From: Bacteroidales bacterium UBA1735
GTDB taxonomy: Bacteria > Bacteroidota > Bacteroidia > Bacteroidales > Paludibacteraceae
Assembly: GCA_002315745.1 (NCBI GenBank)
Contig: DCID01000024.1
Span: 51-64,050 of the forward strand
Direction: 5' to 3'
Length of the DNA stretch: 64,000 nucleotides
Shown: positions 1 to 64,000 of the stretch, piece after piece
How the letters are laid out: the number at the start of each line of letters is the position of its first letter
Position numbering within the stretch: the stretch's first letter is position 1
The notes under the pieces: model-generated
Told to the model about the DNA's origin: nothing
The model's input: the letters and a program-made list of their open reading frames with translations, nothing else
The model's database searches: none
Translations under genes and position numbers: made by a program

Positions 1-68
1 TCACCGCCCTCATCACCCTCATCTACAACTTAGTCAAGTCTATCAAGCGCAAGGATCCCAAAGCCTAA
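1..68 (+). CDS. 3' end of an unidentified CDS (partial; ...TALITLIYNLVKSIKRKDPKA)
   Basis: Open frame entering from the left edge, TAA at 66-68, followed by a hairpin/T-run terminator at 93-127. Confidence 0.3.
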   Translation, partial: TALITLIYNLVKSIKRKDPKA

Positions 69-92
69 GCGCCATCCCGACTAAGTAACGCA

Positions 93-127
93 ACGCCATC
101 TACCACCAAGTAGGTGGCGTTTTTTTG
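93..127 (+). terminator. Rho-independent terminator
   Basis: 11-bp stem ACGCCATCTAC / GTAGGTGGCGT (one G:U), 6-nt loop, then TTTTTTT. Confidence 0.7.
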
Positions 128-285
128 GTCTCCGAAAAAGTGCAAAAATTTTGATTTTACAGCAAAGCGACAGAGGATACTTTGTGGATAGAACGTAGGC
201 GCTGTAAGAAGGTGGGGTTCTCGCGTGTAGTCCGCACATTATACTCCATTTGCAACTGAAGCAATGGTTCTGCCTCTAGATCCAA

Positions 286-363
286 TACAACTTTTTTTTG
301 ATATTCACAAATTTGTGAATACTTTTTTTGAAAAAACACTTCCCCCCATCGTGCCGGAGAGCG
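286..363. repeat. Repeat family A, copy A1 (contains 18-bp perfect palindrome ATTCACAAATTTGTGAAT at 303-320)
   Basis: TACAACTTTTTTTTGATATTCACAAATTTGTGAATACTTTTTTTGAAAAAA...CACTTCCCCCC...TGCCGGAGAGCG is shared with 963-1122. Confidence 0.85.
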
Positions 364-379
364 CGGTGTAATACGCCAG

Positions 380-406
380 ATTTTAGCCCAATATTTGACC
401 TATATG
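380..406. repeat. Repeat family B, copy B1 (ATTTTAGCCCAATATTTGACCTATATG)
   Basis: 25/27 identity with 2294-2320, same orientation. Confidence 0.8.
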
Positions 407-408
407 CC

Positions 409-438
409 AAAAAAAAGGATTACATTGTTTGCAATCCT
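409..438 (-). terminator. Rho-independent terminator of the toxin-antitoxin operon
   Basis: On the minus strand: AGGATT-11 nt loop-AATCCT followed by T8, starting 9 nt after the toxin stop. Confidence 0.65.
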
Positions 439-446
439 TCTTGTAT

Positions 447-731
447 TTACTTTTTCTTGAAAAGTTCGTCATGTGTACCCGTGTTGGTTAATAGTAGTGT
501 TAATCGCTTTTTGTTTTGCTTCCAAACCATTAGCCAATCATCATCTAAGTGACACTCCCACAAACCAGCATATTTACCATGCAGCATATGAGGATCATAA
601 GAATCCGGAAGACTCCCTTTCTCGGTTAAAATCTCCAATGCTTCTCTAAAGACTTGTACATCTTTATTTAAATCTTTGAGGCAATGGCGCAAGCCATTTT
701 CAAAGTTGCTAGTAGTTCGATAGATATACAT
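447..731 (-). CDS. Type II toxin, YafQ/RelE family (mRNA interferase)
   Basis: C-terminal HMLHGKYAGLWECHLDDDWLMVWKQNKKRLTLLLTNTGTHDELF matches the YafQ pattern. An alternative ATG at 746 overlaps the antitoxin stop. Confidence 0.75.
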   Translation of the reverse strand: MYIYRTTSNFENGLRHCLKDLNKDVQVFREALEILTEKGSLPDSYDPHMLHGKYAGLWECHLDDDWLMVWKQNKKRLTLLLTNTGTHDELFKKK

Positions 732-732
732 A

Positions 733-924
733 TTACACAATAGCATTAAGCATAGTGTCTATCGAAGAAAACGTGTGAACTCTACCAGCCTCAATATCAT
801 CCATTGCTCGGTCAATAGCATTCTTTTTCTCAATCTTTAGCCCAAGAGCTCTAAATATGGATTGATACTTTTTTAATTCCGCAGTAGGAATATGTAATGT
901 TACTCTCTCATAACAAGTTGCCAT
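733..924 (-). CDS. Putative antitoxin (small protein directly upstream of the YafQ-like toxin)
   Basis: 63-aa ORF abutting the toxin gene and 25-30 nt downstream of a canonical promoter. Family not recognised by eye. Confidence 0.55.
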   Translation of the reverse strand: MATCYERVTLHIPTAELKKYQSIFRALGLKIEKKNAIDRAMDDIEAGRVHTFSSIDTMLNAIV

Positions 925-956
925 AGTGATTCCCTTTCTTTTTTCGTTTTCGGCTG

Positions 957-988
957 CAAAGGTACAACTTTTTTTTGATATTCACAAA
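957..988 (-). promoter_or_regulatory. Bacteroidota-type promoter of the TA operon
   Basis: Minus strand -7 TAccTTTG (957-964) and -33 TTTG (985-988), 20-nt spacer. The -33 lies in the centre of the 18-bp palindrome at 980-997. Confidence 0.65.
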
Positions 989-1122
989 TTTGTGAATACT
1001 TTTTTTGAAAAAAAGTGCATTTTTTGATATTTTTGGATAACACTTCCCCCCCTCGTCGTTGTAGTAGCACCGCAGGTGCGATTAGTAGGAGCTCCGCTCC
1101 GCCCCTCGCGTGCCGGAGAGCG
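963..1122. repeat. Repeat family A, copy A2 (with internal insertions at about 1015-1040 and 1056-1110)
   Basis: Same core as 286-363 including palindrome ATTCACAAATTTGTGAAT (980-997). The 55-bp GC-rich insert carries two 5-bp hairpins (GCACC/GGTGC, GGAGC/GCTCC). Confidence 0.85.
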
Positions 1123-1164
1123 TTGATTAGACAACAAAAAAGTGGAAGCGCACAGTTTCTTTCC

Positions 1165-1201
1165 AAGAACAGAGCGAGGTACTCCCCCACTCTGTTCTTT
1201 T
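1165..1201. terminator. Hairpin, possible terminator downstream of the SIR2-like gene
   Basis: 10-bp perfect stem AAGAACAGAG / CTCTGTTCTT with a 15-nt loop. The T-run follows only on the plus strand, so strand and function are uncertain. Confidence 0.35.
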
Positions 1202-1251
1202 ATAGACCTTACACGTCGCCATCGAATATGGACCAGTATGCTCCGTTTTAT

Positions 1252-2247
1252 CTAGTCTAGTTCATTAGGAATACAGAACTGCGATGTATTTGTTATATGT
1301 ATTATGTCTATAGGAGCACTACCTATTGGTTTTACTCCTAATCTACCTCGTATCAAATCATCCATCACTTCTGCCTCACCATTTTGATTATATATTTTGC
1401 TTAATTTAGGCATAGAACTGAAGATAAATTTATCCATCGATCGATTTACATATGGAAACGAATAGCCAATAACTACAAGTACTTCAGTATCTTGTACCCT
1501 TTGTTTTAGCAACTCATTAAAATTCTTCGGTCCCCTACCGACCTCCCATACATAAGACAACTCATTAGTAATATTACTAGCAGGAGGATCCAAATACATC
1601 GCAGGCAAATATGACTCCCACATACTTTTACCAATCCCTAATAAGATATCTAACAACTGGGCATCATCAATGTGGTGAAATGCAGTTCCATTAAGTTTAG
1701 TCACCGAAAAACCATCATGTTTCACGCCTGCTACAATCCTCGATTTATTAAGCACACTCATATACGACCATAATTCCTCTGTAGATTTATTAGGCCAGTA
1801 CGAACTATATGCTAATTCAAATTGGGCATCATAGTTCCATGTTAGAATATTCATATTGGCAGGGAACGCCCCATAATCATCCACAAGTGAAGCAATCCAT
1901 CCGTCATAGCGTAGATCTCGAGGATATTGAATCTGCAGCAGAGTCATAAACATGGATAAGACTCGTTTAAGACGCTCATATTCTTGCCATTGTTGTGTAG
2001 CAAACAGAATGCGCGCATAAGTGTCTATGGTAGGATATTCTTTGCATTTATTCAACAGCCAATTCATTTCCGAGTGTAAACGGGTTCTTATAGTATGGTC
2101 TTGCGTTTGTCCTTCAATCCAATTCATGCAACGTATACATTCCTTTCCAAAATCTTTGATTGTAGGAAGTCCACGTAAGCGATTTTGGCTATTGTCCAAT
2201 TGACCTGCGCTTGCTCCAGCACCTAATAAATATGTTACTTTGCTCAT
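1252..2247 (-). CDS. SIR2_2-like / AbiH-fold protein (divergent)
   Basis: Ordered motifs YLLGAGASAG..LPT, TWNYDAQFE, KLNGT, VVIGYSFPYVNRSMD. ATG at 2247 preferred over GTG at 2289. AT-rich. Confidence 0.5.
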   Translation of the reverse strand: MSKVTYLLGAGASAGQLDNSQNRLRGLPTIKDFGKECIRCMNWIEGQTQDHTIRTRLHSEMNWLLNKCKEYPTIDTYARILFATQQWQEYERLKRVLSMFMTLLQIQYPRDLRYDGWIASLVDDYGAFPANMNILTWNYDAQFELAYSSYWPNKSTEELWSYMSVLNKSRIVAGVKHDGFSVTKLNGTAFHHIDDAQLLDILLGIGKSMWESYLPAMYLDPPASNITNELSYVWEVGRGPKNFNELLKQRVQDTEVLVVIGYSFPYVNRSMDKFIFSSMPKLSKIYNQNGEAEVMDDLIRGRLGVKPIGSAPIDIIHITNTSQFCIPNELD

Positions 2248-2293
2248 ATTTTGATTCTCAATTATAATGTCCAATTTAAAGGCCTTCACAAAA

Positions 2294-2320
2294 ATTTTAG
2301 CCTAATCTTTGACCTATATG
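2294..2320. repeat. Repeat family B, copy B2 (ATTTTAGCCTAATCTTTGACCTATATG)
   Basis: 25/27 identity with 380-406. Lies 7 nt after the AbiH-like stop. Confidence 0.8.
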
Positions 2321-2327
2321 TTTTTTT

Positions 2328-3254
2328 CTACTCCTCTCTCACAGCATCTCCAAACCAGAATACTTTAGCATTACGTATCCCAAGTGTATTAATTACCTTC
2401 TCTGCCGCAGCCTTATCTATTTCAGTATAGTAACTCAGATGCCATAATGTATCCTCTGCAACCATCTCCCTTATCTTATCCAAATAGGGCAGATCTACTT
2501 CGCCATATGACAAACCATATACCACTACCCTATCTACAACTTTTATCCGATTCCAAAACTCCCAAAATCTGCGTATGATAATAGACGTATCTTTCCGTTC
2601 CTCATTGGCAACTCTAACTAACTGTTCATATGCCTCGTCTTGAAAGAACATATTTTCCTCATAGCGATAGTCGTCCGCATTCAATAAATGACTATGTCCC
2701 AGGATTATTACATCATCGCTATTGCGTCTTCCATGAATATATGCAATTTTTTGACGAGGTATATGATAAAGTAGCTCCAACGTTTCAGAATAATTGAAAC
2801 ATAAGTACAAATCGTTTACTCCGAGATGACTCAAAGCCTTATCGTATGCACATGGATCAATCTCTATATTCTTTACCCATTTTTCGAATGACTCATGCAG
2901 AACTGTCAAGGCCTCGCTTAGCATTTGTGCTGGTCTGTCCGCCAATGCTGCGGTCGATTGCATGGGATGATCCTCGTCTATTTCTTCATCTTCGTTGCTT
3001 TCATTATAGGAATCTATAGGACTTGCATAACCCAATGCATACTCCAAATCAGACCAAAGATAAGGTTCTCCTTCTTCATCTTCTAGAGTGTAAGTACTCT
3101 CTAAGAGTGTCTGGTAATATCCAAGTTGACAGCATTTTGAACTCCAGAAATCCGAAAAAGAGGTCTTAAAACCATGATGCAAATCGAATCCATTCCCGAT
3201 GACAAATAGCGTTTTGCATGAATTGCCCCATAGATCTTGTTCTATTACTGTCAT
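2328..3254 (-). CDS. AbiH-family abortive-infection-like protein
   Basis: N-terminal FVIGNGFDLHHGFKTSFSDFW, then CFNYSETLE, AYIHG, VVYGLSYGEVDLPYL, which is the AbiH motif order. ATG overlaps the TGA of the GT4 gene (ATGA at 3251-3254). Confidence 0.75.
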   Translation of the reverse strand: MTVIEQDLWGNSCKTLFVIGNGFDLHHGFKTSFSDFWSSKCCQLGYYQTLLESTYTLEDEEGEPYLWSDLEYALGYASPIDSYNESNEDEEIDEDHPMQSTAALADRPAQMLSEALTVLHESFEKWVKNIEIDPCAYDKALSHLGVNDLYLCFNYSETLELLYHIPRQKIAYIHGRRNSDDVIILGHSHLLNADDYRYEENMFFQDEAYEQLVRVANEERKDTSIIIRRFWEFWNRIKVVDRVVVYGLSYGEVDLPYLDKIREMVAEDTLWHLSYYTEIDKAAAEKVINTLGIRNAKVFWFGDAVREE

Positions 3255-4531
3255 ATCATACTACATTCTTTGGACACAACCTCCCTATACAACTCCACAT
3301 ACTGCTTAGCCACAACATCGACGGCATGCTTACGTACCACCGACTCACGGGCAGCGGTGCCCCACTCTGTTGAGTGGGCGATGCACTCCTGGATACCGGC
3401 AGCTAAGTCAGTGGCATCCTTCTCCTTCGCTAGATAACCATTCACCCGGTGCTCCACCATATCGCTATTGCCACCTATATTGAAACAGCAGACAGGAGTA
3501 CCACAACTGAGGGACTCCATGATGGCATAACTAAGGTTTTCACTTAACGAAGGCACCACCATCACATCGGCGGCACGATAGGCGGCGATCAATTGTTCCC
3601 CACCTATATAGGTAAAGACATGCGTTGGAAGTTGTTTTAACTCGGGCATTGGCGCATTAGCTCCAATCACTATCAGTTCTGTATCTTGTGGCCACGAATG
3701 TTGCTCAATCGCTTGCAGCAAGTACGCAAAACCTTTATTGGGATCCGTAAGCGCATTGACAGCACCATAGAGGATATAGTGCTTCGTAGGATCTAAGTTC
3801 AGTACACGACACGCCTCTGCCCGATCTCCATCACAGAATACATCAGTGTCAATCGGATTGGGTATGACGCGTATATCTACGTCCTTAAACAACGCACTCC
3901 GCCGAGCACACTCCGCTAACCAATGACTAGGGGTAACGATGTGTAGATTAAGATCCTTATAGGCTTGCGCTTTGCCTTTCCAGACCTGATGGCTCAAGTC
4001 CTCGGAGTCCTTCGAACCAAGTAAAGGGCAGCACCCGCACTGTTGTTCATATCCACGGCAATCATATGGTACATGGCACACACCGGCGAAGGGCCAACTA
4101 TCGTGCAATGTCCATACGATAGGCTTATTAGTAGGCAGTTCGCGTAGATTGATGAAGCGCTTATTGATCCAATGTAGGTGAAGCACATCATACTCCGGTT
4201 TATGCAGTGAACCACCAATGTATGTGCTGCGCAGATCGGACATAAAAAGTTTAGAACGATTCGGATATCTATTCCAACGAGCATGCTGGATCTTATTTTT
4301 TATCTTGGCTACCATCCAATCGCCTATATGGTAGAATACATTGTGCGGTAAGAATGCGTCTATAGGCACCACATCCGCGGATGCGGTTCGTTTATCCTTG
4401 ACCAACATCCGGCTACGGATGGCAGCATTGTTCAAGCCATTCACGCCCACCTGAATGCGAGAAGCAGCATTGGCTGCACCACCGCCATTATCAGTGAACG
4501 AAACACTCAATATGCTTATTCCTTGCTCCAT
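3251..4531 (-). CDS. Glycosyltransferase family 4 (GT-B)
   Basis: E-x7-E region ESLSCGTPVCCFNIGGNSDMVEH. Last transferase of the polysaccharide operon. Confidence 0.8.
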   Translation of the reverse strand: MEQGISILSVSFTDNGGGAANAASRIQVGVNGLNNAAIRSRMLVKDKRTASADVVPIDAFLPHNVFYHIGDWMVAKIKNKIQHARWNRYPNRSKLFMSDLRSTYIGGSLHKPEYDVLHLHWINKRFINLRELPTNKPIVWTLHDSWPFAGVCHVPYDCRGYEQQCGCCPLLGSKDSEDLSHQVWKGKAQAYKDLNLHIVTPSHWLAECARRSALFKDVDIRVIPNPIDTDVFCDGDRAEACRVLNLDPTKHYILYGAVNALTDPNKGFAYLLQAIEQHSWPQDTELIVIGANAPMPELKQLPTHVFTYIGGEQLIAAYRAADVMVVPSLSENLSYAIMESLSCGTPVCCFNIGGNSDMVEHRVNGYLAKEKDATDLAAGIQECIAHSTEWGTAARESVVRKHAVDVVAKQYVELYREVVSKECSMI

Positions 4532-5577
4532 GTCTTGATTTGTTTCTTTATATTTTGTACCTTTTCGACACCAGATTCTCCGACCATATTTCTGACCATC
4601 CTTTTAAAATCGCTCCATAATGCTCTAAAATTGGATAGGCGTCTTACGAGCCTTTGAAATATGTACATATTTTTCTCGCATATATTCCTAAATACAATAG
4701 TACTATACAAAGGTATCTCATTAGCCAAGAAGCGCGATTTATACGGATTACTTCCCCATAGTAAATGTATTTCTTTTATGCCATTCTTAATTCCATCACA
4801 TATAGTCAAATACATACAAATATGCCCCACATCGTACTTATTGTATTCCGGATCACTGGCAATTGCCTCCACAAACATGGTATGTTTAATATGATAAGTG
4901 ATCAAACCAGCAACCAACTTACCATCTACCTCCAAACTATATACCACCCCCATATTATGCAATATAGGCAATATATTATTCACCCACTCATCGTCCAAAC
5001 CTGATACAATATTCTTACCAGCCATCCTTAATTGATTGAAAGTGACAATATTGCGAATTACCCCCCCCTGAATTTTTGTGCCATTATTCGCAATAAACTT
5101 ATACGACACACCCGATTCATATTGAGGAAATGTACGATTTAATCGCGATATATAGTTCTTTGTATGCCGTCTCATATGAGGTGATAGAGATGCTTCATAT
5201 TCCTCGATAGTTTGCGGCAACAATAGTACATGGTCATTGGACTCCATAGTCATTATAAATGGATGTTCCTCTGCTGAATTTTGTTCTAATAACTTAGACC
5301 ATTGTATTCTTCTAACCTTAGGATGGTGGACAAAAATATAGTTAGATATAGCCGATATATTTGCATCATCTATAGACCATAAGGCATTGTTTATCACTGC
5401 ACATGACCTATTTAATGTATAAGGAACTAAATCCTCTAAATTATCTCCATCAAACACAGCCACATATTGCTCATTAAGATGGAAATCCAATGCACAAAAC
5501 GGAGAGTTATATCGATTCTCTAGCCATTCGGAATAGTTAGGAAGATTATAGGATTCTATGTGCTCTATATGCTTCAT
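4516..5577 (-). CDS. FemAB/CelD-like GNAT-fold acyltransferase (putative)
   Basis: 353-aa ORF in the operon. C-terminal half resembles acetyltransf_6/FemAB-type domains. Weak by-eye call. Confidence 0.4.
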   Translation of the reverse strand: MKHIEHIESYNLPNYSEWLENRYNSPFCALDFHLNEQYVAVFDGDNLEDLVPYTLNRSCAVINNALWSIDDANISAISNYIFVHHPKVRRIQWSKLLEQNSAEEHPFIMTMESNDHVLLLPQTIEEYEASLSPHMRRHTKNYISRLNRTFPQYESGVSYKFIANNGTKIQGGVIRNIVTFNQLRMAGKNIVSGLDDEWVNNILPILHNMGVVYSLEVDGKLVAGLITYHIKHTMFVEAIASDPEYNKYDVGHICMYLTICDGIKNGIKEIHLLWGSNPYKSRFLANEIPLYSTIVFRNICEKNMYIFQRLVRRLSNFRALWSDFKRMVRNMVGESGVEKVQNIKKQIKTWSKE

Positions 5578-6584
5578 GATATACTCAAGGTATTGTACAT
5601 TAGTATATTCTTAGATTTAGAAGAATCACTTGTTGTATAGAAGAAATGCATGACATTGTCTATCACAAATGCCGTCGGTTTATAATAATACTGCCGATAG
5701 TGGCACACATTCTCCATCACATGATTGAGTACAAGAGGCACAAAATCGAATTCAAAATGTTTCCAATCTTTTGACACCCCTAACATTAAATGATCCTTTT
5801 TCTCCTCACACGCCACCATATATAGTTTGCCTCTATGCTCGAATAAATCAAAGTGCCACAAATCAAATCGATGCAATTTGGGTACAAACCACAGTTTACC
5901 ACCAATCCGTATCTGCTTCCACTTATTTATCGTGACGGGGGCTTTCACTTCGACCCTCTCTAATCTAAAATCTGGTTCCGTCAACGAAGTTCCATGCCAT
6001 ATCGCGATACCTTTATTCATACGTTGAGGTTCGTATTGGTACCATGCAGCGTAAAACAAGTACTCCCCATTATGTTTCATTAAAATAGGACATTGTGTAT
6101 AGTCGTACTCTAATGTATCATTCTGCAAATAATCAAGCGGCTCCGAGAAATGTTCGCCGTCATCCGTAGAAATGCCCCGCACAATCATTATCTGTCCTTT
6201 ACTCACACAATAGGCACTCTCCACCTCCCGCCAAAAGACATAGAGGCGATGACCATCCCTAAAGATATACGGATCTGAGTTATATCCACCATTAGTAGGT
6301 GTATCACGAAGCACCACTCCACTCTGCCCTAAATCTTTCAAATCATTCGCTCGGTAGAGTATAGGGTTCTCTAACTTATTACTCCATGCTGGCAGTGGAC
6401 TCTGTACCATCCAGTACTTATAACCGAATAAACCATCCGCATAATAGCGAATACAGGGATGCAAACAATCATCCTTGTATTTGTCTTCCGGTGTATGCAC
6501 CTCTATCTGCTGAGGATGGCAAGACATCTGCTGCCGCGGATACCACCAGAGACGACTAAATAACTGTTTTATTACGCCAAGCAT
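5574..6584 (-). CDS. Hypothetical polysaccharide-locus protein (possibly beta-propeller fold)
   Basis: 336-aa ORF overlapping both neighbours. W/Y-rich repeated strands. No motif firmly recognised. Alternative start at 6527. Confidence 0.4.
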   Translation of the reverse strand: MLGVIKQLFSRLWWYPRQQMSCHPQQIEVHTPEDKYKDDCLHPCIRYYADGLFGYKYWMVQSPLPAWSNKLENPILYRANDLKDLGQSGVVLRDTPTNGGYNSDPYIFRDGHRLYVFWREVESAYCVSKGQIMIVRGISTDDGEHFSEPLDYLQNDTLEYDYTQCPILMKHNGEYLFYAAWYQYEPQRMNKGIAIWHGTSLTEPDFRLERVEVKAPVTINKWKQIRIGGKLWFVPKLHRFDLWHFDLFEHRGKLYMVACEEKKDHLMLGVSKDWKHFEFDFVPLVLNHVMENVCHYRQYYYKPTAFVIDNVMHFFYTTSDSSKSKNILMYNTLSIS

Positions 6585-7515
6585 AGAGGTGATAAATAAT
6601 GAATAGTAAATCTTTAACTAAACCTTGCGATTTCTTTTTGGCCCAACAATGCATATCTCGCATCTTATTAACCTCCATAGTGACAGGATGCTGTAGAGGC
6701 AAAATGGGACATGTAGGGCGATTGCCATCTCCGTTATTGGACGTCGTATGGGTTCCTTCCGCATCGAAACCAATATTACTAATGAGATTAACCGCCGGAT
6801 GGATAGTTATCGCACTTTGACGGAAAAGATGTATCTGCATCTGATAATCCCAGTAACTCTTCTTACTACTATCATTCTGTATTGCTCGAACAATGTACCA
6901 CCAGTACTCTGCCTCGGCTAAATCTTGTGTCAGGCGATATACTTGTTTAACAAATGTCCACAAATTCAATGACCTTAAGTCTAAGTCGAAACCTTGCCAC
7001 ACCTCACGATACGATGCCCACGCGCCAGTGCACATGTAGCGGCTAAAACCGTAGGATGATTTGTGATTTGTAATTCGTGATTGTTGATTTAAAGCTTGAG
7101 ACCAACGGTCATCGTAGAGGGTGGAATTGATGAATTTAACAGGGGTATCCTTATAGCGATTGAGTAGTTCCTCACAATATGGGAAGAAGTCAGGATGAGC
7201 GAGACAGTCATCTTCCATGACGATTCCTTGTTCTACGTTATCGAAGAACCAGGATATGCCCGTCATCGGACCTGCGCCACAACCGAGGTTTATATCACTG
7301 AAGTAAGTGTGCAGTTTAGTGTTAGGGAAAGTGAGAGTGAGAGACGAGATGACATCCCGCACCTGCTGACATTTGAGTGCATCGTTGGCGTTCCCATCGC
7401 GTGCCCCATCCTGGAAGACATATAGATCCTTCGGAGTCGCTTCTAAGATCCGTTGCAGCACCTGACGCGTATGGTCGGGGCGGTTAAAGGTTATGAGTAA
7501 TATTGGAATATTCAT
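6556..7515 (-). CDS. GT-A fold glycosyltransferase (GNT-I/HlpA-like)
   Basis: N-terminal IPILLITFNRPDHTRQVLQRI...VFQDGARDG and an EDD acidic motif. Confidence 0.55.
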   Translation of the reverse strand: MNIPILLITFNRPDHTRQVLQRILEATPKDLYVFQDGARDGNANDALKCQQVRDVISSLTLTFPNTKLHTYFSDINLGCGAGPMTGISWFFDNVEQGIVMEDDCLAHPDFFPYCEELLNRYKDTPVKFINSTLYDDRWSQALNQQSRITNHKSSYGFSRYMCTGAWASYREVWQGFDLDLRSLNLWTFVKQVYRLTQDLAEAEYWWYIVRAIQNDSSKKSYWDYQMQIHLFRQSAITIHPAVNLISNIGFDAEGTHTTSNNGDGNRPTCPILPLQHPVTMEVNKMRDMHCWAKKKSQGLVKDLLFIIYHLYAWRNKTVI

Positions 7516-7519
7516 GTTA

Positions 7520-8500
7520 TCAAACTATATAGCGATTAACATAAGGGATCTTCTTAATTAGCCAAGTAAAAAATGCACCAATAATAAAAGCCATAATACA
7601 TATTATAGGAATATAAAAGATTGGTTGCGGAACAAAACGCTGAACACGTGTATAAATTTGAATTAAAATTTCCATGTGTATTAAATAAATGCCAAGTGTT
7701 AGAGCAGATACATACGAGACAATGTTCCGCAAATTTTGAGACATTCTTGAGGCCAAAATATTACAAGTATAAAAGGCAGCGACTGCGGTAAACATAGTTG
7801 TTGGAGCCAAATAACTATGTAAAAAAAATTGAGTCTCATCATTCGCTCTCGTACATATAAATGATCCTATAAATGTTACCGCCACGCCTAATAGGCCTAA
7901 TATAATCGCTGGTATAATTATTCGCTTATTATGAACATTCCTTCTACACCAATCTCCTAAAACAAAATATCCAATATACCCAGAAAAAAAGAAATGTTCA
8001 CACTGATCAAATGGAAAACAATCTGTATATGTGCAAGCGCTATCAATTATTATCCAGATTGCCCAAATTAATAAATAATAATCACGCATTTGATTAGACA
8101 ACATGCGTAATATAGGGATAGCCATGTACAAGGCAATAATCATAGGAAGAAACCAAAGATGTCCCGCAGTTAGTCCGAAAGGCAAAATTGAGCCATGCGC
8201 AAACCAATGATAAAAAAGAGTCCATACTACTAGTACACACGCTAATCTCAATATATTATTACAATATAAACGTCGTGTGGTTATTTGTTTTTTTTCATCT
8301 AAAAACAAAGCACCACTTATCATAAAAAACAAGGGAACCGACCATCTCACAGAACTTGCAAAGAACATACATATACACCATTCTATCGTTAAAATAGGAT
8401 AATCTCTACCTGGGCATAAACCTGTTCCAGCCACATGTACCATAATCACTGCTAAACAAGCAAAAACTCTCATCAAATCATATGACACATTCTTCTCCAT
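7520..8500 (-). CDS. Acyltransferase family 3 (O-acetyltransferase), integral membrane
   Basis: About 10 hydrophobic segments. N-terminal DLMRVFACLAVIMVHV is typical of acyltransferase_3. Confidence 0.7.
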   Translation of the reverse strand: MEKNVSYDLMRVFACLAVIMVHVAGTGLCPGRDYPILTIEWCICMFFASSVRWSVPLFFMISGALFLDEKKQITTRRLYCNNILRLACVLVVWTLFYHWFAHGSILPFGLTAGHLWFLPMIIALYMAIPILRMLSNQMRDYYLLIWAIWIIIDSACTYTDCFPFDQCEHFFFSGYIGYFVLGDWCRRNVHNKRIIIPAIILGLLGVAVTFIGSFICTRANDETQFFLHSYLAPTTMFTAVAAFYTCNILASRMSQNLRNIVSYVSALTLGIYLIHMEILIQIYTRVQRFVPQPIFYIPIICIMAFIIGAFFTWLIKKIPYVNRYIV

Positions 8501-8533
8501 ACCTCATTAATTTCAAAAATTAAAATTAAACAT

Positions 8534-9823
8534 TTATAATCTTCCATCAATAATTGAACGATCTAATATACCTTTTACATCATACACCACTCCACCCTCA
8601 CGAACGAGCGAACAGATATCTATCTGCATAAACTCCCTGTGGGCTACGCCCAATATGACTGCGTCATATAGTTTAGAGTTTAGAAGTGATAGGTTAGAGG
8701 CAATATCTATACCGTATTCTTTCTTCACTGATTCGGGGTTGGCCCACGGGTCATAAATAGTAATATTATCGGTATATTCCTTTAGCGTGTGATAAATATC
8801 CACCATCTTCGTATTACGTATGTCTGGGCAATTCTCCTTAAAGGTGATACCTAATATAAGTATCTTGGCATCCTTCACCATCACACCTTTCTTATTCATC
8901 AGTTTGATAGTCTGCTCTGCCACGTATTCCCCCATACCATCATTGAGACGACGAGCATTGAACATCACACGGGGTAGCACGCCATACACCTGCGCCTTCT
9001 GAATAAGGTAATATGGATCAACCGAGATACAGTGACCACCGACTAATCCAGGCTTAAGTTTAATAAAATTCCACTTACTAGCTGCTGCATCTATCACGTC
9101 CTGCGTATCAATCCCCATAGCATTAAAGATCTTCGCTAACTCATTCATAAAAGCGATATTGACATCGCGCTGGCTGTTCTCAATGATCTTAGAAGCCTCT
9201 GCAACTTTGATGGTTGGAGCCTTATGCGTACCATTGATAAGTACACTATTATAGACCGCATCCACATAGTCTGCTATCTCTGGCGTCGAACCCGATGTGA
9301 CCTTACGGATCTTCTCTACCGTATGCTCCTTGTCGCCCGGATTGATACGCTCCGGGCTATATCCTGCGAAGAAATCCGTATTAAACTTCATTCCACTGAC
9401 TTTTTCGACTACAGGGAGACACTCCTCTTCGGTCACACCTGGATAAACGGTTGATTCATATACCACTACATCCCCCTTGGAGATAACCATACCAACCACC
9501 TCCGATGCGCCCCATAGTGGACGCAGGTCTGGGCGGTTATTTTCATCAACAGGAGTCGGTACAGCCACCACATAGTAATTGCAGTCACGAATAGCCTCCA
9601 AGTCCGTGGTACAAACGAAACCATGCTTATTGATTGCCTCTTGAAGGAGTTCATCACTCACTTCTAGGGTAGCATCATGACCCGACATAAGTCCGTCCAC
9701 ACGACGTTGATTCATATCATAACCTACGGTCTTAAATTTAGTAGAAAAAAGGCGTGCCAATGGCAGTCCTACATAGCCGAGACCAATGACGGCAATTTTA
9801 GTGTCTTGTAATGATTTATACAT
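8534..9823 (-). CDS. Nucleotide-sugar dehydrogenase (UDP-glucose/GDP-mannose dehydrogenase family, TviB/WbpO-like)
   Basis: KIAVIGLGYVGLPLA Rossmann motif and catalytic GGHCISVDP. Confidence 0.85.
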   Translation of the reverse strand: MYKSLQDTKIAVIGLGYVGLPLARLFSTKFKTVGYDMNQRRVDGLMSGHDATLEVSDELLQEAINKHGFVCTTDLEAIRDCNYYVVAVPTPVDENNRPDLRPLWGASEVVGMVISKGDVVVYESTVYPGVTEEECLPVVEKVSGMKFNTDFFAGYSPERINPGDKEHTVEKIRKVTSGSTPEIADYVDAVYNSVLINGTHKAPTIKVAEASKIIENSQRDVNIAFMNELAKIFNAMGIDTQDVIDAAASKWNFIKLKPGLVGGHCISVDPYYLIQKAQVYGVLPRVMFNARRLNDGMGEYVAEQTIKLMNKKGVMVKDAKILILGITFKENCPDIRNTKMVDIYHTLKEYTDNITIYDPWANPESVKKEYGIDIASNLSLLNSKLYDAVILGVAHREFMQIDICSLVREGGVVYDVKGILDRSIIDGRL

Positions 9824-9832
9824 AAATTTTGA

Positions 9833-10822
9833 TTATCTTCTACAATAATTGTCCTTAATTCTACTTCGATGACGAAGCACATGAATTCTCTTGCGTACCA
9901 TCCATATAATAGCATTAAATTTTCCACCAACTAAAGAAGCCACACGCCCAATCCAGTGCACACGCTCTACAAAATTAGAATGCAAGATATCATAATCAAA
10001 GGGTTTAAACGAATAACATGGATGAATAATCATATTTTTTATATTTTCATCATTTAACCCATGTTCTCTAATATAGAGCAATGTATTCTTTTCAAACAAT
10101 ATACTCGGATTACGATATGCAGCTATATGCAGAATATGAGCTTCTTGTGTATGTTGAGGCTCTGTAAATAAGATACAATTATATGAATTCGGAATTATTT
10201 CAATAATATGATTGGATTGAATGTTGGCATAAGCTAGAGATGGTTGATCTATATTGACACCGCTTTTTATACCATTCATCCAACTATCATGCCAACGTTG
10301 ATACAAAGAATGGGCATCTTTAACATCTCTCGTAAACAACACTCCACTGCTAAAATAGAATGTCTCTGTCTTGATACTCCATCCTATCTTTATGGCTTCA
10401 TTCTCTATCTCATATTGCATAGAATCTGCCAACTCTGCGATAGGCAAATGACTTTCCAATACAGCCCCAACGATACAAGCAAATTGATCAACCCCATCAA
10501 GAGACCTACAACATATGGTATCACTATCTACAAATAACATATCCCCAACAACTAGTTCTCTCGCCTTTGTCTTTAACCAACGAGAGCGATACATCATAGA
10601 ACACTTCTCGTTAAACGGAGTAACAATTTCCTCCGAAATATATTGCAGCACTTCTCCTCTTACCTTATCCGTATGCAATATATTAGATGTTTTATCATCT
10701 GTAAGCAGTACTATATATGCATCCGGATTCCAATATCGAGCCGACCAAATTGCCATCATTGCCTGCTCAATATATGTTGCTTCAGGGGCACATGTCAGAA
10801 CATATACTAGTTTTGTTTTCAT
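9833..10822 (-). CDS. Putative nucleotide-diphospho-sugar transferase (GT8-like)
   Basis: LFVDSDTICC DxD-type motif. Start at MKTKLVYVL (10822) abuts the upstream stop; ORF maximum is 10849. Confidence 0.4.
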   Translation of the reverse strand: MKTKLVYVLTCAPEATYIEQAMMAIWSARYWNPDAYIVLLTDDKTSNILHTDKVRGEVLQYISEEIVTPFNEKCSMMYRSRWLKTKARELVVGDMLFVDSDTICCRSLDGVDQFACIVGAVLESHLPIAELADSMQYEIENEAIKIGWSIKTETFYFSSGVLFTRDVKDAHSLYQRWHDSWMNGIKSGVNIDQPSLAYANIQSNHIIEIIPNSYNCILFTEPQHTQEAHILHIAAYRNPSILFEKNTLLYIREHGLNDENIKNMIIHPCYSFKPFDYDILHSNFVERVHWIGRVASLVGGKFNAIIWMVRKRIHVLRHRSRIKDNYCRR

Positions 10823-11730
10823 TTTGCGCCACGCTTTAAATCTATCCAACTACCAAATGTATAATCCCACTCCGGTGGATCAAAATACCCCATTCCACCT
10901 TCAGGATAAAATGTAACTTCACCAAAATACACCTTTCCTTTTACTTCATAGAAATCAACACGAACATACGGATTATCTATAAACTTAGCTATTTTTTCTG
11001 CTAACTGTTTCATTAACACGAGATTTTTCGGTTTGTCTATTATTTCTGTTGTGGATGGATGAATATGATCAAAGGGCATCCGATTCCACTCCATGTCATA
11101 TATATTGACACGGAGATTCGTAAAACGATTAATCGTTACATATACGCACCTAGCTTCACCGTTGAAGCAATACAACTTATAGTCAGCCAATGAGTCATAT
11201 TTATCATCTTCTAAATATTCCTCTGCTATTATTCGACCTTTCAATCCTTTATAAGCCCACTGTTTATTCTCAAAATGATAATAGTCATCATTTAGATGCT
11301 GTTTAGCATACTTCCACGTATGTTTAGACAAATCAAAAGTGGATTTGTCTAAACATATAGAAACACTAGCAGAGTCATGGGTACACTTCAAAATGAACTG
11401 ATTAGGTAATTTGGACAAATCAATATCCTCAAATTTATCCCAAACTGCTATTGTTTTTATTATATACTCTTCGCCTATAATTTCAGCAATAATAGGTTTC
11501 ACCTCGGCCTTATCCACTAATTTATGATATATTGGTTTACGATCATGTAATTTAAGCCATTGTATCTTCTCGGAGAATTTTTGCGGATTAGCCAAATTCA
11601 ATGGCACATTAAACACTTCCTTATACCGATGTTTGAGATACGAACTATCTGGTAATAAGTAGTATAAAAATGCATTCTTGATAAATTTTATTATTGCATT
11701 TTTATATTGTTTAGGATGTATATACTTCAT
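10819..11730 (-). CDS. TupA-like ATP-grasp protein
   Basis: PQKFSEKIQWLKLHDRKPIYHKLVDKAEVKPII N-terminus and ...FYEVKGKVYFGEVTFYPEGG C-terminus are typical of the ATPgrasp_TupA family. Confidence 0.6.
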   Translation of the reverse strand: MKYIHPKQYKNAIIKFIKNAFLYYLLPDSSYLKHRYKEVFNVPLNLANPQKFSEKIQWLKLHDRKPIYHKLVDKAEVKPIIAEIIGEEYIIKTIAVWDKFEDIDLSKLPNQFILKCTHDSASVSICLDKSTFDLSKHTWKYAKQHLNDDYYHFENKQWAYKGLKGRIIAEEYLEDDKYDSLADYKLYCFNGEARCVYVTINRFTNLRVNIYDMEWNRMPFDHIHPSTTEIIDKPKNLVLMKQLAEKIAKFIDNPYVRVDFYEVKGKVYFGEVTFYPEGGMGYFDPPEWDYTFGSWIDLKRGAK

Positions 11731-11731
11731 A

Positions 11732-12604
11732 TCAATTGATACGCAATAAATATTTATTAAAAGTTGTTAATAAGAATGAACTAAATAATAGTTTAGGATT
11801 ATGCAACATGTATATCAGTCTATATTTCCACCCATATTTCATATCATAGATCAAATGCTGAAGGCATCTATACATATCCTGTTTAAAATATTCTTTATAT
11901 TGAGGAAATATTTTGCTAAAAAATTTATCTTGGCTATACTTCTTTTTATAGAAATTCACATCATGTCCAGACATATTATTTGCATGGAGTCGATACACAC
12001 TCATAGGTACACTAAAGCCATAGCCATTCCCTTTTTGAAGTAGCATCATGAACGTATAGTAATCCGCATATAATAATTTACCACTATAGCGAATTGGCAA
12101 TATGCAATTGCGCAATACTACTGTACTCGTTAAAATAGACAAGGGCTTGCCAAAAATATCATCCGATGTATATTCGCCTTCTCTAATGTTCCTAAGCGAT
12201 TGTTCCGCACCTATTTGTCCACCAAATTCCATGGAGATATCAGCAGATGTAAAGCATAATGAGTATTGTGGATTCATATCTAAAAAATCAACCTGTTTCT
12301 GCAATTTATGTGTATCTATCCAATAATCATCTCCCTCCAATAACGCAATATACTCACCTTGGCATTTATTCATAACGAACTCCCAGTTACCTAATAACCC
12401 TTTATTAGGATTATGATGATACACCTTAATCTGTGGATATGTTGCTGCATACTCATCACAAATAGTAGGTGTTGCATCCGTAGAGCAATCTTCGCCGACA
12501 ATCACCTCATAGTCAAAATTGACTTGCTGCATCACAATACTATTCAATGCTTGGCGGATATATTGTTCTTGATTATATGTTACTAAAAATACAGATACTT
12601 TCAT
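11732..12604 (-). CDS. Glycosyltransferase family 2
   Basis: KVSVFLVTYNQEQYIRQALNSI..GEDCSTDAT and LEGDDYW. Confidence 0.85.
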   Translation of the reverse strand: MKVSVFLVTYNQEQYIRQALNSIVMQQVNFDYEVIVGEDCSTDATPTICDEYAATYPQIKVYHHNPNKGLLGNWEFVMNKCQGEYIALLEGDDYWIDTHKLQKQVDFLDMNPQYSLCFTSADISMEFGGQIGAEQSLRNIREGEYTSDDIFGKPLSILTSTVVLRNCILPIRYSGKLLYADYYTFMMLLQKGNGYGFSVPMSVYRLHANNMSGHDVNFYKKKYSQDKFFSKIFPQYKEYFKQDMYRCLQHLIYDMKYGWKYRLIYMLHNPKLLFSSFLLTTFNKYLLRIN

Positions 12605-12609
12605 ATCAG

Positions 12610-13536
12610 TTACTTTGCAAACTTAAAGAAATTAGTAATAAATTTACCTATTCTATACGCCTTTGATCGACGAATGTGAGCAATCTCTTGCTCTTTTGAA
12701 TAATACATTTTATATATGTTAGTCTCTTGTTCTCTTATTCTATCAAAAGCCTTTTCTCCCTCTATTTTTAACCATTCTGGCAATTGGTATAAAAAACAGA
12801 ATTTACGGTTCGTTTCATAATAGAATGGAGACGCTATACCAATGGATACACCAGTGTTAATACGATATAATGCCACCACCTTATCCATAAATTCAAAACA
12901 TATACCGGCTTTCAATAAGTTGATCCATTTGGGGTGGTCTTCTAAATAGGGTATACGTTCATCACACCGAAAACCAATCTTTAACATAACTTGTCGATTA
13001 TAGAACGACGCTGGTGAAGGAATACAATTTCGTTCAAAAATCAAGTAATGCAATTGATCCTCCAATGTTTTTGTAAAAAAAGAATAATCAAATACTTGCT
13101 CCACATTTGCGCATAAATCATCCGAACCACCAAACGCCTTAATCTTGCCAAATACATACACCGCAGATGGATGCTCCTTGCTATAGCACACAAAATCTTC
13201 TATGCAAGTAGGTGTTAAAAGATCATCACCATCTATCTCCTTAATCCATTCACCCTGACAGGCATCAAAGGCACGATTATAATTACATGATTGACCGGTA
13301 TTATGCTCCGCTTTGATTACAACAGCACGTACAAAGCGATCCTTATGCTGCGCAATCCACGTCTCCGCTATATGTACTGTGGCATCAGGCGAGCAATCAT
13401 CACTCACAATCAACTCAATATTCGAATACGTTTGCGCAAGAACACTCTCTAATGTGTCCACAATAGTTGCAGCCGATTTATAAGCAATAACGGTTACGGA
13501 GACTAATGGGCAATATGTGTTTATTTGACCAGCCAT
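12610..13536 (-). CDS. Glycosyltransferase family 2
   Basis: VSVTVIAYKSAATIVDTLESVLAQ..SDDCSPDAT and IDGDDLL. Confidence 0.85.
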   Translation of the reverse strand: MAGQINTYCPLVSVTVIAYKSAATIVDTLESVLAQTYSNIELIVSDDCSPDATVHIAETWIAQHKDRFVRAVVIKAEHNTGQSCNYNRAFDACQGEWIKEIDGDDLLTPTCIEDFVCYSKEHPSAVYVFGKIKAFGGSDDLCANVEQVFDYSFFTKTLEDQLHYLIFERNCIPSPASFYNRQVMLKIGFRCDERIPYLEDHPKWINLLKAGICFEFMDKVVALYRINTGVSIGIASPFYYETNRKFCFLYQLPEWLKIEGEKAFDRIREQETNIYKMYYSKEQEIAHIRRSKAYRIGKFITNFFKFAK

Positions 13537-13547
13537 AACAATTCTAA

Positions 13548-14495
13548 CTAAATTTTGTCCTTTAGATTTCTAATTTCTACTACAGATATGATAAACTTCA
13601 ATGGCTTTATTATAAAATTACCTAAACGATATGTCTTTGATTTCCGTATCTTACTTTCCATTGACCATTTAGCGTTGCGCCGGAGTTGATCATACTCTCT
13701 CATCAACAATTCATACATCAACTTAGAATTTATTGGATGCTCTAATAAAAAATGCCATTTAACACTAAAATAACGTTTCTCATAAGCATCTAATACTTCT
13801 TCATTTGATGAATGACTTGCACTATTATTTAATATCCTATATGCAGCCAACACTTCATCTACAAAACGAATCTTACTATTATACGCAAACCAATATGCCA
13901 TAATGGTATCATAAAAAACATTTTGTTCTATATACCAGTCACACTCAGCAACACATCGCATAAATAATGCACGTCTAAAAGCTATAGTTGGCGCTGCCAC
14001 ATCACGATTATCTACTACCATTCGCTCTAGAGACTCAGCGCCTTCATAGCCTAATGTACCATCATACATTTGCCTTTCCTGATAAAAACATTTTGCTTTT
14101 GCGCAAAACATTCCTACATCTGGCTCATTCTGAAAAACCTTCCATTGCTCCTGCAGAATATCATCTCGAAGCCACCAATCATCTCCATCGCATATAGATA
14201 ATACCTCTCCTTGTGCATGTTCAGCTAAATTGATAATGTTTTTTGAAGCACCCAAGTTCTTCTTAGGAAAAACAGGTTTCACAATGGTTGGATACTGTGC
14301 CACATAGCGCATAACAATTGATTGAGTTCCATCCGTACTACAATCATCGCCCACTAATAACTCAAATTTCACATCACAGTTTTGACTAATTACACCCTTA
14401 ATAGCTTGAGCGATATACTGCTCATGATTATAGGTGCACATTAATACGGATATTTTTACATCTTTCTGCATAAAATCTTTAGCTATTATGTACAT
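13548..14495 (-). CDS. Glycosyltransferase family 2
   Basis: ISVLMCTYNHEQYIAQAIKGV..GDDCSTDGT and CDGDDWW. Alternative start at 14471. Confidence 0.85.
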   Translation of the reverse strand: MYIIAKDFMQKDVKISVLMCTYNHEQYIAQAIKGVISQNCDVKFELLVGDDCSTDGTQSIVMRYVAQYPTIVKPVFPKKNLGASKNIINLAEHAQGEVLSICDGDDWWLRDDILQEQWKVFQNEPDVGMFCAKAKCFYQERQMYDGTLGYEGAESLERMVVDNRDVAAPTIAFRRALFMRCVAECDWYIEQNVFYDTIMAYWFAYNSKIRFVDEVLAAYRILNNSASHSSNEEVLDAYEKRYFSVKWHFLLEHPINSKLMYELLMREYDQLRRNAKWSMESKIRKSKTYRLGNFIIKPLKFIISVVEIRNLKDKI

Positions 14496-15746
14496 TCATA
14501 GGGGAACAATATTCCCTCGAATATTACTTGGGAAAACAACTCCTAAATAATCTGAGAATTCATCCTTTCTCACACTTACGATCTCAAAAGAATGAGCCTG
14601 CTTATGCATAAAATAGGTTTGACCATACGAGAAATATAAATTATCAATACGATATATACCCTGACACATTAGACCTCCAGGAATACTAAACTCAGTTCTA
14701 TATCGTCCTTTCTTTAAAGGTTTTTCAGCCGTACCCACATTAAAGATGCATAAATCTTGCATATTGTAAATATGCGGATTGACTCCTAACGAAATACCAT
14801 CTTCCATCACTTTAAATTCATACACCAAGCGAAAACTCGTTTCATTCGTGAGTATATTATCTTCACTCTCGATGGCACAACGTAATATCCTTAAAGCGCC
14901 TTCCCCCGGTGCATCATTTTCACTCCATACCATATCATTCGCCACATCAGCCAATCCTCCCGATAAGTATTTATCTATAACACTTCCGACAAGCCCTGTC
15001 GTTTTGACCATACCATTTTCCAGCAAGATACCAGTATGGCACAACGCTCTCACACTCGCCATATTATGGCTCACGAAGAGCACCGTTCTACCCTCGCCCT
15101 TCGATACATCCTGCATCTTACCGATGGCTTTCTTCTGGAACTCGGCGTCACCGACGGCGAGGACCTCGTCCACGACCAGGATCTCGGGATCGAGATGGGC
15201 GGCGACGGCGAAGCCCAAACGGACCATCATACCGCTACTGTACCGCTTAACCGGCGTGTCGATATAGCGCTCGCAACCGGAGAAATCGACGATCTCGTCC
15301 AGCTTACGCTGGATCTCATTATGCGTCATGCCCAGGATAGCGCCGTTGAGGAAAATATTCTCCCGACCCGTCATCTCGCTATGGAAACCTGTACCGACCT
15401 CCAGCAAGCTACCTATCCGACCATGCGCCCTAATAGTGCCCGTCGTGGGACCCGTGACGCGACTGAGAAGCTTGAGCAAGGTGGACTTACCCGCACCGTT
15501 CTTACCGATGATACCGACGACGTCGCCCTGCTCGACGTTGAACGTGATGTCACGCAGTGCCCAGACGTAGTCGGAGGAGCCCTTCGAGGTGCGGTCGTTG
15601 GTCTCGCCAATCTTGAGGTAAGGGTCCTCCTTACCCAGGACGTTCGTCACCCAGAAGCGACGGATATCGTGTGCCAAGGTCCCCGTACCCACCAGTCCCA
15701 ACCGGTACTGCTTACTCACATTCTCAAATTCAATTGCATTTGCCAT
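14496..15746 (-). CDS. Polysaccharide/O-antigen export ABC transporter ATP-binding protein (Wzt/TagH-like) with C-terminal extension
   Basis: Walker A GKNGAGKST, signature YSSGMMVRL, Walker B ILVVDEVLAVGD, then a ~170-aa non-ABC C-terminal domain. No permease gene adjacent. Confidence 0.85.
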   Translation of the reverse strand: MANAIEFENVSKQYRLGLVGTGTLAHDIRRFWVTNVLGKEDPYLKIGETNDRTSKGSSDYVWALRDITFNVEQGDVVGIIGKNGAGKSTLLKLLSRVTGPTTGTIRAHGRIGSLLEVGTGFHSEMTGRENIFLNGAILGMTHNEIQRKLDEIVDFSGCERYIDTPVKRYSSGMMVRLGFAVAAHLDPEILVVDEVLAVGDAEFQKKAIGKMQDVSKGEGRTVLFVSHNMASVRALCHTGILLENGMVKTTGLVGSVIDKYLSGGLADVANDMVWSENDAPGEGALRILRCAIESEDNILTNETSFRLVYEFKVMEDGISLGVNPHIYNMQDLCIFNVGTAEKPLKKGRYRTEFSIPGGLMCQGIYRIDNLYFSYGQTYFMHKQAHSFEIVSVRKDEFSDYLGVVFPSNIRGNIVPL

Positions 15747-15791
15747 ATTATGGTTGTTATATTTTCGTATTTGTTTTTTTAATTTACTTCA

Positions 15792-15829
15792 ATACAAGAA
15801 TGATTTTATTTTTGGATACAAGAATGATT
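15792..15829. repeat. Two direct copies of ATACAAGAATGATT (15792-15805, 15816-15829)
   Basis: Core ATACAAGAA is the reverse complement of the TTCTTGTAT core at 16021-16066. Followed by 20-bp tandem units AGAATGAyTAGGrATGTTT (15821-15861). Confidence 0.8.
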
Positions 15830-15861
15830 AGGAATGTTTAAGAATGACTAGGGATGTTTTT

Positions 15862-15978
15862 AGAATGCTTCTGCGCTATCGCGCTCTCTGTCTCCGCTTA
15901 TTAGGTAGTCCTGGTAAGTAAACTTCCCGATACTACCTACTAACCGTAGCCACACCCCTATCGGTGTTACAGCATTCT
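15862..15978. other. Predicted multi-hairpin structured element (possible leader RNA or sRNA; strand unknown)
   Basis: Closing stem AGAATGCT/AGCATTCT (15862-69/15971-78). Internal hairpins TAGGTAGT/ACTACCTA (15902-09/15932-39) and ACACC/GGTGT (15952-56/15963-67). Confidence 0.3.
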
Positions 15979-16020
15979 ACAAAACATCAAACCTCTTCCG
16001 TAACATATGTCACTGTTCAT

Positions 16021-16066
16021 TTCTTGTATCAACGACTTCTTGTATCAACAACTTCTTGTATCAAAC
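16021..16066. repeat. Three direct copies of TTCTTGTATCAAC at 16-bp period (16021, 16037, 16053)
   Basis: Read directly. Inverted relative to the left copies at 15792-15829. Confidence 0.8.
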
Positions 16067-16072
16067 AATATA

Positions 16073-16540
16073 CTATTTGTCCATAATGTGATTAGGCACA
16101 TACTTGTAACCTAATGGCTTCTGACCAAAATTAATTAACACACCTAGTTTCTTACCCGTAGCCTTAAGATAATTAAGCAACTGCGCCGTATGCTCCGGCA
16201 GGAGCGAATTCACCATCTTGAGCTCAATAATAATCTCGCCATAGCACACCATATCAGCGCGGTAAGTACAATCGAGAGGGCATCCCTTATAAAGTACTGT
16301 GATCTCCTTCTCCGACTCGAACGGTATATCCCGTAGCTGTAGTTCACGACGCAACGCAGCATGATAGACCAACTCAGAAAAGCCCTGACCAAGCGTATTC
16401 TGTACCTCCATCGCAGCACCAAGGATAGCGAAGCACTCGTCCTTATAGAGCGCAGGAGTCTCCGGCGTAGAAGTCTTCCCAGAAAAGTGTGTTTGGGCGG
16501 CGCGGAGGTCGGATAAGGTCGGTAGTTGGTGCGGGTGCAT
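16073..16540 (-). CDS. GxxExxY family protein (PD-(D/E)XK nuclease-like fold)
   Basis: GQGFSELVYHAAL (GxxExxY), ...ADMVCYGEIIIELK..., LLNYLKATGKKLGVLINF. Start at MHPHQL (16540) because the promoter occupies 16564-16595. Confidence 0.75.
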   Translation of the reverse strand: MHPHQLPTLSDLRAAQTHFSGKTSTPETPALYKDECFAILGAAMEVQNTLGQGFSELVYHAALRRELQLRDIPFESEKEITVLYKGCPLDCTYRADMVCYGEIIIELKMVNSLLPEHTAQLLNYLKATGKKLGVLINFGQKPLGYKYVPNHIMDK

Positions 16541-16563
16541 AGGCGTGCTACTCAATTCGGGCG

Positions 16564-16595
16564 CAAAGGTACAACAAATTTTTGGAATACGCAAA
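16564..16595 (-). promoter_or_regulatory. Bacteroidota-type promoter (truncated family C repeat, copy C0)
   Basis: Minus strand -7 TAccTTTG (16564-71) and -33 TTTG (16592-95), 20-nt spacer. Confidence 0.6.
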
Positions 16596-16600
16596 TATTT

Positions 16601-16719
16601 GGGGCAAAAAAGTGATATTTTATATCACAATGACATAATTTAGTACTGACGTCAGAAGTTTACTTATGTAAGTTAGCACTAAGTTATGGCATGATAGGAC
16701 GTCAGTCCTTTTTTGCCCC
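16601..16719. repeat. 119-bp element bounded by perfect 12-bp inverted repeats (MITE-like or structured RNA)
   Basis: GGGGCAAAAAAG (16601-12) / CTTTTTTGCCCC (16708-19). Inner ACTGACGTC/GACGTCAGT pairing. Hairpin GTGATAT-ttt-ATATCAC. Confidence 0.5.
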
Positions 16720-16785
16720 AACTTTGCGCATTTTAATAAGAATGCGAACGTATTTTCGAGGTGGGCGCGAAGCGGTCGGTGCCCT

Positions 16786-16907
16786 CGAAGGTACAACAAA
16801 TTTTTGGAATACGCAAATTATCTATAATAATTTTGCGAAATTTGTAAAGAATTGGGGGGAATGGGGCTAAAAATCTTAACTAAAAGTGTTTTTTTGGATA
16901 CAAGAAG
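16786..16907. repeat. Repeat family C, copy C1 (promoter-bearing repeat; -7 degenerate, TAccTTCG)
   Basis: GAAGGTACAACAAATTTTTGGAATACGCAAATTATCTATAATAATTTTGCGAAATTTGTAAAGAATTGGGG... aligns with 18091-18213 and 19523-19612. Confidence 0.85.
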
Positions 16908-16981
16908 TAATCATTCGAGCGTATGCGAGATAAGAATGATTAGGAATGTCGATACGTGGACTGGCATTATGTATCCTTACA

Positions 16982-18010
16982 TTATTCTTCAAATGGAAGT
17001 TCTGATAATTTATCGAAATCGGACTTGAATAGCCGATCTTGCACTATACGATATTTCTCAAACTCCGACTCGGCAAAAGCCTTGGCATCTTCAGCAGATA
17101 CTTTTCCCGCATCGTCTAATATGGGTCGGTCGGTGACATTTAGGAACTTATCTATCCTATTAGCCCAATCACTCATAGTCATAGGGACATGCCGCTCCGC
17201 CATATCTTTAGCCACATCCAAATAGGCGTTCACCAATCGTCCCATAGCCTGCAGTTCGTCTCGATTTAAATAGTTTTTCGCAATGCTTACATCCGACTTC
17301 AAAATTTTACCCGTGGGTGCAGCCTCCCATGTGGTCAATCCCATGTGTTCACGTTCCGCATCAGCTCGCTCTATGATCAGTTCGGCAGCGGTATGTTGGT
17401 GCACTGCATAGTGCATCTTATTTTGTACCCGCTTAAAGAACTCTCGCGTGATAGGCGACTCAGCATCATAATCCATCGCAGTAGCATAGAGATCGGTTAA
17501 CTTCTGATAGAAATTTCTCTCTGAGAGACGTATCTCTCGTATCTCTTCCAATAGATGTTCAAAGTAATCCTCCGTGAGATATGATCCATTCTCCATACGT
17601 TTCTTATCCAACACATACCCACGAAGAGTAAACTGTTTTAGCACAAATGTCGCCCATCTTCTAAACTGAGTTGCTCGCAATGAATTGACGCGATATCCTA
17701 CCGAGATAATAGCATCCAAATTATAGAAATTTGTTTCGTATTGTTTCCCATCAGCAGCAGTATGTGCAAATTTTGCACACACTGAATTAGGTTGCAATTC
17801 ATTCGTATCAAAGATATTTTTTAGATGTTTCGTAACAACACTTCTATCCACCGCAAACAACTCCGCCATAGCCTTTTGAGTTGCCCAGATGGTTTTGTCT
17901 TTATAGAAAACCTCTACACCACCCGATTCTGTCTCTGATTGGAATATTAAGAATTCAGCTGTACTACTTCTTAAAACGACTCCATTTGATATTTGTTCGT
18001 CTTGTTTCAT
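16982..18010 (-). CDS. RhuM-family (virulence-protein RhuM-like) protein
   Basis: FLIFQSE..VEVFYKDKTIWATQKAMAELFAVDRSVVTKHLKNIF...NLDAIISVGYRVNSLRATQFRRWAT is the characteristic RhuM N-terminal region. Confidence 0.8.
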   Translation of the reverse strand: MKQDEQISNGVVLRSSTAEFLIFQSETESGGVEVFYKDKTIWATQKAMAELFAVDRSVVTKHLKNIFDTNELQPNSVCAKFAHTAADGKQYETNFYNLDAIISVGYRVNSLRATQFRRWATFVLKQFTLRGYVLDKKRMENGSYLTEDYFEHLLEEIREIRLSERNFYQKLTDLYATAMDYDAESPITREFFKRVQNKMHYAVHQHTAAELIIERADAEREHMGLTTWEAAPTGKILKSDVSIAKNYLNRDELQAMGRLVNAYLDVAKDMAERHVPMTMSDWANRIDKFLNVTDRPILDDAGKVSAEDAKAFAESEFEKYRIVQDRLFKSDFDKLSELPFEE

Positions 18011-18090
18011 AAATTATCTATCTTACCATTGCTTGTGCAATTTTACTCTGTAAAGTCTTCTATCAATAGTTCCATCATTTCACAAATTCC

Positions 18091-18213
18091 CTGCAAAGGT
18101 ACTACAAATTTTTGGAATACGCAAATTATTTATAATAATTTTGCGATTTTTGTAAAGAATTGGGGGGGGATTTGGACTAAAAATCGGACTGAAAGTGTTT
18201 TTTGGGTGGGATT
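18091..18213. repeat. Repeat family C, copy C2 (carries the RhuM promoter)
   Basis: Minus strand -7 TAccTTTG (18094-18101) and -33 TTTG (18122-25). Near-identical to C1/C3 over about 80 bp. Confidence 0.85.
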
Positions 18214-18267
18214 GAGAGACCACTCGCTATGCTCGTACATAAAAACGAGGAGAGGAGGATCTTCCCA

Positions 18268-19452
18268 TCAATACAGTAACCCAAACTGCCACAATGGTAG
18301 GATATTAAGACTACCGAACTCAATATCATCCTTCACCACAAATGCCTTCGGCACTCCATTAATCTGTTTTTGTGTTTTATTGCGTCCACCTACCTCAAAC
18401 GTGTATCCATCCACCATAAAATCAGCCATAAGCGAGGTGACGGGATCTGCTACCACACGCATCTGATTCATAAAGAAAGTCTCACGCACATTCCCTATCT
18501 CTACATTAGATTGCGCAGTCAAGGCATAAATCAGGTTGGTATTTTCCACATATACCTTATTCACCTTGCCAAGCGATCGTATGCCACCCGTTTGATCACG
18601 GAGTTGGGTAATCAACCCTGCTTGCTCCATATAAAGCAGATAATCCGCCACATTATTTCTCGACACACCTAACACTGCTGACAGCGTAACCATGTTCGGC
18701 TTAAAGGGCACACTCTCAGCCACTACCATCATCAAATGCTTCAGTTTACGTCCTGTAGAGACGTTCATGTTGGCATATTCAGGAATATCCGTTTCCAGTG
18801 TCTTGGACACTACCGAGCGCAATTTATCCATATAATTATCTTCGATGGCAAATGGATAATACCCACGTTCTAAATATCTGCGGAAATACATTAATGGACG
18901 AAAATCGCTGGGCATTTCCACCCGATGATCTAACACTTCGTTCAGCGTATATACCCTGCTTTCTATGCCCTCAAACAAGGCCAGATACTCCCTAAAGGAC
19001 AATCCGTACATGGTGTACACCACCGCACGGCGAGATAAATCTGAGGATACACCCTTACTAATATCTAAGATAGATGAGCCAGAGAATACTACATGTAAAT
19101 CGGGATGATAGTCATAAATGAGTTTCAATTCGCGCGCCCACCCATCATAGCGATGCACTTCATCCACGAATAGATACTGTCCACCCATCTTGCAGAACTC
19201 ATCGGCTAAGTCAACTAATCGATGTGTCGAGAAAAACAAGTCCTCGGCATTCACATACAAAGAGCGGTTGATATCCAATTTCTCACGGATATACTGCAAC
19301 ATCATAGTCGTTTTACCTACGCCTCGTGCTCCAACTATACCTAACAGACGAGCTTGCCAATTGACTTGCTCATACAAATAGCGATGAAAACTGCTTTGGT
19401 TCAGTTGCAACAGTTTTTTGTAGTTCGATACTAAAGTCTCCATAATACCCAT
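18268..19452 (-). CDS. AAA+ ATPase (COG1373 / DUF4143-type)
   Basis: Walker A GARGVGKTT, Walker B YLFVDEVHRY, about 390 aa. Alternative start at 19443. Confidence 0.75.
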   Translation of the reverse strand: MGIMETLVSNYKKLLQLNQSSFHRYLYEQVNWQARLLGIVGARGVGKTTMMLQYIREKLDINRSLYVNAEDLFFSTHRLVDLADEFCKMGGQYLFVDEVHRYDGWARELKLIYDYHPDLHVVFSGSSILDISKGVSSDLSRRAVVYTMYGLSFREYLALFEGIESRVYTLNEVLDHRVEMPSDFRPLMYFRRYLERGYYPFAIEDNYMDKLRSVVSKTLETDIPEYANMNVSTGRKLKHLMMVVAESVPFKPNMVTLSAVLGVSRNNVADYLLYMEQAGLITQLRDQTGGIRSLGKVNKVYVENTNLIYALTAQSNVEIGNVRETFFMNQMRVVADPVTSLMADFMVDGYTFEVGGRNKTQKQINGVPKAFVVKDDIEFGSLNILPLWQFGLLY

Positions 19453-19522
19453 TTATACTGCACCGTAGTGATGCATGTTTTATATAAATTACGCACTACT
19501 TGAGTGCATTTTCTTAAAAATC

Positions 19523-19612
19523 GCTGCAAAGGTACTACAAATTTTTGGAATATGCAAATTATTTATAATAATTTTGCGAAAATTGTAAAGAATTGAGGAA
19601 AATCGGACTGTG
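19523..19612. repeat. Repeat family C, copy C3 (carries the ATPase promoter)
   Basis: Minus strand -7 TAccTTTG (19527-34) and -33 TTTG (19555-58). Confidence 0.85.
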
Positions 19613-19625
19613 GATGTTGAATAAA

Positions 19626-20732
<1,107 letters not shown>

Positions 20733-20762
20733 AGGGATGGATATGAGGGTGTATCAATTGGG

Positions 20763-20792
20763 TTAAAAATGATCCTCGCCGGAGCGAGGATC
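20763..20792 (-). terminator. Rho-independent terminator after rubrerythrin
   Basis: Perfect 9-bp stem GATCCTCGC/GCGAGGATC, 4-nt loop, then ATTTTTAA on the minus strand. Confidence 0.65.
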
Positions 20793-20860
20793 GGTGGGCT
20801 AACGCCCTATGATAAAATGAGGGATTAACCGCCCCCTCCAAGCGAATCGGGGAAGACGGA

Positions 20861-21403
20861 TTAATAGTTCTCGGCGCAGAGCTCGAAGTAAGCCTGTGGG
20901 TGCGCGCAAACGGGGCACTCCTCGGGCGCCTGGGTGCCCACCATGATGTGACCGCAGTTACGGCACTTCCATACCTTCACTTCGCTCTTCTCGAAGACCT
21001 GTTTCATCTCGATATTATTGAGCAAAGCACGGTAGCGCTCCTCATGGTGCTTCTCGATAGCAGCCACGCCACGGAACTTCTCCGCCAACTCATGGAAGCC
21101 CTCCTTGTCCGCTACTTCGGCGAAGCCCGCGTACATATCGGTCCACTCATAGTTCTCACCATCCGCAGCAGCCTTTAAGTTCTCCGGGGTAGAGGCTACG
21201 CCGTTATGGAGCTCCTTGTACCAGAGTTTAGCATGCTCTTTCTCATTGTCCGCGGTCTCTAAGAAGATAGCCGCAATCTGCTCGAAACCATCCTTCTTTG
21301 CCTTCGAAGCAAAATAGGTGTATTTATTACGAGCTTGACTCTCGCCAGCAAAGGCGATCTCCAGGTTTTTCTCGGTCTGGGTGCCGGTGTACTTATTAGC
21401 CAT
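20861..21403 (-). CDS. rbr: Rubrerythrin
   Basis: Diiron motifs ESQARNKY and EKEHAKLW, plus C-terminal rubredoxin-like CRNCGH...CPVCAHP. Start at MANKY (21403) downstream of the promoter. Confidence 0.9.
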
Positions 21404-21430
21404 AATGATAGAATTAAATGATTGAGTGCG

Positions 21431-21462
21431 CAAAATTACACTTTTTAGATGATATGTGCAAA
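21431..21462 (-). promoter_or_regulatory. Bacteroidota-type promoter (rubrerythrin)
   Basis: Minus strand -7 TAatTTTG (21431-38) and -33 TTTG (21459-62), 20-nt spacer. Confidence 0.6.
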
Positions 21463-21507
21463 TAAAAAATGATATTTTTTGCAGAATAACGTTTTTTTTT
21501 AGGTTTT

Positions 21508-22473
21508 TTAGTCCAACATCTCGCCAAAGTTATTGGAGAGTTGGATCATCTGGTCATACTCCTCGGGTGAGAGGTCATAGAAATAGAAGTTACGCGGGTC
21601 GATAGGACGCTCCTGGAACCGCACTTCGTAGTGCAAGTGCGGACCCGTCGATTTACCGGTATTACCCACCAAGGCGATGACATCGCTACGTTTGACACGC
21701 TGTCCCTTACGAACCAGCGGCTTATATAAGTGCGCATAGAGGGTCTTATAACCAAAGCCATGATCCACCATGACGGTATTGCCATAGCCCTGTTTCCATC
21801 CCACAAAACATATGACTCCATTACCCGTCGCGAAGACATCCGTTCCGACCGGTGCGGTGAAGTCCATACCCGTATGCATACGGCGGACATGATAGACGGG
21901 GTCGATACGCACCCCATAACCGGAAGCGACGCGCTTGAGGTCCTTGTTCATCACCGGTTGGATGGCGGGGATGTTCTCCAGCCGTATCTCCTGGGTCTTC
22001 GCCATATCCATGAGTTCGTCGTAGGACTTAGCCTGGACATAGAGTCCTTTCTCCAATTGGTCGGTTTTGAGGGTCAGGTCCGCCATGAGTTGCGAATTGG
22101 TCATAGACGCCAACTGCTCGTAGTAGGTGATCTTACGCGTAGCGCCCTGGCGAACGGCTAAGGGTATAGGTTCGGCACCAAAGAGGGCACGATAGAGGTT
22201 ATCGTCGCGTTGCGAGAGGTCGGTGAGGACAATCTGCATCTGATCGACCTGTGAACTGAGCACCTCCAACTGAGCTTCCATATTACGCTTCTCCTGCATG
22301 AGCTGTTTCTCCTTAGGAGAAGGGAAGAAAAGGAAGAATAGGTAAAAGAAAATCGTACCCATACAGATACCGCCTAAGAGGTACCAGCCACTGCGGCGTA
22401 ACCAATAGGCAAAACCATGCTCCACTCGCTCCATAGCGAGGGTATCGGGATTGATATGGTATTTCTTCATCAT
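21508..22473 (-). CDS. M23 family metallopeptidase (membrane-anchored, coiled-coil)
   Basis: [14 protein letters not shown] and [15 protein letters not shown]. Confidence 0.85.
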
Positions 22474-22482
22474 AAGAGAGAA

Positions 22483-24171
22483 TTATTTGGGGGCCTTCCA
22501 CCAGAAGAAGAACTGGTTTTGGCGCTGTTTATCGGATTTAGTGCGTGCGACATAGACGGGCTGCATGGTATAAGGATGGAGCCCGGTATAGAACATCGTG
22601 GTAGAGAGTGTCATCGGTGTAGGGGTGAAGTCCTGCACCTGCTCCGGATGGTAATGCATCCGGCGAGTCTCGGCGGCGAGTTGCGCCATGTCGGCGTTGG
22701 TACACCCCGGATGGGAGGAGATGAAGTACGGGATGAGTTGCTGGCGCATACCGGTCTCGGCGTTGACACGCAGGAAGAAGTCCCGGAAACGGAGGTACGA
22801 CTGCCAGTCGGGCTTACGCATAAGATGCAAGACGGCCGAGGATGTATGTTCGGGTGCGACCTTAAGTCGTCCCGACACATGACGAGTAAGCAGTTCGCGT
22901 CCATACTCCTCGGACATGAGGTCGTATCGTATACCGGAGCCGACGAAGGCATGCTTGACCTCAGGCAGTGCATCGACGGTGCGGTAGATATCGAGTAAGG
23001 GGCGGAAATCGGCATTGAGGTTCTTACATATCTGCGGGTGCAGGCACGAGGGGCGCGCACACTGTTCGCAGAGGGTATGGTCCCTACCCTGCATGCGGTA
23101 CATGTTCGCACTCGGACCACCGAGGTCAGAGAGGACGCCATGCCAGTCAGGCAAGGTAGTGAGGGTATGTATCTGCCGCAAGATAGAGTCTTTGGACCGC
23201 GAGGTGATCTGCTTGCCCTGATGAGCAGAGATGGTGCAGAACGCACAACCGCCAAAGCACCCACGATGGAGGCAGACGGAGAAGCGGATCATCTCGTAGG
23301 CGGGGATATGCTTGTCCTTATACTTAGGATGCGGGAGGTACTGGAAAGGTAGGTCGTAGATAGCATCTAATTCGTCCGTGGTCATCGTAGGATAAGGCGG
23401 GTTGATGACGATATCGTCCTGGATGATGGTCGATGGATGGATCTTGTTGGACTCTATCTCGATGAGGCGAAAATCCTCGGCATGCTTGCGCTTATCGGCT
23501 AACTCCTCCTGGTAGGCATAGAGGGTAATGGGTAGAGGGGAGAGATTTTTAATATTGGGGGAGCGGTAACCCGTCTGTGGGATGGAGGTAGGCGTGTCGC
23601 GATGGGACTCGTACCAATGAGCGAGGTCCACGATAGCGCGTTCGCCCATGCCGTAGATGAGCACATCGGCCTGAGAGTCCACTAAGATAGAGGGCATGAG
23701 GGTGTCCGACCAGTAGTCGTAGTGGCTGAGTCGTCGCATGGAAGCCTCTATACCGCCGATGACGATAGGGACATCGGGATAGAGCTGCTTGAGGATACGG
23801 CAATAGGTGATGGTACAATAATCGGGGCGGGCACCGGCTTTCCCTTCGGGTGTAAAAGCATCGTCGGAACGGAGACGCCGTGCGGCGGTGTAGTGATTGA
23901 CCATAGAGTCCATGCAGCCGGCGGTGACGGCAAAGAAGAGCCGTGGACGACCGAGTTTGGTAAAGTCCCGATGATCACCCCGCCAATCGGGTTGAGGCAC
24001 GATAGCGACCTTGTAGCCTGCGTGCTCTAAGACCCGCCCAATAACTGCCGCACCAAACTGAGGATGATCGATATAGGCATCGCCCGAAAAGAGCACCACA
24101 TCCACGTCATCCCAACCCCGTATGTCCAGTTCCTTACGGGTGGTCGGCAAATATAACTTCAGGTCACTCAA
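22483..24171 (-). CDS. ygiQ: YgiQ family radical SAM protein
   Basis: N-terminal LPTTRKELDIRGWDDVDVVLFSGDAYIDHPQFG and radical SAM cluster motif CFGGCAFC. Confidence 0.85.
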   Translation of the reverse strand: MSDLKLYLPTTRKELDIRGWDDVDVVLFSGDAYIDHPQFGAAVIGRVLEHAGYKVAIVPQPDWRGDHRDFTKLGRPRLFFAVTAGCMDSMVNHYTAARRLRSDDAFTPEGKAGARPDYCTITYCRILKQLYPDVPIVIGGIEASMRRLSHYDYWSDTLMPSILVDSQADVLIYGMGERAIVDLAHWYESHRDTPTSIPQTGYRSPNIKNLSPLPITLYAYQEELADKRKHAEDFRLIEIESNKIHPSTIIQDDIVINPPYPTMTTDELDAIYDLPFQYLPHPKYKDKHIPAYEMIRFSVCLHRGCFGGCAFCTISAHQGKQITSRSKDSILRQIHTLTTLPDWHGVLSDLGGPSANMYRMQGRDHTLCEQCARPSCLHPQICKNLNADFRPLLDIYRTVDALPEVKHAFVGSGIRYDLMSEEYGRELLTRHVSGRLKVAPEHTSSAVLHLMRKPDWQSYLRFRDFFLRVNAETGMRQQLIPYFISSHPGCTNADMAQLAAETRRMHYHPEQVQDFTPTPMTLSTTMFYTGLHPYTMQPVYVARTKSDKQRQNQFFFWWKAPK

Positions 24172-25855
24172 GTTGAAGGTCTAATAAGGATTTGAGGTTC
24201 GCTAACTCCGGATTGAGTTCCGAAAGCACTTTATATTTCTCCTCAGCAGTATAAGCCCGCTGGGATTGATCGTATTCAGCCACCTCTAAGGATAGCTGCA
24301 GATGGCTATTATGCAAGGTCGAACGGATACGATCCATGACCTGCTTGCCAAATTTCTTAAACTCCTGCTGCTGCCACGGGTTAGCGAGGGTGAGCACGCA
24401 CAGGTGCTCGTTCACTAACTTCGGCGTATACTCCGCCAGGACAGCCAAAAGACGCGGTTCATCTCTAAAGATGCCGTTCAGACCAGCCCACGCGTCATCG
24501 AGTTGGTCCTGCGTAAAAGGGTTGTTTTCCTCCTGTACGGGTTGGGTGGGTTCAGGTGCCTGCGCCTTAGGAGCCGACTTGGTATTGAGCGACGGTAAGG
24601 TCGGGATGGTCGGCATCGAGGGCATCGAGGGCATCGAAGCCCTAGGGGTGCTAGGGGTGCTAGGGGTGCTAGGAGCACTAGGTGCACTAGGAGCACTAGG
24701 TGCACTAGGGGCACTAGGGGTAGGAGCACTAGGTGCACTAGGTGCACTAGGGGTGATGGAGGGTGCTAAGAGCTGGGTGAGTTTGACGAGGGTGAGTTCG
24801 ACGGTCAGCCGTTTATTCTTAGCGGTGCGGTATTGGATATCGCAGGTATTGAGTAGGTCGAGTGCCTGGAAGAGCCAGGGAGCGGTACAGCGGGTAGCCT
24901 GCTCGCGATAATGCTCGCGAATAGCGTCCGAGGTCTCTAAGAGTTGTATGGTCGCAGCATCTTTGGACACCAATACATCACGCAAGTGCTGCGCCAGACC
25001 TGTGACGAAATGGCCGGCATCGAAGCCGCGTTGTAGGACGTCGTTGAGGAGGAGAAGCGCCGAGAGGGCGTTCTGTTGAAGAGCTGCATCGACCACCTTA
25101 AAATAGTACTCGGTATCGAGGACATTGAGGACCTCGATGGTGCGCTCGTAGGTGATCTCGTTGCCACAGAAAGCCACTAACTGGTCAAATATACTGAGGG
25201 CATCCCGCATACCGCCATCGGCTTTCTGCGCAATGACATGGAGGGCATCTTCGCCCGCAGTGATCCCTTCCTGCTTCGCCACGTATTGTAGATGACGGAT
25301 GGTATCCGCCACGGTGATACGGGAGAAATCGTAGACTTGGCAACGACTGAGGATAGTAGGCAGCACCTTATGCTTCTCGGTCGTGGCTAAGATGAAGATA
25401 GCGTATGAAGGGGGTTCCTCCAACGTCTTCAAGAGCGCATTAAACGCCCCCTGCGAGAGCATGTGCACCTCGTCTATGATATAGACGGAGTACTGCCCAA
25501 TCTGGGGCGGGATACGCACTTCCTGAATCAGGGAGCGGATATCCTCTACGGAGTTATTGGAGGCAGCATCCAGTTCGTGGATATTGAACGACCGCTGCTC
25601 ATTAAACGCCATACAGGATTCGCATTGGTTGCAGGCATCGTGCTCCGCCGTGGGGTGAAGACAGTTGATGGTTTTCGCAAAAATACGGGCACAAGTAGTC
25701 TTACCTACTCCACGGGGTCCGCAGAAGAGATAGGCGTGTGCCAGATGGTTCTGCCGAATCGCATTGAGCAAGGTCTGCGTCAAATTAGACTGCCCCACCA
25801 CCGATTCGAAGGTAGTAGGGCGATACTTTCGTGCCGAGACGATATAGTGGTCCAT
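24164..25855 (-). CDS. dnaX: DNA polymerase III subunit gamma/tau
   Basis: YRPTTFESVVGQ, Walker A GPRGVGKTT, zinc module CNQCESC, DEVHML. Confidence 0.9.
   Translation of the reverse strand: MDHYIVSARKYRPTTFESVVGQSNLTQTLLNAIRQNHLAHAYLFCGPRGVGKTTCARIFAKTINCLHPTAEHDACNQCESCMAFNEQRSFNIHELDAASNNSVEDIRSLIQEVRIPPQIGQYSVYIIDEVHMLSQGAFNALLKTLEEPPSYAIFILATTEKHKVLPTILSRCQVYDFSRITVADTIRHLQYVAKQEGITAGEDALHVIAQKADGGMRDALSIFDQLVAFCGNEITYERTIEVLNVLDTEYYFKVVDAALQQNALSALLLLNDVLQRGFDAGHFVTGLAQHLRDVLVSKDAATIQLLETSDAIREHYREQATRCTAPWLFQALDLLNTCDIQYRTAKNKRLTVELTLVKLTQLLAPSITPSAPSAPSAPTPSAPSAPSAPSAPSAPSTPSTPSTPRASMPSMPSMPTIPTLPSLNTKSAPKAQAPEPTQPVQEENNPFTQDQLDDAWAGLNGIFRDEPRLLAVLAEYTPKLVNEHLCVLTLANPWQQQEFKKFGKQVMDRIRSTLHNSHLQLSLEVAEYDQSQRAYTAEEKYKVLSELNPELANLKSLLDLQLE
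24611..24753. repeat. 9-bp-period tandem repeats in the dnaX linker (encode PSAPSAPSAP...STPSTPSTP...SMPSMPSMP)
   Basis: GGCATCGAG x3, GGGGTGCTA x3 and GGWGCACTA arrays read directly. Confidence 0.85.
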
Positions 25856-25866
25856 AATGTTGATTT

Positions 25867-27246
25867 TTAGCGCATTAAGGTTGATTTAAGTTGGGCTATT
25901 CTATGTCTAAGGACTGGATCATGCTCCATCCAGTCGTGGGTTTGTTTTAAGGAGTGCAGCACCGTCGCGTGGGTACGTCCACCGACCGCGTTACCAATCT
26001 CGGTGAGGGAGTGCTCGGTCAACTCTTTGGCCAAGTAGAAGACCACATGGCGTGCCTCCATCACCTCCTTGCTCCTGCCCTCGGAGAGGATCGATTTCTG
26101 CGGTATATTGAAGAGCTCTGACACGGCGCCAACGATATCCGCCATATCGACGGACATGGGCTTAATATCCACCACACGGCTGACGACTTGCTCCGCCAAG
26201 TCCATGGTGACCTCCTGATTAATCAAGGTCGCGTGCAGCAATAGAGAAGCCATGACGCCCTCCAGGTCGCGTATAGAGTCGCGGACATTGTTCGCAATGA
26301 AATCCACGATCTCGGGTGCCAGAGAGACACCATCGCGGTGCATCTTAGAGAGTAAGATATCCTTACGCAGTTGGAAATTAGGACGGGCAATCTCAGCGGT
26401 CAAGCCCCACTTAAAGCGGGTCAGTAAGCGATCCTCTATATCTCGGAGCTCCAAGGGGCTACGATCCGAGGTGAGGATAAGTTGCTTATGCGACTGCTGT
26501 AAGTAATTGAAGATATGGAAGAAGGTATCCTGCGTACCATTGAGCTTCGCAAAGTACTGGATATCGTCCACAATGAGCACATCAATCTGCTGATAGAAAT
26601 GGAGGAAATCGGGGATCTTATTCTCCTTCGAAGCCGCCATATACTGCAACTTAAAGGTATTGGCCGAGACATAGAGTACCCGCTTCGAGGGATCTAATGC
26701 CTTGACCTGATTACCAATCGCGCAAGCTAGGTGGGTCTTACCTACTCCACTACCACCATATATAAATAAGGGGTTGAACGCGGTGAAGCCCGGCAACTCT
26801 GACACCTTTAATCCCGCTACGCGCGCGAGTTTATTAGGCTCACCCGCCACGAAGGTATCAAAGGTATAGGAAGCATTGAGCTGGGTATCAAAGGTATTCT
26901 GCACAGGGGCAGATAGGACAGGCTGTGATTTCGCAACAGGGGCATTATTGCCCGGCGAAGCAAAGGTCGAAGACGCGCCCGAGGTAGCATCAATGATCAC
27001 CTGATAGGACAAAGTCGTCCCCTGACCAAAAACACGGAAGATAGCCTTCGAGAGGATATCGATATAGTTCTCCTCTATATATTGTACAGTGAACTGCGAA
27101 CGGACCTGTAACACCAAGGCATTGTCCTCAAACGAAAGAGGGACAATAGGCGCAAACCAAGTCTGGTATGCACTAGCAGAGAGGTTATCCCGGAGGATGG
27201 TTTGACACTGCTGCCACAAGGTGAATATGTTCGTATTATTTTTCAC
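25867..27246 (-). CDS. dnaA: Chromosomal replication initiator DnaA
   Basis: Walker A GGSGVGKTHL, LIVDDIQYF, C-terminal DNA-binding region ...ARHVVFYLAKELT..SLTEIGNAVGGRTHATVLHS. Apparent GTG start. Confidence 0.92.
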   Translation of the reverse strand: MKNNTNIFTLWQQCQTILRDNLSASAYQTWFAPIVPLSFEDNALVLQVRSQFTVQYIEENYIDILSKAIFRVFGQGTTLSYQVIIDATSGASSTFASPGNNAPVAKSQPVLSAPVQNTFDTQLNASYTFDTFVAGEPNKLARVAGLKVSELPGFTAFNPLFIYGGSGVGKTHLACAIGNQVKALDPSKRVLYVSANTFKLQYMAASKENKIPDFLHFYQQIDVLIVDDIQYFAKLNGTQDTFFHIFNYLQQSHKQLILTSDRSPLELRDIEDRLLTRFKWGLTAEIARPNFQLRKDILLSKMHRDGVSLAPEIVDFIANNVRDSIRDLEGVMASLLLHATLINQEVTMDLAEQVVSRVVDIKPMSVDMADIVGAVSELFNIPQKSILSEGRSKEVMEARHVVFYLAKELTEHSLTEIGNAVGGRTHATVLHSLKQTHDWMEHDPVLRHRIAQLKSTLMR

Positions 27247-27289
27247 TAATGCGCAAAAAAAGACGGCATCGTATCGCCGAAATCGAGTG

Positions 27290-27320
27290 CAAAGGTAGTA
27301 CTTTTTTTTGAATTGGCAAA
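27290..27320 (-). promoter_or_regulatory. Bacteroidota-type promoter (dnaA)
   Basis: Minus strand -7 TAccTTTG (27290-97) and -33 TTTG (27317-20), 19-nt spacer. Confidence 0.55.
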
Positions 27321-27568
27321 ATTTTTATCACTTTGACATTTTTGGCCTATCCGCGTATTTGTGCGTAATTCAACGGGTTACGAATTATCAACACATTTTC
27401 AAGCATTTACAAGACTTATCAACACCTAACTGCCTGATTATTATAGTTAGTGGCTGAACCTAAATCCAGCCACTAATCATTAAAAGACGAGAAATAAGCG
27501 ATTTGGTGTGGGTAAAACTTTTTTGCTATTTACACAAAATTTAAATAAGAAATACCCCTATTTGGCGT

Positions 27569-28489
27569 TTATTTTTTCTTTTTGTCAGATTTATCCTTAC
27601 CTCCGAACAAGGAGAAGTGGACATAGCGTCGTGGGTTAGCCTTGAGATCCACGAGCAGGGAGTCGGCGGAAACGATAGCGGCATTGACATTGACATAGAG
27701 GGAACTGTCGTTGACCAATTTGCCGATAGTGCCATCGGTAGAGTTGACCTCGGCTAAGACAGCGTTGAGGTAAGCGACGGCGGTATCGATCTGGCTGATC
27801 GTGTTTTGGATATGAGCATCCCGAATAGCGGAAGAGACTTCGTCTAAGTTAGCGAGCATACTATCGGCATGGTTCACCATGCCCGGTACCTGGTTCGCCA
27901 TGATGACTTTGAGTCGTGCAGACACGTCCTGTAGGTCAGAAGAGATGACTTCAATATGTGTCAACGAGTGTTTGAGTTGGTCTCCGGCTAGTTGGTTATT
28001 GAGATGGGCGAGCAGTTCTTTGGCCTCGATGACGGCTTGATCGACATCCTCGAGCATACCGGTTTGGAGTTGGTCAACCAGTCCAGGCACCACCACGGTA
28101 GGCAAGGTATCGCCGTTATGATACGATGCGGACTGTCCCTTCGGGAGATAGAGTTCGACGGCTGTTCCGCCCAGCAGGCCATTGGCCACCAAGCGCATCT
28201 CGGTACCCAATGGAAGCACGATATCCTTATGGATAGAGATATCGACGATGAAAGCGTTATCCTGGGTAAAATCGTAGTGGATATGGTTGACCTGACCAAC
28301 CTTATAGCCTTTAATCAAGACAGGTGCTTGTTCGGTCAGTCCCCCGACCGAAGCATAGACACCATGGTAGTCGTTCGAGGAGGAAAAGATGTTCACTCCT
28401 TTGAGGAAGAAGAAGCCATAGAAGAGCAAGAAACCACAAACGATGGCTAAGAGTGCGACTTTGAGTTCGCGTTTATGGGAAATATTCAT
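27569..28489 (-). CDS. MlaD/MCE family protein
   Basis: Single N-terminal TM helix followed by an MCE-like beta domain and a long helical C-terminus. By-eye call. Confidence 0.6.
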   Translation of the reverse strand: MNISHKRELKVALLAIVCGFLLFYGFFFLKGVNIFSSSNDYHGVYASVGGLTEQAPVLIKGYKVGQVNHIHYDFTQDNAFIVDISIHKDIVLPLGTEMRLVANGLLGGTAVELYLPKGQSASYHNGDTLPTVVVPGLVDQLQTGMLEDVDQAVIEAKELLAHLNNQLAGDQLKHSLTHIEVISSDLQDVSARLKVIMANQVPGMVNHADSMLANLDEVSSAIRDAHIQNTISQIDTAVAYLNAVLAEVNSTDGTIGKLVNDSSLYVNVNAAIVSADSLLVDLKANPRRYVHFSLFGGKDKSDKKKK

Positions 28490-29583
28490 AATGATGGTAA
28501 TTTAGTAACAAAACAATCGGGGAACTTGACCTTAATCTGTTCCTTCAACACCTGCGCTTTCTCGCGGGTCGTTTCACGGCCATAGTAGTATTTGTACCAC
28601 TCGCCGACCTGGATGTAATAGCACCCTTTGAGTCCATGGAAGCGGGGATCGGTCTCCGCGAGGATAGTATGGGAGGCAAAGATCTGCACGCCATAGACTT
28701 CAGATGGGTGGTCGGTGGTCGGTTGTCGGTGATCGGTGGTCTGCGTGGGTTGCGTAGTGGGCTTAGGCTGCGGTTGGGTCGTAGGTTGGGGTTCAGGGGT
28801 CTTATCGATCTTATCCTTCTGCACCTGATGATAGAACTGGCCAAAGGCGGTATAGATAGCTTGTGCAATCGCTTTCTGTCCATTGGCGGAGGTCATGTAT
28901 TTTTCTTCATCGGGATTGGAGATAAAGCCTATCTCGATGAGTACGCTAGGGCAAGCCGACTTGAGCAGCACCCAGAAAGCAGCCTGTCTCACGCCACGGT
29001 CGCCCCGCTTCAGGGTATTGGCGAACTGCTGCTGCAAGAGCGATGCAAAATCCAGACTATGGTCGAGGTACTGGTTCTGCATGAGTTCGAACATGATATA
29101 GGAGTCCACCGAATTGGGGTCAAAGCCATGATAAGTAGTCTTATAATCCGTTTCCAGTTTGATGACGGCATTCTCCCGCATCGCCACATCCAGGTTACGC
29201 TCCAGTTTATCTGTCCCTAAGACATAGGTCTCCATTCCTTTGGCGGACGCCGCAGGAGAGGAGTTCGTATGGACACAGATAAAGAGGTTGGCATTGTTCT
29301 TATTGACAAAATCGGCCCGTTTTTGCAGCGGAATAAAGAAATCGGTCTGGCGTGTATAGAGGACGCGTACCGAAGGATAATTGGTCTCAATGAGTTGTCC
29401 CGCCTGCAAAGCGACCTTGAGGTTGAGATCTTTCTCCTGGGCGACATGTCCCACTGCCCCAGGATCGGTACCACCGTGGCCTGCATCTATGACGACGACG
29501 AAAGGTTTAGCCGTCGTAGCTGCCCAGATAGACAGGCTGCCGAGGAGGAGTGTGAAGAAGATGGAGATGCGTATCGTTTTCAT
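28486..29583 (-). CDS. N-acetylmuramoyl-L-alanine amidase (Amidase_3) with P/T/Q-rich linker and C-terminal SPOR-like domain
   Basis: VVIDAGHGGTDPGA, ICVHTNS and GFISNPDEE. Start at MKTIRISIFF (29583) with signal peptide. Confidence 0.85.
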   Translation of the reverse strand: MKTIRISIFFTLLLGSLSIWAATTAKPFVVVIDAGHGGTDPGAVGHVAQEKDLNLKVALQAGQLIETNYPSVRVLYTRQTDFFIPLQKRADFVNKNNANLFICVHTNSSPAASAKGMETYVLGTDKLERNLDVAMRENAVIKLETDYKTTYHGFDPNSVDSYIMFELMQNQYLDHSLDFASLLQQQFANTLKRGDRGVRQAAFWVLLKSACPSVLIEIGFISNPDEEKYMTSANGQKAIAQAIYTAFGQFYHQVQKDKIDKTPEPQPTTQPQPKPTTQPTQTTDHRQPTTDHPSEVYGVQIFASHTILAETDPRFHGLKGCYYIQVGEWYKYYYGRETTREKAQVLKEQIKVKFPDCFVTKLPSL

Positions 29584-29587
29584 AGGA

Positions 29588-30550
29588 TTATTTCTTTTTA
29601 ATCGTATCAAATCCCTGTCCAAAGACACCACCCACATTGGCGTAACTAATGAACGCATTCGGATCGATGGAGATGATCATATGTAGGATATAGTTGGCTT
29701 CATGTTTGCGGGAAAGGACGGTGACGACGTCCATAGGCTGTTTACTATACCACCCCATTCCATTCAAGACGGTCACTCCACGATGCACGTTCTGATTGAT
29801 AGCGGTGGCTATCTCCGCACTTTTCTTGGAGAAGATAAAGAACTGCACCGACTGTCTAATGCGGTTCATCAGCCAATCGACCGACGCCGAGTAGGACACT
29901 GTCATCGCCAGACCGCAGAGGATACGCTTGAACTTGAAGTCCAGTACATTGGTGATATGCGCCATTTGGTACTCAGGGATAGGCAGGAAGAAAGAACTGA
30001 GGATGATGATGGCATCGCAAATGACCATGACCTTACCTAAGGACACATCGCGTTTGGAGTTCACGATCATGGCAATGATATCCGTACCGCCGGAGGAACC
30101 ATTATTGAGGATCACGATGGCTAAGCAAAAGCCGAAGAGCACACCCCCCACGATACAACCTAAGAGTGGGTCTGTGACCAGCGGTTCATCCCGGATAGGG
30201 ATGATACGATACCAGAACGCCAGGCACACCACGCCCCACACCGTTCGGATGCAGAAACGCCATCCCACTGTCACACCCGCAATGACCAGCAAGATCGTAT
30301 TAAAGATGAGCGTCGTCAACCACACGGGGATGGCGCCATGGAAAGCCGGAAAGACCGTAGGGAACATCCCCTGGGTCGCATAATAGATGATAGAGCATAT
30401 ACCGGTCAAGCCACCACCCGCCACATTGTGTGGGATGAAGATCCAGTTAACCATCGCGGCGAATGGGCATAATGCAATAAAGATAACCGCATATTCGCGG
30501 ACTACTGCCCAAGCATGTTGTTGAGGGGTATAGACATCGTGTTCGTTCAT
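29588..30550 (-). CDS. YitT family membrane protein (DUF2179 C-terminal domain)
   Basis: Five or six TM segments, NNGSSGGTDI motif and a C-terminal soluble domain. Paralogue of the next gene. Confidence 0.7.
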   Translation of the reverse strand: MNEHDVYTPQQHAWAVVREYAVIFIALCPFAAMVNWIFIPHNVAGGGLTGICSIIYYATQGMFPTVFPAFHGAIPVWLTTLIFNTILLVIAGVTVGWRFCIRTVWGVVCLAFWYRIIPIRDEPLVTDPLLGCIVGGVLFGFCLAIVILNNGSSGGTDIIAMIVNSKRDVSLGKVMVICDAIIILSSFFLPIPEYQMAHITNVLDFKFKRILCGLAMTVSYSASVDWLMNRIRQSVQFFIFSKKSAEIATAINQNVHRGVTVLNGMGWYSKQPMDVVTVLSRKHEANYILHMIISIDPNAFISYANVGGVFGQGFDTIKKK

Positions 30551-30558
30551 AGTGTGTT

Positions 30559-31473
30559 TTATTTCTCTTTAATAGAATCAAAGCCTCGTCCAAAGACGCC
30601 CATCGTCTGTGTCTCGCTCACAAAAGCATCGGGATCGATGGCGCGTACTAAGCGGAAGATACGGGTGGACTCGTTCTTACGAGCGATGACGGTAATGACT
30701 TTCATATCGCGTCCGGTATAGCCACCCTCTCCGTTCAGGATAGTGACTCCACGGGGTATCTGAGTAATGATGGCGTTCTTGATCTCCTCGTAATGGGAGG
30801 AGAAGATAAAGAACTGCACCGATTGGCGCACGCGTCCCATCACCCAATCGACGGCGGTAGAGGACATGAAGGTATAGCACAGACCGAATAGCACTTTCTC
30901 TAAACTTCTCACTTCCGGCAAGAAGTAGGCACTAGAGATGATGAGCACATTGCAGAAGAGCATCGCACGCCCAATAGGCAAGTGTCCAAACTTAGAGAGG
31001 ATGACGGCGGTGATGTCGGTGCCACCGGTGGAACCATTATTGAGCAGGACATAGCCCAAGCCTACGCCGCTGAACAGACCGCCTAAGATGACTGCCATGA
31101 AAGGATCGGTGATAGCCGGGAGGTTAGGGATGGGTATGACCTTAAACCATATGGTCAAACAGAGTACTCCATAGAGCGTACGGAGGCAGAATTTCCAACC
31201 AATGATCTTCCATGCCGCTAATAATAGCCCCAGGTTAATCATCAAGTTCGTTGCCCAGATAGGTAGCACGCCATGTGAGGCGAAGTATAGGATCTCACAG
31301 AAACCTGCTAATCCGCCACCGACAATGGCATGCGGTAAGAGAATACGATTGACTACAATAGCAAACGGCGCACACGCCACCGCGATCACCAAGAATTCCT
31401 TGATGGCGATGATTGGTTTCATGCGGCGATAATTGCGCAAGCGTTGTTCTAACTCCTTGGCGGATAGTTTCAT
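30559..31473 (-). CDS. YitT family membrane protein (DUF2179 C-terminal domain)
   Basis: NNGSTGGTDI motif. Collinear similarity with 29588-30550. Confidence 0.7.
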   Translation of the reverse strand: MKLSAKELEQRLRNYRRMKPIIAIKEFLVIAVACAPFAIVVNRILLPHAIVGGGLAGFCEILYFASHGVLPIWATNLMINLGLLLAAWKIIGWKFCLRTLYGVLCLTIWFKVIPIPNLPAITDPFMAVILGGLFSGVGLGYVLLNNGSTGGTDITAVILSKFGHLPIGRAMLFCNVLIISSAYFLPEVRSLEKVLFGLCYTFMSSTAVDWVMGRVRQSVQFFIFSSHYEEIKNAIITQIPRGVTILNGEGGYTGRDMKVITVIARKNESTRIFRLVRAIDPDAFVSETQTMGVFGRGFDSIKEK

Positions 31474-31483
31474 AGGTAGAGTA

Positions 31484-34303
31484 TTATAGTTTAGCCACTA
31501 AGTTTCGGTCACCAAAACCGTTATCGACACGGCCGACAGGCACCCAGAACTTATTGTTCCTTACCCAATCGGTGGGGTATGCCGCTTTCTCACGGCTATA
31601 GGGGTGAGACCATTCGTTCGCCACGATCTCGTACTCGGCATGGGGTGCATTGATGAGCACATTGTCCTGCGTATTGGCTTCGCCACGCTCTATCTGAGCG
31701 ATCTCCTCTCGGATAGTGAGCAGCGCATCGATGAACTGATCGAGTTCGTGCTTCGACTCCGACTCCGTAGGCTCAATCATCAGGGTGCCATGTACGGGGA
31801 AGGAGAGCGTAGGCGCATGGTAACCAAAATCCATCAGACGCTTCGCTATGTCGGACTCCGTGACGCCAAGGGTATGGAACTGTCGGCAATCGAGGATGAG
31901 TTCATGCCCTACTCGACCCTGGACACCCGTATAAACGACGCCATAGGCATCCCGTAGTTTAGCAGCCATATAGTTGGCACTTAAGATAGCGGCAGCCGTT
32001 GCTTCGCGCAAGGCTTCGTAGCCCATCATGCGGATATATCCGTAGGATATAAGTGCCATGTTCGCATTACCATACAAGGCAGACGAAACACGGTTCTTAT
32101 CGTCGGTAGGCATCGACTCTGCCAACTGAGCTGTACAGCAGATAGCGCCCACACCGGGGCCACCACCACCATGAGGCGAAGCGAAGGACTTATGTAAGTT
32201 CAAGTGGCAGACATCGGCACCAATCGTACCGGGGTTGGTATAACCAATCTGCGCATTCATGTTCGCGCCATCCATATACACCAAACCACCATTGCGATGG
32301 ATGATATCGCACATCTCCACAATAGTCATCTCGAAGATACCATGGGTCGAAGGATAGGTGATCATACAGCCAGCGAGGACATCCTTGTTCTCCTCCGCTT
32401 TGGTGCGCCAGTCGTTGAGGTCGGTATTACCTCCTTCGTCGCAACGTACCACTACCGGCGTGAAACCTGCTTGCACACAGGAAGCAGGGTTGGTGCCATG
32501 GGCAGACTCAGGGATGAGCAGCACGTGGCGGTTCTTACCACCATGCGACCACAAGTAATCGCGCATGGTGATCAGACCGGTATATTCGCCGGCGGCACCA
32601 CTCGTGGGTTGCAAGTTACATGCCGCAAAACCGGTGATGGTCGCGAGTTGTTGTTCTAACTCGGCTAAAAGGGTCATATATCCACCCACTTGCTCGACGG
32701 GTGCCATCGGATGCACCGCCATCCAGCCGGGCATGGTTACGGGGATCATAGCGGCAGCAGGATTAAGTTTCATCGTGCATGAACCCAAGGGGATCATGGT
32801 ATGAGTCAGGCTCACATCCTTACGATCTAAACGCTTGATATAGCGCATCATATCCGTTTCGGTATGGTAGATGAGGAAGACCTCGGATTGCATATAATCG
32901 ACCTCACGCACGCGGCTCTCGTCTATCGCCCATAAGCCGTCAAAGGCCTGTTCATCCTCCTCGTATTGAGGCATGTTATCGCTACATTCGGCAAAGAGTT
33001 CAATGAGGTCATTCATCGTATCGATGGTGACGGTCTCATCCATCGAGAGCCCGATCCAGCCCTCTTTGTCGTAATAGAAATTGAAGCCTTTCTCTTCGGC
33101 TGCCTTGCGGAACTTCTTCACCGTACATTGGTCACTGGGCAACCAAATTTTGAGGGTATCAAAGAACTCGACGTTCTCCTGCTCATAGCCATAGGCTTGT
33201 AGCATCTCGTTCAAGTAAACGGCTTTACCATGTATGCCTTCGGCTATTTCGCGTACTCCTTGTGGACCATGATAGACGCCATAGAAGCCCGCCATCATGG
33301 CAGATAGGGCTTCGGCGGTGCAGATGTTAGAGGTTGCTTTCTCGCGTTTGATATGCTGTTCGCGTGTCTGCAAAGCCAAGCGATAAGCAGGGTGCTCATG
33401 GCTATCCTTACTGAGACCGATGATACGTCCGGGCATATCGCGTTTATACTCGTCGCGTGTCGCCATGTATCCTGCTGTTGGGCCACCAAAGCCCATGGGT
33501 AAGCCAAAACGCTGGGCAGAGCCCACCATGATATCCGCATCCAGAGGCTTGAGCAAGGCTAAAGCCATGAGGTCAGCGATGATGGTGACTTTGAGTCCTG
33601 CCTGATGGCAACGGTCGATGAAAGCGTCATAGTCCTCGATCGATCCCTCCGCATTAGGCCATTGAGCGATAGCACCAAAGAAGGCCTCTGTGGGTTCAAA
33701 CGAAGCATAGTCGCCTACAACGAGTTCGATATCTTGTCCTAACGCGCGCGTGCGCATAACAGATAAGGTGTTGGCAAAGATATGTCTATCGACAAAGACC
33801 TTACGTACCTCGTTCTTCACCTGTTCGCGCGAGCGCAGGTTACGCATCATTGTCACCGCCTCTGCGGCTGCGGTCGCTTCGTCTAAGAGCGAGCAGTTAG
33901 CCAAAGGTAGACCTGTGAGATCGCTGATCATGGTCTGATAGACAAAGAGCGCCTCCAGACGGCCTTGACTCACTTCGGCTTGGTACGGGGTATAAGACGT
34001 GTACCACACGGGGTTCTCTAAGACATTGCGTTGGATGACTGCAGGTGTGATAGCGCCATACCAACCACGACCGATAAGGCTCTTATACGGCAGGTTCTGC
34101 TCCGCCATGGCTGCCATGGAGTCCAGATGTTCCTGCTCGGTGAGTGGTTCATCCAGATCAAGCGGCTGCTCAAGCAGGATCTGTTTGGGCATCGTCTGCT
34201 CAATGAGTTGTTCGATAGAGGAAGCACCAATAGCCTGGAGCATGGATTGCTGATCTTGCTCACTCAAGCCAATGTGTCTATGCTTTAAATAGTTTGTTTT
34301 CAT
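31484..34303 (-). CDS. gcvP: Glycine dehydrogenase (decarboxylating), single-chain P protein
   Basis: 939 aa. YTPYQAEVSQGRLEAL and PLP-lysine region NLHKSFASPHGGGGPG. Confidence 0.92.
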   Translation of the reverse strand: MKTNYLKHRHIGLSEQDQQSMLQAIGASSIEQLIEQTMPKQILLEQPLDLDEPLTEQEHLDSMAAMAEQNLPYKSLIGRGWYGAITPAVIQRNVLENPVWYTSYTPYQAEVSQGRLEALFVYQTMISDLTGLPLANCSLLDEATAAAEAVTMMRNLRSREQVKNEVRKVFVDRHIFANTLSVMRTRALGQDIELVVGDYASFEPTEAFFGAIAQWPNAEGSIEDYDAFIDRCHQAGLKVTIIADLMALALLKPLDADIMVGSAQRFGLPMGFGGPTAGYMATRDEYKRDMPGRIIGLSKDSHEHPAYRLALQTREQHIKREKATSNICTAEALSAMMAGFYGVYHGPQGVREIAEGIHGKAVYLNEMLQAYGYEQENVEFFDTLKIWLPSDQCTVKKFRKAAEEKGFNFYYDKEGWIGLSMDETVTIDTMNDLIELFAECSDNMPQYEEDEQAFDGLWAIDESRVREVDYMQSEVFLIYHTETDMMRYIKRLDRKDVSLTHTMIPLGSCTMKLNPAAAMIPVTMPGWMAVHPMAPVEQVGGYMTLLAELEQQLATITGFAACNLQPTSGAAGEYTGLITMRDYLWSHGGKNRHVLLIPESAHGTNPASCVQAGFTPVVVRCDEGGNTDLNDWRTKAEENKDVLAGCMITYPSTHGIFEMTIVEMCDIIHRNGGLVYMDGANMNAQIGYTNPGTIGADVCHLNLHKSFASPHGGGGPGVGAICCTAQLAESMPTDDKNRVSSALYGNANMALISYGYIRMMGYEALREATAAAILSANYMAAKLRDAYGVVYTGVQGRVGHELILDCRQFHTLGVTESDIAKRLMDFGYHAPTLSFPVHGTLMIEPTESESKHELDQFIDALLTIREEIAQIERGEANTQDNVLINAPHAEYEIVANEWSHPYSREKAAYPTDWVRNNKFWVPVGRVDNGFGDRNLVAKL

Positions 34304-34311
34304 ATATTCTA

Positions 34312-34695
34312 TTATTTATTGACAATATGAAATGTGACCACGGATCCCGGTGTCTGCTGGGGCACTTTCCAGATAATCTTCGAAGGTACAATCGAATATT
34401 TATCCAACTGGAGCGCCACTAACTCCCCTTTCCAATCGGCACGTGCCTTGAAGGTTTGTTTCTTCTTGGGGGCTACTTTCCCCAAGTAATACCCTGCGAT
34501 GGTGAGGCGATAGTTACTGTTCGTCTTGTTACAGATGACCAAGTCATAGGTCAGATCCATCTGCGTAGCATGTTCGGTCGATGCCACCTGCATCGTGTCC
34601 ATTTGGGCTATCGAATCAGGTGTTTGCCCCATAGCGAAGCATGCCATCCATAAAGCGGCACAACATACAATGAGTTTATTCATGTTCGGATTCAT
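34312..34695 (-). CDS. Hypothetical secreted protein or lipoprotein
   Basis: Signal peptide MNKLIVCCAALWMACFAMG. ATGA overlap with the coaX stop. Confidence 0.4.
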   Translation of the reverse strand: MNPNMNKLIVCCAALWMACFAMGQTPDSIAQMDTMQVASTEHATQMDLTYDLVICNKTNSNYRLTIAGYYLGKVAPKKKQTFKARADWKGELVALQLDKYSIVPSKIIWKVPQQTPGSVVTFHIVNK

Positions 34696-35426
34696 TTTTT
34701 ATTATATTCCAAAATATAGTTCAGTCCAATGAGCACCAGATGTTTCTCCTGATGCACGGGTGTCTGGACGTTATTGACCACATAGGGGGCATTACCACCG
34801 GTGAGGTAGGTTTCAAAATGTTCGCAGCGTTCGCTAAGTGTACGGATATACCCTTTCACCTCGAACGATATGCCGCGTATCACCCCGGCGGCAATGGCAT
34901 CGCGGGTGTTCTTACCAAAGAGCGGAATGAGTTCGTTCTCCTCGACCTCCACCTGCGGCAGTTTCTTGGTCATCTGACGCAAGATAGTGAGGCGCATCTT
35001 GATACCAGGAGCGATGTTACCGCCTAAGAACTCGTTGCTATCCGACACAAAGTCGTACGTGATAGCCGACCCCGCATCGATGATGAGTAAGTTCGTATTA
35101 GGACATAGCGCCGCAGCCCCTACTGCCGCCGCCAATCGGTCTTGCCCCAAGGTCTCGGGAGACGAGTAACCATTCTTAATAGGAATAGGCGTGAGGTGGT
35201 CAAAGAGGATGAAGTGCTGACTATGTCTAGCCATGGCGTTGACCACCGCAGGCTCGATGTTCACCACGGAAGAGATGATACTGTCCGTGATGGGATAGAG
35301 CGCAAAGAGGCGTTCTATATCCGCCGAAGTGAAGGACTTATAGATAAAGTTCTTCACGATCTTGCCCTGTTCGTCAAAGAGGGCTATCTTCGTTCTACTA
35401 TTTCCCTGATCAATACACAGATTCAT
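34692..35426 (-). CDS. coaX: Type III pantothenate kinase
   Basis: MNLCIDQGNSRTK and IIDAGSAITYD. Start at 35426 lies just after the upstream stop (35428); the longer ORF is an artefact. Confidence 0.85.
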   Translation of the reverse strand: MNLCIDQGNSRTKIALFDEQGKIVKNFIYKSFTSADIERLFALYPITDSIISSVVNIEPAVVNAMARHSQHFILFDHLTPIPIKNGYSSPETLGQDRLAAAVGAAALCPNTNLLIIDAGSAITYDFVSDSNEFLGGNIAPGIKMRLTILRQMTKKLPQVEVEENELIPLFGKNTRDAIAAGVIRGISFEVKGYIRTLSERCEHFETYLTGGNAPYVVNNVQTPVHQEKHLVLIGLNYILEYNKK

Positions 35427-35427
35427 A

Positions 35428-37110
35428 TTAGTCCTCTGCCATGGATGTATATAGGAAGCGCTTAATGGACTTCTTAGGAGTCTTCTCAAACTCATGGGGA
35501 TAGAGTTTGACCTTATTGATCTGCTCATAGTCCGCCAGTTGCGCATTGAGGTTCTTACGATTCTCCTCCATGGCCTCATCTACTTGTTCCTTGGTGAGGT
35601 GCATGCTATCAATCATATCATAGTCCGGGCATACGAGTGCCACCAGATGATCGTTATGCTGAATCACGAGGGACTCCATGACGTACGGCATGTTATTGAG
35701 TTTGGCTTCGATCTCCTCGGGGTAGATGTTCTGTCCCGAAGGGCCCAACAGCATCGTCTTATTACGTCCTTTGATATAGAGGTAACCATCCTCATCGATC
35801 AAACCCAAGTCACCTGTTTTGAGCCATCTGTCCTTCGTAAAGGTCTCGTTCGTAGCCTCCTCGTTCTTGTAATAACCTAACATCACATGCTCGCCGCGCA
35901 CCTGGATCTCACCCACTCCATCCTTGTTAGGATGATCAATACGCGCGTCCATCAAGCCCGGAATGAGTTTACCACAGGAGCCCGGTTTCCAGTCATGCCA
36001 GAACGAATAGGACACTAGCGGTGCACACTCCGTCATACCATACCCCACCGAGAAAGGAAATTTGATACGTGTTAAGAACTGCTCTACTTCGGCATTGAGG
36101 GGCGCACCACCAATGATGATCTGGAAGAACTCGCCTCCGAAGGCGTCCATGAGCTGCTGTCTAATCTTACTGAGCACCACCTCGTCTAGGTAGGGCACTT
36201 TGAGCACCCACGAGATCGGTTTCTTCGTGATCTGCGGCACGATCTGCTTCTTATATATCTTCTCCAGGATCAATGGCACAGAGATGATGAGCGTCGGTTT
36301 GACCTCCGCAAAGGCTTGTAATAGGATCTTGGGCGAGGGTGTACGACCAATGAAATAGGTATGACCACCGGCTGCTAGATTACCCAAGAAATCGACTGCG
36401 CAACCATACGAGTGCGCCAAGGGCAAGAATGCCACATGACGGCTGCCCGGGAAGACCTTACCTGTCGCGAGGAAATACTTATTATGCCCAGCCAGCGCAT
36501 TGAGCGGCGTCACCACCCCTTTCGAGAAACCGGTAGTACCCGAGGTGTAGTTGATGGATGCCACCTCTTTATTCGGGCGGTCTGCATATTGGATATCCGC
36601 TGCGGTATAGCCCTTCGGATATTTCTGTTGGAAAGCCTCCTGTGCCCACTCCCATGTCACCGGTTTACCCGTGATACGCGTAGCGAGTACCTTGAAGTCC
36701 GCCAAGGAATAGACCACTTTGATATTATCCATCTGCTCTATATCCAATCCTTCCCATATAAGGTCTGTGATAAAGAGCAACTTAGACTCCGAGTGGTTCA
36801 CGATATGCAACGCATCGTTCGGCTTAAAGTCCTGCAAGATAGGTACGATGATCGCCCCATAAGTAACCGTAGCCAGATAGACCATGACCCAGTTGCAGTT
36901 ATTGCGTCCCATGACAGCTATCTTATCGTTTCGACGAACGCCACACTGCTTGAGCAGCACATGCAAACGGGCTATCTGCGCCGCCATCTGACCATAGGTC
37001 AATGTATTGGTCGTCCCATAATCGGTGATCGCCTCCATGTCCCAGTGGTTCTTGAAGGAGGTCTCATACATGTGAATAAAATTGTCTTGTAAATCCGTTA
37101 ACATAGGCAA
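35428..37110 (-). CDS. AMP-dependent synthetase / long-chain-fatty-acid--CoA ligase
   Basis: INYTSGTTGFSKGV, GYGMTEC, WLKTGDLG. Confidence 0.85.
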   Translation of the reverse strand: MPMLTDLQDNFIHMYETSFKNHWDMEAITDYGTTNTLTYGQMAAQIARLHVLLKQCGVRRNDKIAVMGRNNCNWVMVYLATVTYGAIIVPILQDFKPNDALHIVNHSESKLLFITDLIWEGLDIEQMDNIKVVYSLADFKVLATRITGKPVTWEWAQEAFQQKYPKGYTAADIQYADRPNKEVASINYTSGTTGFSKGVVTPLNALAGHNKYFLATGKVFPGSRHVAFLPLAHSYGCAVDFLGNLAAGGHTYFIGRTPSPKILLQAFAEVKPTLIISVPLILEKIYKKQIVPQITKKPISWVLKVPYLDEVVLSKIRQQLMDAFGGEFFQIIIGGAPLNAEVEQFLTRIKFPFSVGYGMTECAPLVSYSFWHDWKPGSCGKLIPGLMDARIDHPNKDGVGEIQVRGEHVMLGYYKNEEATNETFTKDRWLKTGDLGLIDEDGYLYIKGRNKTMLLGPSGQNIYPEEIEAKLNNMPYVMESLVIQHNDHLVALVCPDYDMIDSMHLTKEQVDEAMEENRKNLNAQLADYEQINKVKLYPHEFEKTPKKSIKRFLYTSMAED

Positions 37111-37116
37111 ATTATC

Positions 37117-38784
37117 TTATAATTGGGTATATAAATAGCGTTTAATAGATTTCTTGGGGGTTTTCTCAAACTCATGTGGATAGAGCGTGAGTCGAGCTAT
37201 CTGCTCATAATGCGCCAATTGCGCATTGAGGTTGCGTCTATTCGTCTCCATGGCGGCCGCCAGCATCTCGTTAGACAAGTGATCCGCATCTACAGACACA
37301 AAATCAGGGCATACCAATGCCACTAGACTGCCGTCACTATGCTTCATCACCAAGGACTCCATGACATACGGCATGTTATTGAGTTTGGCTTCGATCTCCT
37401 CGGGGTAGATGTTCTGTCCCGATGCTCCCACAATAGTCGTGTTATTACGTCCCTTGATGTAGATATATCCATCCTCATCCACGATGCCTAGATCCCCCGT
37501 CTTGAGCCATCCATCAGCCGTGAAGGCAGAACGGGTAGCTTCCTCATTCTTATAGTACCCCAGCATCACATTCTCTCCCCGCACTTGAATCTCACCTATA
37601 CCAGCCTCATTGGCGTCCGCGATACGCACCTCCATGATGTTAGGCAACGCCTTACCGCACGACTGCATCCGATAGTCCTTGCTCTTACAATAACTAATGA
37701 GCGGCGCACACTCGGTCATACCATAACCGGTCGTATATGGGAACTGAATACGGTTGAGGAACGCATCCACCTCGGCATTGAGGGGCGCACCACCGATGAT
37801 GATCTCGTCAAAGTTACCACCAAAAGCGTCCACTAACTGTTGGCGCAATTTGCCTAGCAGCATATCGTCAATCAACGGCATCTTAAGCGCCCAGTTCACC
37901 GACGACTTAGTGAGTAATGGCAGTATCTGCGTCTTATATATTTTCTCGATAATAAGCGGCACCGTGAATACGCAGGTCGGTTTAATCTCTGCCATCGCCT
38001 GTAATAATATCCTCGGCGAAGGAGTACGACCGATGAACCACGCATGGGCACCGGTGGCAAACGTCGTGAGGAAATCAAATGCGCAGCCAAACGCGTGTGC
38101 CAAGGGTAAGAAAACGACTTGCCGGCTCTCGTGGTAAACCACATGATGAGACGAGCAGAAAAGCACGTTCCCCGCCAGTCCGTTGAGCGAAGTGATGACA
38201 CCCTTCGAGAAACCAGTGGTACCCGAGGTATAGTTGATAGATGCAATCTCCGCATTGGACTTATTGGAATAGCGCAAGTCCGAAGGGTGTAAACCTTGCG
38301 GATACTTTTGCTGATAAGCCACCTCAATAGCATCCAACGAAGTGCGAGTCTTATCCAAATGCGCCCTAGAAGCCAAGATCGAGAAATCGGACAACGATAT
38401 CACCGCCTCCACTTGCTCCATCTGTGCCATATCCAAACCTTCGTACAGTATCTCCGAGATGATCAATAACCGTGACTCTGAGTGGTTAATGATATGGAGG
38501 GCATCGTTCGTATTAAAGTCCTGCAAGATAGGCACCACAATAGCACCATAGGTGATGATCGCCAAATAGGATGTCACCCAGTGGCAATTATTCTTACCCG
38601 ACAAAGCAATCTTATCATTCTTCACGATACCCATTTCACGAAAGAGGATGTGCAGTTTCTCTATCTGCACAGCCACATCCTCGTAACGCATCGTCACATC
38701 GGTACCATAATCGGTAAACGCCGGTCTATCCCAGTTCTGTATGATAGACTGACGCAGCGTTTCTATGAAGGGTTGTTCAATCAT
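37117..38784 (-). CDS. AMP-dependent synthetase / long-chain-fatty-acid--CoA ligase (tandem paralogue)
   Basis: INYTSGTTGFSKGV, GYGMTEC, WLKTGDLG. Collinear with 35428-37110. Confidence 0.85.
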   Translation of the reverse strand: MIEQPFIETLRQSIIQNWDRPAFTDYGTDVTMRYEDVAVQIEKLHILFREMGIVKNDKIALSGKNNCHWVTSYLAIITYGAIVVPILQDFNTNDALHIINHSESRLLIISEILYEGLDMAQMEQVEAVISLSDFSILASRAHLDKTRTSLDAIEVAYQQKYPQGLHPSDLRYSNKSNAEIASINYTSGTTGFSKGVITSLNGLAGNVLFCSSHHVVYHESRQVVFLPLAHAFGCAFDFLTTFATGAHAWFIGRTPSPRILLQAMAEIKPTCVFTVPLIIEKIYKTQILPLLTKSSVNWALKMPLIDDMLLGKLRQQLVDAFGGNFDEIIIGGAPLNAEVDAFLNRIQFPYTTGYGMTECAPLISYCKSKDYRMQSCGKALPNIMEVRIADANEAGIGEIQVRGENVMLGYYKNEEATRSAFTADGWLKTGDLGIVDEDGYIYIKGRNNTTIVGASGQNIYPEEIEAKLNNMPYVMESLVMKHSDGSLVALVCPDFVSVDADHLSNEMLAAAMETNRRNLNAQLAHYEQIARLTLYPHEFEKTPKKSIKRYLYTQL

Positions 38785-39167
38785 CGAACAGAACGGGTCA
38801 CTTTATACACTACATACTGACTATTTCCACGCCAAGGCAGGGTACCTAAATAGCGTTTCCAATAGAGTTTAACCTGCTGATTAGGCAGGCTATCAATCGT
38901 AGCAGCCACCACCTCATTATCCACGGAGAACTTAAACTCATTGGACTGAATAGCAGTCGTTACACCCTTGAACCCAGACTGGATCATCTTCCCCTCATAG
39001 GTCTTAAAGATAAATCCCTCCTTTTGGAAATAGTTAATATCTCCCTCGTTCGTGCCCTCGCTATACACGAAGCAGAACTTAACAAAGATAAACAACGCCA
39101 AACCTACCACAATAATGGCAGAAATAATACTTAAACTTTTCGATTTTGTAGTCATAATACACATCAT
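38781..39167 (-). CDS. Hypothetical membrane-anchored protein
   Basis: One TM helix (IISAIIVVGLALFIFVKF). Stop overlaps the next start (ATGA). Start moved to 39167 because the promoter lies at 39206-39237. Confidence 0.4.
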   Translation of the reverse strand: MMCIMTTKSKSLSIISAIIVVGLALFIFVKFCFVYSEGTNEGDINYFQKEGFIFKTYEGKMIQSGFKGVTTAIQSNEFKFSVDNEVVAATIDSLPNQQVKLYWKRYLGTLPWRGNSQYVVYKVTRSVR

Positions 39168-39205
39168 TTTACGACGAACCAACACATAGTTCGCCAAATT
39201 GACGG

Positions 39206-39237
39206 CAAAAGTACAACTTTTTCCCGATATATGCAAA
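39206..39237 (-). promoter_or_regulatory. Bacteroidota-type promoter (membrane protein / acyl-CoA ligase operon)
   Basis: Minus strand -7 TActTTTG (39206-13) and -33 TTTG (39234-37), 20-nt spacer. Confidence 0.6.
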
Positions 39238-39293
39238 TATATCCGCCACTTTTTCCCACTTTTAAAACTTTTAGAACTTTTTCAACCTTTTTA

Positions 39294-39325
39294 TTTGCAT
39301 ATATGCAAAAAAAACCTTACCTTTG
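39294..39325 (+). promoter_or_regulatory. Bacteroidota-type promoter (valS) preceded by phased T-tracts
   Basis: -33 TTTG (39294-97) and -7 TAccTTTG (39318-25), 20-nt spacer. ATG 24 nt downstream. Confidence 0.65.
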
Positions 39326-39348
39326 CGCGTTTTTTTGCAAATACGTAT

Positions 39349-41991
39349 ATGGAATCCAAGTACAATCCTACTGACATTGAAGCCCGCTGGTATCAGTATT
39401 GGCTCGACAACAAGCTTTTTCACAGTACCCCGGATGGTCGCGAACCATTCACCGTTGTTATCCCACCCCCTAATGTGACGGGTGTGTTACACATGGGGCA
39501 CGTGCTCAACGAAACCATACAAGACGTACTCGTGCGCCGTGCCCGCCTCGAAGGCAAGAACGCCTGCTGGGTGCCTGGTACCGACCACGCCTCTATCGCT
39601 ACCGAAGCGAAGGTCATCAAGCGTCTCAAAGAGCAAGGTATCAATAAGTCTGATCTCACCCGCGAGCAGTTCCTTAAACATGCGTGGGAATGGACGGACG
39701 AGCACGGAGGCATCATCCTCAAACAGTTACGCAAACTCGGTTGCTCGTGCGACTGGGAGCGCACGGCTTTCACCATGGACGAGACCCGTTCCAAGGAAGT
39801 GATTCGTGTCTTCTGCGACCTCTATAAGAAAGGTCTCATCTACCGCGGACTGCGTATGGTGAACTGGGATCCAGAGCGTCAGACGGCTCTCTCCGACGAG
39901 GAAGTGATCTACCACGAGGAGCACTCGCATCTGTTCTACCTCAAGTACGAGGTGGTGGAACAGCCGGGTAAGTACTGTATCGTCGCTACCACCCGTCCGG
40001 AGACCATCATGGGCGATGTATGCGTCTGCATCAACCCCAAAGAGGAGAGGAACCAATGGTTAAAAGGATTACACGTACGCGTGCCGTTAGTAGGACGCGA
40101 AGTGCCTATCATTGAGGATCGATATGTGGAGATCGGATTTGGTACAGGTTGCTTAAAAGTGACCCCTGCGCATGATGTGAATGACTATATGTTAGGTCAG
40201 AAATATAACCTACCTATCTACGACACGTTTACTGCTGACGCTCACTTAGCCCTCTCCTGTCTCGAGCCCGAGGTCTTCGAGCGCGTACGCCAGTATGACG
40301 GCATGGATCGTTTCGATTGCCGCAAGCAGATCGTCAAAGATCTCCAAGCCGCCAACCTCGTTGATCATATCGAAGATTATGACAATAAAGTGGGTTACTC
40401 CGAGCGCACGAATGTACCTATTGAGCCGCGTTTGTCGCTGCAATGGTTCATCAAAATGCAGCACTTTGCAGATATCGCTTTGGCACCGGTAATGAATGAC
40501 GACATCGTCTTCTACCCCACTAAATATAAGAACACTTACCGCAACTGGCTGGAGAACATCAAAGACTGGTGCATCTCCCGTCAACTATGGTGGGGTCATC
40601 GCATCCCTGCGTACTACGATGCCGACTTATTAGCCCAGACCGGTTTGGAGAACTACCCCGACGATAAGATCCTGGTCAGCGAGACTAAGCCCGAAGGCAA
40701 CTATGTGCAGGACGAAGGCGCTCTCGACACGTGGTTCAGTTCATGGCTGTGGCCTATGTCCGTGTTTGCAGACAAGCAAGAGCGTGCCTATTACTACCCC
40801 ACCACCGATCTGGTGACGGGTCCCGACATCATCTTCTTCTGGGTAGCACGCATGATCATGGCGGGTTACGAATACGAAGGCAAGATGCCATTCAAGCATG
40901 TTTATTTCACAGGTATCGTGCGCGATAAGTTAGGTCGTAAGATGAGTAAGTCCTTGGGTAACTCACCCGATCCACTCGAACTCATTGCCACCTATGGTGC
41001 CGACGGAGTTCGTATGGGTATATTGCTCTCCGCACCCGCCGGTAATGATATCCTCTACGATGATGCACTCTGTGAGCAGGGTCGTAATTTCTGCAACAAG
41101 ATATGGAACTGCTTCCGCCTCATCAAGGGCTTGGAGGTAGTCGATACCGAGCCTACACACGAAGATCGCGAAGCGGTTACATGGTTCACCATGAAACTGG
41201 CAGAAGCCGAATTGGAGATTACGGACTTGCTACGCAAATACCGTCTATCGGAAGCGTTGATGACCATCTATAAACTCTTTACCGACGAGTTCTCGGGCTG
41301 GTACTTAGAGATGATCAAACCCGCTTACCAATGTCCTATCGCCCGCAAGACGTTGGAGTCCACCATGGGCTTCTTCGAGCAGATGCTCCGTCAACTCCAC
41401 CCTTTCATGCCGTTCATCACCGAAGAGCTGTGGCATAACCTCGAAGAGCGTGAAGAAGGGGCAACGATCATGTCCGAAGATTTATCGGGATGGGATAGTG
41501 ACGAATTGCTTGCTCTGGATAAAGATGGTGCTATTCGCAGCGCTATGGAAGACCTCAAGCAAGTTGTCTCTGGAGTCCGCAATGCCCGCGCAAGCAAGAA
41601 TATCCAGCAGAAAGAGAAGTTAACACTCTATTCCCCAGTCCCACTCTCCGGCTTAGTAGCCAAACTCGCTAACTGCGACATCATGGTTGCCCAAGATGGT
41701 TGCCCCTTAGGAGGAAACCTTACGGAAGGGGCTGCTAAGTTCATCGTCGGTACCACCGAGTATGCCATTCCTATGGATCAGTTCATCAATGTGGAGGAGG
41801 AGTTAGCCAAATTAGAGGCAGACTTGCAGCACCAAGAGGGTTTCCTGCGTGGTGTGATGGCTAAGTTGAACAATGAACGTTTCGTCGCTAACGCCAAACC
41901 CGAAGTGGTCGAACTGGAGCGCAAGAAACAGCATGATGCCGAGCAGCGTATTGCTACCATTCATGCCTCCATCGCTGCGCTGAAGAAATAA
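39349..41991 (+). CDS. valS: Valine--tRNA ligase
   Basis: HIGH motif [19 protein letters not shown]-terminal coiled coil. Start at [18 protein letters not shown]. Confidence 0.93.
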
Positions 41992-42007
41992 TTGTACATC
42001 GATCCTT

Positions 42008-43063
42008 GTGAATCGTGCACCCTATTACATATTAGGCCCCTGTGCCGCAGAGACGGAGGAACAGACGTTAGCGACTGCGAAAGCCATTGCCCAAGTGATG
42101 GCTCAGCAAGGTGTATCCCATTGGATCTTCCGGGCTGGGTTATGGAAACCTCGCACCTCGCCAACCACCTTCCAAGGTATTGGTAACGAAGGACTGGCAT
42201 GGCTACAACGTATTCAGAACGAGTTAGGTCTTCCCTGCGCTACGGAGGTAGCCACCCCTGACCAACTGCGCGCCGCCTTAGACGCCGGTATACGCCATCT
42301 CTGGATCGGTGCGCGCACTAGCGCCAACCCTATCCAAGTTCAGACCCTCGCGGACGCTCTCAATGCCTACCTCGCAAACAGTAGCGAAGCGATTCGTATA
42401 TACATCAAGAACCCTGTCAACAACGACCCTGCCCTCTGGATCGGTAACATCCAGCGTTTCCAAGAAGCCCTTAATCTCTCCCCCTATGAGGGGGAGTCGG
42501 AGGGGGTCTTTGCCGTCCATCGCGGCTGCAATCATCGGCCTTGTTGGGAAATGGCCTATACGCTCCGTCAGCAACTACCCGCTATCCCTCTCCTACTCGA
42601 TCCCAGTCACATGAGTGGCGATGTTCATCAGGTAGCCTCTCTGTGCCACATCGCCGAGCAGTTGGAGTACGATGGTTACATGATCGAAGTCCATCCCGAT
42701 CCCGCTCACGCCCTCTCCGATGCGCGTCAGCAGCTCACCCCCGAGCAGTTAGATGACTTACTAATCGGGCAAAGCCCTACGAATCGGACGAATATTAGTG
42801 GCGCAACTCCGCTGCGCTGGCTCCGCCAGATGATGGACGAAGTGGATAATGAACTATGGAACGCGATTGCCAAACGAATGGAAGTTAGCCGCCGTATAGG
42901 TGCCTATAAGCGCGAGCAGCATATGGACATCGTCCAACCCACGCGTTATGAGCAGATGCTCGCAGCCCGTCTCGATTGGGCACAATCTCACGACTTAGAC
43001 GCCAACACCGTCCGCGCCATCATGGATGCTCTGCACCAAGCCAGCATCCGTATCCAGCAATAA
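42008..43063 (+). CDS. Bifunctional 3-deoxy-7-phosphoheptulonate synthase / chorismate mutase type II
   Basis: N-terminal ILGPCAAETEEQ (type I-beta DAHP synthase-like). C-terminal CM_2-like LRWLRQMMDEVDNELWNAIAKRMEVSRRIGAYK. GTG start. Confidence 0.6.
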   Translation: MNRAPYYILGPCAAETEEQTLATAKAIAQVMAQQGVSHWIFRAGLWKPRTSPTTFQGIGNEGLAWLQRIQNELGLPCATEVATPDQLRAALDAGIRHLWIGARTSANPIQVQTLADALNAYLANSSEAIRIYIKNPVNNDPALWIGNIQRFQEALNLSPYEGESEGVFAVHRGCNHRPCWEMAYTLRQQLPAIPLLLDPSHMSGDVHQVASLCHIAEQLEYDGYMIEVHPDPAHALSDARQQLTPEQLDDLLIGQSPTNRTNISGATPLRWLRQMMDEVDNELWNAIAKRMEVSRRIGAYKREQHMDIVQPTRYEQMLAARLDWAQSHDLDANTVRAIMDALHQASIRIQQ

Positions 43064-43103
43064 CACAGACTTTTCGCAACATCTCCGCGACTTTTTCCGT
43101 ACA

Positions 43104-43577
43104 TTAGAGCTCGATGTGGGTGATGAGTAGAGTGAGGGTACCAGCGGGAACGGAGATGATGACTTCATCGCCTATGGTATGCCCATTGAGGGCTTCACCG
43201 ATGGGGGATTTGATGGACAGTTTGCCTGCCGCCATGTCGGCTTCGTGTGGGTTAACGATCGTGTAAGTGCGTTGCGCCCCAGTGGCTTTATTGGTCACTG
43301 TGACCTTGCGAAACAGACCGACGGTGTCGGCATTCAGTTGAGTCTTATCGATGACCTTGGCATACTGCAAGACGCGTTGTAGAAAACGGATACGCCCCAT
43401 CATCTTACCTTGCTCGCGCTTGCAAGCATGGTACTCAAAATTCTCACTGAGATCACCTTGTGCCCGCGCGTCGGACAACTCCTGCGTCAGACGCGGGAAC
43501 TCAACCTTAATCAGTCTGTCGAGTTCGGCTAATAACTCATTATATCGTTCTTGTGAGAGGTATTCCATATGGGGCAT
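43104..43577 (-). CDS. greA: Transcription elongation factor GreA
   Basis: GDLSENFEYHACKREQ and C-terminal ...SPIGEALNGHTIGDEV. Alternative start at 43568. Confidence 0.88.
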   Translation of the reverse strand: MPHMEYLSQERYNELLAELDRLIKVEFPRLTQELSDARAQGDLSENFEYHACKREQGKMMGRIRFLQRVLQYAKVIDKTQLNADTVGLFRKVTVTNKATGAQRTYTIVNPHEADMAAGKLSIKSPIGEALNGHTIGDEVIISVPAGTLTLLITHIEL

Positions 43578-43594
43578 CTATCCAATTAGTGGTG

Positions 43595-43626
43595 CAAAAG
43601 TACTGCTTTTTTTTGATATATGCAAA
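43595..43626 (-). promoter_or_regulatory. Bacteroidota-type promoter (greA)
   Basis: Minus strand -7 TActTTTG (43595-602) and -33 TTTG (43623-26). Confidence 0.55.
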
Positions 43627-43713
43627 TACGGCGACATTTTTGTAAGGGATTTTAACCAATTATACCTTAATCCATACAAAAATTATGCAAAAATTAAAAA
43701 AAATGCAAAAATA

Positions 43714-43745
43714 TTTGTGTATGTCAAAAAAAAGTCGTACTTTTG
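43714..43745 (+). promoter_or_regulatory. Bacteroidota-type promoter (hppA operon)
   Basis: -33 TTTG (43714-17) and -7 TActTTTG (43738-45), 20-nt spacer. Confidence 0.6.
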
Positions 43746-43805
43746 CAACTTGGAATTTGCAAAACAAACCTTAATATATCAATTTATAATTAAATCTACA
43801 AACAA

Positions 43806-46016
43806 ATGGAACTAACATCCCTTATGTATGTCGTATTAGCGGCATCGGTATTGGCACTCAGTTTTGCCTTTTATTTCTACAAGAGTATGCTTCGCAAAGA
43901 CGAAGGTACGGATCTCATGCGTAAGATTGCCCAGCACGTCCGTAGTGGCGCTATGGCGTATTTAAAACAGCAGTACAAAGTGGTGACTATCGTGTTCGTC
44001 ATCTTGGCGGCCATCTTTGGTCTAATGGCGTATTTCCAGTTACAGAACGGTATCGTCTGGTTTGCATTTTTGACTGGAGGTTTCTTCTCCGGTTTGGCTG
44101 GATTCTTCGGTATGAAAACCGCCACCTATGCGTCGGCTCGCACGGCAAATGCTGCCCGTCAATCGCTGAACGCAGGCTTGCAAGTCGCTTTCCGTAGTGG
44201 TGCGGTCATGGGTCTAGTAGTGGTCGGTTTAGCGCTACTCGACATCGCGGGTTGGTTCCTCGTACTGAATGGAACAGGACTGCTCGAAATGGTAGGTGCA
44301 GACGGTGATCTGATCACCATCACCACTACGATGCTGACCTTCGGTATGGGTGCTTCGACTCAAGCCCTCTTCGCACGCGTAGGCGGGGGTATATATACTA
44401 AGGCAGCAGATGTAGGTGCAGACCTCGTGGGCAAGACCGAATATAACATCCCCGAAGACGATCCTCGTAACCCTGCCACCATCGCCGACAATGTAGGCGA
44501 CAACGTGGGTGACGTAGCCGGTATGGGTGCCGACTTATACGAGAGTTATGCAGGTTCGATTCTCGCTACGATGGCTCTGGGTGCATCCGCATTCGCCACA
44601 TCTGCCGTGGAGGGCTTGCAACTCAAAGCCGTGCTCGCACCTTCCCTCATCGCTGCCTTTGGTGTACTATTGTCCATCATCGGTATCTATCTGGTGAAGA
44701 CCAAAGAGGGTGCAGATATGGATCATCTGCTCAAAGCATTGGCTCGCGGTACGAACACCGCTGCGTTCCTCATTGCAGCCGTGACATTCGGTATATTCGC
44801 TTGGCTATTTGGTACAGACACCAATCAGTGGTGGCAAGTATCGCTCTCCGTAGTCGTAGGTTTATTGGCAGGCGTGATCATTGGTAAATCAACCGAATAC
44901 TATACATCCCAATCCTATCGTCCGACACAGAAAGTGAGCGAGAGTTCGCAAACGGGTTCGGCTACGGTGATCATCAGCGGTTTAGGCTTAGGTATGCTCT
45001 CTACCGCTATCCCCGTGGTAACCGTCGGCATCGCTATTGTATTGGCATATCTCTGCGCCAATGGTTTCTCGTTGGAGTTCAATGCCGCCAACCTCTCGAT
45101 GGGTCTCTACGGTATCGGTATCGCTGCAGTCGGAATGCTCTCGACGCTCGGAATAACCTTAGCAACAGATGCTTATGGCCCAATCGCTGACAACGCAGGT
45201 GGTAATGCCGAGATGTCAGGTCTCGAACCTGAAGTGCGTCAACGCACCGATGCGCTGGATGCACTCGGTAACACAACTGCTGCCACGGGTAAAGGTTTTG
45301 CTATTGGTTCGGCTGCCCTCACAGCATTAGCCCTCTTAGCATCCTATGTAGAAGAGATTAAGATCGCCCTCATCCGTACCGGTGAAGCATTGCCTAATGG
45401 TGTCGAAGCGACTAAAGCGACCCTTGTGGACTTTATGGAAGCCTATCATGTCAACCTAATGAACCCCATCGTACTCGTAGGTGTGTTCATCGGATCGATG
45501 ATGGCATTCCTCTTCTGCGGATTGACCATGAACGCTGTTGGTCGTGCTGCACAGAAGATGGTAGAAGAGGTACGTCGTCAGTTCCAAACTATCAAAGGTA
45601 TATTGGAAGGCAAAGCCGATCCTGATTATGCACGCTGCGTGGCTATCTCGACCAAGGGGGCACAACACGAGATGCTGTTACCCTCTATCTTAGCCATCAT
45701 CGTACCTATCATCACAGGCGTGATCTTAGGTGTGGCTGGTGTACTGGGTCTGCTCATCGGTGGACTAGCCACCGGCTTTGTATTGGCTGTGTTCATGGCG
45801 AATGCGGGTGGTGCATGGGATAATGCGAAGAAATATGTAGAGGAAGGTCACTTCGGAGGTAAAGGCAGTGATTGCCATAAGGCTACTATCGTGGGTGACA
45901 CCGTAGGTGATCCATTCAAGGATACAGCCGGTCCTTCGCTCAATATATTGATCAAACTCATGTCGATGGTTAGTATCGTTATGGCAGGCCTTACCGTTGG
46001 ATTCCACCTATTATGA
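43806..46016 (+). CDS. hppA: Membrane-bound proton/sodium-translocating pyrophosphatase
   Basis: GGGIYTKAADVGADLVGK, DNVGDNVGD, GDTVGDPFKDT. About 16 TM segments. Confidence 0.93.
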   Translation: MELTSLMYVVLAASVLALSFAFYFYKSMLRKDEGTDLMRKIAQHVRSGAMAYLKQQYKVVTIVFVILAAIFGLMAYFQLQNGIVWFAFLTGGFFSGLAGFFGMKTATYASARTANAARQSLNAGLQVAFRSGAVMGLVVVGLALLDIAGWFLVLNGTGLLEMVGADGDLITITTTMLTFGMGASTQALFARVGGGIYTKAADVGADLVGKTEYNIPEDDPRNPATIADNVGDNVGDVAGMGADLYESYAGSILATMALGASAFATSAVEGLQLKAVLAPSLIAAFGVLLSIIGIYLVKTKEGADMDHLLKALARGTNTAAFLIAAVTFGIFAWLFGTDTNQWWQVSLSVVVGLLAGVIIGKSTEYYTSQSYRPTQKVSESSQTGSATVIISGLGLGMLSTAIPVVTVGIAIVLAYLCANGFSLEFNAANLSMGLYGIGIAAVGMLSTLGITLATDAYGPIADNAGGNAEMSGLEPEVRQRTDALDALGNTTAATGKGFAIGSAALTALALLASYVEEIKIALIRTGEALPNGVEATKATLVDFMEAYHVNLMNPIVLVGVFIGSMMAFLFCGLTMNAVGRAAQKMVEEVRRQFQTIKGILEGKADPDYARCVAISTKGAQHEMLLPSILAIIVPIITGVILGVAGVLGLLIGGLATGFVLAVFMANAGGAWDNAKKYVEEGHFGGKGSDCHKATIVGDTVGDPFKDTAGPSLNILIKLMSMVSIVMAGLTVGFHLL

Positions 46017-46963
46017 TAACAGTTATTGGAGCAACTAACATAGACATTATTGCAAGTACGAAGACATCCTTCGTTCCGCACGATTCTAACCCTTCGCATA
46101 TTGTAATGGGCATTGGTGGTGTCGGCAAGAACTATGCCCATAACCTCTGCCTACTGGGGCAACATATTCAGTTCGTTACCCTCTTTGGTGATGACCAGTT
46201 TGGCGATATCGCGAAGAAAGAGTGCAAGCGTTTGGGGTTTGACTTACACCTAAGTGCTACTCCCAAGGGTGCTCGCAGTTCGATGTTCCTCTGTGTCAAT
46301 AACAACGATGGGCACATGGAAGCAGGTGCTGCCGATGTGACGCTGATGGAGGAGTTTCTCACGCCGGAGTTCTTAGAGAAACGGATGGACGAGATTAACC
46401 AATCTCAGTTAGTGCTTTTTGATGCTAACCTACCCGTGCCATCGATGGTGTATCTATTGGATCATTGCACCGTCCCCATGATGGCAGACACCGTCTCACG
46501 CCTCAAAGCTATACGCATTGGACAAGCGCTGGAGCAAGCCGAACATCCGCGCTTACATACCCTCAAACTGAACCATATCGAAGCAGAGTATATCTTTGGC
46601 ACAAAGATGGGACAAGACCTAACGAAGATCAATCGCCGATTGCATCAACTCGGTGTGGATTATGTTTACATTACCGATGGTAGCAAAGGTGTTCACTGTT
46701 CCGCGCCTAAGAGTTGCCAACCTAATGAATTGGATCTGACACCCATTGCACCAACATGTATCGTCGATACCAATGGTGCAGGAGATGCGTTCATCTCAGG
46801 ATTGGCGTTTGCTTTCTTACAAGACATACCCTTCCCCGAAGCTGCGGACTATGGTCTATGGGCATCCAAAGCGACCATCGAAGTGGAGTCCGTGGTCAAT
46901 CCCAACCTATTACATGAATTGAATACCCTATTAAAGAAACATATCAACTATCAATTACAATGA
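46013..46963 (+). CDS. PfkB-family carbohydrate kinase (pseudouridine kinase-like)
   Basis: DTNGAGDAF motif. 4-nt overlaps with hppA and psuG. Confidence 0.6.
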   Translation: MITVIGATNIDIIASTKTSFVPHDSNPSHIVMGIGGVGKNYAHNLCLLGQHIQFVTLFGDDQFGDIAKKECKRLGFDLHLSATPKGARSSMFLCVNNNDGHMEAGAADVTLMEEFLTPEFLEKRMDEINQSQLVLFDANLPVPSMVYLLDHCTVPMMADTVSRLKAIRIGQALEQAEHPRLHTLKLNHIEAEYIFGTKMGQDLTKINRRLHQLGVDYVYITDGSKGVHCSAPKSCQPNELDLTPIAPTCIVDTNGAGDAFISGLAFAFLQDIPFPEAADYGLWASKATIEVESVVNPNLLHELNTLLKKHINYQLQ

Positions 46964-47871
46964 ACAAGTATTTATCCTTATCTCCCGAAGTGGAGCAAGC
47001 CTTACAGACAGGTAAACCTGTGGTGGCACTCGAGTCCACTATCATCTCACACGGCATGCCTTATCCACAGAACGTAGAAACAGCATTGCGTGTCGAGCAA
47101 ACTATTCGCGACAATGGTGCAGTACCTGCTACTATCGCCATCATCGGTGGCAAACTTAAAGCAGGTTGTACGCCCGAAGAAATCGAGTACCTCGGTAAGA
47201 AAGGTCAAGCCGTCATCAAAGCGAGCCGTCGCGACCTACCTGTACTCATTGCTCGTGGCGAAGATGGTGCTACGACCGTCACGACAACGATGATCATTGC
47301 CGCTATGGCAGGCATACGCATCTTCGCTACTGGCGGTATCGGTGGTGTACACCGCGGTGCCGAAACAACGATGGATATATCTGCCGATCTCGAAGAACTG
47401 GCACAGACCCCTGTCATGGTCATCTGCGCAGGCGCTAAGTCCATCTTAGACTTAGGTTTGACGCTTGAATACTTAGAGACAAAGGGAGTGCCCGTCCTTG
47501 GTTATGGCACAGAGGAGTTACCCGCCTTCTACACCCGTCACTCGGGCTTCAAAGTGGACTACCGTATCGATAGCCCCGAAGAACTCGCTGCCGCTTTCCG
47601 CGCTAAGATGGAGATGGGATTACACGGAGGTATACTCGTGACCAACCCTATCCCCGAAGAGTACTCTATGCCGGCTGACGTCATCAATAAAGCCATTGAT
47701 GCCGCTATCGAAGAGTCCCATAAGTTAGGCATCAAGGGCAAACAAACGACTCCCTTCCTACTCGCGAAGATCAAAGACCTCACGGGTGGAGACAGTTTGG
47801 CATCGAACATCCAACTGGTGCTCAATAACGCTCGTTTAGCGGCTAAGACAGCCGTGGCATTAGCCCAATAA
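46960..47871 (+). CDS. psuG: Pseudouridine-5'-phosphate glycosidase
   Basis: VVALESTIISHGMPYPQN and GGIGGVHRG. Confidence 0.88.
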   Translation: MNKYLSLSPEVEQALQTGKPVVALESTIISHGMPYPQNVETALRVEQTIRDNGAVPATIAIIGGKLKAGCTPEEIEYLGKKGQAVIKASRRDLPVLIARGEDGATTVTTTMIIAAMAGIRIFATGGIGGVHRGAETTMDISADLEELAQTPVMVICAGAKSILDLGLTLEYLETKGVPVLGYGTEELPAFYTRHSGFKVDYRIDSPEELAAAFRAKMEMGLHGGILVTNPIPEEYSMPADVINKAIDAAIEESHKLGIKGKQTTPFLLAKIKDLTGGDSLASNIQLVLNNARLAAKTAVALAQ

Positions 47872-47873
47872 GA

Positions 47874-48476
47874 TCAACGTAAATCGTTGAGATAAGCGCC
47901 ATCCTTTCGGATCGTATAATCCACAGTCGCAGTCACGAACTGAGGATTACGTAACGAAAGGGTGGTTGTTTTTTTGCCCTCATGCACCTCCACCGACAAG
48001 GGCATCAGACTCTGATTTAGATGTAGCACAAAACGCGACACCCCTTTGGCTGCCTCTTTATCGGAGGGTGTCAGGGTGATCCAATAATCACCTTGCGCAT
48101 CGGTGCGTTCCGTATAGTGGCAAGACCGAATCAATGCTTTGGCAAAAAGGAAAGGATTGGCTTGCAGCAGTTCATCATTAGACGGATTAGACAAGGTCAA
48201 CTCATCGGTGTCCTCGATGTACATATACATAGTTTGACCATCATAGGCGGCATCGATACCGAATATTGAGACTTTGAACTTATCCCCACACATCGTCACC
48301 GATCCCGAGTAATGCAAAGGCTGAGATACATCGGACGCAATGGTTAACACGGCATCCGACTGCAAGGTCTGATGCTCCAAGAGCCGCATACAATCATCCA
48401 ATGTAGTGGCGTGGATAGGTAGCAGGCAGAAGGTAGAAGGTAGTAAAGCGATGAATAAGAGGATGAAACGTTTCAT
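47874..48476 (-). CDS. LolA-like outer-membrane lipoprotein carrier protein
   Basis: Signal peptide, about 200 aa, immediately downstream of ftsK (conserved ftsK-lolA synteny). Weak sequence call. Confidence 0.45.
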   Translation of the reverse strand: MKRFILLFIALLPSTFCLLPIHATTLDDCMRLLEHQTLQSDAVLTIASDVSQPLHYSGSVTMCGDKFKVSIFGIDAAYDGQTMYMYIEDTDELTLSNPSNDELLQANPFLFAKALIRSCHYTERTDAQGDYWITLTPSDKEAAKGVSRFVLHLNQSLMPLSVEVHEGKKTTTLSLRNPQFVTATVDYTIRKDGAYLNDLR

Positions 48477-48478
48477 AA

Positions 48479-51028
48479 TTAGTCTGCATTAAGTGTTTCA
48501 AGCAGCCGCTCCAACGACTCCATATCTTGGATAAGTACATCGCGTCCTTTGGGACCCTTATTGGGACCCACAATGCCCGTGGCTTCCAGTTGGTCACTAA
48601 GTTTACCTGCGCGGTTATAGCCTATCTCAAACGCCCGTTGTAAACGAGAAGTGGAACCTTCCTGTTTAGATACCACATACCGTGCCACATCGGCAAACAT
48701 CGGATCCAGACGATGGGTATCAACCGAACCCGGAGTCATCTCCTCTTGTCCTTCGGGCACATACTCCGGTAACTGATACGGAGCACCATAGCCCTGTTGC
48801 TCGTGTATATGTTCCACAATCGCTTCCACCTCAGGCGTATCCACAAACGCACACTGGATACGCGTCAGGTTACCACCACCCGAGTAGAGCATATCGCCCT
48901 TACCTATCAGCTGGTCAGCACCCTTCGCATCCAATACGGTACGACTATCCACCACGGACTGCGTACGGAACGCGATACGGGTTGGGATATTCGCCTTAAT
49001 GGTACCCGTCACAATCTTCACATCTGGACGCTGCGTAGCCAAGATCATATGCATACCCACGGCACGCGCTTTCTGTGCTATGCGTTGGATAGGACGCTCC
49101 ACTTCCTTGCCTGCCTGCATGATGAAATCACCATATTCGTCGATCACGATCACTAAATAAGGCATGTAGTGGTGGTGTAGTATCTTCTTCGTCACCACAT
49201 TCTCCACATCCTTGGTAGGATTGAGTACACGCGACGAGAACTTCTCGTTATAATCTTCTACATTACGGCAGTTCGCTTCCGCTAACAGCGAATAACGATC
49301 CTCCATCTCAATGACCAACGAGTTGAGGGTGTTAATCACTTTCTGACAATCGGTAATAATGATATCCCTATCCTCCTGGTCTGGCATAGCAGCCATGTAG
49401 TGTTTGAGTAACGGCTTATAAATGGAGAACTCCACCATCTTTGGATCCACCAACACAAACTTCAACTCAGCCGGATGTTTCTTATATAATAAGGAGGTAA
49501 TGATGGCATTTAAGCCCACGGATTTACCTTGACCCGTGGCACCAGCCACTAACAAGTGCGGCGTCTTAGCAAGGTCAAAACAGAAAACCTCATTGGTGAT
49601 AGTACGACCAATAGCCACCGGTAAGCGCATTTTCTGCTCCTCTTGGAAACGCTTGGACGCAATGACCGAGTGCATGGATACGACTTGCGGTTTCTCGTTC
49701 GGAACTTCAATACCGACCGTACCCTTACCCGGCATCGGGGCAATAATACGAATACCTATTGCGCTGAGCGACAACATAATATCATTCTCCAACGACTGGA
49801 TCTTAGCAATACGTATACCCGCCTTCGGCACCACCTCGTACAGCGTAACGGTGGGTCCCACAGTCGCCTTAATCTGCTCAATCTCAATACCATAGTTCCG
49901 CAAGGTAGCCACGATACGATTAGCATTGGCTTGCTGCTCCTCCTGATTGATAACGGGAGCCGTTTCATTGTCATAAACCCTCAACAGGTCTAATGTGGGA
50001 AACTTATAGAACTCCAAGTCCTTACGCGGATCAAACGGCTCTTGCTGCTCCGCCATCTCCACTTCCTCTGTTTCCTGAATATCCACATCGGCATCATCCG
50101 ACTCCTCCAGACCATCCGACCCATCCAGACCATCTGACTTTTCTAGATCTCCTAGTTTATCTAGTTCTCCTAGGTCTTCTAGGTTGCCTAGGTCTTCTTC
50201 AAGCTCTGGGTTATTCTCTATCACTACGATGGGCTCCGTGGTAGGCTCATCAATCACCACTACTGGTTCATCGTCCTCTCGCCCAATCGCCTCTTCGCCT
50301 TCTCGCCCAATCGCCTCCTCGCCTTCTCGCCCAATCGCCTCTTCGCCTTCGGTGCCTACATCACCCTTCTTCCGAGTCACCCGCAGCCACAAAGCCTTCA
50401 TCCGCTCAATAAAATGCACATCGGTAATAATGAGGAAGATCACTAATAGCACAACGAGCACCATGATCGTACCTAATGGCTGTATATAACTATTCACCCA
50501 CAGCGCAATCCACTCCCCATGAGCCCCACCCCAACGGAAGAACGTATCTATGCCCGTTATCTGCTGTACAAACCCAAAGGTCACACTACCCCATACCAGC
50601 CAAAAGAAACCGACGAATAGCACCCGCCACCCGTTCAAACGGATCACACGCGAGAGCCTCAATCCATATAACCCCATCATCACGATCAATACCAGCGATA
50701 TGATACCGAAGGTACCATCCACATAAAACTCGGCTAATCGTGCGCCCTGTAAACCCAAGCAGTTCGTAATCTGCATACGCGACTCTATACGTTCCGCACG
50801 AGTCATACCCAACAGGCTCTGATCCGCAGCGCCGGTAAAGAAATAACTAATGTACGCGATCAACGAAAAGACCGCAAACGCTACAATAAGAACACCTATC
50901 ACTATATGGGTGCGCTTATCGCAGAAAAAATCACGAACCTGACTCCACGAAAAACTGTTCTCCACCATAATGGGCGAACTATACTGGGAATCGGTGTCTC
51001 TATTAGATGTAGACGGACGACGTGGCAT
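48479..51028 (-). CDS. ftsK: DNA translocase FtsK
   Basis: Four or five N-terminal TM helices, acidic repeat linker, Walker A AGATGQGKS, Walker B VIVIDEYGD, gamma domain STSRLQRAFEIGYNRAGKL. Start at MPRRPS (51028) downstream of the promoter. Confidence 0.9.
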   Translation of the reverse strand: MPRRPSTSNRDTDSQYSSPIMVENSFSWSQVRDFFCDKRTHIVIGVLIVAFAVFSLIAYISYFFTGAADQSLLGMTRAERIESRMQITNCLGLQGARLAEFYVDGTFGIISLVLIVMMGLYGLRLSRVIRLNGWRVLFVGFFWLVWGSVTFGFVQQITGIDTFFRWGGAHGEWIALWVNSYIQPLGTIMVLVVLLVIFLIITDVHFIERMKALWLRVTRKKGDVGTEGEEAIGREGEEAIGREGEEAIGREDDEPVVVIDEPTTEPIVVIENNPELEEDLGNLEDLGELDKLGDLEKSDGLDGSDGLEESDDADVDIQETEEVEMAEQQEPFDPRKDLEFYKFPTLDLLRVYDNETAPVINQEEQQANANRIVATLRNYGIEIEQIKATVGPTVTLYEVVPKAGIRIAKIQSLENDIMLSLSAIGIRIIAPMPGKGTVGIEVPNEKPQVVSMHSVIASKRFQEEQKMRLPVAIGRTITNEVFCFDLAKTPHLLVAGATGQGKSVGLNAIITSLLYKKHPAELKFVLVDPKMVEFSIYKPLLKHYMAAMPDQEDRDIIITDCQKVINTLNSLVIEMEDRYSLLAEANCRNVEDYNEKFSSRVLNPTKDVENVVTKKILHHHYMPYLVIVIDEYGDFIMQAGKEVERPIQRIAQKARAVGMHMILATQRPDVKIVTGTIKANIPTRIAFRTQSVVDSRTVLDAKGADQLIGKGDMLYSGGGNLTRIQCAFVDTPEVEAIVEHIHEQQGYGAPYQLPEYVPEGQEEMTPGSVDTHRLDPMFADVARYVVSKQEGSTSRLQRAFEIGYNRAGKLSDQLEATGIVGPNKGPKGRDVLIQDMESLERLLETLNAD
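50277..50348. repeat. 3 x 24-bp tandem repeat in the ftsK linker (encodes EGEEAIGR x3)
   Basis: TCTCGCCCAATCGCCTCYTCGCCT repeated three times. Confidence 0.9.
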
Positions 51029-51046
51029 AATACTATAATTTGGGTG

Positions 51047-51078
51047 CAAAGATACTACTTTTTTTGCATTTATGCAAA
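51047..51078 (-). promoter_or_regulatory. Bacteroidota-type promoter (ftsK)
   Basis: Minus strand -7 TAtcTTTG (51047-54) and -33 TTTG (51075-78). Confidence 0.6.
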
Positions 51079-51134
51079 TATGATGGACTACTTTTTCAAC
51101 TTTTAGAACTTTTTCTACTTTTTCCACACTTTTA

Positions 51135-51166
51135 TTTGCATATATCAAAAAAAAGTCGTACTTTTG
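51135..51166 (+). promoter_or_regulatory. Bacteroidota-type promoter (rseC-like/rnf operon) preceded by phased T-tracts
   Basis: -33 TTTG (51135-38) and -7 TActTTTG (51159-66), 20-nt spacer. Confidence 0.65.
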
Positions 51167-51185
51167 CGTGTTATTTTGAGTAACT

Positions 51186-51443
51186 ATGGATTCAAGGGAC
51201 GAAATAGCGTGCGGGAGTTGCATTTTGAAGGAAAAATGCACCATTAACCAAGACGACTGCTTCACCCGTCGGCAGCGTTGGAAAGCGGTAACATTGGCAT
51301 ACATCTTGCCGTTTGTGTTTTTGGCGGGCGCGATCGTGGCTGTGTCCTTTATTACTAATAACGAATATATCATCGGAGGTGTGGCCTTAGGCACGCTCGT
51401 GGTGTATTATGGTTTATTGTATATTAAAAAACCTAAAATATGA
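51186..51443 (+). CDS. RseC/SoxR-reducing-system family small membrane protein
   Basis: N-terminal Cys cluster (CGSC...C...C) followed by two TM helices. 4-nt overlap with rnfB. Confidence 0.5.
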   Translation: MDSRDEIACGSCILKEKCTINQDDCFTRRQRWKAVTLAYILPFVFLAGAIVAVSFITNNEYIIGGVALGTLVVYYGLLYIKKPKI

Positions 51444-52276
51444 ATGTTATTATCATTTCTTTAATCGTTCTCGGCGTAACGGGACTGGTGGCTGCTGTGC
51501 TGCTATACATCGTTGCCCAGAAGTTTAAGGTAGAGGAGGATCCTCGCATTGACCAAGTGCAGGAAGTGCTGCCTGGTGCTAACTGCGGTGGATGTGGTTT
51601 TGCGGGCTGTCGTGCTTTAGCCGAAGCCTGCGTGAAAGCCACCTCACTGGATGGCCTACTCTGCCCGGTTGGTGGTGCTCCTACGATGGCGAAAGTAGGA
51701 GAAATCTTAGGTCTTGCTCCCGTAGAGGCAGCCCCTAAGGTAGCCGTTGTACGCTGTAATGGTACCTGCGAAGCGCGTCCTCGCACTAGCGAGTACAATG
51801 GTGCACCTAGTTGCCAAATCATGCATAACCTCTATGTGGGCGAGAGCGCATGTCCGTTCGGTTGCCTCGGTTGTGGCGACTGCGTAGCAGCATGTACCTT
51901 TGGTGCCTTATCCATGGATCCCGAAACGGGACTTCCCGTAGTAGATGACGAGAAGTGCACCAGTTGCGGTCAGTGCGTCAAAGCTTGTCCGCGTCACATC
52001 ATCGAACTGCGTAATAAGGGTCCAAAGAGCCGCCGCATGGTCGTTCTTTGTGTCAATAAAGATAAAGGCGCACCCGCGCGTAAGGCTTGTCTGAACGCCT
52101 GCATCGGTTGCGGTAAGTGCCAAACAGTCTGCGAGTTCGACGCCATCACGGTGGAGAATAACCTCGCTTACATTGACTTTAATAAATGCCGTCTGTGCCG
52201 TAAGTGCGAAGATGCATGTCCAACCCATGCCATCCATGCAGTTAATTTCCCAAAAAGAAAGGAGGAACAAGTATGA
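51440..52276 (+). CDS. rnfB: Rnf complex subunit B (Fe-S)
   Basis: N-terminal TM, CGGCGFAGC, multiple CxxCxxCxxxCP ferredoxin motifs. Confidence 0.88.
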   Translation: MNVIIISLIVLGVTGLVAAVLLYIVAQKFKVEEDPRIDQVQEVLPGANCGGCGFAGCRALAEACVKATSLDGLLCPVGGAPTMAKVGEILGLAPVEAAPKVAVVRCNGTCEARPRTSEYNGAPSCQIMHNLYVGESACPFGCLGCGDCVAACTFGALSMDPETGLPVVDDEKCTSCGQCVKACPRHIIELRNKGPKSRRMVVLCVNKDKGAPARKACLNACIGCGKCQTVCEFDAITVENNLAYIDFNKCRLCRKCEDACPTHAIHAVNFPKRKEEQV

Positions 52277-53613
52277 GTACATTCCGTATTGGTGGAGTTC
52301 ATCCCCACGATAATAAAGTTTATTCGGCACATCAACCGATCACCGCGTGCCCGCTGCCTAAGAATGCCATCATTCCACTCGTGCAGCATATCGGTGCGCC
52401 CGCACAGCCTATTGTTGAGAAAGGGGACAAAGTGCGTGTAGGTCAACTCATCGCCAAAGCTGGTGGGTTTGTTAGTGCCAATGTGCACGCACCTTTTAGT
52501 GGTATTATCACCAAGATTGACACTTTCGTCGATGGTTGGGGCATGCGTACCCCCGCTATCTTCATGGACGTGGAAGGTGACCTTTGGGACGACACGATTG
52601 ATCGCACCCCAGATATTGTGCATGAGTTCATGCTCGACCCCAAGGAGATTATCGACCGCATCACCGCAGCCGGTATAGTGGGTCTGGGTGGTGCTTGCTT
52701 CCCTACCCACGTAAAACTGTTACCCCCTCCCGGCAAGACGGCTGAGGTGTTAGTAGTCAATGGTGTCGAATGTGAGCCCTACCTCACGTGCGATCATCAA
52801 CTCATGCTCGAACATAGCGAGGAGATTGTTATCGGTATCCAGATCCTGATGCGCGCCTTAGGTATTAAACGTGCCATCATCGGTATCGAGAAGAACAAAC
52901 CCGACGCCATTGCGAAGATGCAGGCTCTTTGCAGCCGACTGCTCGGTATTCAAGTCTTGCCATTAGATCTCAAATACCCGCAAGGTGGTGAGAAACAACT
53001 CATCGATGCCTGCATCGGTCGTCAAGTACCTTCGGGTGCACTGCCTATCGAAGTGGGTGCGGTGGTGGATAATGTAGCCACTGTTTACGCCGTTTACGAA
53101 GCCGTACAGAAACGCAAACCGCTCATCTCACGCGTTATGACCGTCACGGGTAAGAGTGTGGCTCAGCCCGGTAACTACGAGGTACGTTTTGGTACGCCTC
53201 TGACCGATGTGGTGGCACTCGCAGGTGGTATCCCCGAGGATACGGGTAAGATCATAAGTGGAGGCCTCTTAATGGGTCGCGCTATGAACAATATCGACAT
53301 GCCCGCTAATAAGCGTGTCAGCGGACTGCTCTTTATGTCCGAGAACGAGAGTCGTCGTGTCGAGCCCGAGAACTGTATCCGCTGCGCCAAGTGCGTCAGC
53401 GCTTGTCCTATGGGATTAGAGCCTTACTTGCTCAGCCGTCAGTCCGAACTGCAACTATGGGACGAGATGGAGGCGCATGCTGTGATGGACTGCATCGAAT
53501 GTGGTTGCTGCCAGTTCACTTGCCCCAGCCATCGTCCGCTGCTAGACTATGTCCGTATGGGTAAAGCCAAAGTAGGTGGCATCATCCGTGCCCGCCAAGC
53601 GGCAGCGAAGTAA
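52273..53613 (+). CDS. rnfC: Rnf complex subunit C
   Basis: GIVGLGGACFPTHVK and two 4Fe-4S motifs (CIRCAKCVSACP, CIECGCCQFTCP). Confidence 0.9.
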   Translation: MSTFRIGGVHPHDNKVYSAHQPITACPLPKNAIIPLVQHIGAPAQPIVEKGDKVRVGQLIAKAGGFVSANVHAPFSGIITKIDTFVDGWGMRTPAIFMDVEGDLWDDTIDRTPDIVHEFMLDPKEIIDRITAAGIVGLGGACFPTHVKLLPPPGKTAEVLVVNGVECEPYLTCDHQLMLEHSEEIVIGIQILMRALGIKRAIIGIEKNKPDAIAKMQALCSRLLGIQVLPLDLKYPQGGEKQLIDACIGRQVPSGALPIEVGAVVDNVATVYAVYEAVQKRKPLISRVMTVTGKSVAQPGNYEVRFGTPLTDVVALAGGIPEDTGKIISGGLLMGRAMNNIDMPANKRVSGLLFMSENESRRVEPENCIRCAKCVSACPMGLEPYLLSRQSELQLWDEMEAHAVMDCIECGCCQFTCPSHRPLLDYVRMGKAKVGGIIRARQAAAK

Positions 53614-53640
53614 ATTTTCAAATTTTCAAATTATCAAATT
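53613..53640. repeat. 8-bp tandem repeat AATTWTCA x3.5 forming the rnfC-rnfD spacer
   Basis: AATTTTCA AATTTTCA AATTATCA AATT then ATG. Confidence 0.85.
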
Positions 53641-54627
53641 ATGAATATGAAACTCATTGTCAGTCCGGCTCCACACGCTCATAGTGGCGATAGTGTCCGC
53701 AGAAACATGCTCCTGGTTATCCTTGCGCTCTTGCCCGCGTACGCGGTGAGTGTAGCAGCCTTCGGTTGGGGAGCCATCATCACCACCGCCATCAGTATCG
53801 TCGCTTGCGTCGGTTTTGAGTGGCTCATTGCTAAGTTCATCCTGAAACAGCAACCCACTATTGGCGACTGTTCGGCTATTCTCACAGGTCTGTTGTTGGC
53901 GTTTAACCTACCCTGTAACCTACCTTGGTGGATCGTAGTCATTGGTGCATTAGTGGCAATCGGTGTAGGTAAGATGACCTTTGGCGGATTGGGACAAAAT
54001 CCCTTTAATCCTGCTCTCGTAGGTCGTGTTTTTCTGCTCATCTCTTTCCCCGTGCAAATGACCACATGGCCGCGTCCATTAGGTTTCCACACGCAGTATA
54101 TTGATGCCGCTACAGGTGCTACCCCACTCGCCGCGCTCAAACAGATCGTTAAAGCAGGTGACTCGTCATTGGTTAGCCAATTACCTTCCTTATGGGACTC
54201 TTTCATTGGTATGATGGGCGGCTCGCTTGGTGAAGTATGTGCCTTAGCCTTGCTCTTAGGTGGACTATTACTCATCTTTACCCGCGTCATCACATGGCAT
54301 ATACCCGTCTCTATCTTAGCCACCATGGCGATCTTCGCGTGGATCTCCACCCCAGAAGGATTATGTGGACATCAGTATATCTGCTATACCCTCCTCACCG
54401 GTGGCGCGATGCTCGGTGCCTTCTTTATGGCGACCGACTATGTCACCAGTCCGATGACTTCGTGGGGTAAGGTCATCTTCGGTATAGGCATCGGTCTGAT
54501 TGTCATGATCATCCGTACATGGGGTGCTTATCCCGAAGGTATGTCCTTCGCCATCCTTATTATGAACGCCTGCGTTCCATTACTCAACAAAATACGTCCA
54601 AAACGCTTCGGCGAAATAACTAAGTAA
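53641..54627 (+). CDS. rnfD: Rnf complex subunit D
   Basis: SPAPHAHSG N-terminus, polytopic membrane protein, FMN site TGATPL. Confidence 0.88.
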   Translation: MNMKLIVSPAPHAHSGDSVRRNMLLVILALLPAYAVSVAAFGWGAIITTAISIVACVGFEWLIAKFILKQQPTIGDCSAILTGLLLAFNLPCNLPWWIVVIGALVAIGVGKMTFGGLGQNPFNPALVGRVFLLISFPVQMTTWPRPLGFHTQYIDAATGATPLAALKQIVKAGDSSLVSQLPSLWDSFIGMMGGSLGEVCALALLLGGLLLIFTRVITWHIPVSILATMAIFAWISTPEGLCGHQYICYTLLTGGAMLGAFFMATDYVTSPMTSWGKVIFGIGIGLIVMIIRTWGAYPEGMSFAILIMNACVPLLNKIRPKRFGEITK

Positions 54628-54629
54628 TT

Positions 54630-55193
54630 ATGAAAAAGTTACAATCTACATTCACCAATATGGCATTGTCGCTAACTATCATCACGTTAGTGGCAGCCGC
54701 TGCGCTAGCATGCGTCTATCTATTCACCGCTGCGCAGATTGAACAACAGAAACAGCAGGCGCAGAACGCGGCACGCATCGCGGTGCTCTGTGGACACGAA
54801 GATGGTACGGCCATCGAAGCCCAAGCAGATGGTTTCGGCGGTCTCATCCGCGTCATGGTCGGTTTTGCCCCTGATGGTACCATCCTCGGTTACGAAGTGC
54901 TTGAACAGCAAGAGACTCCGGGCTTAGGTACGCATATCGTCGAGTGGTTCAAGAACGCCGACAAACCTAGTCAGAACATCATCGGTCGTCCAGCCAATGG
55001 TCATTTCTGTGTATCCAAAGATGGAGGCGATGTGGATGCTATCACCGCGGCCACCATCTCGTCTCGCGCTTTCCTCAAAGCCATCAACAACGCTTACGCT
55101 ACTTTCATGGAGCAGCAGGGCGTGCAAGTGGAGGCGCACTCAGGTGCTAGTGTTATGAACGATTCAATAGAAAAGGAGGCTCATCATGAATAA
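54630..55193 (+). CDS. rnfG: Rnf complex subunit G (FMN-binding)
   Basis: ETPGLG and DAITAATISSRAF motifs. Confidence 0.85.
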   Translation: MKKLQSTFTNMALSLTIITLVAAAALACVYLFTAAQIEQQKQQAQNAARIAVLCGHEDGTAIEAQADGFGGLIRVMVGFAPDGTILGYEVLEQQETPGLGTHIVEWFKNADKPSQNIIGRPANGHFCVSKDGGDVDAITAATISSRAFLKAINNAYATFMEQQGVQVEAHSGASVMNDSIEKEAHHE

Positions 55194-55773
55194 TGCATTA
55201 AAGACTCTCACCAATGGTCTTCTCAAAGAGAACCCCACCTTCGGTTTGGTATTAGGTATGTGCCCGACGCTGGCTACTACCACCTCCGCGGAAAATGGTA
55301 TGTTCATGGGCTTAGCGACCATGTTCGTGCTTATCTGCTCTAATGTCGCCATTTCGTTACTCAAGAACCTCATTCCCGATAAAGTGCGTATTCCTGCTTT
55401 CATTGTGGTCATCGCTACCTTCGTGACCATGGTGCAACTCATCATGCAGGCGTACTTGCCCGATATCTATGCGGTCTTAGGTCTATTCATTCCGTTGATC
55501 GTCGTTAACTGTATCGTCCTCGGTCGTGCCGAAGCGTTTGCAGCCAAGAACAATGTCGGTCTGTCGGCTTTAGATGGTATCGGTATGGGACTCGGTTTCA
55601 CTTGCTCGCTGACGCTCATTGGTGCGGTGCGTGAGTTACTGGGTACAGGTTGTGTCTTTGGTGCACACCTCTACTCCGACCAATACGCAGCGCTCATCTT
55701 CGTCCTCGCACCCGGGGCATTCATCTGCCTCGCCTACCTTATGGCAGCCATACAAAAACTCATGGCCAAATAA
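55186..55773 (+). CDS. rnfE: Rnf complex subunit E
   Basis: NPTFGLVLGMCPTLATT and IPLIVVNCIVLGRAEAFA. Confidence 0.88.
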   Translation: MNNALKTLTNGLLKENPTFGLVLGMCPTLATTTSAENGMFMGLATMFVLICSNVAISLLKNLIPDKVRIPAFIVVIATFVTMVQLIMQAYLPDIYAVLGLFIPLIVVNCIVLGRAEAFAAKNNVGLSALDGIGMGLGFTCSLTLIGAVRELLGTGCVFGAHLYSDQYAALIFVLAPGAFICLAYLMAAIQKLMAK

Positions 55774-55805
55774 ATCGTAAATCGTAAATCCGTAAATCGT
55801 AAATT
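55771..55805. repeat. 7-bp tandem repeat TAAATCG x4.5 forming the rnfE-rnfA spacer
   Basis: TAAATCG TAAATCG TAAATCCG TAAATCG TAAATT. The motif CGTAAATCGTA recurs at 56418-56428. Confidence 0.85.
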
Positions 55806-55808
55806 AAT

Positions 55809-56402
55809 ATGGTCTATTTTTTAATATTCGTATCGGCGATATTCGTTAATAATATCGTACTGAGTCAATTCTTAGGTATCTGCCCATTCTTAGGGGTCAG
55901 TAAGAAGATTGACACCGCTCTTGGTATGGGTGCAGCCGTCACCTTCGTGCTCACCTTAGCCACTGTTGTGACTTACCTCCTGCAAAAACTGCTTATCCTC
56001 TGGCATGTAGAGTTCTTGCAGACTATTCTGTTCATTCTCGTCATCGCTGCCCTGGTGCAGATGATTGAGATCGTGCTCAAAAAGATCTCCCCATCGCTCT
56101 ATCAAGCCCTCGGTGTGTTCTTGCCATTGATCACCACGAACTGCTGCCTACTCGGTGTGGCTATTCTCGTGGCTAATGGCACGAATAAACTGCCCCTTGG
56201 TGCCGATCATAACCTACTCACTGGTACACTCTTTGCCCTCGCTACCGCTATCGGTTTTGCCTTGGCATTGGTCCTTTTTGCCGGTCTGCGTGAGCAATTG
56301 GCTATGAACAAGATTCCAAAAGCCATGCAGGGTACTCCCATTGCACTCCTAACCGCAGGACTGCTCGCTATGGCATTCATGGGCTTCTCAGGCGTCGTAT
56401 AA
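55809..56402 (+). CDS. rnfA: Rnf complex subunit A
   Basis: NNIVLSQFLGICPFLGVS and LPLITTNCCLLGVA. Confidence 0.88.
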   Translation: MVYFLIFVSAIFVNNIVLSQFLGICPFLGVSKKIDTALGMGAAVTFVLTLATVVTYLLQKLLILWHVEFLQTILFILVIAALVQMIEIVLKKISPSLYQALGVFLPLITTNCCLLGVAILVANGTNKLPLGADHNLLTGTLFALATAIGFALALVLFAGLREQLAMNKIPKAMQGTPIALLTAGLLAMAFMGFSGVV

Positions 56403-56433
56403 TCATGCATTGTGCATCGTAAATCGTACATCT

Positions 56434-56709
56434 ATGTTAATCACTTTATCTTCATCCCTGCATAAGGAGCAGTTGCAATTGCCCTTCGAACTGGACGATC
56501 AATTCGTTCAGGACAATCAGGTCGTTGCTGTCCTCACGGGCGGTAGCGAAGCGCTCTTTTTGCAGCAGGTAGAACAAGGGCACATCACCCTCGACAAACC
56601 TATCTACCTCATTGCTTCCGAGCAAAGTAATTCTCTCGCAGCCAGCTGCGAGATCTTAAGTTGGATCAATCTTCATCACGGCCATGGACAGATTAGGACT
56701 CATCGGTAA
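56434..56709 (+). CDS. N-terminal part of a fucose/arabinose-isomerase-like protein (split by a frame change?)
   Basis: ORF ends at 56709 and overlaps the ATG (56684) of the next ORF in the +1 frame. Together about 330 aa. Confidence 0.4.
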   Translation: MLITLSSSLHKEQLQLPFELDDQFVQDNQVVAVLTGGSEALFLQQVEQGHITLDKPIYLIASEQSNSLAASCEILSWINLHHGHGQIRTHR

Positions 56710-57424
56710 ACCCAGCGATTGGCTCATTGCCTCGCACTATGACGCATCTACCCTGCGCGAACGTATGCACATCGAACTTGTCGAAATCCCTATCGAGGAA
56801 GTAACCTCTTTGGGTGAGGTAGAAGGTGGCGAACAAGGTGCCTTAGTTATCTACGAGCGCCTTCGCGCCATTGTTGACCAATACCAACTCAATGGATTAA
56901 CGCTGCGTTGCTTTGACCTATTAACCACTGTCAAAAACACAGGCTGTATCGCTTTGGCTAAACTCAATGCCGAAGGTATACCCGCTGCGTGCGAAGGAGA
57001 TGTCCCTACCCTCATCACGATGATGATGGCGAAGAACATCACAGGTTGCCCCGGTTTCCAATGCAACCCCGCCCGCGTGAACACCGAGACAGGACAGATG
57101 CTATGGGCACACTGCACCATACCTTATAACATGGTCGAGTCCTACACCTTGGACACCCACTTTGAGTCGGGTATAGGCGTCGCCATCCATGGCGAACTGC
57201 CCTTAGGTGACTATACATTAGTCAAAGTCAGTGGTGACCTCAGCCGTATCTTTGCCGAGGATGTGCAACTCACACGCAACCAGTACGAACCCAACCTCTG
57301 CCGCACACAGGTATGGCTACAAACAAAGCAGGTCATTCCGTACCTGCTTTCTAAACCGATTGCTAACCACCACGTACTCGTACGCGGTCATCATGCTCAA
57401 TCTTTCTTGAAATACTTGGGATAA
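56684..57424 (+). CDS. Fucose/arabinose-isomerase-like protein, C-terminal part
   Basis: LGLIGKPSDWLIAS, LTLRCFDLL, AACEGDVPTLITMMM and WAHCT resemble COG2407-type sugar isomerase folds. By-eye call. Confidence 0.5.
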   Translation: MDRLGLIGKPSDWLIASHYDASTLRERMHIELVEIPIEEVTSLGEVEGGEQGALVIYERLRAIVDQYQLNGLTLRCFDLLTTVKNTGCIALAKLNAEGIPAACEGDVPTLITMMMAKNITGCPGFQCNPARVNTETGQMLWAHCTIPYNMVESYTLDTHFESGIGVAIHGELPLGDYTLVKVSGDLSRIFAEDVQLTRNQYEPNLCRTQVWLQTKQVIPYLLSKPIANHHVLVRGHHAQSFLKYLG

Positions 57425-58494
57425 TTAGCCAAGAACTTCTCTACCGCTTCCGGCAGTGATCCATAGTGTTCACCGCCGGATGCGTTTTTATGCCCTCCGC
57501 CATTGAACACCTCGTGGCACATCACATTGACAGGACGATCGCCTTGGCTGCGCATCGATATCTTGACCTTGATCTTACTACCATTGGCTAACTCCACCTC
57601 CGACGGATTGACCTTATCCTCCCGCATGAAACAGGAGTAATAGATGTCCTTGATCTGCAACGGTAAGTTCACGATGCCTTCTGCATCACCCGACTGGAAA
57701 TGGAAACGATACAGTTCTTTGCGACTCAGATAAATGAACGCTGTATGGTACTCGGGGAAAATGCGCATCTTACTATATAGACAGTAACCCATCAGCCGCA
57801 TACGATCGGCCTTGTAACTATTGAACACGGCGTTATACACGGCATCCTTGTTCACGCCTAATCGTACCAAGTCTCCCACTATCTCGTACATCTCTGGGTA
57901 GTTACTATTGAACGAGAAATTGCCGGTATCCGTCATCATACCCGTATACAGACATGTGGCTGTATCTAAGTTCATGGCATCTAACCCCGCTAACTGCTGT
58001 ATCTGATAAATGAGTCGATACACGATCTCACTGGCACTCGGACTCTCCGCCAACACGATCTTGATCACCTGCTCCGCTTCGGGCACCGTCTTCTCAGCAA
58101 CCATCAGATGATGGTCTATCACGATCACCGACTTACCCGCCTTATACTGTTCCATCATCTTCGTCCCCAACGAACCGATACGATAAGGTTCATTGAAATC
58201 GGTGCAGATAATCAGATCCGCTTGTGCCAAACTGGCATCCGCTTGGTCGCGTTGGGTCTCATAGATAAGGTCTTCCTTCGCCCCAGGCATCCATGCCAAG
58301 AAATCAGGAAACGCATTAGGCACAATCACTTGCACCTGCTTACCCTGTTGTAGCAGCCATTGCCGCATACCTAAGGACGAACCCATCGCGTCCCCATCGG
58401 GAGACATATGGGTCAACACCACTATACGCTGAGCCGACTGTACCGCCGCCCACACGCGTTCAACCACTGACTTTTCTATCTTATCCGTTATCAT
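57397..58494 (-). CDS. nrnA: DHH/DHHA1 phosphoesterase (NrnA-like oligoribonuclease / pAp phosphatase)
   Basis: HMSPDGDAMGS, VIVIDHH and GGGHKNASGG. Start at MITDK (58494) downstream of the promoter. Confidence 0.8.
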   Translation of the reverse strand: MITDKIEKSVVERVWAAVQSAQRIVVLTHMSPDGDAMGSSLGMRQWLLQQGKQVQVIVPNAFPDFLAWMPGAKEDLIYETQRDQADASLAQADLIICTDFNEPYRIGSLGTKMMEQYKAGKSVIVIDHHLMVAEKTVPEAEQVIKIVLAESPSASEIVYRLIYQIQQLAGLDAMNLDTATCLYTGMMTDTGNFSFNSNYPEMYEIVGDLVRLGVNKDAVYNAVFNSYKADRMRLMGYCLYSKMRIFPEYHTAFIYLSRKELYRFHFQSGDAEGIVNLPLQIKDIYYSCFMREDKVNPSEVELANGSKIKVKISMRSQGDRPVNVMCHEVFNGGGHKNASGGEHYGSLPEAVEKFLANYPKYFKKD

Positions 58495-58510
58495 ATTGTT
58501 CAATTTTGTG

Positions 58511-58542
58511 CAAAAGTACTGCTTTTTTTTGAGATATGCAAG
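58511..58542 (-). promoter_or_regulatory. Bacteroidota-type promoter (nrnA-like), weak -33
   Basis: Minus strand -7 TActTTTG (58511-18); -33 is CTTG (58539-42). Confidence 0.5.
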
Positions 58543-58601
58543 AATCGTCAAGATTTTTTCGGGATTTTTGTCAAATACAGGTTACTTTTTTGTAGAAAAA
58601 T

Positions 58602-58632
58602 TTTGCCATATCAAAAAAATATACTACCTTTG
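58602..58632 (+). promoter_or_regulatory. Bacteroidota-type promoter of the riboswitch-btuB transcript
   Basis: -33 TTTG (58602-05) and -7 TAccTTTG (58625-32), 19-nt spacer. Confidence 0.65.
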
Positions 58633-58637
58633 CACTC

Positions 58638-58782
58638 GCAATTGGTAATGGAAGCAGGTGTAATTCCTGCACAGACCCGCTGCTGTGATTCTCATTAGGA
58701 TCGTATTGGCATCTTAAGTCACTGGTTTTCACTGGGAAGGCTACAATACGGAACTGAGATAAGTCAGAAGACAACCTCTTGC
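58638..58782 (+). promoter_or_regulatory. Cobalamin (B12) riboswitch
   Basis: GGAAGCAGGTGTAATTCCTGCACAGACCCGCTGCTGT core, B12 box AGTCACTGG...CTGGGAAGGC, AAGTCAGAAGAC. P1 GCAAttGGT / ACCtcTTGC. Confidence 0.88.
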
Positions 58783-58814
58783 ACACTTTATCGTCCTCGT
58801 GGTATAGGATAATA

Positions 58815-60839
58815 ATGAGTAAACGCAACCTATTCATACTGACTTTTGCACTTACGTGTATCTCTGCTTTCCCTCTGTCGAATGCCGAGATAGACTCTAT
58901 TTCCCGTCAGTTTGAGTTAGACGAGGTAGTGGTTAGTAGCACCACCACTACTCCTCACTCCGTCTCGATGCAAACCCTGGATGGACAAGCCCTTCAAACC
59001 CTCAATGTTCACTCCGTCGCCGACGCACTGCGCCATTTTTCGGGCGTACAGATCAAGGACTACGGCGGCGTAGGTGGACTCAAAACCATCGACATCCGCG
59101 CTATGGGTAGTCATCACCTCGGCGTCTTCTACGACGGCATAGAGATAGGTAATGCACAGAACGGGACGGTCGATCTCGGCAAGTTCTCCCTCGAGAACGT
59201 CGAATCGTTGGCACTCTTCCATGGCCAGCGAAACGAGATCTTCCAACCCGCCAAAGATTTCTCTTCTGCCAGCGCCTTATATATACGCACGCGTCGCCCG
59301 CAGTTCGCTGACGGACAGACCTTCCATATCGTCGCTACCATGAAAGCGGGTGCTTTCGGTGTTGCCAACCCTTCCCTACTCTACGAACAACGTCTGACCG
59401 ATAACCTCCATCTCAGCCTCAATGCCGAATATGCGTATGCTACCGGGCGCTACCATTTTACTATCAACCACTACACACAGGACGGCACCCTGGCGTGGGA
59501 CACCACAGGTGTTCGTCAGAATGGGGACATCCAGTCTATCCGCGCCGAAGTAGGATTATTTGGTTACCTGCCACAAGGCAAATGGCACCTCAAAGGTTAT
59601 TACTACCAGTCGGAACGAGGTATCCCTCGCGCTATCATCCGTAATGTATGGACAACGGATCAACGCCAATGGGATCGTAACGCCTTCGTGCAAACGAACT
59701 TCACCAACACTTGGAACTGCTATTCGCTGCAAGTCAATGCTAAATATAGCAACGACTACCTCCGCTACCTCAATCCCGACACCACCGCCGTCTATATCGA
59801 TCACTCCTACTTGCAGCAGGAGGTCTATCTCTCCCTCGCCAACCGATGGACACTCTTCCATTGGTGGGACTTAGCACTCAGTGCCGACTATATCTACAAC
59901 CACCTCGATGCCAATCAATATGGGGCAACGAACCACGACCGCCATACCGAACTCATTGTCGCTGCCACCGATTTTCATTATAAATGGTTGATGGCACAAG
60001 CATCGGTATTGGGTACCTTCGTACAGGATGTGAGTCAGACCGCGAATGTGTCACCCGCCGCAACACTACGGGTACAACCTTATCTGCCTGAACAGTTATA
60101 TATACAGGCTTTCTATAAGCAGAGTTTTCGTATGCCCACTTTCAATGAACTGTACTATACCGATGGCGGCATATCGAACTTGAAGCCGGAAGATGCCCGT
60201 CAGTATGATCTGGGGGTAGAATACCAAAAAAGGTGGCAGATTACAGATCACAGGTCGCAGAAGTTAGATATCGACCTACAAGCCAAAGTCGATGGGTACT
60301 TCAATCAAGTGAGCAATAAGATTGTGGCTATCCCCAAAGGGAACACCCAATATCGATGGCAGATGATGAACCTCGGGTATGTCGAAATGGGAGGCGTAGA
60401 CATCAACGCCAGTGTGCATTGTGCATGGTCAACCGTCCACCTAACTGCCTCCGGCACATACAGTTACCAACGCGCTATGGACAAGACCAACCCTTATGAC
60501 CCACTCACCTACAATGGGCAGATTGCCTATACCCCTTGGCATAGTGGTTCGGCTACCGCCAGTATAGAATGGCACGGATGGCGACTCGGCTATATCTTCA
60601 ATTATGTCGGAGAACGGTATAGCGCCTCAGCCAATATCGCAGCCAACTACGTCGCCCCTTGGGACACACACGATTTGGTACTGTCGTACCAAGTTGGAAT
60701 ACGGAATAAAGACCGCTCCGCGGATCAATTAAAGATAGCGGTGGAGTTAAACAATATCGCTAACAAACAATACGAAATAGTGAAGAACTACCCCATGCCA
60801 AGCCTGAATGGGAAAGTAGTGATTCAATATACATTATAA
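58815..60839 (+). CDS. btuB: TonB-dependent receptor (BtuB-like vitamin B12 transporter)
   Basis: Signal peptide, TonB box/plug (LDEVVVSS...), about 22-strand barrel length. Directly behind the B12 riboswitch. Confidence 0.8.
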   Translation: MSKRNLFILTFALTCISAFPLSNAEIDSISRQFELDEVVVSSTTTTPHSVSMQTLDGQALQTLNVHSVADALRHFSGVQIKDYGGVGGLKTIDIRAMGSHHLGVFYDGIEIGNAQNGTVDLGKFSLENVESLALFHGQRNEIFQPAKDFSSASALYIRTRRPQFADGQTFHIVATMKAGAFGVANPSLLYEQRLTDNLHLSLNAEYAYATGRYHFTINHYTQDGTLAWDTTGVRQNGDIQSIRAEVGLFGYLPQGKWHLKGYYYQSERGIPRAIIRNVWTTDQRQWDRNAFVQTNFTNTWNCYSLQVNAKYSNDYLRYLNPDTTAVYIDHSYLQQEVYLSLANRWTLFHWWDLALSADYIYNHLDANQYGATNHDRHTELIVAATDFHYKWLMAQASVLGTFVQDVSQTANVSPAATLRVQPYLPEQLYIQAFYKQSFRMPTFNELYYTDGGISNLKPEDARQYDLGVEYQKRWQITDHRSQKLDIDLQAKVDGYFNQVSNKIVAIPKGNTQYRWQMMNLGYVEMGGVDINASVHCAWSTVHLTASGTYSYQRAMDKTNPYDPLTYNGQIAYTPWHSGSATASIEWHGWRLGYIFNYVGERYSASANIAANYVAPWDTHDLVLSYQVGIRNKDRSADQLKIAVELNNIANKQYEIVKNYPMPSLNGKVVIQYTL

Positions 60840-60852
60840 AAAAGTTAAAAGT

Positions 60853-61962
60853 ATGAAACACCCATTTTTAGTATTAGCAGGAGTAAGCCTGCTATTAAGT
60901 GCCTGCACGCAGTCACCCATTGATCCCAACGAGCAATATGTCACGCCTATCAAAGGTCTGCACGGTATGTATCTTCTCAACGAGGGCGGATACAACATGA
61001 ACAATGCATCGTTAGACTACCTCGATTTTGAGACAGGTCTATACACGCTCAATCGCTTCACATCGGTTAATCCCACGATCATTCAAGGTTTGGGCGATGT
61101 CGGCAACGACATCTTAGTATATGGTGCCAAGACCTATATCGTCGTCAATGGTTCCAATCTCGTCGAAGTGATCCACACCCACTCCGCCCAACACCTCGCT
61201 GCCATCACCATCCCCAATGGTCGTCGCTTATGCGCAGGCAACGGCGCTATCTATGTCACATCCTACGCCGGACGTGTCATAGACACCCAGCATCAGTTAG
61301 GAAATGTGCTCCGTATCGACACCACCTCCCTCACCGTCACTGACACCTGCGAGGTCGGATACCAACCCGAAGGTATGGCAATCGTCGGCAATAACCTCTA
61401 TGTCGCTAACTCGGGCGGTTATGTGGGTATGAACACCGGTCAATACGATAATCGTCTATCCGTCATCGACTTATCCACTTTCACGCTCACCAAGCACCTC
61501 ACCATTGCCCCTAACCTACAAGATCTACTGGTGGACAGCCGTAATACCCTATGGATAGCCTCGTCGGGTAACTATAACGACACGGTCTCTAACCTCTACT
61601 CCCTCGATGCTACCGCCTCCTCCCCTACCATCACCTCGCATGGTATAGGTGTCACGAAGATGGTGATGAGCAATGATACCCTACTCTTTTACAACACCAC
61701 CTACGACGCAAACTGGAACCCCACCACGGAGTTCTTCCGTCTCGCTACCGCTACCGACCAACTCCTCCCCCTTTCACTCTCACTCTCCCTCACGCAACCC
61801 TACGCCATAACCGTCAATCCTGTTAGCCACCAGATATATGTGGCAGACGCCGGAGATTATGTCAATCCCGGCACGCTGCACTGTTTCACTCCCACCGGCA
61901 CGCATGTTTGGCAACTCCGCACCGGTGTCGTACCAGGGCACTTCGCCTTCGTCCTCAACTAA
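60853..61962 (+). CDS. Surface lipoprotein, YncE-like beta-propeller (BtuG-like candidate)
   Basis: Lipoprotein signal LLLSAC. Repeated ...YVANSGG / ...WIASSGN / ...YVADAGD blades. Position immediately after btuB. Confidence 0.5.
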   Translation: MKHPFLVLAGVSLLLSACTQSPIDPNEQYVTPIKGLHGMYLLNEGGYNMNNASLDYLDFETGLYTLNRFTSVNPTIIQGLGDVGNDILVYGAKTYIVVNGSNLVEVIHTHSAQHLAAITIPNGRRLCAGNGAIYVTSYAGRVIDTQHQLGNVLRIDTTSLTVTDTCEVGYQPEGMAIVGNNLYVANSGGYVGMNTGQYDNRLSVIDLSTFTLTKHLTIAPNLQDLLVDSRNTLWIASSGNYNDTVSNLYSLDATASSPTITSHGIGVTKMVMSNDTLLFYNTTYDANWNPTTEFFRLATATDQLLPLSLSLSLTQPYAITVNPVSHQIYVADAGDYVNPGTLHCFTPTGTHVWQLRTGVVPGHFAFVLN

Positions 61963-62043
61963 AAACCTAGAAAACCTAGAAAATCTAGAACATCTAGAAC
62001 ATCTAGAACATCTAGAACACCTAGAACATCTAGAACATCTAGA
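61963..62043. repeat. 9 x 9-bp tandem repeat (consensus ACATCTAGA)
   Basis: Nine head-to-tail units, each containing TCTAGA or CCTAGA, starting immediately after the stop codon. Confidence 0.9.
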
Positions 62044-62080
62044 AAAAAAAACGAGCACCTTCACAGATGCTCGTTTTTCT
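62044..62080. terminator. Bidirectional Rho-independent terminator
   Basis: A9-AACGAGCA-loop-TGCTCGTT-T5, between convergent genes. Confidence 0.7.
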
Positions 62081-62098
62081 TACTGGGTCTGACCCCTA

Positions 62099-64000
62099 TT
62101 ATTGCAACAGCAACTCCATCACGGTCTTGGCGCTGCGAGCAACGCTGGAACCCGGGCCAAAAATGGCGGCTACACCTGCTTTATACAGGAATTCGTAGTC
62201 CTGTGCAGGGATGACACCACCGGCGGTAACCATGATATCGGGACGTCCAAGTTTCTTCAACTCTTCGATCACCTGAGGCACTAAGGTCTTGTGACCTGCT
62301 GCCAAAGAGGATACACCCAATACGTGTACATCGTTCTCCACGGCTTGCTTAGCAGCCTCGGCTGGTGTTTGGAACAAGGGTCCCATATCCACATCGAAAC
62401 CGCAATCGGCATAACCCGTTGCTACGACTTTAGCACCACGGTCGTGTCCGTCTTGACCCATCTTAGCGATCATGATACGGGGTTGACGACCCTCTTTCTT
62501 CGCAAACTCTGCGGTGAGACGCGCAGCTTCCTGGAAGTCCGCATCATTCGTTGTACCTGCTTTATACACGCCTGAAATAGTTCTAATAGTTGCTTTATAA
62601 CGTCCAACCACTTGCTCGCAAGCGTCGGAGATCTCGCCTAATGAAGCACGCAGACCTGCTGCCTTGACAGCGAGTGCGAGGAGGTTCTCACCTTTCTTAC
62701 CATCTGCCCATGCTTGAACAGAAGCGGTGATCTCCTTCAATGCTGCTTGAACGGCTTTCTCGTCGCGGTTAGCACGGAGTTGAGCGAGACGCTCTACTTG
62801 CTCCTTGCGAACTGCCGTGTTATCTACTTCGAGGATATCAATAGGATCTTCGTGGTCGAGACGGCACTCGTTCACACCGATGATCTTCTGACTACCCGAG
62901 TCAATACGAGCCTGTGTACGTGCAGCCGCTTCCTCGATACGCATCTTAGGAATACCGGTTTCGATAGCCGCAGCCATACCGCCTAATTTCTCGATCTCTT
63001 GGATATGTGCCCAAGCCTTATCCATGATCTCCTTAGTCAGAGCCTCTACATAGTACGAACCTGCCCATGGATCAATCTGTTTGCAGACCTTCGTCTCCTC
63101 TTGGATATAGATCTGGGTGTTACGTGCAATACGTGCCGAGAAATCGGTTGGCAACGCAATAGCCTCATCCAGCGCGTTGGTGTGCAAGGACTGAGTGTGA
63201 CCCAGAGCAGCCCCCATCGCTTCGATACAAGTACGACCCACGTTGTTATACGGATCTTGCTCGGTCAGTGACCAACCCGAAGTCTGGCAGTGAGTACGCA
63301 GTGCCATCGATTTAGGATTCTTAGCACCGAAACTCTTCACAATCTTAGCCCACAACATACGACCTGCACGCATCTTGGCAATCTCCATGAAGTGGTTCAT
63401 ACCGATTGCCCAGAAGAAACTCAAACGTGGAGCGAACGTGTCCACACTCATACCTGCGTTCACACCGGCACGAAGGTACTCCATACCATCTGCTAAGGTG
63501 TAAGCGAGTTCAATATCCGCGGTTGCACCTGCCTCTTGCATGTGGTAACCGGAGATAGAGATGGAGTTGAACTTAGGCATGTTCTGCGATGTATATTCGA
63601 AGATATCAGCAATGATCTTCATCGAGAACTTAGGAGGATAGATGTAGGTATTACGCACCATGAACTCCTTCAAGATATCGTTCTGGATCGTACCAGCCAT
63701 CTCTTCGAGCGAAGCACCCTGCTCCAAACCAGCGTTGATGTAGAACGCCAGGATAGGCAGTACGGCACCGTTCATCGTCATCGAAACGGACATCTTGTTC
63801 AAAGGAATACCTGCGAACAGCACTTTCATGTCCTCGAGCGAGCAGATGGATACACCGGCTTTTCCGACGTCACCGACTACACGCATGTTATCGGCATTAT
63901 AGCCACGGTGAGTAGGCAGGTCGAAGGCTACGGACAGACCTTTCTGACCCGAAGCGAGGTTACGACGATAGAAAGCGTTGGACTCAGCCGCGGTCGAGAA
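62099..64000 (-). CDS. mutB: Methylmalonyl-CoA mutase large subunit (B12-dependent), N-terminus beyond window
   Basis: Frame stays open to 64000 (...[34 protein letters not shown]...). C-terminal B12-binding [11 protein letters not shown]. Confidence 0.9.

Follow-up and report, generated by a model that had tools for sequence, protein, structure and literature searches.

In Bacteroidales bacterium UBA1735, a glycosyltransferase operon ends in an AbiH-family gene and the open reading frame behind it (ORF2), which raises the question whether these two genes work together as one abortive-infection system or are chance neighbours. A preliminary description of the window, i.e. the whole stretch of 64,000 nucleotides that was analysed, had read them as a paired effector/sensor module. 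Both open reading frames were found on the minus strand, at 2328-3254 and 1252-2247, and every AbiH and SIR2_2-like motif quoted for them was present in the translations. The features of the segment are listed below.

Layout and transcription of the segment

3251..4531, minus strand: GT4 glycosyltransferase gene, closing the glycan-synthesis part of the operon, with a stop that overlaps the AbiH start
2328..3254, minus strand: AbiH-family gene, 308 aa, predicted SIR2-like fold (PF14253, PADLOC, AF2, Foldseek)
2248..2327, minus strand: AbiH-ORF2 spacer, 80 bp (RNA fold, motif scan, sequence)
1252..2247, minus strand: ORF2, orphan gene with predicted SIR2 fold, 331 aa, unnamed family (AF2, Foldseek, family-wide invariance)
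1158..1206, minus strand: 15-bp perfect hairpin, about 45 nt past the ORF2 stop (inverted repeat; MFE against shuffles)
957..964, minus strand: exact Bacteroidetes -7 motif TACCTTTG before the antitoxin gene (motif scan)
733..924, minus strand: antitoxin candidate, 63 aa, overlapping the toxin start (ORF list; gene call in the public contig)
447..746, minus strand: YafQ/RelE-type toxin gene, 99 aa (PF15738, E=6.2e-23; NCBIfam RelE_StbE)
286..336, no strand: copy 1 of a 51-nt perfect direct repeat, with the palindrome TATTCACAAATTTGTGAATA (repeat search)
963..1013, no strand: copy 2 of this repeat, abutting the toxin-antitoxin (TA) promoter motif (repeat search)

That AbiH and ORF2 close a glycan operon on its 3' side was confirmed. 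The GT4 protein matched the Pfam families Glyco_trans_1_4 (7.6e-24), Glycos_transf_1 (3e-21) and Glyco_transf_4 (2.5e-8), and upstream of its gene lie genes for GNAT, GH43-like, Acyl_transf_3, UDP-Glc dehydrogenase, GT8, TupA ATP-grasp, three GT2 and ABC ATPase proteins. The window contains no tRNA genes, and the sole match in an Rfam scan of positions 1-3500 was RybB, below threshold. Both genes are AT-rich, as had been described, with 38-39% GC where the backbone has 49.6%. They share this trait with almost all of the glycan locus, so that GC content does not set AbiH and ORF2 apart as an insertion of their own.

The TGA of GT4 and the ATG of AbiH overlap as ATGA at 3251-3254, in agreement with the earlier reading. 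The ATG at 3254 is the only usable AbiH start, because no other ATG, GTG or TTG occurs between it and the conserved LFVIGNGFD. The reported lack of a canonical promoter was also upheld: the exact motif TAnnTTTG is missing on the minus strand ahead of AbiH and ORF2, and the nearest occurrences on this strand lie inside AbiH (3055-3062) and before the antitoxin gene (957-964). Bacteroidetes promoters are degenerate, and the best near-match to the -7 motif in the 80-bp spacer (AATTTTTG, 2289-2296) may drive ORF2 independently. Scans for sigma-70 promoters and intrinsic terminators, with models that are uninformative for Bacteroidetes, returned fewer sites than shuffled sequences.

No terminator-like structure was found in the spacer, which folds with -9.9 kcal/mol (z=+0.26 versus shuffles). 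The hairpin at 1158-1206 has an MFE of -39.9 kcal/mol (z=-3.2; 0/200 shuffles fold as well) and probably marks the end of the operon transcript. Because of the start/stop overlap, the missing promoter motif and the absence of a terminator before the hairpin behind ORF2, AbiH and ORF2 would be read through from the glycan operon; they are probably co-transcribed with the glycan genes and hence would be co-expressed with the glycan.

The YafQ-type TA module reported to follow ORF2 was recovered, the toxin scoring 44.3 bits against NCBIfam RelE_StbE (cutoff 27.9) in addition to its PF15738 match. The 63-aa ORF, which had no Pfam or PADLOC match, overlaps the toxin start by 14 nt, and its position suggests an antitoxin role. 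The motif TACCTTTG at 957-964 would provide the pair with its own promoter; the toxin HMM, the overlapping small upstream gene and this promoter motif together characterize a predicted Type II TA system. The two copies of the 51-nt repeat bracket the pair.

Folds and motifs of the two proteins

The AbiH assignment was borne out by Pfam, with a match over the complete PF14253 profile (1-260/260; E=8.5e-48, 164.1 bits against a cutoff of 30.9), and by the PADLOC AbiH model (E=2.3e-21). In an alignment of 32 sequences, the window protein kept 17/17 invariant family columns, including G20 N21 G22 F23 D24, N154, H174, G247, S249 and D254. The motif set GNGFD, FNY(T/S), (I/L)HG and G-x-S...D is present, with the dyad positions N154 (FNY) and H174 (IHG) intact. 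The AF2 model (pLDDT 92.2) had its best Foldseek matches in SIR2-HerA (5.2e-4), CobB and DSR2. A search of the AbiH family profile against PDB sequences gave nothing meaningful; in an hhalign comparison with E. coli CobB, GNGFD/GAGIS, FNY/QNID and IHG/MHG aligned plausibly. The likeness of AbiH to SIR2 has already been published (bioRxiv 10.1101/2024.09.18.613514; PMC13064643). Since the predicted SIR2-like fold keeps both Asn/His dyad positions, the window protein is probably NAD+-consuming, and it would act as a stand-alone, probably infection-triggered abortive-infection protein.

The AbiH of Lactococcus lactis (PF14253; DefenseFinder/PADLOC) shares with the window gene the full-length profile, the motifs, the SIR2-like predicted fold and the stand-alone arrangement. 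It has been experimentally defined as an Abi gene (Prevots 1996, cited in PMC13064643) and is a single-gene system with a mechanism that is still unknown (PMC13064643). The window gene differs from it in belonging to Bacteroidales and in its surroundings: instead of being carried by an integrative conjugative element, it closes a glycan operon, to which a start/stop overlap joins it.

ORF2 starts at the ATG at 2247. The GTG at 2289 was rejected as a start because the N-terminus read from ATG 2247 (MSKVTYLLGAGAS) agrees with the family consensus. The protein carries the motifs GAGAS (9-13), DxRYD (111-115), WNYD (137-140), KLNG (184-187) and IGYSFPxxNxxxD (260-272). A SIR2 fold, proposed earlier from sequence motifs, was supported by structure prediction: the AF2 model (pLDDT 91.3, pTM 0.91) points to a Rossmann fold of the SIR2 type into which a helical module is inserted, and all top 50 Foldseek matches in the PDB were SIR2/sirtuin proteins. 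They include SIR2-HerA, Avs5 and ThsA, with SIR2-HerA 8sub_B as the best match (E=1.2e-5) and TM-scores of only 0.38-0.46. The narrower assignment to SIR2_2 (PF13289) stood for relatives but not for the window protein, which scored 13.5 bits (E=0.079), under the cutoff of 24.5; matches at E<=0.1 were obtained for 20/52 family members, and three relatives just passed the cutoff (24.9-26.5 bits). ORF2 also weakly matched the PADLOC SIR2 and Aga_SIR2 models, while searches of ORF2, one relative and the family profile against PDB sequences yielded nothing meaningful.

G9-A10-G11-x-S13 is invariant in 252/255 family members, i.e. all that cover those columns, and W137-N138-Y139-D140 in 255/255. In the AF2 model, strand E3-8 precedes GAGxS, E132-136 precedes WNYD and E181-184 precedes K184-L185-N186-G187. 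Judged by motif order, the Asn of the NxD motif after the second strand would be the equivalent of ThsA N112. The preliminary description had pointed to an Asn in place of the LHG His of SIR2-type proteins, and this was found throughout the family: N186 follows strand E181-184 and is invariant in 255/255 members, as is the LNG to which it belongs, with RYD and GYSFP conserved alongside. The putative placement of N186 at the position of the catalytic His is based on the order of the motifs, on an (H/N)G that follows a strand in the AF2 secondary structure, and on the stretch covered by the SIR2_2 HMM. An hhalign comparison of the ORF2 profile with E. coli CobB, intended to place N186, was out of register and was discarded.

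The catalytic His is needed for NADase activity, as for H152 of ThsA and H206 of SIRanc (10.1101/2024.09.18.613514). On motif order and predicted geometry, ORF2 would have N186 in its place and so would lack the His that characterizes SIR2/SIRim NADases. This replacement, together with the score under the Pfam SIR2_2 cutoff, could mean that ORF2 is a SIR2 pseudoenzyme devoid of catalytic activity, or a remnant that is decaying and functionless in this genome. Such an explanation appears improbable to us, as the reading frame is intact and of full length, the AF2 model is confident, the family is large with a uniform length, and the Asn is invariant together with WNYD, RYD and GYSFP in 255/255 members. 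This conservation pattern points to purifying selection on a functional pocket, and with invariant active-site motifs, a ligand site that works is a better account than a decayed copy.

Neighbours of the two gene families

Co-occurrence of the two families was surveyed to examine the proposed paired module. None of 87 AbiH loci carries an ORF2-family gene, and a clear AbiH gene was seen in only 1/88 ORF2-family loci (L027, 9 kb away), with a weak fragment in one other (L012). The preliminary description had itself named rare co-occurrence as grounds against the pairing, and because the families essentially never occur together in these 87 + 88 loci, the pairing is unsupported. Its term "paralogue" also proved too strong: the profile-profile comparison of the families gave an hhalign probability of 3.7%, with only the C-terminal GxS...D aligned, and pairwise BLASTP of AbiH and ORF2 found no significant similarity. 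Paralogy was rejected on these results, and the two proteins share a superfamily and not a recent common ancestry.

At ~80 loci, 127 immediate neighbours of AbiH (-1/+1) were scanned; they belong to 93 Pfam families, none of which occurred more than twice. AbiH acts as a stand-alone gene with variable neighbours and no conserved partner. Behind the closest relative of the window AbiH (76% identity) lies Tiamat TmtA (5.6e-227). For ORF2, the closest relatives (52-53% identity) follow a HipA TA pair, an ABC ATPase or an unannotated ORF of 243 aa, and none has AbiH beside it. Usable context for close relatives comprised three ORF2 genes with >50% identity and two AbiH genes with >55%, some of them on short contigs; given this thin sampling, a lineage-specific functional pairing may exist.

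SIR2 defence proteins often work as oligomers. A genuine two-gene Abi module, either a heteromer or a sensor with its effector, deliberately coupled to the expression of a phage-receptor glycan, would fit the shared strand of AbiH and ORF2, the short gap of 80 bp that contains no terminator, and the predicted SIR2 fold of both proteins; oligomeric SIR2-HerA and ThsA are among the ORF2 Foldseek matches, and tandem AbiH-AbiH pairs in 2/87 loci demonstrate that SIR2-like pairs exist. We nevertheless regard such a module as very unlikely in view of the missing co-occurrence in the 87 + 88 loci, the different neighbours of the nearest relatives of each gene, the single-gene nature of AbiH in Lactococcus (PMC13064643) and the recurrent partners that the ORF2 family has of its own, namely restriction-modification (R-M) genes.

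The ORF2 family comprises 2,740 clusters at 50% identity, mainly from Bacteroidota, of single-domain proteins with a uniform length of ~330 aa. It has no name in the PADLOC, Pfam or NCBIfam models, and tblastn of ORF2 against PLSDB plasmids gave no match. Its neighbourhoods are rich in R-M and defence genes and showed no conserved partner of the HerA, TIR, STAND or Ago kind. Canonical Type III R-M systems consist of two genes only. In 9/82 loci, an ORF2-family gene lies between Type III Mod and Res, and in six loci from different Bacteroidales genera the gaps to mod and res are 0-6 bp. A locus of Alistipes timonensis (L046) provides an example of such a Mod-X-Res operon. The ORF2 of the window has no adjoining R-M genes. 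No description of a SIR2-like third gene in Type III R-M operons was found in the literature, the incomplete coverage of which makes this weak evidence of novelty.

With the SIRim NADases (ThsA, DSR1/DSR2, SIR2-HerA/Nezha, Avs5-SIR2 and pAgo-associated SIR2), ORF2 has in common the predicted fold, the GAGxS loop and the NxD motif, and its family the defence-island context. It differs from them as a single domain without a sensor or partner domain and by the invariant Asn that replaces the catalytic His. Because the family is located in defence islands and repeatedly between Mod and Res, ORF2 is probably a defence accessory or effector; it would act alone, probably binding a nucleotide or NAD, with a chemistry unlike that of ThsA/DSR-type NADases. 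More tentatively, the family could be a catalytically re-wired branch of defence SIR2 proteins, serving as a plug-in effector or backup, placed between mod and res in the Type III R-M operons of some Bacteroidales and on its own elsewhere. In the window it would then be, with AbiH, read-through cargo of the glycan operon, so that defence is switched on with the phage-receptor glycan. We consider this extended reading possible but doubtful.

The operon end as a putative variable defence site

Two orthologues of the GT4 gene were compared at their 3' sides. After the one with 75% identity come, in this order, a further glycan gene and a 757-aa ORF with an LmuB-like (Lamassu-type) ATPase gene (L181); after the one with 67% identity come genes for a membrane protein and a GT2. 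Neither AbiH nor ORF2 is present after either of them. Elsewhere, AbiH homologues were found within or at the tail of glycosyltransferase operons at four loci (L096, L160, L164 and L172), directly after GT genes in L160 and L164, and in the glycan locus L096 together with AriA/AriB-like (PARIS-like) and Mrr/CapP-like genes. One ORF2-family locus (L015) follows GT2 and TupA genes. Overall, glycan genes occur within 5 kb in 4-5/58 AbiH loci and 1-2/78 ORF2-family loci.

These contexts bear on the alternative that AbiH and/or ORF2 are not defence genes and instead help to make or modify the glycan as accessory enzymes, e.g. as a nucleotide-sugar- or NAD-binding Rossmann protein. The translational coupling of AbiH to GT4, the four AbiH loci and the ORF2-family locus in similar positions, and close ORF2 relatives that precede DegT and/or ATP-grasp genes or follow an ABC ATPase are all consistent with that role. 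Against it are the small share of loci with glycan genes nearby, the predominance of R-M, Abi, TA or conjugative-element genes in most contexts, the operons with an orthologous GT4 that do without both genes, the AbiH of L096 that adjoins PARIS-like and Mrr-like genes, and the experimental definition of Lactococcus AbiH as an Abi gene (Prevots 1996, cited in PMC13064643). An accessory glycan function therefore seems to us a rather poor explanation, with little probability.

The segment is best described as a small putative defence islet where a surface-polysaccharide operon of the ABC-transporter type has its variable 3' end. Its cargo would consist of three independent units, AbiH, the orphan SIR2-like ORF2 and the YafQ TA pair. 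The first two would not form a paired system but have come together by chance in a defence hot-spot, and they are probably co-transcribed with the glycan genes. We favour this joint reading with some confidence; it builds on the families and folds assigned, the conservation of the motifs, the missing co-occurrence and the genomic contexts, and would entail the co-transcription, defence function and NAD chemistry that we infer for the cargo.

In most described hot-spots, the cargo lies beside integrases, tRNA genes or prophages. The segment resembles defence hot-spots at the ends of conserved loci in that different defence-like cargo follows orthologous glycan genes (AbiH, SIR2-like and TA here, the 757-aa ORF and LmuB-like ATPase in L181). 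It differs from most of those described by its anchor, a surface-polysaccharide operon from which the cargo is apparently read through. Defence genes embedded in Bacteroides CPS operons were not found described in the literature, which was incompletely covered, and this is again weak evidence of novelty.

For annotation, the results mean that no new paired Abi system should be recorded here, and a wrong annotation is avoided. The ORF2 family, with its strictly conserved pocket and its recurrence in Type III R-M operons, is a concrete candidate, accessible to testing, for a novel kind of SIR2 chemistry or of R-M accessory. In this lineage, the 3' end of the polysaccharide operon appears to hold interchangeable defence-like cargo that is apparently read through from the glycan promoter. 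Such read-through would physically link the choice of capsule or O-antigen with intracellular defence, which bears on a recent result from Bacteroides fragilis, where it is CPS type and defence systems in combination that decide susceptibility to phages (PMC13139388).

Gene order and transcript signals

The long co-directional row of minus-strand genes that precedes AbiH has the make-up typical of a surface-polysaccharide locus of the ABC-transporter type.

Genes of the glycan locus and of its 3' end
Glycan row, minus strand: ABC ATPase, three GT2 genes, TupA-like ATP-grasp, GT8, UDP-glucose dehydrogenase, Acyl_transf_3, GT-like gene, GH43-like gene, GNAT gene and GT4
2328-3254, minus strand: AbiH ORF, 308 aa, directly after the glycan row
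1252-2247, minus strand: ORF2, 331 aa, after AbiH
733-924: small ORF (antitoxin candidate), 63 aa
447-746: YafQ-type toxin gene, 99 aa

All motifs quoted in the preliminary description were found in the ORFs. The GT4 stop codon and the AbiH ATG overlap in the sequence ATGA, and no alternative AbiH start codon is present upstream of the conserved LFVIGNGFD segment. The ORF2 start could be placed at ATG 2247, because MSKVTYLLGAGAS corresponds to the consensus N-terminus of its family. A scan for exact matches to the Bacteroidetes -7 motif (TAnnTTTG) detected none before AbiH or ORF2, bearing out the absence of this motif described earlier, and one at 957-964, preceding the antitoxin. The 80-bp spacer between AbiH and ORF2 folds no more strongly than shuffled sequence, and a 15-bp perfect hairpin lies about 45 nt past the ORF2 stop codon (z=-3.2). 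The start/stop overlap, the missing -7 motifs, the unstructured spacer and the hairpin fit a transcript in which AbiH and ORF2 would be read through from the glycan operon and which would end after ORF2, with the toxin-antitoxin (TA) pair presumably transcribed separately.

The TA pair is flanked on both sides by a 51-nt perfect direct repeat (286-336 and 963-1013), which includes the 20-nt palindrome TATTCACAAATTTGTGAATA; weaker similarity reaches 363 and 1122. Its appearance suggests either duplication of a promoter/operator region or the footprint of a TA-cassette insertion. At the other end of the locus (14750-16600), GC content reaches 56% in the 5' portion of the ABC-ATPase gene and in the sequence upstream of it, and drops sharply to 33-37% in the adjoining glycosyltransferase genes. 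A PDDEXK_3 gene (16073-16594) is situated just upstream, and no Wzm-type permease gene was identified beside the ABC ATPase.

AbiH and ORF2 as members of separate families

The earlier AbiH assignment was upheld over the full length of the ORF by Pfam PF14253 (E=8.5e-48, profile positions 1-260 of 260) and by PADLOC (2.3e-21). Its AF2 model (pLDDT 92) is closest to the structures of SIR2-HerA, CobB and DSR2, in agreement with the literature, which describes AbiH as SIR2-like ('SIRim'; bioRxiv 10.1101/2024.09.18.613514; PMC13064643). The invariant N154 and H174 are retained. The gene adds one more unremarkable member to an established family. Adjoining genes were heterogeneous among the AbiH loci compared. 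The nearest relative (76% identity, L090:826-4818) is in a defence-island context, with a Tiamat TmtA gene 172 bp downstream (PADLOC 5.6e-227). Two metagenome loci (L112 and L125) each carry two AbiH-family ORFs, the second directly adjoining the main one.

ORF2 itself gave no significant matches in Pfam, NCBIfam or PDB sequences. It nevertheless belongs to a well-defined family, with more than 1,099 relatives in a word-indexed search, 2,740 clusters at 50% identity in an exhaustive search (E<=1e-3) and 411 loci in species-representative genomes. Nearly all of the best 150 of the 2,740 matches are single-domain proteins of about 320-370 aa, and almost all of the best 80 of the 411 loci are from Bacteroidota. 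Pfam SIR2_2 was touched by 20 of 52 members, and three members just passed its cutoff. The AF2 model of ORF2 is confident (pLDDT 91.3, pTM 0.91), and the 50 best Foldseek PDB matches consist entirely of sirtuins and of SIR2 proteins from defence systems, including SIR2-HerA, Avs5 and ThsA, at modest TM-scores of 0.38-0.46. The motifs come in the same order as in sirtuins, and each lies past the strand expected for it (GAGAS past strand 1, WNYD past strand 2, KLNG past strand 3 and IGYSFP past strand 4).

Residues R113, Y114, W137, N138, Y139, D140, N186 and G187 are invariant in 255 family members, and such constancy of the pocket speaks for a genuine site of ligand binding or catalysis. SIR2 enzymes have a catalytic His, whereas the ORF2 family has Asn at what appears to be the corresponding position; this substitution, pointed out previously for ORF2, holds family-wide (N186). 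The equivalence is judged from motif and strand order; profile alignment to CobB was unreliable. NADase activity needs H152 in ThsA and H206 in SIRanc (10.1101/2024.09.18.613514). Because the His is missing, a ThsA-type NADase role is not assumed for ORF2. The gene varies the theme of SIR2 defence in a new way, by a His-to-Asn change, and comes from a family that appears uncharacterised.

At profile level, relatedness of the two families was not detectable apart from one short motif (probability 3.7%). A clear AbiH gene was present in one of 88 ORF2-family loci (80 species-representative genomes plus metagenome contigs), at 9 kb distance, with a weak fragment in one more, and none of 87 AbiH loci, 80 of them drawn from a metagenome scan, had an ORF2-family gene. 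Among ORF2 relatives whose context is available, the nearest (52-53% identity) are preceded by a HipA TA pair, an unannotated 243-aa ORF or an ABC ATPase. Given this near-zero co-occurrence, an outcome that the preliminary description itself named as refuting its proposal, and the differing neighbours, the paired sensor/effector model was rejected as a conserved system: no conserved two-gene system of the proposed kind exists, and an interaction confined to this lineage is improbable. The observations of the preliminary description were thus confirmed and its interpretation partly supported, the conserved two-gene system being the part that did not stand.

Genomic contexts of the ORF2 family

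Defence genes are abundant as immediate neighbours of ORF2-family genes, including DNA methyltransferases, AAA_15/AAA_21 ATPases, SNF2/ResIII helicases, HpaII, MmeI, UvrD and RhuM. The placement within restriction-modification operons is striking. In nine of 82 distinct loci, the ORF2-family gene lies on the same strand between Type III Mod (PADLOC MTase_III, 2e-154) and Res (REase_III, 1.8e-157).

Loci with a mod-SIR2like-res arrangement
Tight: L046:4087-9697; also L030, L036, L050, L065 and L068
Looser: L014, L018 and L089

Gaps are 0-6 bp in the six tight loci. These belong to different genera, Alistipes, Sangeribacter and Muribaculaceae among them, so that several Bacteroidales genera have a three-gene mod-SIR2like-res operon. 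On a mobilisable element of Alistipes, the gene has an Eco57I-type methylase on one side and a T5orf172-helicase on the other. A distant full-length member (26% identity), annotated as hypothetical, is carried by three LE1-type Leptospira phage records, KF114879.1 (54801-55820), KX656785.1 and KF114880.1 (phages vB_LbrZ_5399-LE1, vB_LinZ_10-LE1 and Lin_34); none was found in PLSDB plasmids. The defence-rich neighbourhoods, the mobilisable element and the phage carriage are the signature of a mobile defence-associated gene.

Recurrent flanks were seen in five Flavobacteriaceae genomes (L052, L069, L079, L083 and L086; around position 9.2-12.3 kb of each). The upstream gene, of about 250 aa, clusters with a short-chain dehydrogenase; the downstream one, of 377-380 aa, is of the Schlafen AlbA_2 + DUF5929 kind and matches PADLOC PDC-S50 weakly. 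This could be a conserved trio or mere inherited synteny.

The glycan-operon end as a probable cargo slot

Operon ends differ among loci with orthologous GT4 genes. In L181 (GT4 75% identical; region L181:6305-12308), the gene after GT4 is a homologue of the window's GH43-like gene, and the two again share a 4-bp start/stop overlap. It is followed by a 757-aa ORF without family match, a 604-aa LmuB-like ATPase (PADLOC 4e-12) and a third ORF. This operon end, equivalent to that of the window, may house a Lamassu-like system. In L182, a Paludibacteraceae MAG (GT4 67% identical), a membrane protein and a GT2 follow. Neither AbiH nor ORF2 is present in these two loci.

At least four other loci have AbiH homologues inside or past glycosyltransferase genes. 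The AbiH of L096 (40% identity to that of the window) is accompanied by AriA/AriB-like (PARIS-type) genes, an Mrr_cat + CapP-like peptidase gene and an NTP_transf_5 gene (L096:1335-7988). These genes interrupt a gut-metagenome polysaccharide locus between glycosyltransferase and rmlC genes. Glycan-linked loci are a minority, 4-5 of 58 for AbiH and 1-2 of 78 for the ORF2 family, which are raw counts without a background rate and lower bounds from a limited reference set. Low GC is common to the glycan locus and its cargo (33-44% vs 49.6% for the backbone), so composition does not mark AbiH and ORF2 as a separate insertion.

On the most parsimonious view, the operon 3' end is a variable slot gathering defence-like cargo, which in the window would consist of a TA pair and two genes of the SIR2 fold. 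Such a position would lead to expression of AbiH and ORF2 together with the glycan. If true, it would be interesting beside the interplay of CPS type and defence systems reported in B. fragilis (PMC13139388). Two leads deserve follow-up: the ORF2 family, and the slot for defence cargo at the end of the glycan operon.
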